Both the position numbers and the translations under genes were made by a program. A stretch of DNA of 64,000 nucleotides from Azolla caroliniana (taxonomy: Eukaryota > Plantae > Polypodiophyta), in NCBI GenBank assembly GCA_043228905.1, contig JBHGNT010000009.1, positions 868,001 to 932,000 on the forward strand, given 5' to 3'. Positions 1 through 64,000 of the stretch are shown here, in pieces. Below the pieces are notes generated by a model. The model had not been told where the DNA came from. It was given only the letters and a program-made list of their open reading frames with translations, and did not search any database. The stretch's first letter is position 1. Each line of letters opens with the position of its first letter.

Positions 1-1267
1 AGATCTACGAGTTTATTTTATAAAGCGATCCATCTTCTATGAGCAGGGTTGCTCTTCTTTTTGATGCAACAATTTACTGTTTTCTTGATCATTTCTGTAC
101 TATATGTTTCCTTGTCACGAGAAAACTTTCTCTTTACCTTTAAAATCCTGATGCCAAATTACTTTAAAACTAGACTCTTTCCTACACTTTGCTACTCTTT
201 CTTTGCTTTCAAACACTCAGAGAAGGAAAACTTGATAATGGAATGTCCTGATTTTATGAATTTTTGCATACCTGTGCGGTGTCATTATCTATATGCTCGC
301 TGTTTTCTTTCCTTTGAAACACTCGTGCTGAATTTTGAGCAGATATTTGAACTTAAGCTAGATACAAAATCCATTGCTATTTTGATCTATTTATACTCTG
401 CTGTGTACTGATCTACATGTGCTGAATTTGGTTTTACCTTGAAATAATTCTAGAAAATGATGAGTGGAATGCAACCTAGAATAGTTTATTTTAGTGAAGA
501 ATTTAACTCCCATGATTGTAATGCATTTTGATGACAATATTGAAATATGTTTTTGACTGTTTGCATCTTGTGATGTCTTTTTCCTATATCGACATCATTT
601 TGCTTTCCATTGAATACTTTCAAACGTAGGTTAACGTTAATGCGATTGTAATTGTTCTTGATCACTGGCATTTTCTGTTGTCTTTTATCTATGACTATTA
701 TTTATTTTCCCCTTGAAATACTCCTCCTTAATAGGACGCAATCTCCATGCAAATTTTTGACTGACTTTTGATTGCCTACACTACATATGATTTTGCTTTC
801 CCTCTGATAACTTTCCTGGAACGTGTTCACTAGAAGGGTGCTTTGCTCTGATAACTTTCCTGAAACATGCTCACTAGAAGGGAAGATCGATGCAAATGTA
901 CTGTCTTCAATTGCGTGCATCTTCATCTTGTGCTACCTTTTATATCTATGGACAACATTTTTCTTTCTGTCAATGTACTCCTAAAACAAACTGAAGAGAA
1001 GGCTAGGTTGAAGAGTTTATTTTAGAGAAGCAATTTATCTCTCTAATAATCCCTACTTTCTATTTTCCTGAGAAAATTAGTTTTCCCTTGAAATACTCTT
1101 AACAAGTAATGAGGTGAAAATTAATTTTAACATTCGGTTTCATAAAAACATTCGAAGCTATCCTACCAGGAACACATAGTTAGCTTTTTATGCATATGTT
1201 AAAAGGATACATAATTCGACCAGTGCAACTTACTTTCATATGTTTTGTGCAGAATGAAAGTCATAAT

Positions 1268-3860
1268 ATGGCTACCAAAAGCATGGTGCCAGAAAGTTTA
1301 TTGCAAGCTCCCAAATCGTTCATATGGTTGGAAAGTGCCGATGGCCACCAAGAAGAAGTAGAACAGGAGGTAGCCATGTTATGCCCCTTCATATGGAGGG
1401 CTATCTATCAGAATGGGAGTGGAACATCCAGGAAAACTCCAGTTGTTCTACCTTCACAGGTCACCCTCAGTGTTCTGACACCTATCTTAGAGTATTGCAG
1501 ATTCCATCAACAACCAGGGAGATCTAACAAGGTTGAAGCCTCTATCTGATTGTGGTTATTTGTTTCTTGTAATGCATTTGCTAACGTAACACAATCTATC
1601 TCTTTCCTATCTTGTAGGAGAGGAAATTATTTGATGAAAGGTTCATAAGGCTTGATACAAAGAAACTTTGTGAATTAACTGCTGCAGCTGATACCCTTGA
1701 AATGAAGGCATTGGTTGACTTAACAAGCAGAGCCCTGGCAAGGATGATAGAAGGAAAAACACCTGAGGAAATTCGTGAAACATTCCATTTACCAGATGAT
1801 TTGACTGAGGTAGCTATCTTCTGAAGGCACATATTTCTTTCATAAAAACATGTGGCCTCATCGATAGTGATGAATTTGCAGGAAGAGAAACTTGAGCCCC
1901 TGAAGAATACAACAGATGATCCGCGAATCAGGTTACTGAATCGACTTTATGCCAAAAAGCGTAAAGAACTTCAGGAGAAGGAGAAGCTTAAGGTACAATG
2001 TTGTTAACTGAATTGGCCTAGAACCTCTGGCATTTAATCTATGACATGCCCTGAATTTTTTTGTTTTTTTTGTAGAGCGTAGATCAAGGAGCATCACAGG
2101 ATGATCGGCCATTGGAGGACTTGCTGTCTTTTATCAACGGTGATGGAAAAGGTGACTAACAGATGGAACTACGATATTGCTGCCCATTGTGTTTATTGTT
2201 TTCACTGGTTAATTTAGAAGGATAGGGTGGTTAATGACTAATCATGTCAGGATTACATTTAACGGATCGAATGTTAACTAGACTCGACAGTTTCAGAGTT
2301 AGGTATTGTTTACTTATAATAGAGAAGGTCGGAATCTTCTATAATCAAATGTCTTATATTGGGGGATTGCCTATAAACTCTTGAGAGTCAGGTATATTTA
2401 TTCACGTTATAATTTTCTGAGTTAATGTCATGCTCAAAGAGATGGATGGCTTAATTTTTTGGCAATATGGCATCATGATAGATAGGTTTAGAGAAATTCT
2501 TGAGATGTACAAATCACGATGACTAAATGGACAAAGTATGCAGACAGGTAACAGCTTGTATGAGGATAGGAGGCCAAGGAATAGAACTATATGAAATCCA
2601 GAAGTTAGGGATCCAATGCAGTCTTCTGACTCTACATAGTTAACTGCTAGATAAAATAACTTTATGATCATATCTGACAATGTGCTGACCTGATGCTGAC
2701 CTCATCATGGTGAAACCTGGCCTGTCTCTTAGTTGGATCCATGTGCCATAAAAAATTCTGACCATGAAATGGTGTAAATGACAGCTAACTCATTGGGATC
2801 ATGAACTGTGGTTCTAAGCTGTTTCATAGTGTATAGGAAAAATACCTTCAAATTTCAGAATGTATTTTACTAATTGCAATTCCTAATTTTCATAGAACTT
2901 TTAATTGTTTATGTTCCTCCAGTGATGGTTTATTTACTGTTCTAGACTGACAATGTAAAGCTTTATGATTGAATCTTCATATTATGTGAAATATTGTTTG
3001 CATGGATTTTTATGTGTCTAGGTTCCTCCTATGATATATAATTTATTCTTCTAAACTGCCAACATAGAGCTGTTTGATTTAATATTCATATTGCATGAAA
3101 TATCTTTGCAATCCATGTTTAATTGCTTATTTCCTCCTCTGGTAAACTATTTGTCTAAACTGCCAATGTGAACTTTTTGATTGAATTTTCAATGAAAATA
3201 TCCTGGACTCTATAAAGAATTTGTTGTCCATTGTTCTAGATTGCAAAACTGGCAAGGGTGGAAAGTGTAAAAAGAAGCGTCATCATCGTAGGAAGAATGA
3301 ACCTCCCAAGGTTCAAGTAACTGAAAGTGCCTCGAGTAGTAGGCTTGAATTGGTCAGTCCTATCTATATTGTACTGTTTAAGAACATAGATCTATGTGCG
3401 ATGACACTTAACCTGTTGGTTATCCCTGTTTTCACAAAAAGGTGGGCCTTCAGGGTGCTGATATTAGTTTAGCCTTTGAGAATGAGCTTGATGGAGATGA
3501 TGGTTTGGATCCTGTCATGAAAGAGAAACTTGACAGGTACAAAAGTGGCAATCATACAAGAAAAGAAAAATATAACTTCAGGGAAGAAGTGATACACTCT
3601 GCCTGAAGGGTACAAATAGAATATCCTTTTTATATGCATTGTTTTTTATTTTCGTGCATGATTATAAAATCAGGGAGGTTGAAGATTTCGCTAGGCGATT
3701 AAATTCTGATTGGCCAGAACGAAGACTAATGCCAGATTATCTGACTCTAAACTCTCATGAGCAAAGACCACACCAACTAGGTCAAATCTCACTGAGGGTT
3801 GCATCTCGACCTCAAATTGGTTCTTGGGATGGAGGGAATGGCAGGATATTAAAAAGTTAG
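1268..3860 (+). CDS. ASK21: SKP1-like protein of the ASK20/ASK21 (type II SKP1) clade, 7 coding exons, about 345 aa
   Basis: Exons 1268-1531, 1618-1809, 1882-1992, 2076-2151, 3240-3352, 3442(or 3454)-3536, 3674-3860, all GT-AG with consistent phases. The translation has the ASK20/21 signatures FIWLESADG..VEQEVAMLCP, YCRFHQQPGRSNKERK, LVDLTSRALARMIEGKTPEEIRETFHLPDDLTEEEKLEP, DDPRIRLLNRLYAKKRKEL and LDREVEDFARRLNS. The start could instead be a 3-codon micro-exon (ATG AGC AGG|GT, 39-47) spliced in frame to the acceptor at 1253. Confidence 0.93.
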
Positions 3861-6257
3861 GTAATGATGACAAATAATTTGTTTTAAGAACTATTTGTAC
3901 ATGAATGCACAACACAATGTCATATTTTGATAATCGCCACGACTTATTCTAATTGAAAATCACAATTGTTTGACAGATGGAAAATGCTAGAGTCATCTTG
4001 TAGAGCTTTTGTTTTAGTTTTTCGAAGGGATCAAATATTGTCTGCAAGGGTTTAAAGTGTAAATTCATTCTATCCCAGCAGGTTTTCATCTCATTTATTA
4101 TTTTATTAATTTGTGTCAGGGTATCTCTCTAAATGACAAAAACTATTGTAATCAATATTTTAAAGTGAAAATCATAGAAATATTCTCCAAAATCGTAGAT
4201 ATAAAAAGTAATTCCTCTCCCTATATCCCTCTCTCTCTCTCCATTTTCTGCCAAATAATTTACTCAAAGATATATCAATACAATCTGCAAATTAGTCTAA
4301 TTGGAAGGACTTAGAAGTATTTAATCAAAGAATAATTATCACAGCTAAAAACTTAAATAATGGATTTTATAACAAGTAGATTTCCATCCCTCATTGTTGA
4401 ATATATATTTATGACTGATTATCATACTGAGAGAGTGGCTAGCTATAATCAATGGTATCATGTCATCAAATTGTCAGTCAATTAGAGAGAATAAACGATA
4501 AGTGCTATGATTGTACAATTTATAAATAGATTTGTTAGTCATTGTTGTTTATTACAAGAGAATGTAATAGATTTAAACCGTGATATAATCTCATCAAATC
4601 ACTGGCTGATTAGAGAGAATTCTATTGATAATGGTATAATCTATTATGATCTCATTTTTCAATTGTCAAAATTTCTATCGACTGTGATATAATATCTAAT
4701 AAAATAGGACAAAGAATAGATATCCTTGAATGAAGAGTTCATGGATGGTAAATCCAAGTTTAAGAAAAAGTTTGAAAATAATTTAGGGTTTCAAGAATTA
4801 AAGTGTATATTTATAGCTTTCACCTATTTTTAATGCCAAAATTGAATGATAATCAATTTATTTTTATGCAGATGCTCGAGGCGGTCAAACAGGGAGCTTA
4901 TTCTGATCGAAGATTTGCTGTTGATCCATAGAACTAACTTTGTGCTGAGATCTGTAGATTTCTAATTCTTTATTTCTCAGGCAAATTTTGTGCTGAGATC
5001 TGTAGATTTGCCCCCTGAAATTTTTGGTGTGCTGGCTGGCTGGCCATTCTAGTCACAGCATTTAAGCCTTTGTAATTTGATTCCAACATTGAGAAGTTTT
5101 GAATTTACAACTTGGGCTTTCTGCATAATCAATCAGCGCAGGGGACATAGCCATTTTTCATAAGATGACAGGGAGAATGTCAAAACTTTGTATAAGAGGG
5201 CATATTAGGGGACATTTACCCTTGATCAATTCTATGTTAGCGGAAAGATCAAATTCAGTATTTTCCAGCTGTCTCTAGAAAGGATTGTGTTTGGGGAAAA
5301 CTCTGTAGCATAAATCCTGAACATGCATGACTGCAGTTTGTGATGCAGCCATGATATGTCTGAAGGTATCTTTTCACTTCAAGATTTGTATTGTATGTGG
5401 CCTGCCCATTTGTGGTGCTGAATCAAAAATGGCCCAGGATATTATAATCTTGACCTCTATAGGTTGGCATGGCAGATGATCTGTCACACTTTCAGGTGGG
5501 TTATTGAGGCAGGGTGATGTATAGAAAATGTTGATGTCAATATACTTATTACATAGGCCTGTGATAACCTCATTTGAGTGGATGTAATATTCTGGATTTC
5601 TCATTGGTATTAGTTTCTTTATATACTTTAGGATCAAACATACAGTTGAATAAAGCTCACCCTTTGATTCACCTGAGTTCCCAGATGGGTATATTTGACT
5701 GTACGAAATCTTGGAATGCATGATTGACTTAAATGTATAGGTATTAATAGGTCATGCAATTCAAATGGTCTTTCGATAGGTATTTGGTTAGTTGTGATGT
5801 GTAGATAAATATTACGATGAAGTTTTGAAAACTAGGTTTGAAGAGAAGTGAAGATCATACCACTTTCAATTGCTCATTCTGATTGGTTGGAAGTCCCATC
5901 GTTTGAAGGATAGCAATATATCTGGACTCATTCAAGTAGCATAAGCAGGCACATGAGATCCTAGCAACGCAGTATTGGTAACCATTTTGTAGACACAACC
6001 TCCAAATCTCGCGTATCAGGCAGTGTGTAAATATTGAGGGACTTTATAAAAGTAAATTGTATGGGTATTGTAGAATTATTGACAGGGAATGAAGTATATA
6101 AATGAAAACAGTGACTGATGAGCAGTACAAAATCATGTGTTGTGACTAGATTCTTAATAATATGGCGTAGCTCATTTGATGTATATTTGATTAGAGAATG
6201 GTTAAGCGCACATGAGATTTACCTGTAGATGATCATGGGACAAAATGAACAGTATGT

Positions 6258-6442
6258 AGTTTACTTATATATTTCCAAGCTAAATCATCCAAGTCAATTA
6301 CAGTGTATATATTTTAGGAGTTTACTTATTTATTTCAAAGCTAAAACATCCAAGTCAGTTACAGTGTATATATTTTAGGAGTTTACTTATTTATTTCCAA
6401 GCTAAAACATCCAAGTCAATTACAGTGTATATATTTTAGGAG
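6258..6442. repeat. 61-bp tandem repeat, 3 copies, between the 3' ends of ASK21 and EF-P
   Basis: Unit agtttacttat(a/t)tattt(c)(c/a)aagctaaa(t/a)catccaagtca(a/g)ttacagtgtatatattttagg occurs three times with few mismatches. Confidence 0.9.
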
Positions 6443-6993
6443 AACATATCTACATGCACATGAATTAATGAACTGATGTTAAAAGTGACTTGCAGAAGAG
6501 GTTAGACAATTCTCACGTGTGCAAGTGCACTTACAAATTCATATATTGGTATATCTTTGGACAAGTCCATTGCCGAGAGTCCAACTTGCAAATATGAAAA
6601 AAACTTAAATAAAGGGAAAGAATGAAAAAACTTTAAAATGATGAGCATGGCATAATGTTGAAGTCCATTGCTGAGAGTCCAGCTTGGAAGCACGAAAAAA
6701 AACATACATATCCATACAAAACCATAAATAAAGGGAAAGAATGAAAAAACTTTAAAATGATGAGCATGGTGTAATGTTGAATTGTAAATGCCTTGCGCGG
6801 ATGCCACATTTAAGCATTTCTTTTTTTATACATTGTCAGATATTGAAAGGGTTTGCAATTTTGGCAAGAAAAATTATACATGTATAATCCTCAAATAACT
6901 CATACTACAAAAAAGAGGAGTCATGTTCGTTGCTCATTTGTGGAGATTCCCAGATATATAAAAATACATTGAATAAACAAATATCAAATTAAC

Positions 6994-9900
6994 CTACGCA
7001 CGACTTATGTAAGACCCAGTTCTTGTGTCCACAATGATTGTATCATCGGAATTAACAAATAAAGGAACATTAACCACAGCTCCTGTTTCAAGAGTAGCTG
7101 GCTTCGAACCTCCTCCTGAAAAAGCAAACGAGAATTGAAGTGAATAACTTGAATATTAGATATTATAATAGAGAGAATATTAAATATTGTTGAAATAAGA
7201 GTTTTGACTAGCCTTGAGCAGTGTCCCCTTTCACACCAGGATCAGTCTCAACTATCTTCAGCTTGACATTAATCGGTACCTCTACATCTATTACCTGAAA
7301 AAGCCACCATTAACTAGAAAAATATTAGTGACAAGATGGATGTGTAAAACATATCTATCTATCTATCTATCTATAATAAAGAGGGCTAACAGAAGTGACT
7401 GAGAACTTGACTTACAAAACCTCAACCCTTTTTATACTTACCCGTCCATTCCATGCTAGAACATTGCAGTCCATTCCCTCCTTGAGCCACTTATTCTTAT
7501 CTCCTATATCTGATTCGTTCAGCCTTGATTCTTCATATGTTACCTATAATATGTATGAACGTTCTGATTTACTCTTCAATAAAATATATGGCCAACAATA
7601 GACGTCTACCATGAAGACCTCTTCAAGATGACATTGCTTCATATTTATTATTGGTTCTCTTTTTAAGTTTGCTTCCTTTTCTTACCTCTGTCAAAAAGTA
7701 CTAGAAAGATAACAGGAAAAAACTCTGAAATTACTGCATTTCTTTATTTCCCCAAACATCCCTCATTTTTTGTTATTTGCCCAAATAGCTGGTCAGCCTC
7801 CCAAGGACAATAGGTTGACAAAATCAAGCAAAAAAAAAAAACTATCACATATAATCAAATGAATTCGGATGAATAGCAGATAGAATTGCCCTGAGAACAA
7901 AGTTGACCAGGGAATTTGGGGAAATTGAGAAAACTTGTGGGTATTTTGGGTTTTTTCCTAAAATAATACCATTGTAGATCATTTCCTCATTATTCCTTAG
8001 TTGTCTGCATTGGGGCTTGAATTTGTCTGTTTTTCCACCTTCGCAACTATACTACATATCTTGCATCAGTAAGTTAGTGGCTTCTCATATTTCCTCATCC
8101 TCATTGTAATGAGAGTTACACAGACAATAATGGATACTTCTTTATGTTAAAAGCTTATTCTACTGTGGGTTTGGGTTTTCTACTTTAGGGAGTTTAGATT
8201 GATTTAATTGACCTCTCTTTTCTGAAATTTGCATTATCATTGCCATTTCCTATTCACCCTCACCCTTCAGCAATAGAGAAGTAACTTTCATCCAAACGCT
8301 TGGGAGCTAAATGTGAAATCTCATCAGAGCAAAATAACACAAAATGCCCTTGAAACCCATCAGCTATCAATAAATTAACATGCAGTTTCTTAACATTTGA
8401 TTAGATTGTTCCATATAATAATCTAGCCTCTAATGTCAATAATGTTTGGAGCTGATCATTCGGTGACAAGAATGCTTCTGGAGAACAGTGCCTACTTTTT
8501 CCAAAGAGAACTACCATAAGCATGGGTGCCTAGTAGGATCAAGCCAATAATTGATATTAGTTTTTCTCAAGCTTCTATTTTTTTTTTTTGCGCTGTCCTG
8601 CAAAATACATCCTTCAGTATGGGTCTCTTTCCTTTCAAATGTCTGTTTCCCAAGTGTCACAGTGCATGCTATTCCCTGTTCTTTCCTACGAAGTGCACCC
8701 TTCCTCTGGTTCATAAGCCTCATTTTCCTTCAGGTTTAGCACTTACACAAAATTTTCATACCATCATTACCCAATTTCAGAAATATGCATGTTTTACATT
8801 CTATATTTTGACATTATCTTTGCTAGTTCCCTTTTATAATATGGTTTGCAAAGTATACATACCATATCCATAAAAACATATTGATCGCCTTCTTTATAAG
8901 TGAATTGCTTCACATCCTTCTCCACCCTAGCTTCGTCAACCTGTAATCCCAGGGATGGAAACCATTAATCAACTAAGTTTCAGCATTAGTTTCAATTCAT
9001 CAATAGTTGAAATATGACTGCATTTTTCTCTGCAAGATACCAGAGATGTCTCTTATTTATGGCTTTTGAGGAAAACATACTTATCTCGTCAATGATTGAG
9101 TTAAAAGAATGCAGACAAACACAAAGATAGTTTTACAGAAATGGTACCCTTACAAGCCAGCTATAGTGAATATAAACGATTATCAATTCCATTGTGAATA
9201 CCAAAGATTATTAATTCCATCGCAATTACTCTTACAAGATAAATCCAAGTAGACATGTTTATGCTCAAATCAAACTTACCGATTCACCTGCACGGAATGT
9301 CTTCTCCATTGTATTTCCAGTGATGTAATTCTTTAATTTTGTTCTAACAAAGGCAGCACCTTTTCCAGGCTTGACATGGAGAAACTCTGCAATGAGTGAA
9401 GAAGAACATTTACACACCTTAACATAATTTGGAATTGAGGCTTCAAGAAACCAATATATTATCAAGATATATATACATAAGCAATCCAATGATGCACCTA
9501 GTATCTTCCATGGAGATCCATCAAATTCAATGCTTGCTCCTGTCTTGAAATCGTTACTTGATATTGCACAAATAGCTGTCCACAAATGTGAAAGAAGAAA
9601 AACTGTAAGCAATTTACCCTCGAAAGATCAAGGAATAGCAATGCACTAAAATGTTAAGGAAAATCTAGAACATAGCATCTTTTTTGGGAGTTTGTTGTTT
9701 ATGGTTGAAATCATCAGAAGATAGATTTTATTCAATACAAAGATAAATGCTGCATTGTTATCACATCATCAGAAGATAGATTTTATTCAATACAAAGATA
9801 AATGCTGCATTGTTATCACATCATCCAATGAATATTAGATTTCGGTTATCTGCATGTTCATGAATTAGGATCATTGAGCTTTTCTACATGCTACATATTC

Positions 9901-10579
9901 CATGATACAAGGAAAAGAAACCATAAAAGACATATAATAAAGAACTGTGCATTCTCACAGTGGATACTCTTTGCAACATTTTTTCTCGGTTTGATAATGT
10001 ATTGAGAAACTGATAATATCTCTCACATTTCGTGTTTACTAATGAAGAAGGAAAGCATTGAAACAAGAAGCCACTCCTTACAGAGCTTACAATTAGATGA
10101 GTATAATTGCTTTCCTCATATATCTCGACGATTTTTCCTGGCCAACTATGAAGAAACAAGAATAAAAAATTCTCACATTACATTCAGAGAGATTCTATTT
10201 AAAATTTAATTCATGAATTTCCTACATGCGTATATATGTTTCCAACAGACAAATTTCTGGCCTTAATGATGTTTTATCTGTTTGTTATACGACATTTCCC
10301 GGTTGCTTTGTCATGAAGAAACGGAACGACAGAGAGGGGGAGTGATAGGGAGTAGAGAAACGTACAAAGAGGGTGATAATTGCGTCCAGTGTGAGTGGAA
10401 GTTCCAGCTCCAGTTCCTGGCCATGGCGATCTGCAGAGGTGAAGATGGTAGGCGTTGCGAAGAGAAGACGAGGAAGAAAGGGCAGAAGAAGAAGAAAGAG
10501 AAGGAGGAGGCCATGTGAGGTGTGAGGAGGTAACGATGAAGTCTGTCGTCGTCGTCGTCGTCATCATCATCATCATCAT
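6994..10579 (-). CDS. efp: Plastid-type translation elongation factor P with Ser/Thr-rich transit peptide, 7 exons, about 260 aa
   Basis: Minus-strand exons 10579-10366, 9575-9498, 9386-9280, 8940-8863, 7543-7442, 7294-7213, 7115-6994, all phases consistent. Translation includes [42 protein letters not shown] (PGKG loop), [22 protein letters not shown] and [11 protein letters not shown](G)[31 protein letters not shown]. The last intron needs a GC donor. Confidence 0.95.
7714..7959. mobile_element. Degenerate MITE-like inverted-repeat element in EF-P intron 4
   Basis: Left end aggaaaaaactctgaaattactgcatttctttatttccccaaacatccc is an imperfect reverse complement of the right end gggaatttggggaaattgagaaaacttgtgggtattttgggttttttcct. 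Flanks aaagataac / aaaataata resemble a decayed ~9-bp target-site duplication (TSD; Mutator-like). Confidence 0.5.
9711..9824. repeat. Perfect 55-bp tandem duplication in EF-P intron 1
   Basis: tcatcagaagatagattttattcaatacaaagataaatgctgcattgttatcaca repeated head to tail. Confidence 0.9.
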
Positions 10580-10800
10580 CTATCCTTTCTTCTTCTTCTT
10601 CTTCTTCTTCTTCTGCCTTCTCCTCCTCTTCTTCAATCAATCTTCAAGAGATGATGAAGGAACAAAAGGTCTCTTTTTTTTTCCAGTAAATAAATAATGG
10701 CCTTCGTTACGAAAGAAAAAACACCACCCATGACTAACTTACTACAAAGTATAAAACCCTTCTATCTATCTATCGGGGGATCTAAAGCCTACTACGACTC

Positions 10801-11010
10801 CAAACTCAATGCGGCCCTACATACCAATTCGAATGGCGAATATGATGATATATGACCTTGCATAGCTCTCTCTCTCTCATAATGGTAAAGCTATAAATTA
10901 TTAACAAACTCAATGCGGCCCTATAGACCAATTCAAATGGCGAATATGATGATATATGACCTTGCATAGCTCTCTCTCTCTCATAATGGTAAAGCTACAA
11001 ATTATTAACA
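10801..11010. repeat. ~104-bp tandem duplication containing a short (CT)n, upstream of EF-P
   Basis: caaactcaatgcggccct...gaccttgcatagctctctctctctcataatggtaaagcta(t/c)aaattattaa occurs at 10801-10904 and 10905-11008. Confidence 0.85.
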
Positions 11011-11043
11011 TGGAGGTACAAGGTTCAAATCTTGCCCTATGCA
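10963..11043 (+). other. Degenerate tRNA-like (SINE-head-like) sequence interrupted by (CT)n
   Basis: Ends TGCATAG (10963-10969) and CTATGCA (11037-11043) are complementary. It has an A-box-like AATGGTAAAGC and a B-box-like GGTTCAAATC (11022-11031) inside a CAAG/CTTG stem. It does not form an intact cloverleaf. Confidence 0.45.
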
Positions 11044-11084
11044 TGTAACATGTATTCTCATATTTGACCTCCGAAGACGATAAT

Positions 11085-11088
<4 letters not shown>

Positions 11089-11131
<43 letters not shown>

Positions 11132-11714
11132 ATGGTTGAGATTTCGTGACTTCTCTAGCACTGCCATTTTTGCCACAAAAGACGTCCTTTTAACTTTACA
11201 ACATAGTTTCTCACCCCAACTTGCGAATCAAAAGTGAAGGCATTCTGCATATTCTGATTGAACCATTGCCCCCAATACCTCAAGAACTCAAAAATAGTTT
11301 GAAAATGAGGCATTGGTTCATTGTTCTCCATATGTGCAAAAACCCAATCGAAGGAAGATAGGCTTACTCCAGTTACAGACATCCACACTAAACTGATACA
11401 CCCCCAAACCATCGTTGCCATTGGGCATGAAATAAATCGATGACTTCTATGTTCCAATTCCACCGAACAAAAGAAACACAATCCTTTAGCAATGTTTCTT
11501 TTTTTTAATGCATCCCCCAATGGTAACGCTCCATCCATAACTCTCCAAATGAATACCTTAGTTTGTAGCATCAATCGAGAACACCAACTTGCCTTGATCA
11601 CATGCAGCCACCAGGTAATGGGCGTATGAAAACCCCATATCTTTATAACCCATTCTTCCATCCACTTATGTTTGACAATCAACTTGTGATAAACAACATT
11701 TGTTGAGATCATAG

Positions 11715-11762
<48 letters not shown>
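11089..11762 (-). mobile_element. LINE ORF2 C-terminal (zf-RVT) fragment bracketed by (TC)20 and (TC)22
   Basis: The ORF 11155-11892 region translates KVFIWRVMDGALPLGDALKKRNIAKGLCFFCSVELEHRSHRFISCP..FEFLRYWG, homologous to the C-terminus of the LINE at 60.2-60.6 kb. Microsatellites lie at 11089-11128 and 11719-11762. Confidence 0.85.
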
Positions 11763-11767
<5 letters not shown>

Positions 11768-13389
11768 CCATAAGGCGTTTTCAATGTATCCAATATGAAT
11801 AGTTGAGATGTTTGAAATATATACTTAATAATGGTGGATGTCAACAATAAAAAACATAAATTTAGCAAATAATTTGTCGAATGAAATTTCATGTTCCCTT
11901 AATTGATTCATTATGAATCCATAAGTACTCAATGTCAATACCAACCATCCTTTACTTCACATGTAAGAAAATACGTATAATATTAAGAGATAATTCATTA
12001 TATGATGAGAATTTGAGATGACAAAGTAATAATTGTTGGACAAAACACAAGAAAAACGCTTGGGGACACATAAAATAAACGCTTAGAGTGCTCAAGGTTG
12101 GTGTTAGAACCAAGCACTAGCCCTAGGGATCAACAAAATCAATTTGTATGATGATGAGGCAGATCTTGTTCTTATTGGTAAAGATATTCAACTTGTAACT
12201 ATTATGCCATAAGTTTGATTCTTGCGCGATAACAATGCGAGCTATTTTTTTAATTTTTTGCATGTAATTTATCTTGTCTTTGCGCCAAAAATACCTTTTC
12301 CAAATTTGGTCGGTCATGTTTCAATTTTCTTTTCAACCCCTTTAGTCATATAGCAAACTGATAGTCAACTTGGTAACATGATTCTCTCAAATGGCATTTA
12401 GGCCTCCCAAAGGTGTTGAAGACTGGTCTAAGAAAAATTCCCATAGGTTTTATGTATATGCTTTTAAAAGGCGTTCTTGCAAGCATTGGCCTAACCTCTC
12501 GCATATCACAAACCATAGCCACCTTTAAAACTTTAGGTATCTCTCCTAAAATATCTAAACCCTAAACTATCATTGTCTTCTCTTATGCAACCTTTGAATT
12601 GTTTACTATATGCACGTATCTAAACACTAAACCTAAACCCTAAATTGAACACAATAATCTCTTCTTCACTAAGTACTCATCTATAGACAAGCAACAAAAG
12701 CTATCATAAAACAAAACAGGACTTTGTATGATAACTTTGAAAACACCACTACTAATTGCCAAATCAAAAACACCAATACTAAGGGCATGTTGTTATTTCT
12801 CAATCGCTAGCATGGAGCTTCTCAATTTTACAGTTATTTTTTTTATTAGGCTAAGGAAATTGCATGGTTTAATTATTGCTCCTAGATTTTGTTCCCTTAG
12901 TTCTATGCATTCCTATGGGCCACGAGAAACAATATGCCTCAAATATTTCATTTACGTTTAAGATACTCTGATGAAGAGTAAACCATTAATGCCAAGCACT
13001 TTGACTATTGAAGTTATCTCAATTTCTTGGTCATTGTTTCACATCTTTCTCACTTTTGCTTGCCTGAAACCCATGGAAAGGATCTAGTGTCCCCTTATGT
13101 TATGTGCATAACCTTGTAGACCAAATTCTACAACCATTTTTGAATGATTTGTGAACCATCTTTATGATCATCTAGGTAAATAAGGATTGTGATGACTTTC
13201 TTGGCCCAAAAATCTCATTTTAGAGCGAAAAGTTGTCCAAATTTTCACAGAAGGGCATTTCAGATCCAAAATTTGCAACAAAAAGTAGATTTTTTTTTAC
13301 GAAGCTGATGGTTTTTTTTATGATTTCGTTTTTCCCTTTCACACTCCTTATCTTTCCAAACACATAAATACATTCTCATACATGATACA

Positions 13390-13600
13390 TGTTGAGAATC
13401 AAACTCAACTTCACCAATGAAATGGCTTTCACACTAGCAGTGGATACACTAGGCTAGTTTTGTAAATAGCAAAAAGGGCAGTTGCCCTAGGTTAGTTGGT
13501 ATTTAAACCAACAGTTTGTAACTTAGTTAGTTGGATGTAATACATTTTTTGTCTAATATAGCTTCTTGTTCTCTATCTCTAAGTTCTCTCTCTCTTTTGG

Positions 13601-13635
<35 letters not shown>

Positions 13636-15527
13636 TCCTTCCGCTACACAAGATCACCTACACTCACGCTTCTTTACATGGTATCAGAGCATGTGGTTGT
13701 CTGATCAAACTTGCTCAATTGTGGTGTACGACAAACCGATGATCAATAGAACTGGTTCAACAACAGAGAAGAAAACTACACATTGAATACTCAGATGGGA
13801 CCCACTCTACCCATCGAGAAACTTGATAGAACAAATTATATGTATATATATATTCGATCATTCGGTCGACTCTAGTTCGGCCAAATCCATTCCGCTGTCT
13901 CTTATTCGACCGACTCTGGTTCGACTGACTCTATTCGGCTGACTCCATTAAGCCTCTTAGCTGATTTCGGCCAACCAACTCTCGTTTGGCCTCTTGACCG
14001 ATTTCGGCTTTTCGGCCGTCTCCCCCATCAGGAGGGAAAATCTTCCATAGCAATTTTGCATCTTCGGAATACAAGATGCACCAATACCTTGTCGGCCAAG
14101 GTTATTGGAGCTACATCAAAGGAGCTCATGAAAACCAACCCAACCCAACACATGCCGATTACCCAGCATGGGAGCAAGCGACCGACTGTGTGTTGTACTA
14201 TCTAGCATCATGCGTTCATGATCACATACTTGGTTATATTCAAGAGACAAAAATGCCAAAATAAGCTTAGGCCAATCTCAAGAAGTTTTTTGCGGCCAAT
14301 ACGGCTGCACACAAACTTCAACTTTGACAGTCGTTGAACAATATACAACAAGGAGTTATACCTTGAAGATCAAGGAGCTATGCGATGCCCTCAGATCGAT
14401 TAATGTCATCATCGTTGATGATGAAATGGTGCAAATATGCCTTGGCGGCATAACACCATGATTTGGCACGATCAGATCGGCTATTCTTGCAAGGGAGAAT
14501 CCTCCTTCCTTTTTCAACCTTCAGTTGATCCTGTTGGTCGAAGAAAATCACGTCCAAAAAAGGAGTAATGTGCCCGATGCTCCGATGCTCTACTCCCAAT
14601 CGAATGAGGGAAGAGGATTCAGCCAAGGAAACAGAGGCTGATTCGGCCGAGGCTAACAAGGTCAGCCTACTCGAGAACACAATTCCCACCATTGGCACGA
14701 GGCCAGGAACACCCCTAGGGAGTTCACCAAAAGGGGGAGGGAGCCATCCTGCCTGATCAAGCCACCAAAACAACCCGATCGAATGCGGGTACTGTGGAAA
14801 ACTCGGCCACTACGACGAGGAGTGCCGAAAGAAGAAATGAGAATCGGCTTCAACCAACCGAAAACTCATAAACTATGCCACGAATTTCGATTATGATGAC
14901 CATGGCAGAATGTTCGTAGTCCAATCACATGACGTTTCACGAAGATTGGTTCTGAGAGTTGAGGAAGCCCAATCGACTCGACTATGTCGAAATTGGGGAT
15001 GACACAACTCATCCCATTCGGCATGTCGGAAATGTCCCATTCGAGAATGATGGCAAATAAACCTACCTCAAGAACGTTTTGCATGTCCCAACCATCACGA
15101 AAAATCTGGTCTCAGGCGGCCAGCTAGTAGAACAAGGCATGCAAATGTGATTCAACAATGAAGGGTGCTTCATTGAAAAAGATGGTCGATGAGAAAGCTG
15201 AATGTTCATCCTTGAGTCGAATGAGGTGAAGTCGGGTCTTGTTTGCAAAAGGCTTCAAAGTTGAAACTGACTTGAAACTGTGGCACAAGAGAATCGGCCA
15301 CATCAATCTCCAGAAGCTAGATCAAAGCATGCAATAGAAAGGGGTTGTCATCGGACTCTCGAATACTATAGGAAGAGAGAGCACTGACATATGTGAGGTG
15401 TGCTAGTTCGACAAACAACACCGACTTCCATTCTCGACAGACAGGAATGTAAGCAAAGGATTCTTGGACGTAGTCCACTCTGATGTTTGGGGACCGGCAC
15501 AAACAAACACATTTGGCGGATGCCGAT
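13390..15527 (+). mobile_element. Ty1/copia copy 1: 5' LTR (13390-13678), PBS, decayed gag-protease-integrase start, cut by copy 2
   Basis: LTR TGTTGAGAATC...CTTTACA, PBS TGGTATCAGAGC (13679-13690, tRNA-iMet type). Gag MHQYLVGQGYW, CCHC knuckle, GAG-pre-integrase LWHKRIGH and integrase start VHSDVWGPAQ are present, with many stops and frameshifts. Confidence 0.9.
13841..14052. mobile_element. ~210-bp insertion with TTCGGCCGACTC-like subrepeats inside the gag of copia copy 1 (possible partial LTR of another family)
   Basis: Absent at the homologous position of copy 2 (acaaactttgcatct). Bounded by TG...CA, with AATT on both flanks. Confidence 0.55.
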
Positions 15528-17876
15528 TGTTGAGAATCAAATTCAACTTCCTCAAAATAGCCTTCACACTAGCCAATGGACATACTAGGCTAGTTTTATA
15601 AATAGTGGAAAGGATAGTTGCATTAGACTAGTTGGTATTTAAACCAACCTTATGTAACTTAGTTATTGTTGGATGTAATTTATTTCTTTCCACTAATATA
15701 GCTTATTGTTCTAAGCTCTCTCTCGCTCTCTCTCTCTCTCTGAGTGTCTTATGTGTACACACAGTTCACTTCCGTTGCACAACATCAACTACACTCACAA
15801 TTCTTTACATGGTATCAGACCTTGTGGTTTTCTGATTGAGCTTAATTGATTGTGCTGTGATACACACCGACGATCAACAGAACCGGTTCAACAACAGAGA
15901 AGAAATCGACATCATGAATACTCAGATGGGAAGCGCTCTTCCTATGGAGAAGCTCCATATGACAAACTTTGCATCTTGGGAATACAAGATGCATCAATAC
16001 CTTGTCAGACAAGGTTATTAGAGCTATATTGAGGGAGCTCATGAAATGCAACCCAACCCAACACATGCCGATCATTAGCTATGCCTTGAAGATCAAGGAA
16101 CTGTGTGATGCCCTCATCTCGATCAATGTCATTATCAACGATGATGAAATGGTGCAAATATGCCTCGGTGGCTTAACACCTCGATTCGGCACGATTATAT
16201 CGGCCATTCTCGGAAGGGAGAACCCTCCTTCCTTTTTCGACCTTCAATCAATACTATTGGTTGAAGAAAATCATGCCCAACAAAGGAGCAATGCATTCGA
16301 TGGTCAGATGCTCTACTCCCAGTCCGATGATGGAAGAGGATTTGGTCGAGGAACAGAGGCCAATTCAGCTGAGGGCGACAGGGTTGGCCAACCTGAGAAC
16401 GTCACTCCAACCAATGGCAAGACGATAGGAACAATACTAGGGAGTTCGGCATAAAGGGGGACCCATCCTACCAAACCGAGCCATTGCAACAACCTGATCG
16501 AATGTGGATACTATGGGAAACTTGGCCACCATGAAGTGGAGTGCCGAAAGAAGCAACGAGAGTCGGCTTCGATCAGTCGACAACTCACGAATTATGCCAC
16601 GAATTCCGACCATGATGATCATGGAGGGATAGAGTTCGTAATGAGGCATAAAGCACATTCAATGTCGGCATAGGGTCCGACAAGCACCTCTTCCTCAAAC
16701 GATGTATGGTTTGTCAACTCAGAAGCTTCCAATCACATGACATCTCATGAAGATTGGTTCCGAGGGTTGAGAAAACCCAATCGACCCGGTTATGTCGAAA
16801 CCGGAGATGACACAACTCACTCGATTCGGCATATTGGAAATGTCCCATTCAGGAATGACGACAAACAAACCTACCTCAAGAACGTCGGCCATCATGAAAA
16901 ACCTGGTCTCGGTCGGGCAGATTGTCGAACAAGGTATGCAAATATGATTCAATAATGATAGGTGCTTCATTGAAAAAGATGATCGTCTCATAGTTTGCGG
17001 TCGAAGAGAAGGCTGAATGTTTATCCTTGAATCAAACGAGGTGAAATCGGCCATGTTTGCAAAAGGCCTCAAAGTCAAAACTGACTTGAATCTGTGGCAC
17101 AAGCGAATTGACCAAATCAATTTCCAAAAGCTTAAAGGAATGTAGTTAAAAGGAGTCGTAATCGGACTCCCAACATTTAGTGAAAAGGAGATAGTAGGTG
17201 TGTGTGAAGCCAATCAATTCGACAAACAACACCAACAACCATTCCCAAAAGAGAGGAACGTGAGCAAAGGAATATTGAATGTAGTACACTCATATGTGTG
17301 GGGACCAGCCCAGACGACAACATTCGGTGATTGCCAATATTATGTCACGTTCATCGACCACTTCTCGAGGCATACCTGGATCTATCCTATGCGGCAGAAG
17401 AGTGAAGTGTTCAGACACTTCCAAAGGTTTCAAAACAACATCGAAAAAGCCACAAGTTGGCATGTCCGATGCCTTCGATCGGATGGAGGCAAGGAATATT
17501 TCTTGGATGAATTTACAGCTTATCTCCGAAAGGAAGGATTTTGACAGGAATTCTCGTGCTGACACACACCTCAGCAAAACGGAGTAGCCGAACGAAAGAA
17601 TCGGCACATAGTAGAGCTGGCAAGGGCCATGATGAACGAGAAAAACTTGCTGAATTCGTACTGGGTAGAAGCGGCTAACACAATCGTCTATCTCATGAAC
17701 AAATTTACAACCTCTGGGGTACACAATGTAAACACTCACGAGAAGTTTTTCGGAAAGAAGACAGATCTATCACATATACGAATATTCGGTTCGATCGCAT
17801 ATGTACACATTCCTGACGAGAAGTGACAAAAGCTTGATCCGAAGTCTGAGAAATGTATCCTCGTAGGGTACTCACT
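15528..17876 (+). mobile_element. Ty1/copia copy 2: 5' LTR (15528-15809), PBS, gag (internally deleted), protease, integrase, cut by copy 3
   Basis: Same LTR family as copy 1, PBS TGGTATCAGA at 15810. Protease WFVNSEASNHMT, and integrase YYVTFIDHFSRHTW, LRSDGGKEY, TPQQNGVAERKNR through KCILVGYS. Confidence 0.9.
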
Positions 17877-19940
17877 TTGAGAATCGAACTCAATTTCCTC
17901 AAAATAACCTTCATACTAGCCAATGGACATACTAGGTTAGTTTTGTAAATAGTAGAAAGGGCAATTGCCTTAGACTAGTTAGTATTTAAACCAACCTTCT
18001 GTAACTTAGTTACTGTTGTATGTAATTTATTTCTTTTCACTAATATAACTTCTTGTTCTAAGCTTTCTCTCTCTCTCTGAGTGTCTTACGTGTACACACG
18101 TGACACAACTCACTTCCGCTACACAACATCACCTACCCTGACGATTCTTTACATGGTATAAGAGCGTGTGGTTTTCTAATCGAGCTTAATCGACACACTC
18201 ACTCTATAGTGAGCTCTTAGGCCTCGATACTCCCATGATCTCGACTAATGGAACAAGCAAAGCTATTATTGCTACAAACGAGAAAATCCGTCGCTCCACC
18301 CAAGACAGAAACCTGGTCAACTGATTCGGCTACGACGATTATATGGCATATCACTATGCCTTCATGATCAAGGTGGCGATAGTTTGAGAACTGGAAACCT
18401 TTTCTGAGGCAACCAAGGATCCACGATGGATCGATGCCATGAACGAGGAGATGTAGGCGCCATGGAAGAACGAGACATGGGATGTTGTCCCCCATTCACC
18501 ACACAAGAAAGCGATCGATTGTAGGTGGATATGTAAAATAAAATATAATGTCAGAAGCTCAGTGAATCGCTTTGAGGCAGGACTCGTAGCTAAGGGATAT
18601 ACTCAAATGCACAGAGTCGACTATGAGGAGACCTTTGCCCCAGTGGCAAAGATGATGACTGTTCGGACAATCATTGCGGTCGCAGCTGCTAAAGGGTGGC
18701 AACTCCATCAAATGGATGTAAAGAACGCCTTCCTACATTGCGAATTAGAAGAGGAGGTCTTCATGATTCAACCACCTGGTTTCGAATCGACCAAGCATCC
18801 GACCGCAGTTTGCCAACTAAAGAAGCCATTGTATTGACTCAAGCAAGCACCAATGCTTGGCACTCGAAGATCACTCAGTATCTTCACCAAATTGGCTTCC
18901 AAATGTCGAAATTGGATAACTCCCTCTACATTAGAACTTAGAAGCGAGTCGGACAACCCAATAGTCATCATCATGTATGTGGATGATATTGTCATTGGAA
19001 GAAAGAATCTACCAGACATTAGTAAGGTCAAATCAGTCCTATCCGGCTGATTCAAAATGAAAGATATGCACGAGCTCCATTACTTCCTCGGTATATAAGT
19101 AATTACGACACCAGTCAAGATTCTAATCTCTCGGCGACACTACGTCCTCAACTTGCTCTACAAGTTTGGGATGACTGAGTGCAAAACTGTGGCAACCCCT
19201 CTCGATTCAAACCTCAAGCTCGATGTTGACTCAGGAATAGAAGAGTGTGAGCCGACTCAGTATCGTCAGTTAATCAGTAGCTTAATCTATCTAACCATCA
19301 CACGAGCCGACCTCAATTATTCAGTCGGCCTACTTAGCCAATTCATGCAGAACCCTCGAAATGTTCATCTCGATTGCACTAAGAGAGTACTTAGGTACAT
19401 CAGTGGCATGATGGATTACGACATTCTCTATAAGTCGGACACACTCGTTCGACTCGAGTACACAAATGCAAACTAGGCCAGCTATAAGGCCGAAAGACGA
19501 TAGACCTGAGGGTTCTTCTTCTCCATTGGCAACCGAGCAATCTCCTGCAATAGCAAAAAGCATCCGACAATCGCATTGTCGAGCATAGAGGCCGAATACA
19601 GGGGCGTTGCTATCACTACATGTGAAGCCGTTTCGCTAAAAAGGATATTCAAGGATCTGGGCATTCCCATCAAGGATCTGATTCTCCTTTACTACAACAA
19701 AATGAGCGATATTCATCTGGCTTGGAATACGGTGTTCCACACGCGCACAAAGCATATCGAAGACGTGCACTATCACTTAATTCGAGAGTGTGTGCGGGTT
19801 AGAGATGTCAACCTGCAACACATTAGCACGAATCTTCAATGCCAACATCTTCACGAAAGCCTTAGGAGTCGACAAGCTTAGGAAATTTACATCAGACATA
19901 GGTCTAACGATATTTACATTGTTAAGCATCAGGGGGAGTA
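17877..19940 (+). mobile_element. Ty1/copia copy 3: LTR (~17877-18153), PBS, short leader, then RT-RNaseH; no 3' LTR
   Basis: PBS TGGTATAAGAGC at 18154-18165. RT LVAKGYTQ..DYEETFAPV, HQMDVKNAFL, MYVDDIVI; RNaseH SSIEAEY, HTRTKHIE; PPT-like AGGGGGAG at 19931-19938. Confidence 0.88.
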
Positions 19941-20369
19941 CAACGCAGCAGCTGATCAGTTGATCAATGGACACAAGCCGACCAAGGGGAGTCGAAGACA
20001 AGCTACACAAATCGAACAAGGAGTCGAATCAATCGAAGTCGACCGACCATCTGGCCATAGAGCCGAGAAATCTAGAAAGCCGAAACACGAGATGGACAAT
20101 CGGGCCTGTTGTCACCACGAGCCCGTCTACCATTGCTTGTTGCATCGGACCTGGTGTCACCACGTGGATCAATGTGAACGATATCAACAGGTGGGATGAA
20201 AAGGTTGGACGACAAGCTAGGCACACCAATAGCCACCTCATCGATGACCCACTCCTGCTCAAGCCGTGTCTTGGTATGACTCATCGCAACCTCGTCAAAC
20301 CGAAATAGGGTAGCTACTGTTGTGTATGGTTTTGGTCATGTGTATGGTTGTTGTTGCCGCAACCTCGAA

Positions 20370-20510
20370 CTCTGATGCCAACATCTTCACTCTTCCCATG
20401 GCATACAAATTTTTCACATTACCGAGCTTTGAAACACCTATTGCACAAATGTATTGTTGGATAATGTATTGTGCCGATGAGGGCGCCTAAGGGGAGGGGG
20501 ATCCGTAACA
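20370..20510 (-). mobile_element. Possible 5' LTR remnant plus PBS of an oppositely oriented LTR element
   Basis: The minus strand starts TGTTACGG at 20510, exactly where the neighbouring pseudogene exon 2 stops. TGGCATCAGAG (PBS-like) is at 20380-20370, but there is no canonical CA before it. Confidence 0.4.
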
Positions 20511-21043
20511 CCAAATCAATGTGTGGGGCTTTTCTTGGTAATCCAACCAATCTAAGTGTACAAAAGGATCTTAATAAGCATGAAATGGGTGCCAATTGAA
20601 ATGAAATTAATGTCAATTTAAAATGCATGAGGGAAGTCCATTAAACATGCATACATGATATCATGGTTATAATTGATAATTGAGTCCATTGAATGTATGT
20701 AAATGAAGATAATGGGTTCCTTACCATGGAAGGCATAGATCAGATCGGTCGGGAGTTGTGCCTTGGATCGATAATATCCCTCTCGAGCTTATTGATAAGC
20801 CTCTCAGAGAAGTTGATTAGTAGGTCCAAGCAATTGCCCCAATCTCAGCCATCCCCACCCTTGACCTCTTCTCATAACACCCACATTCTCAAATCTCTGT
20901 GGGGTTGGACCTTCCATTAAAGAGCTTAGAAGATTACTTAATCCACAATATCTTTGCATGATCTTAAACTCTTCTTCTGCTTTCCCTTCTTCTTCTAATC
21001 CAATTGCTTGCTTCTTCTTCAAGATCATCATTCGAGAAGCCAT
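20511..21043 (-). pseudogene. Truncated two-exon pseudogene of an unidentified protein
   Basis: Exon 1 21043-20725 (phase 1, donor G|GTAAGG) and exon 2 20551-20511 (acceptor TAG|) join in frame. In-frame stops TGA (20806-20804) and TAA (20791-20789) are each one C>T from CGA/CAA. Restored peptide: ...GWLRLGQLLGPTNQLL(R)EAYQ(Q)AREGYYRSKAQLPTDLIYAFHDWLDYQEKPHTLIW. Confidence 0.55.
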
Positions 21044-21648
21044 GGGTTGCTGAGATTGGTATCAACATAGTTAAGCATACCCAAAAAGGTAGTTTTTTCT
21101 TGGCTAATAGCAAAGAAGCGAGAATCCTTTTATGATAAGAAGGCTTGTTGATAGAGAGAGGCCCATTGAAGCTTTGGCCTTCAAGTAAAAGCTATTCCTC
21201 CTACTGAATTGTTTTTGCTTGAAAGGAAATATATGTATGTGAATGTGCATAAATCAAGAAATCTTCAGTTAGCTCTATTCTTTCTTGTCTACATGAAAGA
21301 TAAAAAAATACCATGTCTCCTTCTCACCAGGACAGAGCAAGGGGGAAAAAGCGAAGATTAAAAAGCAGGGATAGGGGAGCAGAGTGTATGTATATATATA
21401 TATATATATATAAGTTTATAACATACACACACACACAATATATATGGCTTGTAGATTTGAGTGTATAATTACTTTATAAAATGTATTTCTTTGGACATAG
21501 GGGTAGTTTGGTAAATTTGGAACTTCAAATAGAGGAACTTCCAACGGTATCTTGGTACTTTTCCCTTAAAAGTATTATATTCACTAAAAAAAATAATTAA
21601 TTCACTAATAATTAATTAATTCAGTTAATTATTTAATTTGATTCATTA

Positions 21649-22560
21649 GTGACCCCGTCACTCATGTATGCATCAGTAGTATGGGCTCCAAGTCTACCGT
21701 CCTTCATGTGAACACAATTAGAGAGACCTTTAGTGATGATGTTATCACATCAACTCCGAAGCAAATCGACAGTACCACATGACATTATTAGAGCAGAGTT
21801 CAGTTAGCCCCCAATGTTAGTAGAAGCACTCTTCCAATTGGTAGTTTTTATTCATAGGATACATAGCCAACCATAAGATAGGATACCCCGTCAAGGTTTT
21901 GAGGCATCACGATCCCTATATGAGTCCGGAGATAGTAGCTCTTGGTATAACATTGTAGTGAGTTGGTTACTTGCAAATAACATAGACATTAATAACTTAC
22001 CTCCCCTTAAGTACAACCATAAGACTGATTAAACTTTAATCTCTCATGAGGACCGCAATAAAGTAATACGCCAAGAAATATGGCAAATTTATACACGATA
22101 TAAATAGATCACCCCACGAGAGCCACTCCCATCTAAAATGTTGTACTATAAGGAACACTTCATGCACTTCTCTAAGCTAGGTTTTATTACATGACCAAAA
22201 TATCTAGATACATTCTTGACAAATGCACTAAGGGTAGCCATTGGACAACTTAGGATATCATCTCACCAACTTGAGATTGAGAATGGTCATACTAATGGAG
22301 TCCCTAGAGAGGAAAGGCTATGTACGTTATGTCACATAGAGATAGAGGATGAGTACCACTTTACATGCCAGTGTCCAACTTATGCTGAGATAAAGGTGAA
22401 ATATCAAGACATACTAGGACCCTCTCCCACCCTCTCCAAACTATTAGATACCCCGGATATAAAGAGACTAGGTAGGTATATCTTAGAGCTAAAACAACAT
22501 AGGGTGGAAAACTACAAAATGTTAACCATAATCATTTTAATATTCACCAACATGTAACTA
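21649..22560 (+). mobile_element. 3' fragment of a non-L1-type LINE ORF2 (RTEX/CR1-group-like C-terminus)
   Basis: VTPSLMYASVVWAP (post-RT region) followed, with stops, by LRISSHQLEIENG..PREERLCTLC..EDEYHFTCQCPTY, the C-terminal Cys/His motif typical of RTEX/CR1/L2-group elements. Confidence 0.7.
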
Positions 22561-25500
22561 ATACAATTTTTCAGGAACAAGGGGAGACAATGAATGTGGA
22601 CACGCCTACACCACTCGGCCTCTCTCTTGAGGAAGCGGAAATGCAAAGAAAAACCAAATGCCCCCGGATGTCGGGCTTCAAAGCAACTCGACGTGGAGTA
22701 GAAGCATTTAAGAAGATAAGGGAATGTGAGTTGCATCGCCTAGCAGCTATGGATGCAATATCATTTACATTGGGACCACGGGCCACCTCCACATCGAAAC
22801 CCTTTGACCTCCCGCTTCTTTTCGAGAGACTTGGATGGAAATGAAACTAGGCCTAGTATAAAGTCATTTCCTTGTAGAGCATGTGTTTTTTGCTAGAACT
22901 CTTTAGCTTACATTCTTTTTTCTTATTTTCGATGAATGGGTAAATACCCCATTTTTATTGTAAACCAATTGTCTCATGGACCAATTTTGGTCCTAGAAGA
23001 CGTTAATATTTCATTATTTCTTGAGTTTGCAAGCCGAGAGCAAGATGTAGGAGTTGGGCAGAAGATGCAAGCCGAGAAGAGGCAATATGGTCGAAATTAG
23101 GTTTTCGACAATATCATTAAATTGTATAATTGATGAATGTGTCATACACAACTAAAGATCAGCACAATTGGCAACATTGCATCCAACTATACTAAGGTGC
23201 ATCTTTATTTTAACAAAAAAAAACATTGCATCCAACTATACAAGTAGGAATGTCATTTGGTGGTATTATTTTTCAATCATGTGTAACATTTACCTCCATC
23301 ATTTTTTATGTGAAAAACATAAATTTCCAATCCCTCTTAATCTAGCATGCCACTCCCTCCTAGTTCTCTCCATCGCATTACATTAATGATCAAACATGTA
23401 CCATGAACTTTAGGATACATCCCTTCTTTTTGTTTTTGCTTATGTTGGAAATGTCTTACTCTAGAATAGTGGAAAGGTAGAGTTGTTATTCGTTTTGAAA
23501 CATAATTCATTAGTGGCCATATAATTTACAAACATGTTAACCTTTTCAAGATATCCATACAAAGGCACATACTTGTGTGCTTATATTCTATTATGATTCG
23601 TCTAGACAAGTAACATGCATGACACCATGAGGCTCAAAATAATTTTTGGTTGACATGAGAATAATGTACTCTTTCCATTCTTTTTAAAGGATCACATGAT
23701 CAAAGTCATAATCAAGTTTTTGTTTGTCATGTTCACTTCATCTTTAATCATATGCAATGTGAATAGTTGTTCCATTTTAGGATCACGATTTCTATTTGAG
23801 AACTAAAAAACCAACCATATTTTATTGCCAAAATATATCGTTTTATTAATCATTTGGAATCGACAAGTTAGAGCCTATGTAATCACTACAAATTTCAAAG
23901 GCCCATAGCTTGCACATGCATTTCAATTGACAAAGGTAACATAAGTGTTTGACATACATGGCAAAACTACAATGTAAGCTTCTAGTTATGATACCAACTT
24001 GGACCACATTTAACAAATTAAGGACAAATTGTTTTGTGAAGATGACATGTGACACAATAACATGTTATCAAAAAGTGACTATATCATGGCAAACATTGAA
24101 CTCTAGAAAGTTTGCTTAAACACAGTCTTCAACAACACAACAAACAAATGTGCATTGCCAACGAGAACTCTGTGTGTCTATCTAGAGAAAAGATTCAAGG
24201 GTATATGCCATAGTAATAAGTTTTCTTACATATCCATAGCTCATTCATCTTCATATGCTCATTAACTAATTTTATTTGGCATCTTTATGGTCAAGATGTT
24301 ACTCTTGTGCAGATGCTTAGTTTCTCAATTGTATTATTTATAAGATAGACTATGGTGGTGATACAAATGAACAATGAATGAGTAGTTTGATAGATTTACA
24401 CAACACACTAGAGTCATAACTTAATTCTCACACCAATGGAGGTGGAAAGAAGTAGTGTAAACATGTGGTTTATTGCATGGAAATATATAATTATGGAAAA
24501 CTATGTGGTTAAAACCCATATGCATGTCTCTTGATGGAGAAAATGCAGATTGTATCGTAAATGGTCAAATAAACATGGATTAATACATGTATTTCTTTAC
24601 TTTCCAAACAAGATGTTACATACTAGAGATCACAAAAATTGAATGCATATGTGTGACTTTGTAGTGGTAAAGATTATACTTTCTAATGTTAGGTTATCTC
24701 TAGAACATCAACATTTATATACTAACCACAAGCCCAAGGTTTAAAAAGGATAAACCCAATTATCTAAAAACAAAATGATGTTTCCCTTTGGACATACCTA
24801 AAATTCTTAGTTGTGATCCTAAAATGATTTGATGGGAATAGTACAAACTACAATGTGCTAAACTATATTATTGAGGTGACAAATGTGGTTTGGTTGCTGT
24901 TGGCTTCAAGTAGTGAGGTGCCTATAATTTGCTCAAAAGTTTGCATGTAAAATATCATTAAAACAGGAGATGGAAAAAAACTAGAAAAATTCTAGATGAT
25001 AAGGCTACATCAAGGGCCTCCAAAAGTAAATTGAAGCTTTGGGCGCAAATAAACAACTATAGAAAAAACATTCACCTAATGTATCATAAAATAAACTTCA
25101 AACACTCACCAAGTATATCTCAAAAATTGTTTATAGATATTTCAGTAGAACGTATGTGTCGTGCAATCTTAAGGTTGTGAATAACAATTGGTTTGAATTT
25201 GCAGTTGGTCGAAAATATGTCCTCTCATTTTTTTGTTTGGAATCACATACAAAACTACTTTATAAATTATATTACCATAGGATAGAGTATTGTTGTATTG
25301 CCATATAAAAGCAATAGAAAAAACAGGGAGTCAAATTATATTAGAACCTCTAATGATGATGTTAGTGTTTGTACAAAGTTTTTTAAAATGATTCACACTA
25401 ATAATTTGCCCCTAAACAATGGGCGTACAAATAATTTCACTTTGCACAACCTTGAGGTTGAAAACGATGACATATGCCTTAAAATAATACAACATGAAAG

Positions 25501-27539
25501 CAAGTTGACCTTTCAAATATTAAATTGCGTGGCCAAATAAGGGAGCATTAATGAACCCACCCCTATGTATACGAACGTTTAAAGCATTTAGTATCACATA
25601 ACAAGTTTGTGCCATATCCAAAGAAGGGTTCAGCTCCTAGCTCTTGCAATCGATGAGTTGATATGCTATAATTGAGAATGGTAGCATCGCCTTATAAAAC
25701 GAACACAGTTTTTATATGATGTTGAGAGTAGAACAAGTCAACTTTCAATATTTTTGAAAGTTTTTAAACATTGTGAGAAAGGGCACAACCCATGTGCTTG
25801 AGAGTGTGAGACGATAACACTTTTTATGACAATCAAGTAAGTGGTTTTACTCTCTCACTTTCCGCAACTTAGGCTTGAAATAGATAACATTACCTTATAA
25901 AAGGCAATGCCATTTTAAGGAAATTCTAAAAAGGAGCTAGTTTTCTCAAAGGTTAACTTTCAAGGGTTTAGCCTTTAGGTGCATATAATACTTTGTTATG
26001 GCAATTGAGTGAGCGGTTTTGTTCACTTACTTTCCACAATATGGGTTTCAAATATATACTATTGCATTATAAATAACAATATCATAGGCAACACTAAAAA
26101 CATCTAGTTGTTTCTTCATAGTTCAAGATTCAAGGATTTGGGTCTATGCATTGTTGGACATATGCTACATGAAATTGGAGTATGTTGAAATTGATACAAG
26201 TGTACAAACAATAATAGGATTGGTAACCTCTATTTTTAGATGGCAGTATACCCCTGACTTAAAGTACAACATCCTGTTGCTTAAGCCAATAGACTAGTTT
26301 GACATGCAACAATGTCGTTGGCGAAAGTTGTATCTCTAAGCATGTGAACAAGGCATTAGGCAAATAGAAGTAAACCAAATATAAGAAGTACAAGTTCATG
26401 ACAAAAAGAGAGAAAAAAAACCCATGCACACTTATGAATTATGGCATGAATCCACACTAAAATAGCCTTGAAAACCAACCACCCTCATCCTTCAACCTCA
26501 TTAGAGTCAAGCCCACAAACTCTTGCTCTAACTGTGTGTCTTTCTTTCTCCATATCAAGCTCTTCTCCATAAAATTCTAAAATTTGTTAGTAACCAACAC
26601 CCGCCCAGTCTCTAGTCTCCCCCTCCATCATTGGTCCCGTGCTCACCCTTACAACTTTACGATGGGCAACAAGAAACCCAAAAGCAAGTTATTTGTTTTC
26701 CCCAAAAAATGAAGACATCGCTTATTTAGTTGAGAAACATTACTTTAAGATATTAAGTAGAGAGTTTATCTGAGACGGTTGTTTTAGATATTTTTTTGTG
26801 TGGGTATGACATGCGTCGTGAAGATTGTTCTCTATGGAATAAACTTCTTTGAAATATGATCATGAAAAGAAGAAAAGAAAAGAAAAGTGTCAACACATTG
26901 AACCTTTTAATTCCAGAAATGGCCCATCACCTAGCCTACATCCATGCCATTGTACATGACTAGTGAGCGCACTTGTCCATCTTGAATACTTGGATGTAAA
27001 AATAATGCACATTATAAAAGACAATCCATGTCCATAGCATACTCATAAATTTTCTTTCAATAATCGAATATAGCAAATAGTCAATGGGCCATGTGAAAAT
27101 CGAGCAAAGTCGCAGTTTGAAGCTAACGAATACGATTGATTAGTGGAAGGGAAAAAGAAACGAAGTAAATGGAACGAAGATTATTGACGCAAACGTTGGC
27201 CATCAAGTTTACAAAATGAAGGTAGTTCAGATGTGTGATGAAGAACTAAGAATGGTTTTTTTTTGGAAACTGGGAATGATTTTAAATTTTTAATCGTGAT
27301 TATTAAAGGAGAGAAGCAATTCTAGCAATTGGGCCGTGGAGACTCTAATAAAGTGAAAGGGTCGGAGGAGGCCACGAAAGAAAGTAATAATAAAAAGTTG
27401 GAGAACAAATCGGAGATGAAGTAGAAGAACTTCGGAGAAAGAAGAAGAAAAAGAGAATGGGCTTCTTCTTCTTCTTCTTCTTCTTCTTCTTCTTCTTCAG
27501 ACGAGACTCGGCCGGAGGAATGTTCTCTTTTTTTAATGT

Positions 27540-27703
27540 AATACCAAAAATAGCCGGAAAGTTTTGCGAAATTACCCGAAATAGCCCCCTCCTCCCCCGC
27601 CCCCAAAATAGGATACGTGCTTACGTAGGCATCACTACGTGTGCCTAAAAATACAGGGGCGTGCGCGATGCCACGTGAGCGCCATGTCAGCGCCACGTCA
27701 GCG
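27540..27703. promoter_or_regulatory. Cluster of ACGT-core (G-box/ABRE-like) motifs upstream of the CID gene, possibly a Mutator-like TIR remnant
   Basis: tacgtg, tacgta, tacgtg, gccacgtg, gccatgtcagc and gccacgtcagc within ~90 bp, preceded by aataccaaaaatagcc / attacccgaaatagcccc, which resemble MULE termini. No partner TIR was seen. Confidence 0.35.
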
Positions 27704-28093
27704 AAGGAGGAGGAGGAAGGAAGGAAGAATCAGAAATGAATGAATGAAAGGGCATCATTGTTAATAAAGAATACTTCTACTGCTCTCACTTCTCTCTTTC
27801 TCTCTCTCTCTCTCTCTGTGTCTGTGTCTGTGTCTGTGTCTGTGTCATATTACATATATCATACAAATTTACGTTCCCAAGCTCTCTGGCTATGGCGATC
27901 CATGCACATTCCTCGATCTAGCTCCCCCCCCCCCCCCCGCCGTTTTCTTCGTTTTCTCCTTCCTTCCTTCGCTCATCCAGGCAAAACGAAAAAAGAAGAA
28001 GGAAAGAAAAAGGAACAAAAAAAAAGGACAGAAAAGAAAGAAGGAAAATACATCGTTCATTCTTTTTTCTAATTACATATTCTCCATCTTTTG

Positions 28094-28133
<40 letters not shown>

Positions 28134-28296
28134 CCAAGTTCTCTGGCTATGGCGATTGATGCAGAGATATTCAATTTCTCTCTCCCTGATACCATCTAGC
28201 TCCTCTTCCCTGTCTGTGAAATTCAATCCTCTAGCTATAATTATACACTTTCGTTTACGTCTATTTTTTATTTATTCTTAGAGTTAGATTAATTTA

Positions 28297-31200
28297 ATGG
28301 CGGTTGTGGAAAGCTCTGCGGAAGATTTTGCTTTGAATTTAATACCTGCATTGCCTCGTAAATTCTCTCACCATCAAGATGAATTATCAGATCCTGATCC
28401 ATTGGGACAGCATCAGGTGAAGGATCGGTTCCTTCTTCATCATCTCCATAGCCATAGCAATTCTGTTCTTCTCCAAGAAAACAATCTTCATAACGATAGC
28501 AATATTCAGCTTCTTCAGCAAGAAAATATGCTGAAGAAAGATCATTTGGACTTGGAGCGGAATCAGAACATAAATAAGAAGACGGATTCAGCCGCTGCTC
28601 AGTGGAATTATGATGGTTCGTATGAATCAGATCTCGATCCATCAAAGGTAAAGGACCGTTTCCTTCCTCACGATCTTCATAGCCATAACAATACCAATAT
28701 TCATCCTCTCCAGAAAGAAAATACGATTAAGAACCACCATATTGATCTAGATCAGAAACTGAGTGTAGAGAAAAAGAAATACCCAGGAAATCGTGTTCAA
28801 GAAAACAAGGATAATCCTGGTGAATCAGGTCAAGATCCATTGGAGCAGAAGCAACAGAATGAGCAGGTAATGGTCATTTTCATTGGTCTTAATCTTCATA
28901 ACCGCGATCGTTAACTATACTCATATGAGCTCCATTATTCAGCAAGAATGTACGCTGTAGAATCAGCAAGTTGTATAGCTAGATCAGATAATGAATGTAG
29001 GACAGAAGAGAACTCCAACTGATGCTTCAGAAAACAACCATCAAATAAGAATGATATCTTGCATGTACCAATCCTTTACTGAATCAGATCTTGTTCCATT
29101 TGCAGGAACATGATACTTTACTTCTTCATAATCTCCATAGCCATAGTCATCTTCTCCAGCAAGAAAATAAAGAATTTGACCTAGATCAGAATCCGAACTT
29201 ACAACAGAAGAAAGGTCCAGCTGATACTTTAGAACACAATGGTCAAATCAGAGCTACAACATATAGTGGTGATGATGAATACATCTACACCAATGGAAAC
29301 TTAAATGGTGAAAACCGAGGCATAAATAATGGCCAATCAGAAACCTCCAAGACGTCACTTTCTGGTTTGTTAAACCGTGAAAGCATGGGTGTAATCAGTG
29401 GCCAAACAATAACTTTAGAAAATGGAGAAACTCGAGCAGCTGAAGAACCAACAATAACCTCAGGTAATGGAGTTGAAACATCTGAGTGTAGATCAAATGG
29501 AGATCTCCAGAAGCAGTTCAATAAGGATAGTATGCGTGAATTGGAAGATCTCCTCTCAAAACTCAATCCTCTTGCCGAAGAATTTGTTCCTTCTTCCTCC
29601 ACAGTTTCTGAGTCGAACTCGACAGTACATTCCAGCAATCGAAAGGTAAATTTCTCAAAGGATTGGCATTTTTCACATAGGCTGAATGTATGTGCGTGAT
29701 GCTAACATGGCAATTCATTGGCATGCCATATATGCTGAATGTACGTGTATGATGCTAACGTGCATTTCGATGGGTTAAAGATTATGTGTCGTCAAACATG
29801 TGAACATTTGTCAGCATTTTAATGTTATTGTGATTACGACTGCATTCCCATTCGAAAGGTAGTTTCCTCAAAGATTATCGGCGACTCTCAGTGCATTCTC
29901 GTTTGCATTTCGATTCTTCTGAAGGATTTGTATGATCCATCATGTGCATATTTTTGGCATATTAACGTTGTTGTACTTACCAGTGTTTGACAGAAAATGA
30001 CATATTTGCAACTAGCTGTGTTCTATACAATTTTCCAATCTATTATTTCTAATGTCCTGCACTTGCACCAGATCAGGTGCATGAAACTCTGGGAACAACG
30101 TCATGTATTCCTAACCATTCCACTCTGTTTGAATGTTCTTGATGTATTAGAAAAAGAACAACTGTAACGTGGGGCGAAAGAGGTCAAATAGCAGAATGAG
30201 CAAGGCACAATTGGAAGAATGCGTCAGGAGGACAGTCTATGTTTCAGATATTGATCACCAGGTTAGACTCTTTTAATATAGGCATTTAAGCAACCCAAAT
30301 AAATCAAACAAGGCATTATGACCATTAAAGGAACTAACAAATATGTTCCTGTTTCTTTCATAGATCACAGAGGAACAATTAGCATCTCTTTTTCTCTCTT
30401 GTGGCCAGGTGGGTGGTATACTTATTTTCAATGACAGCACACTTGTTATAAAAGTTTAGTTCGAATATTGTTGTGTTTTTGTTATGACAGGTTGTAGATT
30501 GTAGAGTCTGTGGGGATCCAAACTCTGTACTCAGATTTGCATTTGTGGAGTTCACAGACGAAGGTGAGAGACCGAAAGTAAATGAATCAGGGTAGCTTGA
30601 GTTAAGTTTAGACTAGCTCTTTTTGTTGTATTTTTTTAATGTTGACACGTTACAGAGGGAGCAAGGGCATCATTAGGCCTTTCTGGAACTATGTTGGGAT
30701 TCTATCCCCTCAGAGTATTGCCTTCTAAAACAGCTATTCTTCCAGTGAATCCAACTTTTCTTCCACGGGTAAAGTTTGGCGTCATCTATTATTTTATTTT
30801 ACTGCCAGACAATCAAGCTTCTTGTAGAAACCTGAGAAACATTAACCGAAATCAGTTTAATCTGCAGTCAGAAAATGAACGTGAAATGTGCGCAAGAACA
30901 GTTTATTGCACAAATATAGATAAAAAGGTAAAATGCCATCTTTCTAGAAAACAATCACATATACTACAAAATCTGGTTGAGTAAACGTTGCAATTTAGTT
31001 ATTTAAGATGCATCTTGTCCCTAACCTTGTGACTTAGTTGAATCCTCAAATCTGTAATGAACCTGATGTAGAAATTTAGTCTCGACATCTGAATTCCTGA
31101 CTATGCATGCGTAGAATTGCATTTATCATGTCATTATGTAAATTAAGAACGTTTCTCAGGATCAGAGAATATATTGAACTGATTGTGAGTAACCTGTTTT

Positions 31201-32714
31201 GAGTTTTCGATGTAGGTGGCACAAGCTGACATCAAGCTATTCTTTGAGACAGTATGTGGGGAGGTATGTTTGATTTGGTTTCTATTTAAAGCTTTCCTAT
31301 GGAATCCCTAAACATGATATTTTATAAATTGGTGTACGTATTTTCAGGTAGCAAGATTAAGATTGTTGGGGGACTACCGCCATTCAACCCGAATTGCTTT
31401 TGTAGAATTTGTGAGGGTGAGTAAATTACATTGTTGCAATAAGCTATAAGGGGTCTCATCAGTAAGCTGAACATTTGAATAGGTCACAGTGAAGACTCTT
31501 GAACAAATGCTATGAGGATAGACAATTTGTTTGCATGCATTGTACAGATGTAATGCAGTTTTGGGATCTACAATAGTAATCTTAAGAGTGCAGAGGCAAG
31601 CCCCAAACTAAATGTTTTTCTAGGTGGTCATTCATTTACCATGTTACGTTTTGGATTTTACTGACAAACGAGGCAGAAGCATGAAAATGATGAACACTGA
31701 TGAAACAGCGGTCCCATATTTGGAATGGAAATAATCAGTGTGCAGCACTGCAAGGATTTCTTTTTATTCATCCAAACGTTAGGTTAAACAATAAGCCCCG
31801 AAGCCTTGAAGAAATTTCTTGATTAACAATGTTTTCTTTTTTATAAAAGGTGTTGAGTTAGTACTATACAGCAAGAAGATACAAGTCTCAATACCACTAT
31901 GAATTCATGAAAGTGACTGCAAATTGTTTCCAAGTGTCATAAGACTGGACGACTGCAAAGACAAGTCCTGCAGTTATAAAATAGCTTGGAAATAGCAGGC
32001 AAAGAAGATGCTCAGAAGGCATTGTCTGCTTCCTTGTACAAATACACCCTGAAATGGATAGATTAAGTGCCTGCTGCACACTATTTTTAAGTTTGCTCAG
32101 ATTTCAGCCAATGCATACGCAACACTGACATTTTTCTGATATTCAATTTGTGACCTCCTCTGGTTATAGGTGTCAGGAAAACAATTAGAACAATCCTGAA
32201 TGAGTCATGTCTGTACTTCCAAAGAACCCCAATAAATCGTAGACATTTGCACAACACTGAAATACTGAAAGGATAATAATATTTATAGCCAGTTGTAAGT
32301 GCCAGTGAACATGAGATAATTACCATTTCCATTTTGCAAAAATGCTAATATTTATCCTTGTTTTGCTCATAATTGCATATTGCATATTGCATATTTATCG
32401 AGGGACATTTCGTGAAGAAAGCAGTGTAATCTTATCAAAATGCATCTATCAGTTCTGAACGCTGCACTTTTACATTATTCTCTTTTTGTATATTGCACAT
32501 TTATTTTTCACATTGCAGGCTGGAAGTGCAATGGCAGCTCTAAGCTGCAGTGGTGCAATTTTAGGTTCACTTCCTTTGAGGTATAGCTGTTTTATTCTTA
32601 TAACAGTTGCTTTTGTCTCTGTGAGGTGGCATGTTCTAAGAGTACGTTTTCTGCAGGGTAAGTCCATCTAAAACTCCAGTGCGGCCTCGCTCACCTCGTG
32701 TTCTGTTACAATAA
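28297..32714 (+). CDS. Polyadenylate-binding-protein-interacting protein (CID8-13/RBP37 type: PAM2 + two RRMs) with a long repetitive His/Gln/Asn-rich N-terminus, 11 exons, about 582 aa
   Basis: Exons 28297-28866, 29106-29645, 30151-30261, 30364-30408, 30491-30563, 30656-30768, 30868-30927, 31216-31263, 31348-31416, 32519-32580, 32657-32714, all GT-AG with consistent phases. Starts MAVVE; PAM2 LSKLNPLAEEFVP; RRM1 RRTVYVSDID..CGDPNSVLRFAFVEF; RRM2 RTVYCTNIDKK..HSTRIAFVEF; ends RVSPSKTPVRPR. Confidence 0.93.
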
Positions 32715-33426
32715 CCTCAACATTGAACAAACAGCTTTTCTGCACATTCTGTAGCTTTCATACTGTCCAGCCCATGCTGATTCAAACTCAGGTTGACCAA
32801 ATATGTCAAACTAGGGCACTCATGGAATGACTTTCGCATATAATTTTCCATTTTTTCTATCTACAACCACAGATTCTTTTCTTGGGAAACTTCATGTTTT
32901 GATCAATATATTAATAGTTCCTGTATGAACCAGTAACAATTATGTATCATTCACAATTAAATAGTATATAAACACATTGCTAGTTTCCACTCTGTAAGAT
33001 CGAACATCAATATAAGAGAGAGGATATGAGTGACCATTAAAACCTAACCTCTGTTCGTGCATCAACACAGTTTGATGAGGCAGGAAAATAAATCAATCTC
33101 CTCTATGCGTTATTATTAATATACATGCAGAGTGCTGGGCTCAAAGCGTGTCATTATTTATTACCTAAAGTTACATTGAAGTTTATATTCATTCATTAAA
33201 AGTTTTTCAGGGAATGAATTCACCTATCTATATAATATACAATGACTCCAACATAGAAAAGTGTTCCATCAATCAGCATTAAAGAAAATACTTGTTGGGT
33301 ACAAAAGGTTCAGAATCTGCACTGAGGATGGATGGCAACATGCATTTTTATTACCCTATCATATCCAATGATTCCCCTGCCACAAATACACAAATTTATG
33401 AATGATCTTAGATATGATCAATCATA

Positions 33427-36255
33427 TCATCCATTGATCAATCCTCGGTTGAAAAAACGGATCAATTTCTTAAAAATTAGTTGTGATTGGTCCATCCCAA
33501 ATATCACCTCCTTCTCCTTAATCCAATTTATAGCTTTTTGACAGACCCCTAATGATACATTTTCGTAGATCAACTCTCCTCCTCCAACAAGGTCAGCCAT
33601 CTCCGAATCATGGACAGTTTTTAGAATGAAAGCAAAACCTACAACAGAAAAGAAAGAAAATCCCACATGTGGACCAATCAAGAAGATACCCAGAAGATTG
33701 GCAATAGACATCCACTGTGCCACATGATAAACTCTTTCAATATAGACATGTTTTATTTACATCGATATATTTATACCTGTTGGATTGTGTTGGAAATGGA
33801 GTTGAATATCGGCTCCATCGCTGGAGCAACGAAGCTGGAGGCCTAGCACATTCTCCAGTAACTGTTGGACTAGCTTTGAGTGACCAGTAGATGTGAAACC
33901 ATCTGAATCTGCACACAGACATTTATTTCACTCTTCTTTGGATTGGAGGTTTCCACCATTACATCTAAGTTCAATATTCTGCTATGAGATCAGCTTAGAT
34001 TAATATGACAATCTTAATTGGAGACTCAAAAACTCTCCAAATGTTGCTCTAGTCATGGTCATTTCATTTTTACTTTGCTCATTAGTCTCATAGTCTAATC
34101 ATTTCATTTCACTTTGTTTACTGTTCTAATAGTTTAATCAGACTCATTTTACTTATTGTTCTCATAGCTTACTTGATCTTATGGGCAAGTTTGGCGGCTA
34201 AGAAAAGCAAATCTCTCTCTCTTTAGTTACCTACCCGTTTTTGGATTTGTATGGTTACTTGATGATGGCACCACTGCCTCAGTTGGTAGAGATCTCGGTT
34301 TCTCAGCGACATGTTCTAACAGCAGTGATTGAAGCCTTTTGTTTTCTTTCCTCAACTCTATATCTGCAACAAAACAAATCATATAAACGTACACTAATCA
34401 CAGATATATAATATATATATATATATATATATTTATGTGTGTATGTATCCATGTATGTTTGTATGTTTGTATGTATGATCATTCGTATTCCACTCACTTT
34501 TAGACTGCTCCTCGACAAGATGGTTTCTATACTTCAAGTTGTCTTCCTCCAGAACTTTAAATCTACAAAAGACAAATTACCGATAGCTTCCTTAACAACA
34601 ACCACATAGAATGATAAGAAATCAACGTCATATACAAATTCAAATCATAAAATAAAGAATAAACATGGGGAGGAAGGTAACCATACAACCTTTCCAAAAT
34701 GTCCAAGTGTTTAGCCTCCTGCAATTGTCTCTTTAAAGAGGTGATTTCTCCTTTATGGTATTCCAATAAGGCTTCGGTTGCTAAACATGGGTAAACAAAA
34801 CCTTGTTAGACTAACTCGATACTTCACATCAAAAAAGACTGGACGTTTTTGGACATGAGGTGTAGTGCATCGCAGATTAACTGCTATACGCTTACGTTTG
34901 TGCTTGATCAAGAAACATAAATTTATATAGTAGATAAAGAGATCCCATGAAACATATTATTCATAAGAAAAAGGACAGAGTAAAATGTCTCGTGACACCT
35001 TATTTTGACCCTCTCCGTTTGCTCTTATTAGTGTACGTATCAATGCTATATATGGATGATACAGTCAGTTTAATTTATCCCTAACGGTGGATGTGTAATC
35101 CTTCTCTTGGTGAGAATAAGAGTGATCCAACGTCCAGCACTTAAAATTCTTCAAATAATATATAAGATATGGATCTCAGAATTGGTACAAGATAGATCTA
35201 CCTTGAACAAATTTACACATGTGAGATTTTTGGTCCTCATAGAGAGCTTCCACTTCATCAAATTTCTTAGCCTGGCAAAACAGCAAACGACAATCCGTCA
35301 ATCAACCATTCCATTCAATTACCTGTAAAAAACTATGAGGAGATATTGAATGCTCTGTACCTTAAGTTTCTGGTACTTCTTGTAGAGTTTATCATAATCT
35401 CTCTGCAGCTGCAAGAATATGAAGTAGAACAAACATAAGAAGAAATCTACCATCTGATTCCATATCCTTTATCCATTTGTCATGGCATTCATTGTTTTGT
35501 AACGACATTATTTCTTGTGCTAGTACTTAGTGCCAAGCGGCTAAGCCAGACACAAAACAAACAAATGGTAAGAAGGCCTTAAACAGAAAATAAAATATGT
35601 AAGGGCACCCAAAAGATACCAGCGAGAGACAACTTGCCGTCGAAAGTGAAGTTTCATCTGCCTGTTTGTACTTCTCTTTTACACGATCATCATCTTTCTC
35701 ACACGATGAAAGGTTTTGTATTCCCTTCCTGATAGGATCACACTTTGTTGATAAAGTTACTTGCCTTTTACTTGCATTGTGAAGCCTTTCGTTTTCTTCA
35801 GACAAATCAGCTGAAGAACCTGCAGCTAACTGAGAATTATGCTCGTTCATATTGACAGGATTTTCAATGCTTCCACTTTCCACACTAGTTGAGCTAAGTT
35901 CCTTTGAATTCACAGTGGTATTACCCCTCTCGGCTTGCTTCCTTTTCTTGACAACTTTTGCAAGAGAGGGAGTCTTCTGAGCTTCTCCATAGCCACTTCT
36001 TTCATCACCCGAGTTTACAAGGAGAGGAGGGGCATTTTCTTTATCAGCCAATTTGGAAGATACTACTGGCGGTGGTTTAAAAATGTGTCTTCTTCTAGAT
36101 GAAGAATTGAGATTGTTTCCATCTAATATGTCGAGCGGTGAAGATAATCCACTTCTAGTGATGGTTTCTACGTTGCTCTCAGACCTAGTTTTCCGGCTCT
36201 GAGATCTTGTCAGAGTTGCAGTTCCCATTAAAGCCTGTGTCTTCTTGCATCCCAT
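33427..36255 (-). CDS. TTN9: TITAN9-like protein (plant Csm1/Pcs1 monopolin-type coiled coil + C-terminal globular domain) with ~200-aa disordered N-terminus, 8 exons, about 460 aa
   Basis: Minus-strand exons 36255-35620 (or GC donor after 35638), 35408-35361, 35271-35202, 34780-34690, 34562-34498, 34363-34235, 33908-33777, 33638-33427, phases consistent. Peptides YDKLYKKYQKLKAKKFDEVE..FVQATEALLEYHKGE, LVEEQSKN, QLLENVLGLQL..HNPTGFAFIL and ELIYENVSLG..W..IF match my recollection of Arabidopsis TITAN9. Confidence 0.8.
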
Positions 36256-37119
36256 GTCATTTAAAGCGAAGAAATAGGTTCATAGTTCGTAGAGACACAC
36301 AAACACGGAATCAGAGAGGAAAATATAGGTTTTTATGCCTTTATCAAAAAGTTGTAGAGGTTTTTAATTATGCCTTAGTGAAATTTCTTTTGAATGAAAT
36401 GTAGAAAGAAAAGACGATCGCACTCAGGCAGACTGCAAGAGGGAAAGGTAGGCTTTTATGTCTCTTCGAAAACTACTACTGAAGAAGTTGTAGACGTCTT
36501 TGAAAGTGTCTTGGCGATACCTCCTTATGAATGAACTGTAGGCAGAAAATTTAATATTCTGCAGAAGAGGAAATACATAAAGAAATCAACAACAGGTTGT
36601 ACAGATTTAGTAAAGATATAGGGTTGTACAGATTTAGTAAAGATATAGACTAAATGGCTAAACTTTAGTAAGGTGAAATCAAATCCTGGGCAAGTGAGAG
36701 CAAATTAAATAAAAACGCAGAAGGAAGTTGCCTGCGACGTTTAATTCTGAGAAATTTTCAACAAATACTGAGAAAATGGACGAATTCAAACGCCATTTTC
36801 CAATATGCTACATTACATAACAAACAGACGATCTAGTTAAAGAGAACTGACAGAATAACATACCTGTTTATTTAGGACGTTGGGACGGTGATAAACACCC
36901 AGCTATGGCGAGTGAGGTAGGGCGATGGCAAGGGCTTCGTATGCAAAGCAGAAAGTGGATAAAAGTGCAGATGAAGCGATCGTTCGACGTTCAAACGAAA
37001 TTACAGAAGAAGGCGCGCCTGCTAAGGTTTCCGCATCTGTCGTATCAGAGAGATGCAGAGGCGGGGGAGGCGAAGGATAGAGCGACGGCGATGGATTCTG
37101 CTCTGTGTAGCAGAGAAAA

Positions 37120-37247
37120 TTAGGGTTTCGGGGGAAGAAAGGAGGAAAGGGATGAGAGAGCAGACAAAAGTTTCGATTCGTCTTTTGCCGCCCGTTTTCT
37201 CGCTTTCAAATTCCCGGGGGGTGATGACGTGGCAATAGAGCCGTTAG
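37120..37247 (-). promoter_or_regulatory. Candidate cell-cycle promoter/5' UTR motifs of the TTN9-like gene
   Basis: On the minus strand: MSA-like CTAACGGCTC (37247-37238), CHR-like TTTGAA (37210-37205), telo-box AAACCCTAA (37128-37120), and a 5' UTR donor CAG|GTATGT at 36863. These are short motifs and could be chance. Confidence 0.35.
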
Positions 37248-37262
37248 CTCACTCTCTGTGTG

Positions 37263-37303
<41 letters not shown>

Positions 37304-37359
37304 AGGAGATGAGTATTCATTCATTTAGTTATTATTGTGGACCCATTGGAAAAGGGTTC

Positions 37360-37767
37360 TGTTAGCCATGCAGGTCAACTCGACGTACGAAGTTGCCCAA
37401 AGGCCGTATGGTTTGTATAGTCGAAAAGTATAATAGGGAGAGTAGTTGGACAAATGTGGAACCGGAAAAGTATAGTCGAATGAAGATAATCGTCGAGAAT
37501 AAATAATGCTGAGTATAAATATTAGGTAGTTTTAACCCTTTTGAGTTTCTATTCTTGCCGAACGGTATATTGTATTTTCTTGACGTAAGCTTCCCATGCC
37601 GCCTATAAAAAGGGGCATAGGGCATTGTAAAAATCATTGGTCTCTAAGTACATTAAGGTTAATCTAGTAATTTTGGTTGGGGAACTTTGTGTCCGATTGC
37701 GTCTTTCGTTTAACTATGTTTTTTGTCACTTAACTGTGTAAGTCGATCAGTTGTGGCCGATCTAACA
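37360..37767 (+). mobile_element. Solo-LTR-like sequence nested in other LTR debris
   Basis: Ends TGTTAG...CTAACA (6-bp inverted), internal TATA-like cctataaaaaggg. Flanks ggttc / acaaa do not form a TSD. Confidence 0.5.
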
Positions 37768-38412
37768 ACAAAGAGTTATCTCAATATAGTCAATCGGAGT
37801 AGATTAAGTCTTATAATTAAGTTATTTACTAATTATTAGTGATTAAGTAATAATCCAGTCCTCCAACCACAATCTTCCTTGATAGGGTACTTAGTGATTA
37901 AGTATCTGACTTGTGTATTATTGAGAGGGTAGTAACAGGTTCTCAAAGGAAGGGGCTCATGGTTGTATCAATGACTTACTCCTATCATGGTCCAGATAAC
38001 ATCTCTAATTCCCGAAGCTTCCGAGCTCCGCATGGGATGCCATTTGTGAATGAACGAATGGTTGGGATGATGAGACCCTACATCAACTAATAGTAGACCA
38101 AGTTTTGGTGCTTTGTGTTTTGTCTCTCCCTTCCTATTCACTGTGTTAATCCATCTTCTGAGCCAAAGGTTTGTTCAAGGTTGTGGCCTTGACAAAATTG
38201 ACCCTTGCCTAGTCAGCTAGGGAAGCTAAGAACATATTTATACACACTTTGATAGCGAAACTGTTACAAAGTCTGTGGGCTCCTGTGGTTTTCCCCGATT
38301 AGGATTTCCACGTAAATTTTTGTGTCGGCTCTTTTCTGTTTTGCTTGTTTGTGGGCTAAGTAGCTAAGGATAAACCGGCAAGTCAACTATCTGACGTTGT
38401 ATTTCCTTTCAA
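37768..38412 (+). mobile_element. Degenerate LTR remnant
   Basis: Contains ctcctgtggttttcccc...gatttccacgtaaatttttgtgtc (38280-38326), a motif typical of the U5 region of plant copia LTRs. Confidence 0.4.
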
Positions 38413-41400
38413 TATGTGAGGTTCTTTTCGCCTTACACAAGCTCAACCAGACACCTTGGTGATATTGTGATCCCAATACCTAAACTCCACACTTAAACAA
38501 GATAACCAAATGTGGAACCCCCATGACGGGTGGCTTGTGATTTCCTCTATGGGTGTAGTGGAGGTTTACATGTCGGAATGTAGAGTTGTGAGATCAAGCT
38601 CAAAGCTTGCTTATCGAATATGTGATTAGCTAGAGGTTACACCCCACACTAGTACTTTTGCATAGAAACCGTCATACAGGGGTAGTAGACTAGTTGTGAC
38701 ATTAGAACCATCATAATTTGACTTTTATTAGATCAATTTCCCTTCAGAAAGCATGGCTCAAGAAAAGGTTATCGTGGGCATTACCAAGCCTCGACATGTG
38801 CCTTGGTAGTAAGGGTTTTCATGTCACATGGCAGTGACCCCACACACTGGATGGTCATTGTATCAAGGCTTGAGAGTCGATCACAACACTCATAAGGGTT
38901 TCACATGGGAGATAGAGTGTACAATTATCGTAAAGTTACATTACATGTTATTTAGAGGATGTAATATCACAACCTAGGATGTTGTAACCATGAAACAATT
39001 TTAGGTAAAACCATCGGCATCACAAAGTTATGTTCTTGCAATTGGGTGCATGTTAGTTGTTGACCATCGTTGGCATCTGCATCCAAATCATGACCAATTC
39101 ATGGCTAGCCTTGGAGGATGAGCAATTGTGTGTCTTCAACCATGGACTTGTCTCTCGTTACTATTTCCAAACGTTATTTGGGTGGTGTACAAATCAATTA
39201 ACCCTATAATTTATGTTCGTCAATTGATCATCTATGAGTGAGCTACTCCCTTGTACATGCACCATATTTAATTCTTATTCTCCTTTCCTGGGTAAAAGGA
39301 AAAATTCGCAAAGTCCATCATGAAGTGGCTTATGTGAAGGAAAGGTTGTATTAACATGCAATCATTGACCACGTGATTGACCAATCTAGTAATGACAAAC
39401 ATGAGATGATTATCAACATCATATATTGTGAAGGGATAGTCTATTATCAAGCCCTATGGGTGTTGACGTGAACCTTTGGCCAAGCAAAGTTTTATCTTTG
39501 CACGAGCCATCGTTGGGCTACTATTGTAAATTACAATGCTAACTCTTGTTCTAGTATCACATATTGGCGAAGTGGCGACATCATTTACCTTTATGAGGAG
39601 TCTAAAACTAGTATCATCGCTTCAAAAGGTGTAGCAACCATGCATTGACTTTGTTGTGTCTTTTGAAACAAGTTCCACCAAAGGAGCCAACACAACTAAT
39701 ACACTGGAGGTTTGCACTTTTAAAGGTCACCACCAAGTTCTAAGGGGTTGACTTTCTTATGGTAGGCTAGCTAAGTGATCAGGGGACGTCAACACCCAAT
39801 GACAAAGACCACACCATAAATCAAGACATGAAAAACACTTAACTCTCCACTCCATTCAATTGTGGAAGTTTTGAAGGCTTCTTAAGTTAATAAAAAATTA
39901 AAGAATGAATATGTTAGTCTATAATTAGTACATAAACATATGATATGTCTCACTTAAATAGATAATTTCTTAGTAAACGACATGTATATCTTGATTAATT
40001 AGTGTGAAAAAACTACATGGTGAAAAGTGGCTCTTAGAGGATGCAAAAGAGCGAGAATGTAGACCAAAATATAGCCCAAAGTTGGGGCACAACACGACCT
40101 TTTTTTGGATGCTTAAAAGTATGATGTTTGGATCTTGATCATGATTCATACATTAACTTCAACTTTAGGCCAACTACTTTCCAAGCCACAAAATAGATAT
40201 TAGAATGAGCACCATGATAAGATTAAACAAAAATATACGTTACACTCCATGTGAACGAGAAGCAATTGAATTAGGTGCACTTAGATAGGTCATAATTAAG
40301 ATGACTCGTGCAATCATGTTAATTTTCTTAATTCCGTTAATTCCCCAAACTATATACCAAAGTGAATATATGGAAAGTTTAGAAATAGCCATAGAGGGCG
40401 TGAAAAGCTTATAGGGTAGGTTCATTGAGGTGTGTAAAGCTCTAGGGTGATTGAGATGTTGATATTGTTGTTAACCAGCTTCCACATAATGCTTCTTTTC
40501 ATTCTTCCACACTTTGCCTATGTTGATTGATTGATTGTGTGTGGGAGTGACACCTACCTTATACCATGTGCCAATAAAACACCTCAAACTAGTTCAAGGA
40601 AAGAATGTGCAAACATCAAGATTCTATTAATAATAATAACAGCACAATAGATTGATTAGACATGCAAAGCAAGCACTTGATTTAATAAAATGTTTGTAAC
40701 ATATTAATATATTATGTTTAATCCATGCAATCTATCTTGATGGATATCATGCAAAATCCAAGAACACCAATTACAAGTCACAATCGATGTGAGCAACACA
40801 AAGCTTGATAAAAAAATGCAACATGGACACCCAAACAATTGGAGATGTTGTAAATGAAGCTCTAACAAATGAAAGATGTTAATTCGTTGAACAAGAATCA
40901 ACTTGTGGAATTCCACCCAAGGATGCTCATAACCTCACTAAGTTTGATGATTAGAGCAATGTCTCTAAAAATTTATAGTGTTATTCTCGTACACTATATT
41001 AACTCTTAACATTATAACAAACCTTGTTTAATAATAGCACGAAACCAATATATATAGGACATATTTCTTATGAAACATTTGTAGTATTTTATGTCTAATG
41101 ATATTCATATTTGACATCCACTTAGGTGAAACAAAACCATTCCACTAATTGAGACGTGTGATGTCCAATACTAGAGGTAAACATTTATCCAAACTCAATG
41201 GCAATAACCAAAACCTATTGGCATGCACTTGAGAGTTTGGATGTCAAAAACTAAAGGTGCGAATCTAGTGTGAATGCAATTAGGGAACAACCATTAAAAA
41301 AATGAAGAGAGCTTAAGCACACTAGGTAATTTCTTCAAGCCCTTTTGTGTGACATCCTCACTTTCTAGAAACACAAAAGGTAAAACAAAATATCACGTGG

Positions 41401-41739
41401 TTTCCATGACATACTTGAAGATCTTATAGCCTTTTTATACTTATGGTTATTTACATTCCATCTACCTACTTCCTCCTACTGGGCTTGAATAAAGTTATTA
41501 CCCGTTCAACTAATTTCTCATCACATCGAGCTCCACATGAACATTGTCTACAGAGAGTCACCTTTATATTGGCTACTAATCTTACAACGTCTTAGATGGT
41601 TTACCTCACTACAATATGTAGTAGGATCAAGAAGGTCTCAAGGTGGAAATATATATCTTTAACATATGAGAGACCGAACTTGGGTTCTCTCACACTCATG
41701 ACTTTGATGTTAAAGGAAGATCGATGATAATGATGGACA

Positions 41740-42060
41740 GGGTTATAAAGTTCCCATCAAATGCGAAGTATTTTGTTTGGCATAGGTTGGTGGTGGTTGG
41801 GCCCACACTTCATGGGGACCTCTCAAGATGCAACATTTCGCATGACTCTCACTTCTTTTGTACAACAACCAACGTGACTTGTCTCGGAAGGCTTTTACCT
41901 CACCCAAATGGAACGGCATATACGACATGTACCATTCAAGTCGTGGCAATCGCATGATTGGGTTTTTTGGCAAGGGGAAATTCACAAGCTTTGGGGAATC
42001 ACGTATGATGGTTGCCATTCGCTTTCTGTGCTGTTGTGGGACGTTCAAATAACTGGGCAA
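41740..42060 (+). mobile_element. Highly decayed LINE zf-RVT fragment, related to the 11.1 and 60 kb elements
   Basis: KFPSNAKYFVWHRLVV..GDLSRCNISHDSHFFC resembles KVFIWRV..LGDALKKRNIAKGLCFFC, and IRFLCCCG resembles FLFLRYWG. Confidence 0.5.
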
Positions 42061-42369
42061 CGAGGAAGGAGTGTGAATGAGGAGCACCATGATCATCATG
42101 TTATGCTTGTTGATAATAACTTTTTAACTTGTTTGTGCTAATCAGAAAAGACATTAGTGAAATGCCACACCAATCAAAAAATCTATACACACCGCACGCA
42201 GAGAAAGACCAGAACTGCAGCAGAAGCAGTAGTAGACTGTAGCAGTCAGTATACGAAGACGACGACGAAGGAGAAGCAACCAAACGGATGCGATGCTTCC
42301 GTTGCGATCATTTTGGTGGCGATGAAGAACAGTTTCGAAGAGCTTCTCCGAACACGGTATGCCTTCTCC

Positions 42370-42662
42370 TCTGTTTCTTCTTCTTCTTCTTCTTCTTCTT
42401 CTGCTGCTGCTGCTCTTTTATTTTACACCAGAGGGAGAGAGAGAGAGAGAGAAAGAGGGACGTCCACATGTAGTGCTTTCTTTTGCTAGTTTATAACCAA
42501 ATCAAAGACGTTCTGGTGCTCAAATAACTTCATAGTCTCAGTGCTACGCATGATACAGAATGTGGTTGCAAATTTAGGGTTTCTCGGTAATATCACAGGA
42601 GATATATATATGTATATATTTGCGTGTGTTTGCATGTGTATACGTGGGTATAGTTTGGCCTG
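42370..42662 (+). other. Probable non-coding first exon (5' UTR) of the Hikeshi/OPI10 gene
   Basis: (TTC)n and (GA)n tracts and a telo-box ttagggttt, typical of plant 5' UTRs, with a strong donor TG|GTAAGC at 42663. The next clear acceptor upstream of a CDS is ttttctag| at 50898. The link is inferred. Confidence 0.4.
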
Positions 42663-43499
42663 GTAAGCTCATTTGGTGTGGCCTCTACCAATTGCATCCC
42701 TTCACAAATTGTGTCTTTCATTCTGGAGAACATGAAGAGGAAAAAAGAACTATAAAGGTAGCACAATTTGCTTGTTATCAGGCTATTGCAAATTAATAGA
42801 CATTTGTGACAGACTCTTGCAAATCAACAGGCCTATCGATGATCCATCTCCATTTTTGTTGATAGATATGTATGTAACCAAAGACAAGAAGTGTCTGCTA
42901 GGTTGCCAGGGCCACACTCTGCCCAATCACCAATAATTGCCCTTTATAAAAAGAAGAAAAAAGAAAAAAGGATTTCCAAACCATTCGTTTTACAATTTAT
43001 TGAAAATTGATATGCATTCAATGTTAGTTGACCTCCATGGTCTGGCATTCATATCCCAATGCTTGAATGGTGTGGAACGAGGAAGAACCGAACAATCATG
43101 GGAAATGTCTATATATATAGTCTAGCACACTCACCCTTGAGTTGATTATTTGGGCAAATGCATGTCCCAATACAGCTCTATGACAATCTACATGCTCAAT
43201 CTCTTACTTCAACCGGGCATGTAAAGAAATCCTTTGAATCTAATCATGATCAACAAGCTTCTAATCCTTCTACATGTTTTTGATTTCCCATGTATGGATA
43301 TGTATAAAGGGAGAATCATCTGAATTTTGGATATAAGTCCATAAGCATGACTTTCATCAATGTCTAATCAGTATCAGAATCCAAAATTGACAGGTCTTTG
43401 ATGGGCTAGTACAGCAGCTTAGCCCTTATGCCCCATGGTCAAGAAGCATTTGCGAAACTCTTATCAGTGGAAGAGTATCTTTCTTTGAACCATGGTGGC

Positions 43500-44520
43500 C
43501 TGTGATGCATCACAGTACCAAACTGAACATGACCTATGTGGTGGGCCTTGGAAGTCTCACAATTATTGACCATCTAATTCAACTATCAAAGAAGCATATA
43601 GTCCTTTCCATGATCGTACATTGTACGTACCTTGTACATGTACATGTTAGAGCACACTTGGTATCTTGTCAACACATTGATGAGATTTATAACTGAAAGA
43701 ATCGTGTACAATGATTGTATAGAAAATACACTAAGATTTTATGTAGTCAACTTGGAATGAAGAATTATGAACTGAAAAATCCACACTGAGCTGTATGGGG
43801 TAGAAATTGTTTGGCAAACCCGCATCTAGAAAAGATCACTTTCAACAATTATCTTTGACATATGAACTCTTCGCATTACAAACATATACCATCTTCTTTA
43901 CCAATAATCACATTTTGTGCATTTGTGGGGCTTGATGTGCTTTGGAGATGGGGGCATGAAAATCTAAAGTGTATATATTTTTTATCAACTATAAAAAGTC
44001 AAATTTCAAGTGAATGTTTACCCAAAAGATAAAATTTCTGACGCTATTTCATTTACCTTTTTTCTGACATTTGAGCACACTTTGGTCCAAAGAATATGCT
44101 GTTTTTGTGGTGCACTTGCTTCAATAGTATGGTAGGACACATTCATTTGATCTGTAAGGATGTTTTATAGACAAACATATGTACTTGTAGTTGAGACTTG
44201 GAAAATCCATACAAAACTTTGTCACAACCCCGTACATTATCATCCTTGAATATTAGATGTTATTAATTCCACTCCGTGTGTTTTGGATATTATTTTCAGC
44301 TTCGTAGCAAAATTAATCAGACAGGACTCAGTACTTGTCATTGTGAATTTGAATAAGGCATTTGATTGTGTGGATTGGAAAACTTGAAGATGCTGTGCAA
44401 AGAATAGGTTTTGTCTCTTGTGAAATTGAACAAGGCATTTGATAATGTGGATTGGGAATCTTGAAGATACGGTGCTAGGGGTGGACTTAGTTTCTTATGA
44501 ATTGAACAAGAGATTTGATA
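43500..44520 (+). mobile_element. Very old LINE remnant (endonuclease end and RT start)
   Basis: STKLNMTYV..IDHLI resembles SRLDRMYV..SDHFPI. QDSVLVIVNLNKAFDCVDW and a tandem copy NKAFDNVDW (44337-44460) resemble the RT motif DLEKAFDxVxW. Confidence 0.45.
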
Positions 44521-45157
44521 GTTCACATTGAGATTCATGGAGATACCTCTCATTGTGAGTGAGTTGTCTTGTATCCACCACCTCTACAATGTAACAAAGA
44601 GAACTCTCTATATGTTTTGTTTGGGGTTCCATTATGAAAGATAAGTGCGTTTCATTTAGCATTTGTTTGTACACAGACTACTACCTTCTAGAGGACTAAA
44701 TACAATTTCTGCTCAAAATTTCCAAGTCCATCATAGAAGATTGTATAATCATGGAGAACTTGAGTCATGATTAGATAGGTTTTTTCACTAGATATAATAT
44801 TAACCTACAAACCTTTCACAATTATGTCCGGAGAGCTGCTATCATATATTTTTTATAGAACTGTTTATTAACATGAAGTATGAATTGCATCCAGAAGATT
44901 TCCTTGTGGTAATGAGAGCCTTGTAAGAGGCTGCACTATCTATGCCATAGACTTGACATAGAATAATGATTTATAAAACTCTTGATACAGTCTTAGGTTA
45001 AAAGATCATGAAGATTATTCCATTTGGGTGATGTAATCTGTTATTGCTATCATACAGACTATAGTGCGTAGTATATTTTGTAAGGGCAGTGTTCCTCTTT
45101 CTTTGGAACTAATTTAAGCAAATGTGACTTATTTTCGCACAAAAAAAATGCAGGCTT

Positions 45158-48100
45158 TGTGAGAAAAGCTGTTAATAGCAGCAACGGAACAATTGTTAGA
45201 ACAAAATGGACACAGTGAAAGAGTAGAGCTTGTTTGTAAGTAGTAGCAGAAAATAAAAGTTTTTAAAAAAGAGGCTGGTATAGCCTTATACAAAACTGGG
45301 GAAAGTGGATGAAATGGTTGTTTGGTAGTTAAGTGACTCTTGTACTACCAAACAGGTACAATAAACTAGGAATATGAGGGAATGTCTTGGAAAAAGTGGA
45401 AGCGAGAGAAGGCATTTAAAGCGTTGCAGATTCTAGAGAGCAAAGGCATTTAAAGAGTTGGAGATTGTAGAGAGAGAAGAATCTAGGAAGAGAGAGAATG
45501 TAAAAGAGATAATAAAGATGAAAGAGAGTGCAGGTTTGGAGTTGCCACCCTCCAACACCTCTAAGCTCCAGAACGGCGGTCCAACATTGAGTCGACCAAG
45601 GAGTTGATCAATGGCTTGCCTTGGAAGTGGCTTAGTAAATAAATCAGCTATATTTTCTTGAGTAGGACAATATGCCAAGTTGATGACTTGTGATTTCACT
45701 AATTCACGAACAAAATGGTAGTGCACTTCAATATGTTTTGTTCTATCATAAAATGTTGAGCTATATGCCAAGGCAGGGGCACTTTGGTTGTTAGTGAAAA
45801 TTGCAATAGGAGAGTCTTGCAAAACACCAATGTGACAAAATAATTGCATTAACCATAGCAACTCACAACAAGTATCCAAGTAGGCTCGATGTTCAACTTA
45901 TGTTGATGAAGTAGAAACTGAGTATTGCTTCTTTGATTTCCAAGAAATCAAGCCTGAACCTAACATAAAACAATAGCCAGATGTGGACCTTCTAGAATTA
46001 ATATCACCTGCCTAATCAGCATCTGAGTAGCCAACAAGCTCAATGCCGCCTCTAAAAGACAGACCATAGTTGAGTGTGTTGGCCAAATACCTAAGAACTC
46101 GAATAACTACTTACCAATGACTTTGTCTTGGAGTACTTGAGAAGTGGCCGAGAATAGTTAGGATCCATCGAACAAGAGAGTGGCCTGCAATTTGACATGC
46201 CATAGGTCTCAAGGAGCTGATTGAGATAGCTATGTTAGCTGAGGAAGATACCACCATGTGATTGATAGACCTCCATACCTATGAAGTAATGGAGAAGTCC
46301 TAGATCAGTCATTTCAAATGTGGTTTTGAGGTCAGCACGGAGCTCCTTGATTTTAGAAGCAAGGTACCCTGTAATTAGAAGGTCAGCAACATATAATATG
46401 ATCAAGCATAACAGATTTTCTTGGGAAAAGACATAGAGATTGCTGCCAACATAACAGTGCGTACACCCAAGTGAGATAAAGAAGGTACCAATTTTGTCAT
46501 GCCAAGCTTTGGGAGCTTGCTTTAAGCTATACAAGGCTTTGTGTAACCTGTAGACCATGTTTTTTTGCTCTAAAATCTTGAAACCTGGAGGCTGTTCAAC
46601 ATAAACTTCCTCTTTCAAGTCACCATTAAGGAAGGCTGACTTGACATCCATTTGAAAGATGTGCCATTTTTTTGTGAGCAACAAGCGCAAGCGCACATCA
46701 AATAGAGGTGTACCTTGTTGTCGGAATCAAGTTCACTCAATGGAATCAAGTTCATCAATGGCTCGTATGTATGATTCCACTCAATGGAATCAAGTTCAAC
46801 TTCCATTACTGCTTTCCACTTTGGAAGAACAAGAGCCTCTTTTGCTGTAGTGGGTTCTTATGATTGAACAACAATGCACAGTAAGGCAAAGTTGCATGAG
46901 TGAAGTGGCTGTTGTGACTTATGTGTTCTTTTCATGTTGGTTGGAGAACTAGATGTATACTTGTGAAGTTCAGCGTCAGAGAGATGAAAATCACGAATGG
47001 TCGCTTGAAGCCACTTGGGAAGTGGTGGAAGCTGGTGTGTAGAGGGAGGGGAAACAATTGGAGTTGAGGGAGAAGTTTGAATTGTTGATGGAATTAGAGG
47101 TTGAGTAGGAGTAGGAGGAGATGGGGGGTTTGAATGTGAGACATCTTCGTCTGAAATAGGAGATTCTGGAGCAGTTGGTATTTCAACTGTGAACTCAGGC
47201 GAAAGCCTAGAGTCATCTAGCTTAGACTCCACAAAATGAACATCCCTAGAGATGACTAGGGACTTCGATTCTAAATCCCATAACCTATAGGCTTTAGATT
47301 GTGTGCTGTAACCAAGAAATTTGCATTTCTTGGTTTTGGACCCAAATTTAGTCCTTTTATGATTTGAAATGTGAACATAAGTATCATAACCAAATACTTT
47401 CAAATGAGAAACTGAGGGCTTTACGCCTGTAAATGCTTCAGCTGGGGTCATTGCAGCAACTGCTTTTGTTGGGCAGCAGTTGATGATGTAGACTGCTGTG
47501 TTGACAGCTTCACCCCAAAATGAGACAGGAAGATCAGATTGAGATAGCATTGTACGAGCCATCTCTTGGACTGTCCGGTTCTTTCTTTCCACAACTCCAT
47601 TTTGTTGAGGAGTATTGGGTGTAGAAAATTGGCAAGCAATGCCTCATTAAGAGCAGAAATGGTGAAAATCTTGGGAGATAAACTCTCCACCATTGTCCGA
47701 CCTGATCTTTCGAACTTTTTTTGATGTCTCTTTCTCCACAAGAGCTACGCATTCTTGAAATTTGGTGAAGGCTTGAGACTTTTCTACAAGAAAATAAACC
47801 CAAACCTTACGGGAGAAATCATCAATGATAAGCACAAAGTAGCGTGCACCACTAAGAGTAGTGGTTTTCATGGGACCACAAAGATCCATGTGCACTAACT
47901 CCAAGATAGATGTTGCACAGTGAGTGGCTTCATGAGGGAAAGGCTCTCGATGTTGCTTTCCATGGAGACAAGCAACACATGGGGTATTAGGAGTTTTAAA
48001 AATAGGAAGACCCTCAACTAGATGTGAAGAAGATGAGCTTTGGATTTTTCCAAGGGGTTATGGGAACTTTTCAGGCGGTATAAACCACCTTTTTGTGTGC

Positions 48101-50084
48101 CACTAGCTACAATTTGTAGTCTATTGGTGTCAATGACTTCCAAAACTGAGCTATCAAAGTTGACTCCATAACCTTGCTTAGTGATTCGGTAGACTGAAAG
48201 TAAGTTGGCAGAGATGCGAGGCACATGTAGCACATCTTGAAGAACGACAAGTTCATCATTTGAAAAATTGTTAAGAAACACACGAAGCCTCAATACTTGA
48301 GGCATCTCCTATGGAGATTTGGGAGGAGCTAGGCTTCACATCATGCAAAATGGATTTGTCATAAGTCATGTGTGCAATGGCACCATTGTCTGCTAACCAC
48401 TCATCAATGGTAGTTCTAGCCAAATGTGAAGAATGTTCCTCAATGCCAAGGAAAACTGTTTCTTTGGCTGAGTGGACCGAGTTTGATTTTGGTGTAGGTT
48501 GACTTTTGGTAGAAGAAGATTTCTTGGCTTTGTCCCTTTTCTTTTTCCGACAATCGGGCTGAATGTGACCTCTGTAGCCACAACACAATAATCACAGGTG
48601 AGCTCCTTGTAGGCTGGGTTGTTTGGTGGTCTTGGATTGGGTTTGTTGTAGGAGTTTCCATTTTGCTTCCACTGGCCTTTACTTTGCACATGTAGAAGAG
48701 TCTCATTGGAATTTTGAGCACTTTTCTTCCTTGTTGCCCTATCTTGTAGCATGCCAAGAAATGTATTCATATCAGGTGTGTTGGGAAGAAGAGAAATTGT
48801 GTCACAAAAGGTTGAGAATGACTCAGGCAACTTTATCATAAGATGATGCGCAAACTCAACTTCAGTTGACTTGCTTCCCAAAGAAACTAGTTTCTTTTGG
48901 AGAGTAACTAATTGCATTATTTGATCCATGATGTTGGGAGTGTCATGAATCTTGAGATTTGCTAGTTGACTCTCAACAGCTATTATTTGAGCATGATTAG
49001 CTCGATGATACCTCTTTTTGATGGCTGCCCATAGTTCATTGGCTGTCTCTTCATCTGTATCTTGAAATTGACGAGCGATGCTCAGTTTAGTATTAAACAT
49101 GAGGAAAGCATGAGCACGAGAATCCTTATCTAGCCAAGCTTCAATCTAAGCGTTAGATGAGCTTGCAACTGATTTGGTTGAAGAGGATGAAGTTACTGGT
49201 GGTTTCTTGTCACTACCATTGATTACATTCCATAGATGATGTTACTGTATCAACGTCTTTATTTGCAATTCCCAATCCAAGTTATTGTTCCCATCCAAGA
49301 TGGACTCTTTGGGGAGTTGGGGAATGGTTGAAACAATGGTGGCATGTGAGGCCATGGATATCCTCCTCTTGAGCTACAACTGGACAATTTGCAGCAGCTG
49401 TAAGTAGATGCTCAGGGTCTTTCTACTCCCTAGATGCTAGGTGAGGCTCCGATCAGGGGAAAAGAAAAAAAGAAGAACCTTCTCTGTAGGGTGGGAGGGT
49501 GGCTGCTAAGAGAACCTCCTCTATAGGGTTGGGAGGGAGGCTGCAAAGAAAAGAAAAAACTCCTCTTTAGGGTGGGATAAAAGAAGATAGGTCTGTGTGG
49601 TCTTTGGCAAAAAAATCAGGCTGAGGATATGGAGACCTCACTGCTCTGATACCATGTGAGAAAGTTGTTAATAACAGCAGCAGAACAGTTGTTAGAACAA
49701 AATAGACACAGCCAATTTGTGAGAAGGCTGTTAGACAGCAGTAGAAAAAATGGTTGCAAAGAGTAGAGACACAGCCAAAGAGTAGAGCTTATTCGTAAGT
49801 AGTAGCAGAAAATAAAAGTCTTTACAAAAGAGGCTGGTATAGCCTATTTATACAAAATTGGGGAAGTGGGTGAAATGGTTGTTTGGTAGTTAAGTGACTC
49901 TTGTACTACCAACAGGTACAATAAACTAGGAATATGAGGGAATGTCTTGGAAAAAGTGGAAGCAAGAGAAGGCATTTAAAGCGTTGCAGATTCTAGAGAG
50001 AGAAGAATCTAGGAAGAGAGAGAATGTAAAGAGAGATAATAAAGATGAAAGAGAGTGCAGGTCTGGAGCTGCCACCCTCCAATA
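45158..50084 (-). mobile_element. Complete but inactivated Ty1/copia LTR retrotransposon
   Basis: LTRs 49655-50084 (5') and 45158-45557 (3'); PBS TGGTATCAGAGC at 49654-49643; flanks GGCTT / GGCAT (5-bp TSD with 1 mismatch). Gag with CCHC (CCGYRGHIQPDC), protease WLADNGAIAHMT, integrase [49 protein letters not shown], RNaseH RTKHIEVHYHFVRE. Multiple stops and frameshifts. Confidence 0.95.
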
Positions 50085-50303
50085 GGCATGTTGTTTATGA
50101 TTATTGTATCTCATTATTGTTTAGCTTTTTCATTTTTCCATGAATGTTTTTGTACCCATTTTCGGTATTGTTTTGTTAGTCTTATATTTTCATTTAATGC
50201 TGTTTAGCAAGGCTGGTGAAGATTGTGAAAGTAATATTCAAGGTCAATTTTGATGTGTTAATAGTGTTCTTGTATCCCTTGGGTGCTAATGTGCATAATG
50301 TTG

Positions 50304-50560
50304 GACTGAGGAAATTCTTCTACTCTACGTGAAGAGATTGCAAAAAATAATTTAGAACTGATTGTGAGAACATTTGAGTCAATGTAGAATTATCTCTAGT
50401 ACATGATTAACATGTCAGCAATTGAAAGATGAGACTGAGGAAATTCTTCTATTCTATGTGAAGAGATTGCGAAAATTATTTTAGAATTGATTGTGAGAAC
50501 ATTTGAATCAATGCAGGATTGTCACTAGTACATGATTAACATGTCAGCAGTTGTAAGATG
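50304..50560. repeat. ~129-bp tandem duplication
   Basis: gactgaggaaattcttcta...tagtacatgattaacatgtcagca at 50304-50432 and 50433-50560. Confidence 0.85.
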
Positions 50561-51018
50561 CCTTCATCAATTTACCATCATCAATGAAAGTGAACCTTAA
50601 CATCTTATAAATGAGACTCTTTTATAGGGATTTCTGGATGTGCAAGATGTTTGAACCTTAAAGCTCCATCACTTAATGTCTGCAAAACAATAAAATTGTG
50701 TCAAACCTGAATTTTAGAAAAAGTCTTTACTAATGATACACAAGAAACCTTATTAGACTTTAGTGTTTTTTTTTATCACTATAACCTTATAAACATACTC
50801 GAGTCACGCCATAACCATACTATTGCTTCACTATTGTACTTTTGTGATGTTTGTTTGGATGTACACTGAGGGAACTTACTGAATTGAGGATTTTCTAGGT
50901 ATAAGATATTGAGTTTGCTATTGCTGCATAGAATTTGTGCTCAAAGGACATCCAAATACTGTTCCAGTGTATACGCATTAAAGAGATACTCTCAATTCCT
51001 GTAGCTGCGTGTGTCATC

Positions 51019-52008
51019 ATGTTTGGTGTTCTTTTCCCTACACGAAGTTTTCCAATGGATGCAAGTAGCTTTACACAAATCGACAGTATGCACTGGGTTC
51101 TTGACATGAACCATTTTGTAGGTAAGATGTGTGTATTTTTCTACATCTGAATGAAGTTGCATCACTGACCTCAAATTAGTGAATGAATTAAATGACATAT
51201 TGAGGGCTTTCTGAATTCTTTGTGGGCTTGGCTGGGATGTTTATGAACGCGTTCATTGCTAATTACTTTTGAAATTGAGTACACACAGAAATATCCCTAA
51301 CCTTTTGCATATGAACGAGAATACTCTTTATATTTTTGCATATGTACTAGATTTATCCGAACACCACTCTGCACTGCAAATTTTTTTAATACGTAAGAGT
51401 ATTCTGGTAAAAATTCAGACCGTTAGGGGTATTTTTGTGTTGCTCCCCATCTTAAAATTTAATTGGATTGCTTTTAGAGTACTTCAGAGCTTATAAGTAG
51501 AGGTAAAATGTTTGTTACCTTTTGTTTAAATGCACCTTGTGTAGGAGAAGCATATGATCAAGTGAAAGAAATTTGCCTTTTCTTGCTGAATGAATTCTCT
51601 CTTCCACCAGAGAAGGCATTAGCAGTATATGTACAATCTCCAGGGTCTGAATTTCAGTATTGTGGTGCGGTTCACCGAGGCTGTCCTTCGGCTGTTTTAC
51701 CATTACTATGGCCGAGCCCTGGTGGGCAATTCCAAATAATGGCACCTGATGCAACTCCCCTTTCAGCCAAAATTGGTCTTTCCGTAGAGGACGTCATTAC
51801 TCTTCCTTCTATGAATGTTGGGCATCAGCAAAAAGTTGAGGCTCTTGCAATGAAAGTGGGCGAAAATCTCTTCAATTTCATGCAGTCCTTTTGTACTGTC
51901 GACGCAAACAAACTTGTTGTCCCCATGGATATATTGCAACGATGGTTCAAGAAATTCCAAGACAAAACAAAGCGAGACCCTGATTATCTCCGGAATTTCA
52001 TGCTTTGA
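51019..52008 (+). CDS. Hikeshi/OPI10 family (Hsp70 nuclear import carrier), 2 coding exons, 188 aa
   Basis: Exons 51019-51121 and 51545-52008 (phase 1): MFGVLFPTRSFP..HWVLDMNHFVGEAYD..LPPEKALAVYVQSPGS..CGAV..PSAV..AKIGLSVED..AMKVGENLFNFMQSF..VPMDILQRWFKKF. Confidence 0.92.
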
Positions 52009-53125
52009 GATTTGGTGAACCCCCTGTGTTTGTAAAAGACATCCATTCATGTATCTGGTTCGAATTATATATGCATGACTGCCTATTGGGTGGAAAATGA
52101 GACTGGGGTTGGTTTGGTTGCTATGGAGAATCGTATAAAAAAGATTTGAGGAATTTTGCAAGATTATATTTTCTTGGCTATGGTGCATTTTTGTTTGTGC
52201 AAATTATGTAGCATTGCATCAAGTAGCTTCTTTCAGGCATTTTTCCGTTTGTCGCATCTTCCTCTTATTCCATGCGTGAACACGTCATGTGTAAACCTAA
52301 ATTTTTATCCATTGAACTCAAATTCTTGTTTACAACATAATGAACATGAGTGAATGCTTATAGAGGTATGGGTTTGCTATGGATTCGTAGTCTATTGTTA
52401 AGCAATATCTACTCGATGCCTATTCTATGATGTAAAGGAAAAAAAGTTTCTACCCATGTATTGGTTCATTAAATTTATTGATTTGTGTTGGGTTTTTCCT
52501 CAATGGATTTATTTCCTTTCTGTAATTTACAAAACTTTAGTCATCCTCTTTTGTTTTTAATACTAGACTGTCTGTGTTAATTTTATGTGCTGTCCATCCA
52601 ATGATGTCACAAAATCACAAGTATGTTATCCTTCTATGTTTTCAATGTCACTTTACCTAAGTTCTACATATAGTTAAATATGCTTTGGGAGGAATCTGTT
52701 GTTCCAAGTTTTTGCTACATTTTCCCTCTAGTGATAATGAATACTTGTGTAACATTTAGTTCATAATGCCTATATTAATAGCATATTATACAAAAATTAG
52801 ATTGCTATCATTAATTAATTTAGTCATTGATAAAAAGTATTTTCTCATTTGTCACTGTTTAATTAAGGGCAAATGAGCAAAATGCCCCTTAACTATATGC
52901 TTGCAAAATCCCCAATATGCCATGGTTTGAAGGAAGTATTGGTAATCAAAAGCAAGGTAATGAACATGCTTATTATGAAAGATATATGTAGGCATGCCAC
53001 ATTAGCATCTAATGCACACGACACAAGCATTGCCTAAATATGACTTGAGTAAGAAATTTTCATGGCATTTTCTATAAGGTCTTAAAATTGAATTACAGAA
53101 GGTATTATGGCATGGACATTGAAAC

Positions 53126-53161
53126 GGGAAATATCAAAATGCATAACTTTTGATATTTCCC
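53126..53161. repeat. Perfect 14-bp stem hairpin, probably from a non-autonomous DNA transposon
   Basis: GGGAAATATCAAAA-tgcataac-TTTTGATATTTCCC. Confidence 0.6.
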
Positions 53162-54596
53162 CTTTACTTGATGTATACTCAAAAGTTCAAAATTTAACAA
53201 GACATTACACATACATTTATAAATCAGCCAAAATGGGCATGTGTACAATTGTCACATAGAGTATACCCCACCAACTAATATCTTTCTCGGAAGCAATAAA
53301 AAATCTCAAGGTTCGCACATATGCAAGAAAATCTATAGTTGTCATAAATTTAAGACAATAGATAATGGCAATTTCTTCACATAATGAGTTGGAAAAATCT
53401 ACAAATTCATCAATGGTTTTGTACGTCAAAATCAAATCGGTGGGCTATAACATTGGTTGGACCCAATCTTCAATGCAAACGTTATCCAAAAACTTTAATT
53501 ATAAACTTAACACAAATTATTGGATTCAACTCAAGTAATTGCAATAAATTAAAGGGAAACTCTTGTGTTTACAATGATGTTCCTTGCATGTATGAGGAAC
53601 CAAATTATATAGTAATAAAAGCAATCGGTCTCTTACCATCATACCATGGATGAAATGATTTTCTATGAACCCATGTCCCCACTCTATCAAGCCACTCATA
53701 TTTTTTGAAGCCTAGATATTAAACTTAACCTTAATTTAGTTATACTTCAAGATCATTATCAATGGCGTAGTAGTTCATCCACATGGATGATAAGTATAAT
53801 TGATGTGAAACAATTGTTCATAAGAGGCCAACATAGTGTGGAGTGCATGTGTTTTATGTGCATTTCACAATACCCTATGACATATAGACAAAGTTGCGAA
53901 TCAAATTGTTTTTCTCTCTTTTTAGTGGCCATTGTTACAGGAATTTCTCTCTTTCTTTTTTCCTAGAGGGTGACTTTGGACAATTTGTTGGATTGAGATG
54001 TTGTCCAAAGATGAGCTAGAGTTTGTGTTCTGGTTTTAGAAATCGAGAATCGTAGGGCGCTAAGTTCCTTGACCCGGGGCTATTTCAAAGGTTCCATGTG
54101 AGCCTAGGGTGTGGATCCACACTAGAGTATGTTCCACATAACAACATTGTGTGGGGTACATGTACATATGTATGTGGACACACATAGTAGATATTGTTCT
54201 TTATTTTAGGTCAACCAGATGCAATGGAATTATTCCTTCATTAAATTGAAGCAAGTGGTTTGGGGGGGGGGGGGGTCCAAACAGCAATCGATAGTAGAGG
54301 AAAAGGAGTCCAAATCCAGGGATGGTTTTCATACAAATAACAGATTTAAGTGGGCGCTGATGGGTTAGTAATTGATGTAAAGGTTCCATTTTAGATCGAT
54401 GGGCATTCAATCCATCCTCTGGTATATATACATAAATGCTTCAATTTGTTAAATCCCGTGAACAATCAGAACAATCTATTCTATTCTCATCATCACAGAG
54501 ACTCAAACGATCTATATAAGCACAACCTCATCAATCCATCGGCACTATTAATCCTCAAAGATCCCTCATTCCCCACCTCCATTAATTCTCAGCAAC

Positions 54597-55668
54597 ATGT
54601 CTAGGAATAATTTCTTGAGACAAGGATTTGGTAGCTTCATGAGGGTCAAGTCGCCTCTGACAAGCCCACGTGAATCTTACAGTGGCAACATTAATTATAG
54701 GCTTGGAAACACCCCACGCCACGCTCACACTCAACCAAAGTAAGAAGAACTCATTAATTATAGGCTTGGAAACATGTGATTAAATGGGTGATTGTCGATG
54801 AATTAAAATGTGATTACTCAATCCAATTTTAAAACGTTATTCATTGTTGATGAATGGATGAAAATTAGCATGTGATTATTGGATAAAAGAAAACGGATAT
54901 TATTAATGGGCAACAAGCCAATGGATTAACATGTGATTAAGAACTGAATATTCAATGGATTAACATGTGATTAAGAAGTGAATAGTTAATGAATTAACAT
55001 GTGATTATTGGATAAAAGAAAAATGATGTTAACTTGAGTTTTATGGATAAAAGGAAAAGGATGTTATTAATGGGCAATGAGTTAATGAATTAACATGTGG
55101 TTAATGGGTGATAAATCGATGAATTATCAGGTCATGGGTTGATAAGATTTAAAAAATATGGCCGATGAATCAATGAATTAACATATTATTAATGGCAGAG
55201 TAGTTGATGAATTAAAACATGGGGTTTAATGCAAGGAGTATTAGTGGGTGAATTATGGAATGAACATGTGATTACTATAAATGGGTAAATTAGTGGGAGT
55301 GATCATGATGAGTTAACAAACAAACCAAAAAGGCCTAGTGAATGTTTATTAGTAGTTATTATGATCATAACCATTGTGCATCACTAATGTCGTATGTATG
55401 TATTTATATGGTGGGTGCCAATAGGTCAAGGTGGGTAAGTGTGGAGATGGTGCCACTATTTACAATGGTTGGGATCGCATTGGGCCTAGGGGTGGTGACC
55501 ATGTATAGGGAGACCATGCACTCCCCCACTGTCCTTGTGAGCAAGAAAGCTCGAGTCTCATTGCAAGAAATCGAAGACCCGATCAATGTTCATCACATGG
55601 GCCATAAGTTTGTCACGTCCTCCCCTCTCCGTAATGTTTCCCAAGTGGATCCATTTGGAAGAACCTAA
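54597..55668 (+). CDS. B12D / NDUFA4 (MLRQ)-like small mitochondrial membrane protein, 2 exons, 128 aa
   Basis: Exon 1 54597-54739 (MSRNNFLRQGFGSFMRVKSPL.., presequence-like; donor AA|GTAAGA, phase 2) joins exon 2 55425-55668 (acceptor aatag|, branch point CTAAT at 55384). Exon 2 gives RWVSVEMVPLFTMVGIALGLG..HSPTVLVSKKARVSLQEIEDP..KFVTSSPLR. TATA-like ctatataag at ~54512. Confidence 0.8.
54752..55320. repeat. Degenerate minisatellite filling the B12D intron
   Basis: Many imperfect copies of the core (ga/gg)attaacatgtgatta with variable spacers. Confidence 0.8.
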
Positions 55669-56269
55669 ATCATCCTTTTCTATAGGCTGGCCATCTCAAC
55701 AAGCCTATAATGTGTAGAGTTAAGAGGATCAAGCCTTATGTTGTACATCTATCAAATATCAAGGTTTTTTTAAAGTTTTTACACACAATAAACTTGTCCA
55801 CCCCTTTTTCTCAAAGCTTTAATGTACACACATTATTAAGGGTTTATTTTGAAGCACAAATACTTGGAATCAGATATATTTCACAAAGTCCATATTGACA
55901 TCAAGAAGTGGCATGCTACACCTATTCCGCTTCCCTCTTCCACACCTTGTTGTACAATTACTCTCTTTTGACTCATATATCTTAGTTTTGAAGAATTAGA
56001 CGTGCACTCAACCAAAAGGTTTATTGAATTCCAAAAATCTAAATATAATGAGGTTTTTTAAGCTTAGAAATAAACCGCTTGAATAATACCCACTAATTTG
56101 ATCCAACAAATTATTGCTAATCGAGTCGTGGTTAGTTAACTAGAACTCTTATTAGACATAAACATGTAAATATGATAGTGCAAATTATATTAAAGTTTGT
56201 TGGTCCCTAACAATAAAGTGCTAAGAGAGAAGGGGATGAATCGAAGATAACATTTTGAACATGGTGTAT

Positions 56270-57640
56270 TTGCATTGAATATAAAGTTATGTCCTTTGGG
56301 CCCACAAACGCTCTTATGGAGTGGTTAGGAATCAAGATTAGAGAAATTAAGGGAAGAGTTGTTGGGAGTAGTTAGAGATATTAGTGGACAAGTAGTTGAG
56401 GGGATGGTTATTTAAGTAGCTTGTGTGCACAAAGGAGTGAAGGCCACTTTCTGGAAATTAGGGGAATGCCCCCCCCCCCCCTTAATACTTTTTCTTTAAT
56501 ATCAAAATACTATTTTTCTTATTCTCTCGAACACCCCTCTTCACAATGAAATCCTTCTTCCTTTATTGTTTTTGTAATAAATGCAATAATACTATTCCAA
56601 CACCCAAACAACAATATCTTCCACATTCACTTCTTGTTATTGTCTATCTTGATGACATTCTTGTATGTTCCAAGCTTGTCATTCTAAAGCACATTCATCT
56701 TGTCCTAGCAAAACTCTTCAAACATGGCCTTGCGCAATAAGTGCGAGCTCAACCAAAATCCCAAAGATAGACAATGATGTCCAACACTTCCTTTTCTTTG
56801 CAAACCACCACCATTCTTACTGAAGGACTACACTACATTATCTTCACCACTTCTTTGTTCCTATGGACCATTGGAAAGCAACAACCAAATGATAAGCTAA
56901 AGACATCTTTCACTAATGTCCCAACACTCTATGCCTAGAACACAAATGGCCCTACCTTGTTTAAACTAATCCCTTTGACTTCACCCTTGAATGTATCCTT
57001 TTGCAACCTAAGTCCATCTACATCCTTCACCGTGTGATATTCTAGTTAAGGAAATTTTCCACAACGAAATAAACTACACAATCTATAACAACTAACTCTT
57101 AGCCATTACCATTGTGTTCAAAGAATAGTGTCTTTAGATCTCCTCGGTGCTTGACATAAAATAAATGTAATAATATACCATAGAAACCTCTAGTACACCA
57201 CAATTCATGTTGTTAGGTGACTTTGGCTTGAAAGTAGTTTATAGCCCTAGGTTGCAACAAAGGTTTATGTCCTCTTTCATTAAATTATACAAACACAAGC
57301 CTGAAGAGGATGATAAGGATAATATTGCACTCTTTACGCCACATGACCTCAAAATCTCTATTGTACTAGATGTTCTGGATTTAATCTACTCTAAGAGATA
57401 TTAGTAGTAACTCAAGATAACCCCTTCCACAAGAAATACTTCAACAACCCTTTGAACCACCCAATGGCTAACTCTACTGTCTACAAATGACATCAACTAG
57501 TATGAATTAAAAAACATTGACCCAAATACTTGCATATGTGTCAAGTGCGTCCCACGCATTTGAACGTTCTATATGAGTGCCATGATATGCCCATCAATAA
57601 AAACATTGGCATTTCAAAAACCATGGAACTAATCAATAAT
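56270..57640 (+). mobile_element. Heavily decayed Ty3/gypsy pol remnant, interrupted by an LTR-like insert (~56315-56545)
   Basis: EYKVMSFGPTNA (56277-56312), IVYLDDIL (~56640), EINYTIYNN*LLAI (RNaseH-like, ~57070) and VLYECHD (integrase zinc-finger region, ~57570) occur in gypsy order RT-RH-IN. Confidence 0.65.
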
Positions 57641-59659
57641 ATATGTGGTTTTGCCAAAAAAAGGAATGCCATCCATTTAGACTATGAGAACCTCGATTTG
57701 TCTTAAGACATACCTTGATCTTCAATAGCCTTTTAGTTAGTGACGGAAGAGATTCCATCCTTGTTACGATGAATTGCCCAACCAAGATGACCATTCCCCC
57801 TAGAACAAAATGATGACTTAATTGCGAGGGATTTTCCAAAACTAGTTATTAAAAGGAGTCATACAAATACAAGACTTTACTTACTGATCATTCAATGCTT
57901 TCTATTTTACATTGTATGGTTTATTGTGGATGAGGACCCATTGTGCCATGCACAAATTTTTACTTTTTTGTTGCAATTGCATCATGTTTGATTTTGAGGT
58001 TGAACCTTGTGATCCATATACAATTGATCAAAGCTATAACTTATTACAAGATCTTGAAGTATGTGATAGGGGCTCCACAAATCATGGAAGTAGATCTTTG
58101 TGTCTTAAATTGATCCAAAGAAACAAAAAGAATGCAATATATTCAATTGTTGAACAAAGCTATCATATGTGTGTATGGAGTTCAAAACACTACTCCAAAA
58201 ATCAAAACTAGTGTCAAATGCTCATTAGATGTTGTCTCCATCACAATTTGGCTAACAACATGAAATGATTTCACAAAAAAATAAAATAAATGAATAACAA
58301 ATAGATAACTGAACAACATTGTGAATAGGACAAATTGTTTACCATCAATAATTCAACTTATTTATAATAGTGAATGTATATGAATGGTTATGGATATTGC
58401 AAAAATATGTAACTCAAGTCTCACGCCATTCCATGTAGTGGAATTTCGAGAATATTTTCATTGAGCATGTTTTTTCAAATTATAAAAGTGCATGTATTGA
58501 TGTGACGAGGAACAATTGAAACTAGTGATAAAGTTTGATTTTGGTGCGTTGGAAAGGAAATCATTTTACAACTTACAACAATTCTTTATTGAATTGCTAA
58601 TTTGCATGGCATTTAAAAAAATTCTATTAACAATGATCATGATTCAAAACTTATGGTATGATGACTTTTTGCTCGAAAATCATTGAAAATACTTGCTAGA
58701 GCTAATCGTTATTTCAAAAGTTAAATTTTAGTATAGAGAGGTTGCGTGCAATACGATGATGACACTTCTATAATAGTGAGTGTCAAACTCAATAGTAATA
58801 TGGGTTTTTGAAAGATGAAGAAACTAAAGTCCCTACCTATTGTAATGCTCTAACCACACTGAATAATTACTAGGGAACCACAATTGTGATCATGAGCCTT
58901 AAATCTTCATGTTCAATTTGATATTGCAATCAATGTATACACCATAGTGGAAAAGTGCAAAATGTGGAGAATTTTTGTGTCATATTGCAATGGTTTCTTT
59001 GAAGTGGAAAACAACCATAGGTTGATATTGACATTCACCCTCATTTGTCTAACCAACAAACGTAGATAGTGGTGTGGTTCTGCACACTGAGCTTGGGGTG
59101 GTTCCCAAAGAATCTCTATTGAGTTAAGTGCTTGTGTCCATATTTAAGTTTTTTTTTTCCAAAAAAGGAACTACTTACCCATTAGTTAGGAGGGATTTTT
59201 ACAGAAAGACTATGCAAGGTGGCTTATATATAAATTGGGGAATCACCCCCCAGCCGAGTTCAAGAATATGAGACTACGTACATATCCTCTCATACTTTCT
59301 ACATGATGTAAGTAGATACCTAGAACTATAAACTAGTGACAATCATTGCGGCCAACACGAACCCATCTCTGGCCTTCAACATTGTTTTTTAGATTTTTGT
59401 TTGTAGGCTTAGGAGTGCAAGCTTGACACCCCCTTATACTCATCTCACCAACAATAGAGTAGACACTGTCAAATGATTTTGATTCTATCTTAACCAAGCG
59501 TAACTAAAGTGAAGTGTACTAAGGGTAAAAATTCTCCTTGTATTAACTAATTGCTGATTATATATATAGTTTATTTACGGCTAGGCTATTCGTAGTATAT
59601 TCATTGTTATTTTAATCTTCTCCCATTAATTTGTGTTTTTTTCCCCAATGCATTCTCTC

Positions 59660-59858
59660 TCGTAATTAGCTTACCCTAGTGGTAAGTTGTTAACACTACA
59701 AGCTCTGCGTCTTGGGTTTGAAACCCAATTTTCTCACTTCTCTCTCTCTCTCTCTCTCTCTTTATCCTCTTTTCGTAATTAGCTTACCCAAGTGGTAAGT
59801 TGTTAACACTACAAGCTTTGCGTCTTGGGTCCGAAACCCAATTTTCTCACTTCTCTCT
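59660..59858 (+). mobile_element. Two tandem tRNA-derived SINE-like heads, each ending in (TC)n
   Basis: 113-bp period. A-box-like TAGTGGTAAG in a CTTACC/GGTAAG hairpin; T-arm-like TTGGG-T(T/C)(T/C)GAAA-CCCAA with a perfect 5-bp stem. Confidence 0.55.
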
Positions 59859-59904
59859 ATTATATATGTACTTCATATATATCTCTTAATTCACTACATG
59901 CCAT

Positions 59905-59977
59905 TGTGGAATGTAGGGGTTGAACCCAAGACCACCTGGTCTCCATTGGGCAACCTTACAAACTGAGCTACATTCAT
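59905..59977 (-). other. tRNA-like (SINE-head or tRNA pseudogene) sequence directly downstream of the LINE (GA)n tail
   Basis: Minus strand GAATGTAGCTCAGTTTGTAAG...CTTGGGTTCAACCCCTACATTC: canonical TAGCTCAG A-box start, GGTTCAA B-box, complementary ends GAATGTAG / CTACATTC. The anticodon arm is degenerate. Confidence 0.55.
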
Positions 59978-59980
59978 CTG

Positions 59981-60020
<40 letters not shown>

Positions 60021-60024
<4 letters not shown>

Positions 60025-63000
60025 AAAACACACAATTATATTAATAAATGTGTGTAAAAAACACAACTTACAATGGGTGTGACCATGAAGTATGGTCACC
60101 CACTAACTACACTACACTACATGGGTAATGGAACATGTTGAATTGCCAATAGTCAAGACGAACATTCCACCGAGGAAAGGATTTCCACTTGCTCCAATAA
60201 AGAAAATTGCCACATTAGTACTCCCTTCAACTTTCGTAGATATGCTTTCACTCCATGTCTACCATCAAATACAAAAGCGTTGCGCATATTCCAATTATGA
60301 CACAATCCCCAATATCTCAAGAATAGAAAAACAATCTCCATCTCTGACTTTGGGTCCACCTGTGTAAATTGTGCAAACACCCATTGTCTAGGTGTCAAAT
60401 AACATCGTGATAAAACTTGCCAAATTTGAGAAATGTACCTCCAAATCTGAGAAGCAATCGGACCTTGTATAAATCGATGAGTATTATCTTCCATTTGAAT
60501 AGTGCAAAAAAAGCAATTACCCGTTGCTAGTCCACAACGCTTTAGAGCTAATCCCAAAGACAGTTCTCCAATCACTCCAAATGAAGACCTTTGTTACAAG
60601 TGGCAATTTAGAATGCCAACTACGTTGTAAGATTTGCCACCACCCATGATCAGATTTGTGTAATCTCCATTCTTCTTCAGCCTTAGATGGTAACCATCCA
60701 AGAGACTCAACAGAGCAATGATACAAAATATTAGTAGTCACTTGTAACAACGATGTTTGACCCTTTAAACACCAATCAATCCACGATTGTTCTCCTGTTT
60801 GTAGAGGTAAGGAACCTTGCATCAATGGAATATTTCGTAGTTGTTGCCAAATAAACCCATAATTAGGCGGAATGTGTAATAATTGTCGTGCTTCAACAAA
60901 CTCCAAAATTCTTTGAGATGGAGCCTCAACTATATCTCCCACCTCTTTGACCCCCAAACGAAACGAACGATTAAATTGAGAGCGTAATCTCTCCTTTCCT
61001 GGCCAACATAATAACCGAGAAGACACAAGTAACTCTTTTTGCAAAGAATTACAATGCTCTCTACTAGATGATGGTTTCCATACACATAACAAGAGTGCTT
61101 CTTGCCATGAGGTAACCAAGTGTTGAACACATGTAGAGCCCGGAATCCTAAGTGAAATACATCCATTTAGTAATTGTCACCATGAAGCCTTAATTGTTAT
61201 CCTCCCATGTGTTAAACCCTTGTTCTCAATGAAATATTGAACAATAGATATCCATGGTTGTGAGTTTAAACACATGTCTTGTAATAATGAAAATCTATGA
61301 GCCATCATATGTTTAGATAAGTTCAATACTCAAGCTCCCCCCAAGCGCTTAGGAGTTGCTAGATGATTCCATGCAACCCAAGTGATTCTCATCTTATCCC
61401 TTTTCTTCCACAACAAATATCGAAGAGGTTGCAAAATAGAATGCAAAGCCTTCTTTGTCCACGGCAACAATGGCAAGTAATATAATATCATAGGTTCTAT
61501 AATACATTGTACAACCTTCAAACGTACATGAAATGGCCAAGATTGTGATTTCCAATACATGAACTTATCCCTCAACTTACTAGACATCCATTCAATCAAT
61601 TGACCATTTGTAACATTCATTCCTAATGGATAGCCCAAGTCTCGAAAAATAGAGCCTTTCTTCACCACGGATCCTTGCCATCGTAAACATTCCAAATCCC
61701 TTTCAGTATATGATATGAGACTAGACTTCCTCCAATTAATATGTAATCTAGAAGCCAATGCAAATTGGTTCCATACAAGCATCCCCTTCTCAAGATTCTC
61801 TCGTGAGGCTTGTAGAAACATGAAAGAATCATCGGCCAAAGCTTGTGCAACTAGTTGCCCTCCAGATGGAAGGTGTAGACCCACAATATCACCATTTGTT
61901 GCAAGCCTTGATAGCATCACTAACAAGGGAGTAACAATAGCAAACAACAACGGGCTAATAGGGCATCCTTGACGAACGGATCTTGTAAGGGCAATATCTA
62001 ATGTAACTCCTCCATTAAGCATGACTCGAGACACTGCATCTTGTCCTAATAAAAATATGAGGCGAGACATACGAGGTCCAAAGCCCATTGTATGCATTAA
62101 CCCATAAACAAAGGACCAATTAACATGATCATAAGCTTTCTCCAAATCTAATTGCACCATAATTAATTCTTGATGAGTGTTTCGAGCATAATCCATGGCC
62201 ATTTGAACATTCAACACATTATGCAATATATTCCTACTTGCAATAAAACCATATTGGGCGAGATGTATCAACTTTGGCAAATACTTTTGTAATCTATTTG
62301 CCAACACCTTTGTAAATATCTTATACAACCCCCCCCCATCAAAGAAATAGGTCTCCATTGATGAAATGACTCTGGAGATGCCACCTTTGGAACTAATTTA
62401 ATTAGATCAACCTTCCAAGCTTGAGGCATACAACCAGAATCCCAAGAATGTTGAAACATCAAAGTCAAGGGCCCCTTTAAAATGTGTGAATATCGCTTAA
62501 AAACTTCATTTGTCAAGCCCCCATCAAGTCATCCCAACCAGGGCTCTTACCACTAGGAAGATGCCTTAAAACGGTGTCCACCTCATCCTCTGTGAAATCC
62601 GCATCCAATTCATGACTAGTGAGGTCATGCACAATACATCCAACCACATCATAAAACTCATGACGTGCTCTACTCACCTCATTTGTCATTAACAATCGCG
62701 GGCCAATCAACTCCTTAAAGTAATGAACACATATGTCAATTATTTTAGTAGGATCCACTATCCATCATCACCTTGCTTCATATGTACCACATTAGATCGA
62801 GTATAAGTAGGATCCAACGCTTGGAAAAACAAATGGGATTGACATTGATTATCTATGAGCCCATCCCTCAATTGTCACATCTTCGCATAACGATAACTTT
62901 GGCATTACAACTGAGAAATAATAGCATACAATTGACTTTGGATATCCAAAAGCTCCTCATCTAAAGGTGCATGTATCAATAATGTATTACACCTAGAGAG

Positions 63001-64000
63001 AACTTGTGAGAATTTTAGAAGAAGAGCTCTTCTTCGTTGAGCATTAATTACTCCATACATACGATGAACGATCTTAATATTTTGTAATGTGATATCTAAT
63101 GCTTTAACTCCTTTGAGATTCACTTCTTGTGAAAAATTTACCAAAATTTGTTGCATGAGAGAATCAAAGTGAGGTTGAAGCAAAAGAGAAGAGTTAAAGC
63201 GTAATGGAGGCTTTCCAAGTAAGGATTTATACATGTCAATTGCATGACCACAAATCTCCAAACAAATAGGAAAGTGATCTGAAGTTCCTATATCTTGTAA
63301 AACTGCCATATGAAGTGATGTCGGTAAAAAAGAATCATTGTGCATCACATACATTCTATCTAACCGACTCCATGTTTGTCTATGTTGAGCAGATTGGAAA
63401 GTAAAACCTGGATCATTCCCATGCAACCATGTCCAAACATCCAACTTCAAAACCTCCATAGCCAATGAATCCCAAGCAAGTTGCTCAGGATAATCCATGA
63501 TCGAATGTTCAAACGTAGATTGAGATGCATCAACACACATGTTAAAATCACCCATAAGTAATCCTGGATGGCCCACACATAGGGTTTGACGGAGTGAGCC
63601 CCATAATGCAATACGTTGAGTGGCTTGGTTAGGGGCATAAATCCCAACCACGTACACAACCTCGCCAAAAAAACGGATTTCTAGAACCAAAAACCGACCA
63701 TAAGGATCATTATGCACCACTTGAGGAAAATACTTATCCCGCACGATTAATACCACACCTGAATAATGATTATTAAGATGTCTTGCATAGAATGATGAAT
63801 ATCCACGCAAATGAAGTGTGGATCCTGCTAACTCATGACACTTATGCTCAACTACACATAATATATCCCATTCTTTACTTAATAAAGTTTGCCATAATAT
63901 ATACTTCTTATGAGGAGAACATGCCCCTCTCACATTCCATGTTACCACTTTCATTCAGTCAACAATGTTATGGGTGCACTTGCTCCTTTAGAGCAACCGA
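60021..64000 (-). mobile_element. L1/Tx1-like LINE, near full-length ORF2 (APE endonuclease, RT, zf-RVT), frameshifted; continues past the window end
   Basis: Endonuclease ORF 63954-62905 (TWNVRG, GIYAPN, MGDFN, SRLDR, SDHFPI); linker KSPGWDD, WRPISL; RT ORF 62358-61330 (QYGFIASR, LDLEKAYDHVNW, RQGCPISP, LADD); zf-RVT 60575-60153 (CFFC..HRF). The 3' end abuts (TC)18 at 59985-60020. Confidence 0.95.

What the first reader, a model, noticed from the sequence alone, without database searches (positions are those of the whole stretch)
28381..29160. An intron born from a coding tandem repeat in the CID gene
Seen: the CID N-terminus consists of ~200-260-bp repeat units starting near 28381, 28624, 28822 and 29081 (consensus roughly ESDxDP..QVKDRFLLHxLHSHS..LLQQEN..DLDQxxNxxxK). 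Intron 1 (28867-29105) spans one unit. Read through, it gives QVMVIFIGLNLHN and, after a frameshift, IQQECTL*NQQVV*LDQIMNVGQKRTPTDASENNHQIR..ESDLVP, a stop-riddled copy of the exonic units. The donor CAG|GTAATG sits at the Q-V-K codons of the unit. The acceptor tgcag|GAA lies at the homologous position in the next unit. Established: tandem duplication of an AGGT-containing exon segment is a proposed but rarely caught mechanism of intron gain. Inference: this is a recent, lineage-specific intron gain (intronization) with its history still readable.
Basis: partly seen in the sequence, partly recalled or inferred. Interest (0 to 1): 0.8.

Follow-up and report, generated by a model that had tools for sequence, protein, structure and literature searches.

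The report
Plant intron made from coding repeat
In a plant gene for an RNA-binding protein, a 239-base intron that is cut out of the messenger RNA is a decayed copy of the protein-coding repeat on both sides of it, so it likely arose when a piece of the gene was duplicated: a known way of gaining introns, here unusually easy to read, but older than several related species.

Summary
Confirmed in the main. The N-terminus of a class D CID gene (PAM2 plus two RRMs) is a four-unit tandem repeat, and unit 3 (28867-29105, 239 nt, GT..AG, phase 0) is a real intron. Contigs in 6 of 8 runs laid skip exactly this stretch. A relative's genomic contig (L001) holds it, while transcripts matching L001 lack it, so this is splicing and not a deletion. 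The intron matches units 1, 2 and 4 (0 of 1000 shuffles reach any score), and both splice sites sit at the same position of the unit. Origin by tandem duplication of an AG|GT-bearing coding segment is therefore likely. Corrections: it is not very recent (units differ 32-44%, the orthologous intron 10%; present in three sequence types); tandem-duplication gain is a documented route; and one-step birth cannot be separated from later intronization here. Distinctive: the unspliced sister junctions keep donors as good as the one used, while only the used junction has a strong acceptor. No genomic outgroup was available. The scan noted this kind of intron before on other DNA. New member of a known kind.

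The parts
28297..28866 (+). Exon 1 coding part of a class D CID gene (190 codons); holds the lead-in and repeat units 1 and 2
   Evidence: ORF from ATG 28297; covered by spliced contigs
28381..28416 (+). Lead-in half unit (ELSDPDPLGQHQ) ending in the first AG of the AG|GT register
   Evidence: families D9, D13, D2; homologous to P0005
28417..28647 (+). Repeat unit 1 (231 nt, exonic); starts with an unused donor-like CAG|GTGAAG; holds an internal duplication
   Evidence: donor score 10.0 in a small matrix; in frame with acceptor 29105 if used
28648..28866 (+). Repeat unit 2 (219 nt, exonic); starts with an unused donor-like AAG|GTAAAG
   Evidence: donor score 9.6; in frame with acceptor 29105 if used
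28867..29105 (+). Intron 1 = repeat unit 3 (239 nt, GT..AG, phase 0), with frameshifts and 3 stops
   Evidence: skipped in 6 of 8 runs laid; present in L001 DNA; similarity to units
28864..28872 (+). Used donor CAG|GTAATG at the unit's Q-V codon pair
   Evidence: unchanged in L001
29079..29083 (+). Branch-point-like CTGAA, 26 nt before the intron end (candidate only)
   Evidence: pattern scan; the sister units lack the C; not tested as a branch point
29086..29106 (+). Used acceptor, T-enriched, ending TTTGCAG|G
   Evidence: top score of 103 AGs in 28320-29640; joints
29106..29252 (+). Repeat unit 4 (exonic, start of exon 2); its GT has become GA
   Evidence: D2, D7; blastn 28979-29050 vs 29181-29252, 73.6%, E 1e-6
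29106..29645 (+). Exon 2
   Evidence: joints; open frame
29556..29600 (+). PAM2 motif
   Evidence: Pfam PF07145, 25.8 bits, above the cut-off of 20
30151..32714 (+). Exons 3-11, two RRM domains and stop; the spliced product is 582 aa
   Evidence: exon ends from joints; translation and 79.7% identity over 261 aa to P0001; P0001 carries two RRM_1 stretches

Best explanation
Intron 1 of this CID gene is spliced out of the mRNA and is a decayed copy of the coding repeat that flanks it, and it likely arose when a coding segment carrying an AG|GT motif at its Q-V codons was tandemly duplicated, so that the upstream copy's GT became the donor and the downstream copy's AG became the acceptor. Shown: homology of the intron to three exonic units, both splice sites in register, splicing, and presence in DNA of related species. 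Inferred: (1) a single His/Gln-rich coding segment, still seen once in distant CID proteins, was amplified to four units; (2) the copy was probably spliced weakly at first, and the acceptor was then strengthened (more T, a TTTGCAG end, a CTGAA), while the GT behind it decayed to GA; (3) unit 3 has probably been non-coding for most of the time since, gathering frameshifts and stops that now make splicing obligatory; (4) all this predates the split of the window's species from L001's and from that of run X8.
For: Similarity: 0 of 1000 shuffles reach the scores against U1, U2, U4; 0 of 500 for the L001 intron against its own units; no match elsewhere in the 64-kb window. Register: D2. Splicing: joints in X1, X15, X2 and X13, X14, X5, six studies; 5 of the 6 have 31 or more letters on both sides. 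X2's contig joins ten introns and X5's joins exon 2 to exon 3, so they are mRNA. All 40 difference rows shown for X13/X5 match L001, and the totals over 28288-28862 are 41 and 41, so the DNA with the intron and the RNA without it are the same sequence type. An X1 contig one letter from the window also crosses the joint (tables 4, 5, 8; read from the depths and lengths). Coding ancestry: the first unit aligns with P0005 (57.5% over 40 aa, E 3e-8 pairwise) and weakly with the single His/Gln stretch of P0001/P0002. Mosaic pattern expected from a duplication across the junction: the middle of the intron scores best against U4 (205 vs 151 and 99), its 3' end against the upstream unit ends (81-88 vs 57). 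Long non-coding history: longest stem in the unit tree (0.30 vs 0.14-0.25); private changes 0 synonymous, 15 non-synonymous in the window.
Against: No genomic outgroup without the intron was found, so gain is inferred from homology, not from presence and absence. The order of duplications is unresolved: the AU test rejects none of 3 topologies (p 0.22-0.72); informative sites favour U3+U2 (5) over U3+U4 (1) and U3+U1 (1); the intron's 5' part scores better against U1 and U2 than against U4 (150, 147 vs 109), which a clean U3/U4 duplication would not predict. The excess of non-synonymous changes is not significant in L001 (4 vs 16, Fisher p 0.37), and exonic U4 shows 0 vs 8 too; the exons themselves are barely constrained (changes by codon position 11/13/16). 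The splice matrix comes from only 9 introns, and true acceptors score as low as -1.3 in leave-one-out, so the weakness of the sister acceptors (-1.4, -1.2, 2.1) is suggestive only. Only X13 is on record as RNA, and its joint has 26 letters on the short side.
Confidence: 0.75

Rival explanations
1. Late intronization: unit 3 was translated as part of a four-unit array for a long time, then a stop or frameshift arose, or mutations built the acceptor, and the latent AG|GT sites present in every unit were recruited to remove it.
For: Exonic units 1 and 2 are multiples of three (231, 219 nt); the intron keeps the repeat frame without a shift from LDQ to ESDL; only the used junction has a strong acceptor, which looks derived; the four units form an unresolved star.
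Against: Unit 3 has the longest stem and no excess of synonymous private changes; 3 stops per species fit neutral decay over 0.2-0.3 changes per site (1.8-2.5 expected per 70 codons), though the test is weak; no sequence with an open unit 3 was found. The frame continuity depends on the alignment near AATCCT.
Confidence: 0.15
2. An older intron stood here first and was filled or overwritten by repeat sequence, or the repeat spread in non-coding DNA and units 1, 2 and 4 were later recruited into the exon.
For: No genomic outgroup was seen, so an ancestral intron is not excluded; the locus has other 210-260-bp duplications in non-coding DNA; the N-terminal exons are weakly constrained.
Against: The intron is repeat-like from its first base to its last, both splice sites included; unit 1 is homologous in frame to P0005 and continues through the Q-V site without a break (whether P0005 comes from DNA or RNA is unknown); the His-rich core is better kept among exonic units (8/45, 9/38, 11/38 mismatches) than against the intron (21/45, 17/45, 15/38).
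Confidence: 0.07
3. Not an intron: the skipped form is a genomic deletion in other organisms, an assembly collapse, or reverse-transcriptase template switching at the 5-nt repeat GCAGG, and the window's copy is a broken gene.
For: The joint has 5 letters that fit either side; all runs laid are contigs, none raw reads; no DNA and RNA from one individual.
Against: L001 DNA holds the segment while transcripts of the same sequence type lack it; the ends are GT..AG and conserved in two species; the skip is the only form in 6 runs of six studies; units are only 56-68% identical, too far apart for a collapse of 31-letter words; retention would stop the protein at 205 aa, before PAM2 and the RRMs, which are intact.
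Confidence: 0.02

Closest known systems
[quoted passage not shown]
   Same: Intron is homologous to flanking coding sequence; donor and acceptor lie at the duplicated AG|G position; splicing keeps the frame.
   Different: Part of a four-unit array, not a single duplication; units are 32-44% diverged; the downstream GT has decayed to GA; the acceptor looks improved after the event. In ATP2A1 the source similarity is inferred, and the rebuilt duplication was spliced at only 6-16%.
Fission yeast SPOG_01682 and SOCG_00815 introns inside 24-nt coding repeats (PMC3629103, passages read)
   Same: Intron made of whole units of a coding tandem repeat, with a proto-splice site in every unit; EST support.
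   Different: There 24-nt units and AGGC; here 200-260-nt units, one unit per intron, support from six studies and DNA from relatives.
Potato RdRp intron gain by tandem duplication (PMC4974935, part 1 of 5 read)
   Same: Plant intron born by tandem duplication with a readable source.
   Different: There the duplication crossed an existing intron-exon boundary and inherited the acceptor, branch site and pyrimidine tract; here the source is purely coding, and no old intron supplies the 3' signals.
Intronization of exonic sequence (PMC3443670 passages; Drosophila cases of duplication followed by intronization, PMC2891723 passages)
   Same: Formerly coding sequence now spliced; frame remnants and stops inside; acceptor differs from sister copies.
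   Different: Both sites coincide with a motif that duplication supplied; no ortholog with the segment still exonic was found.
Class D CID proteins, Arabidopsis CID8-CID13 (PMC4574140, passages read)
   Same: PAM2 followed by two RRMs.
   Different: 582 aa against 175-416 aa in that survey, owing to a repeat-expanded N-terminus.

Membership tests
[quoted passage not shown] | Intron sequence is homologous to the flanking exonic sequence | tested here: met
   0 of 1000 shuffles; 0 of 500 in L001
[quoted passage not shown] | Donor and acceptor lie at the duplicated AG|GT motif, in register | tested here: met
   D2; donor CAG|GT, acceptor CAG|GA (GT decayed); sister units keep AG|GT; 1 of 6 frame-restoring AGs
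[quoted passage not shown] | The segment is spliced out | tested here: met
   6 of 8 runs laid; DNA and RNA of one sequence type
[quoted passage not shown] | Intron is a mosaic of the downstream exon start and the upstream exon end, and its removal restores the pre-duplication protein | tested here: inconclusive
   middle and 3' end fit, 5' part does not; topology unresolved
[quoted passage not shown] | Splice signals were sufficient at the moment of duplication | tested here: inconclusive
   sister donors score 10.0 and 9.6, sister acceptors -1.4 to 2.1 vs 13.0 for the used one; matrix from 9 introns only
[quoted passage not shown] | Outgroup orthologs lack the intron at this position | not testable with these tools
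   no plant genomes held; scans gave only L001 (with the intron) and L002 (an intronless CID record); P0005 reads through the site but its DNA could not be fetched
Intronization of exonic sequence | An ortholog keeps the segment as open, translated exon | tested here: inconclusive
   none found; all searches shallow for this lineage
Intronization of exonic sequence | The segment evolved under coding constraint before becoming an intron | tested here: inconclusive
   private changes 0/15 (40 codons, window) and 4/16 (45 codons, L001) vs exonic 10/21 and 12/24; Fisher p 0.019 and 0.37
Intronization of exonic sequence | A splice site was forged by mutation | tested here: inconclusive
   acceptor context has 8 T in 17 nt vs 1-4 in sister junctions, but the AG itself is ancestral
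Class D CID (CID8-13) | PAM2 motif | tested here: met
   PF07145 above cut-off
Class D CID (CID8-13) | Two consecutive RRM domains after PAM2 | tested here: met
   indirect: 79.7% over 261 aa to P0001, which has two RRM_1 stretches

The most novel reading that the evidence does not exclude
The array is a natural before-and-after series of intron birth: four sister junctions share one AG|GT motif, all kept a usable donor except the last, and only the one that gained a plant-type acceptor became a splice site. This would show that acceptor gain is the limiting step in duplication-born introns, bridging the duplication and intronization models in one gene. The two unused, in-frame donors would then also allow isoforms with one, two or three His-rich units ahead of PAM2.
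Probability: 0.25. Interest if true: 0.65.

Novelty: new member of a known kind. Interest (0 to 1): 0.5.

Why it matters
Most gained introns have no traceable source (PMC4974935 introduction), and the best-known plant case inherited its 3' signals from an old intron. Here the source is purely coding, splicing is shown, and three unspliced sister copies sit beside the intron as built-in controls. That makes a specific question testable with a minigene: which changes turn a duplicated AG|GT into a working intron. It does not add a new mechanism, and it is one gene.

Tried and rejected
No whole genome is held for the window. Protein searches for the repeat: exon 1 against longer proteins, 0 of 387 candidates; exon 2, 2 of 810, both without the repeat; HMMER over 1.84 billion representatives, 3 hits; first 130 aa, 2 of 2 candidates, both known already. 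Pfam finds nothing in exon 1 at E 0.1. Scan of prokaryotic genome contigs: 0 of 141 pattern matches confirmed. Run X4 does not cover the junction, which says nothing. No joint from donors 28417 or 28648 was listed in 8 runs, but contigs drop rare forms, so this is no evidence of absence. Ordering the duplications by tree, informative sites and AU test failed. Counting stops against a neutral simulation does not separate early from late intronization. The codon count dropped alignment columns beyond 212 and every codon with a gap, leaving 40 and 45 codons. A transposon or foreign source was considered: the intron matches only the repeat array in the window. A paper search on template-switch artefacts gave nothing of use.

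Full report
The gene. An ORF starts at ATG 28297. With exon ends taken from the joints, eleven exons give a 582-aa protein. It has a PAM2 motif (PF07145, 25.8 bits) and is 79.7% identical over 261 aa to P0001, which carries two RRMs. This is a class D CID (CID8-13 type; PMC4574140, passages read). That paper finds PAM2 in this class only in land plants, so the window is likely a land plant. No call names the lineage; my recalled, untested guess is a fern.

The repeat. Four units follow each other: a 20-nt family at 28383, 28623, 28821 and 29080, and a 39-nt ungapped family starting with AGG at 28415, 28646, 28865 and 29104. Cut at that motif, unit 1 is 28417-28647, unit 2 is 28648-28866, unit 3 is 28867-29105 and unit 4 starts at 29106. 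Unit 3 scores 272, 337 and 306 against units 1, 2 and 4; 0 of 1000 dinucleotide shuffles reach any of these, and four control intronic stretches score 88-192. The L001 intron behaves the same (0 of 500 for each unit). In the 64-kb window the intron matches only the array. Read in the repeat frames it has 3 stops and shifts frame near both ends.

Splicing. I laid 8 of the 16 runs listed; all are contigs. Six (X1, X15, X2, X13, X14, X5; six studies, four organism labels) skip exactly 239 nt with GT..AG ends, five of them with 31 or more letters on both sides. X13 is the only run on record as RNA and has 26 letters on the short side. X4 does not reach the junction. X8, flagged as probably DNA, runs through the intron in one 789-nt contig whose only gaps lie in exon 2. 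A skip in another organism could be a genomic deletion, so I needed DNA and RNA of one type. L001, a genomic contig 94% identical to the window, has the same 239-nt intron with GT and AG. All 40 difference rows shown for X13 and X5 (40 of 139 rows) are L001's differences, and the totals over 28288-28862 are 41 and 41. So DNA has the unit and mRNA lacks it. An X1 contig one letter away from the window also crosses the joint, as read from depths and lengths in tables 4, 5 and 8.

Age. Units differ from each other by 32-44%, orthologous units of the window and L001 by 5-10%. The intron differs by 10%, like other introns of the gene (7-11%), the exons by 7%. The stem to the two intron copies is 0.30 against about 0.05 for each tip. 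The intron is thus several times older than the species split, and all its indels are shared. 'Recent' holds only against the age of the gene family.

Direction. Distant CID proteins begin with the same MAVVE and one His/Gln-rich stretch, with no repeat (P0001, P0002; pairwise E 0.05 and 5, so weak). P0005, a 78-aa fragment, matches the lead-in and unit 1 and reads through the Q-V site. The unit was therefore likely coding before it was amplified. I could not obtain genomic DNA of any outgroup, so absence of an older intron is not shown.

How it was born. A duplication across the junction predicts an intron that resembles the downstream exon start, then the upstream exon end. The middle of the intron is closest to unit 4 (205 vs 151 and 99) and its last 50 nt to the upstream unit ends (81-88 vs 57), but its first 94 nt score better against units 1 and 2 (150, 147 vs 109). 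Trees do not settle it: AU p 0.22-0.72 for three topologies, informative sites 5:1:1 for unit 3 with unit 2. For timing, private changes in the intron are 0 synonymous and 15 non-synonymous over 40 codons in the window (Fisher p 0.019 against exonic units), but 4 and 16 over 45 codons in L001 (p 0.37), and exonic unit 4 shows 0 and 8. Three stops fit neutral decay (1.8-2.5 per 70 codons expected at 0.2-0.3 changes per site) without excluding a coding phase. A matrix from the gene's 9 other introns scores the unused donors of units 1 and 2 at 10.0 and 9.6, above the used one (7.1), while the used acceptor (13.0) is the best of 103 AGs and the sister junctions score -1.4, -1.2 and 2.1. True acceptors score as low as -1.3 in leave-one-out, so this is a hint. 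I read it as: duplication supplied both sites, the donor came ready, the acceptor was tuned afterwards, and the unit has mostly decayed as an intron (0.75). Late intronization after a long coding life gets 0.15, an older intron or exonization 0.07, artefact 0.02.

Known cases. Tandem-duplication gain is an established route: reviewed with 188 tabulated events, many imprecise (PMC3443670; passages and section 8); rebuilt in human cells at 6-16% splicing (PMC3265369; part 1 of 4); seen in fission yeast coding repeats (PMC3629103; passages), Drosophila (PMC2891723; passages) and potato (PMC4974935; part 1 of 5). Rogers 1989 I know only through these papers. No supplements were read; lists of plant events in supplements could include relatives of this case. 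A search for CID, PAM2, RRM and intron gain together found 0 papers, and the listings show no title on this gene; the library lacks most subscription journals. The scan's own notes hold several introns of this kind in other genomes and none on similar sequence.

Verdict. A real intron with a readable coding-repeat origin: a new, well-supported member of a known kind. Its value lies in the three unspliced sister junctions that serve as controls. Interest 0.5.

Noticed in passing
window 27877-27906 and 28134-28163: A second duplication upstream of the start codon, 257 nt apart (90% over 30 nt, each behind a TC run); 0 of 500 shuffles reach it; both copies are also in L001.
   Followed up: partly
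window 29636-29660 and 29849-29873: The end of exon 2 with its donor appears again 213 nt downstream inside intron 2 (84% over 25 nt). Significant in the window (0 of 500) but not in L001 (92 of 500). A possible spare donor; the locus seems prone to 200-260-bp duplications.
   Followed up: partly
window 28417 and 28648: Unused donor-like sites, both in frame with acceptor 29105 (689- and 458-nt skips); no such joint listed in 8 runs of contigs.
   Followed up: partly
window 28454-28528: Unit 1 holds a short internal duplication (spacing 42-45 nt) that repeats the LLQE/LLQQE motif.
   Followed up: no
runs X1, X15, X14 laid on window 28478-28866: Each holds two sequence types, one with 1 difference from the window and one with 17-28; hybrids, polyploids or mixed samples. 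X2 shares a label with X5 and X13 but is a different type (31 vs 41 differences).
   Followed up: no
window 28297-29645: The two N-terminal exons evolve almost without codon bias between the window and L001 (changes by codon position 11/13/16 and 15/11/13) yet stay open.
   Followed up: partly
window 30767-31215: One X1 contig (depth 4.8) may skip the 60-nt exon 7; the tool marks the letters between as not known.
   Followed up: no
window 28136-28156 and 28442-28462: The duplicated upstream motif is 81% complementary to the His-rich repeat core (I9); probably chance, not tested.
   Followed up: no
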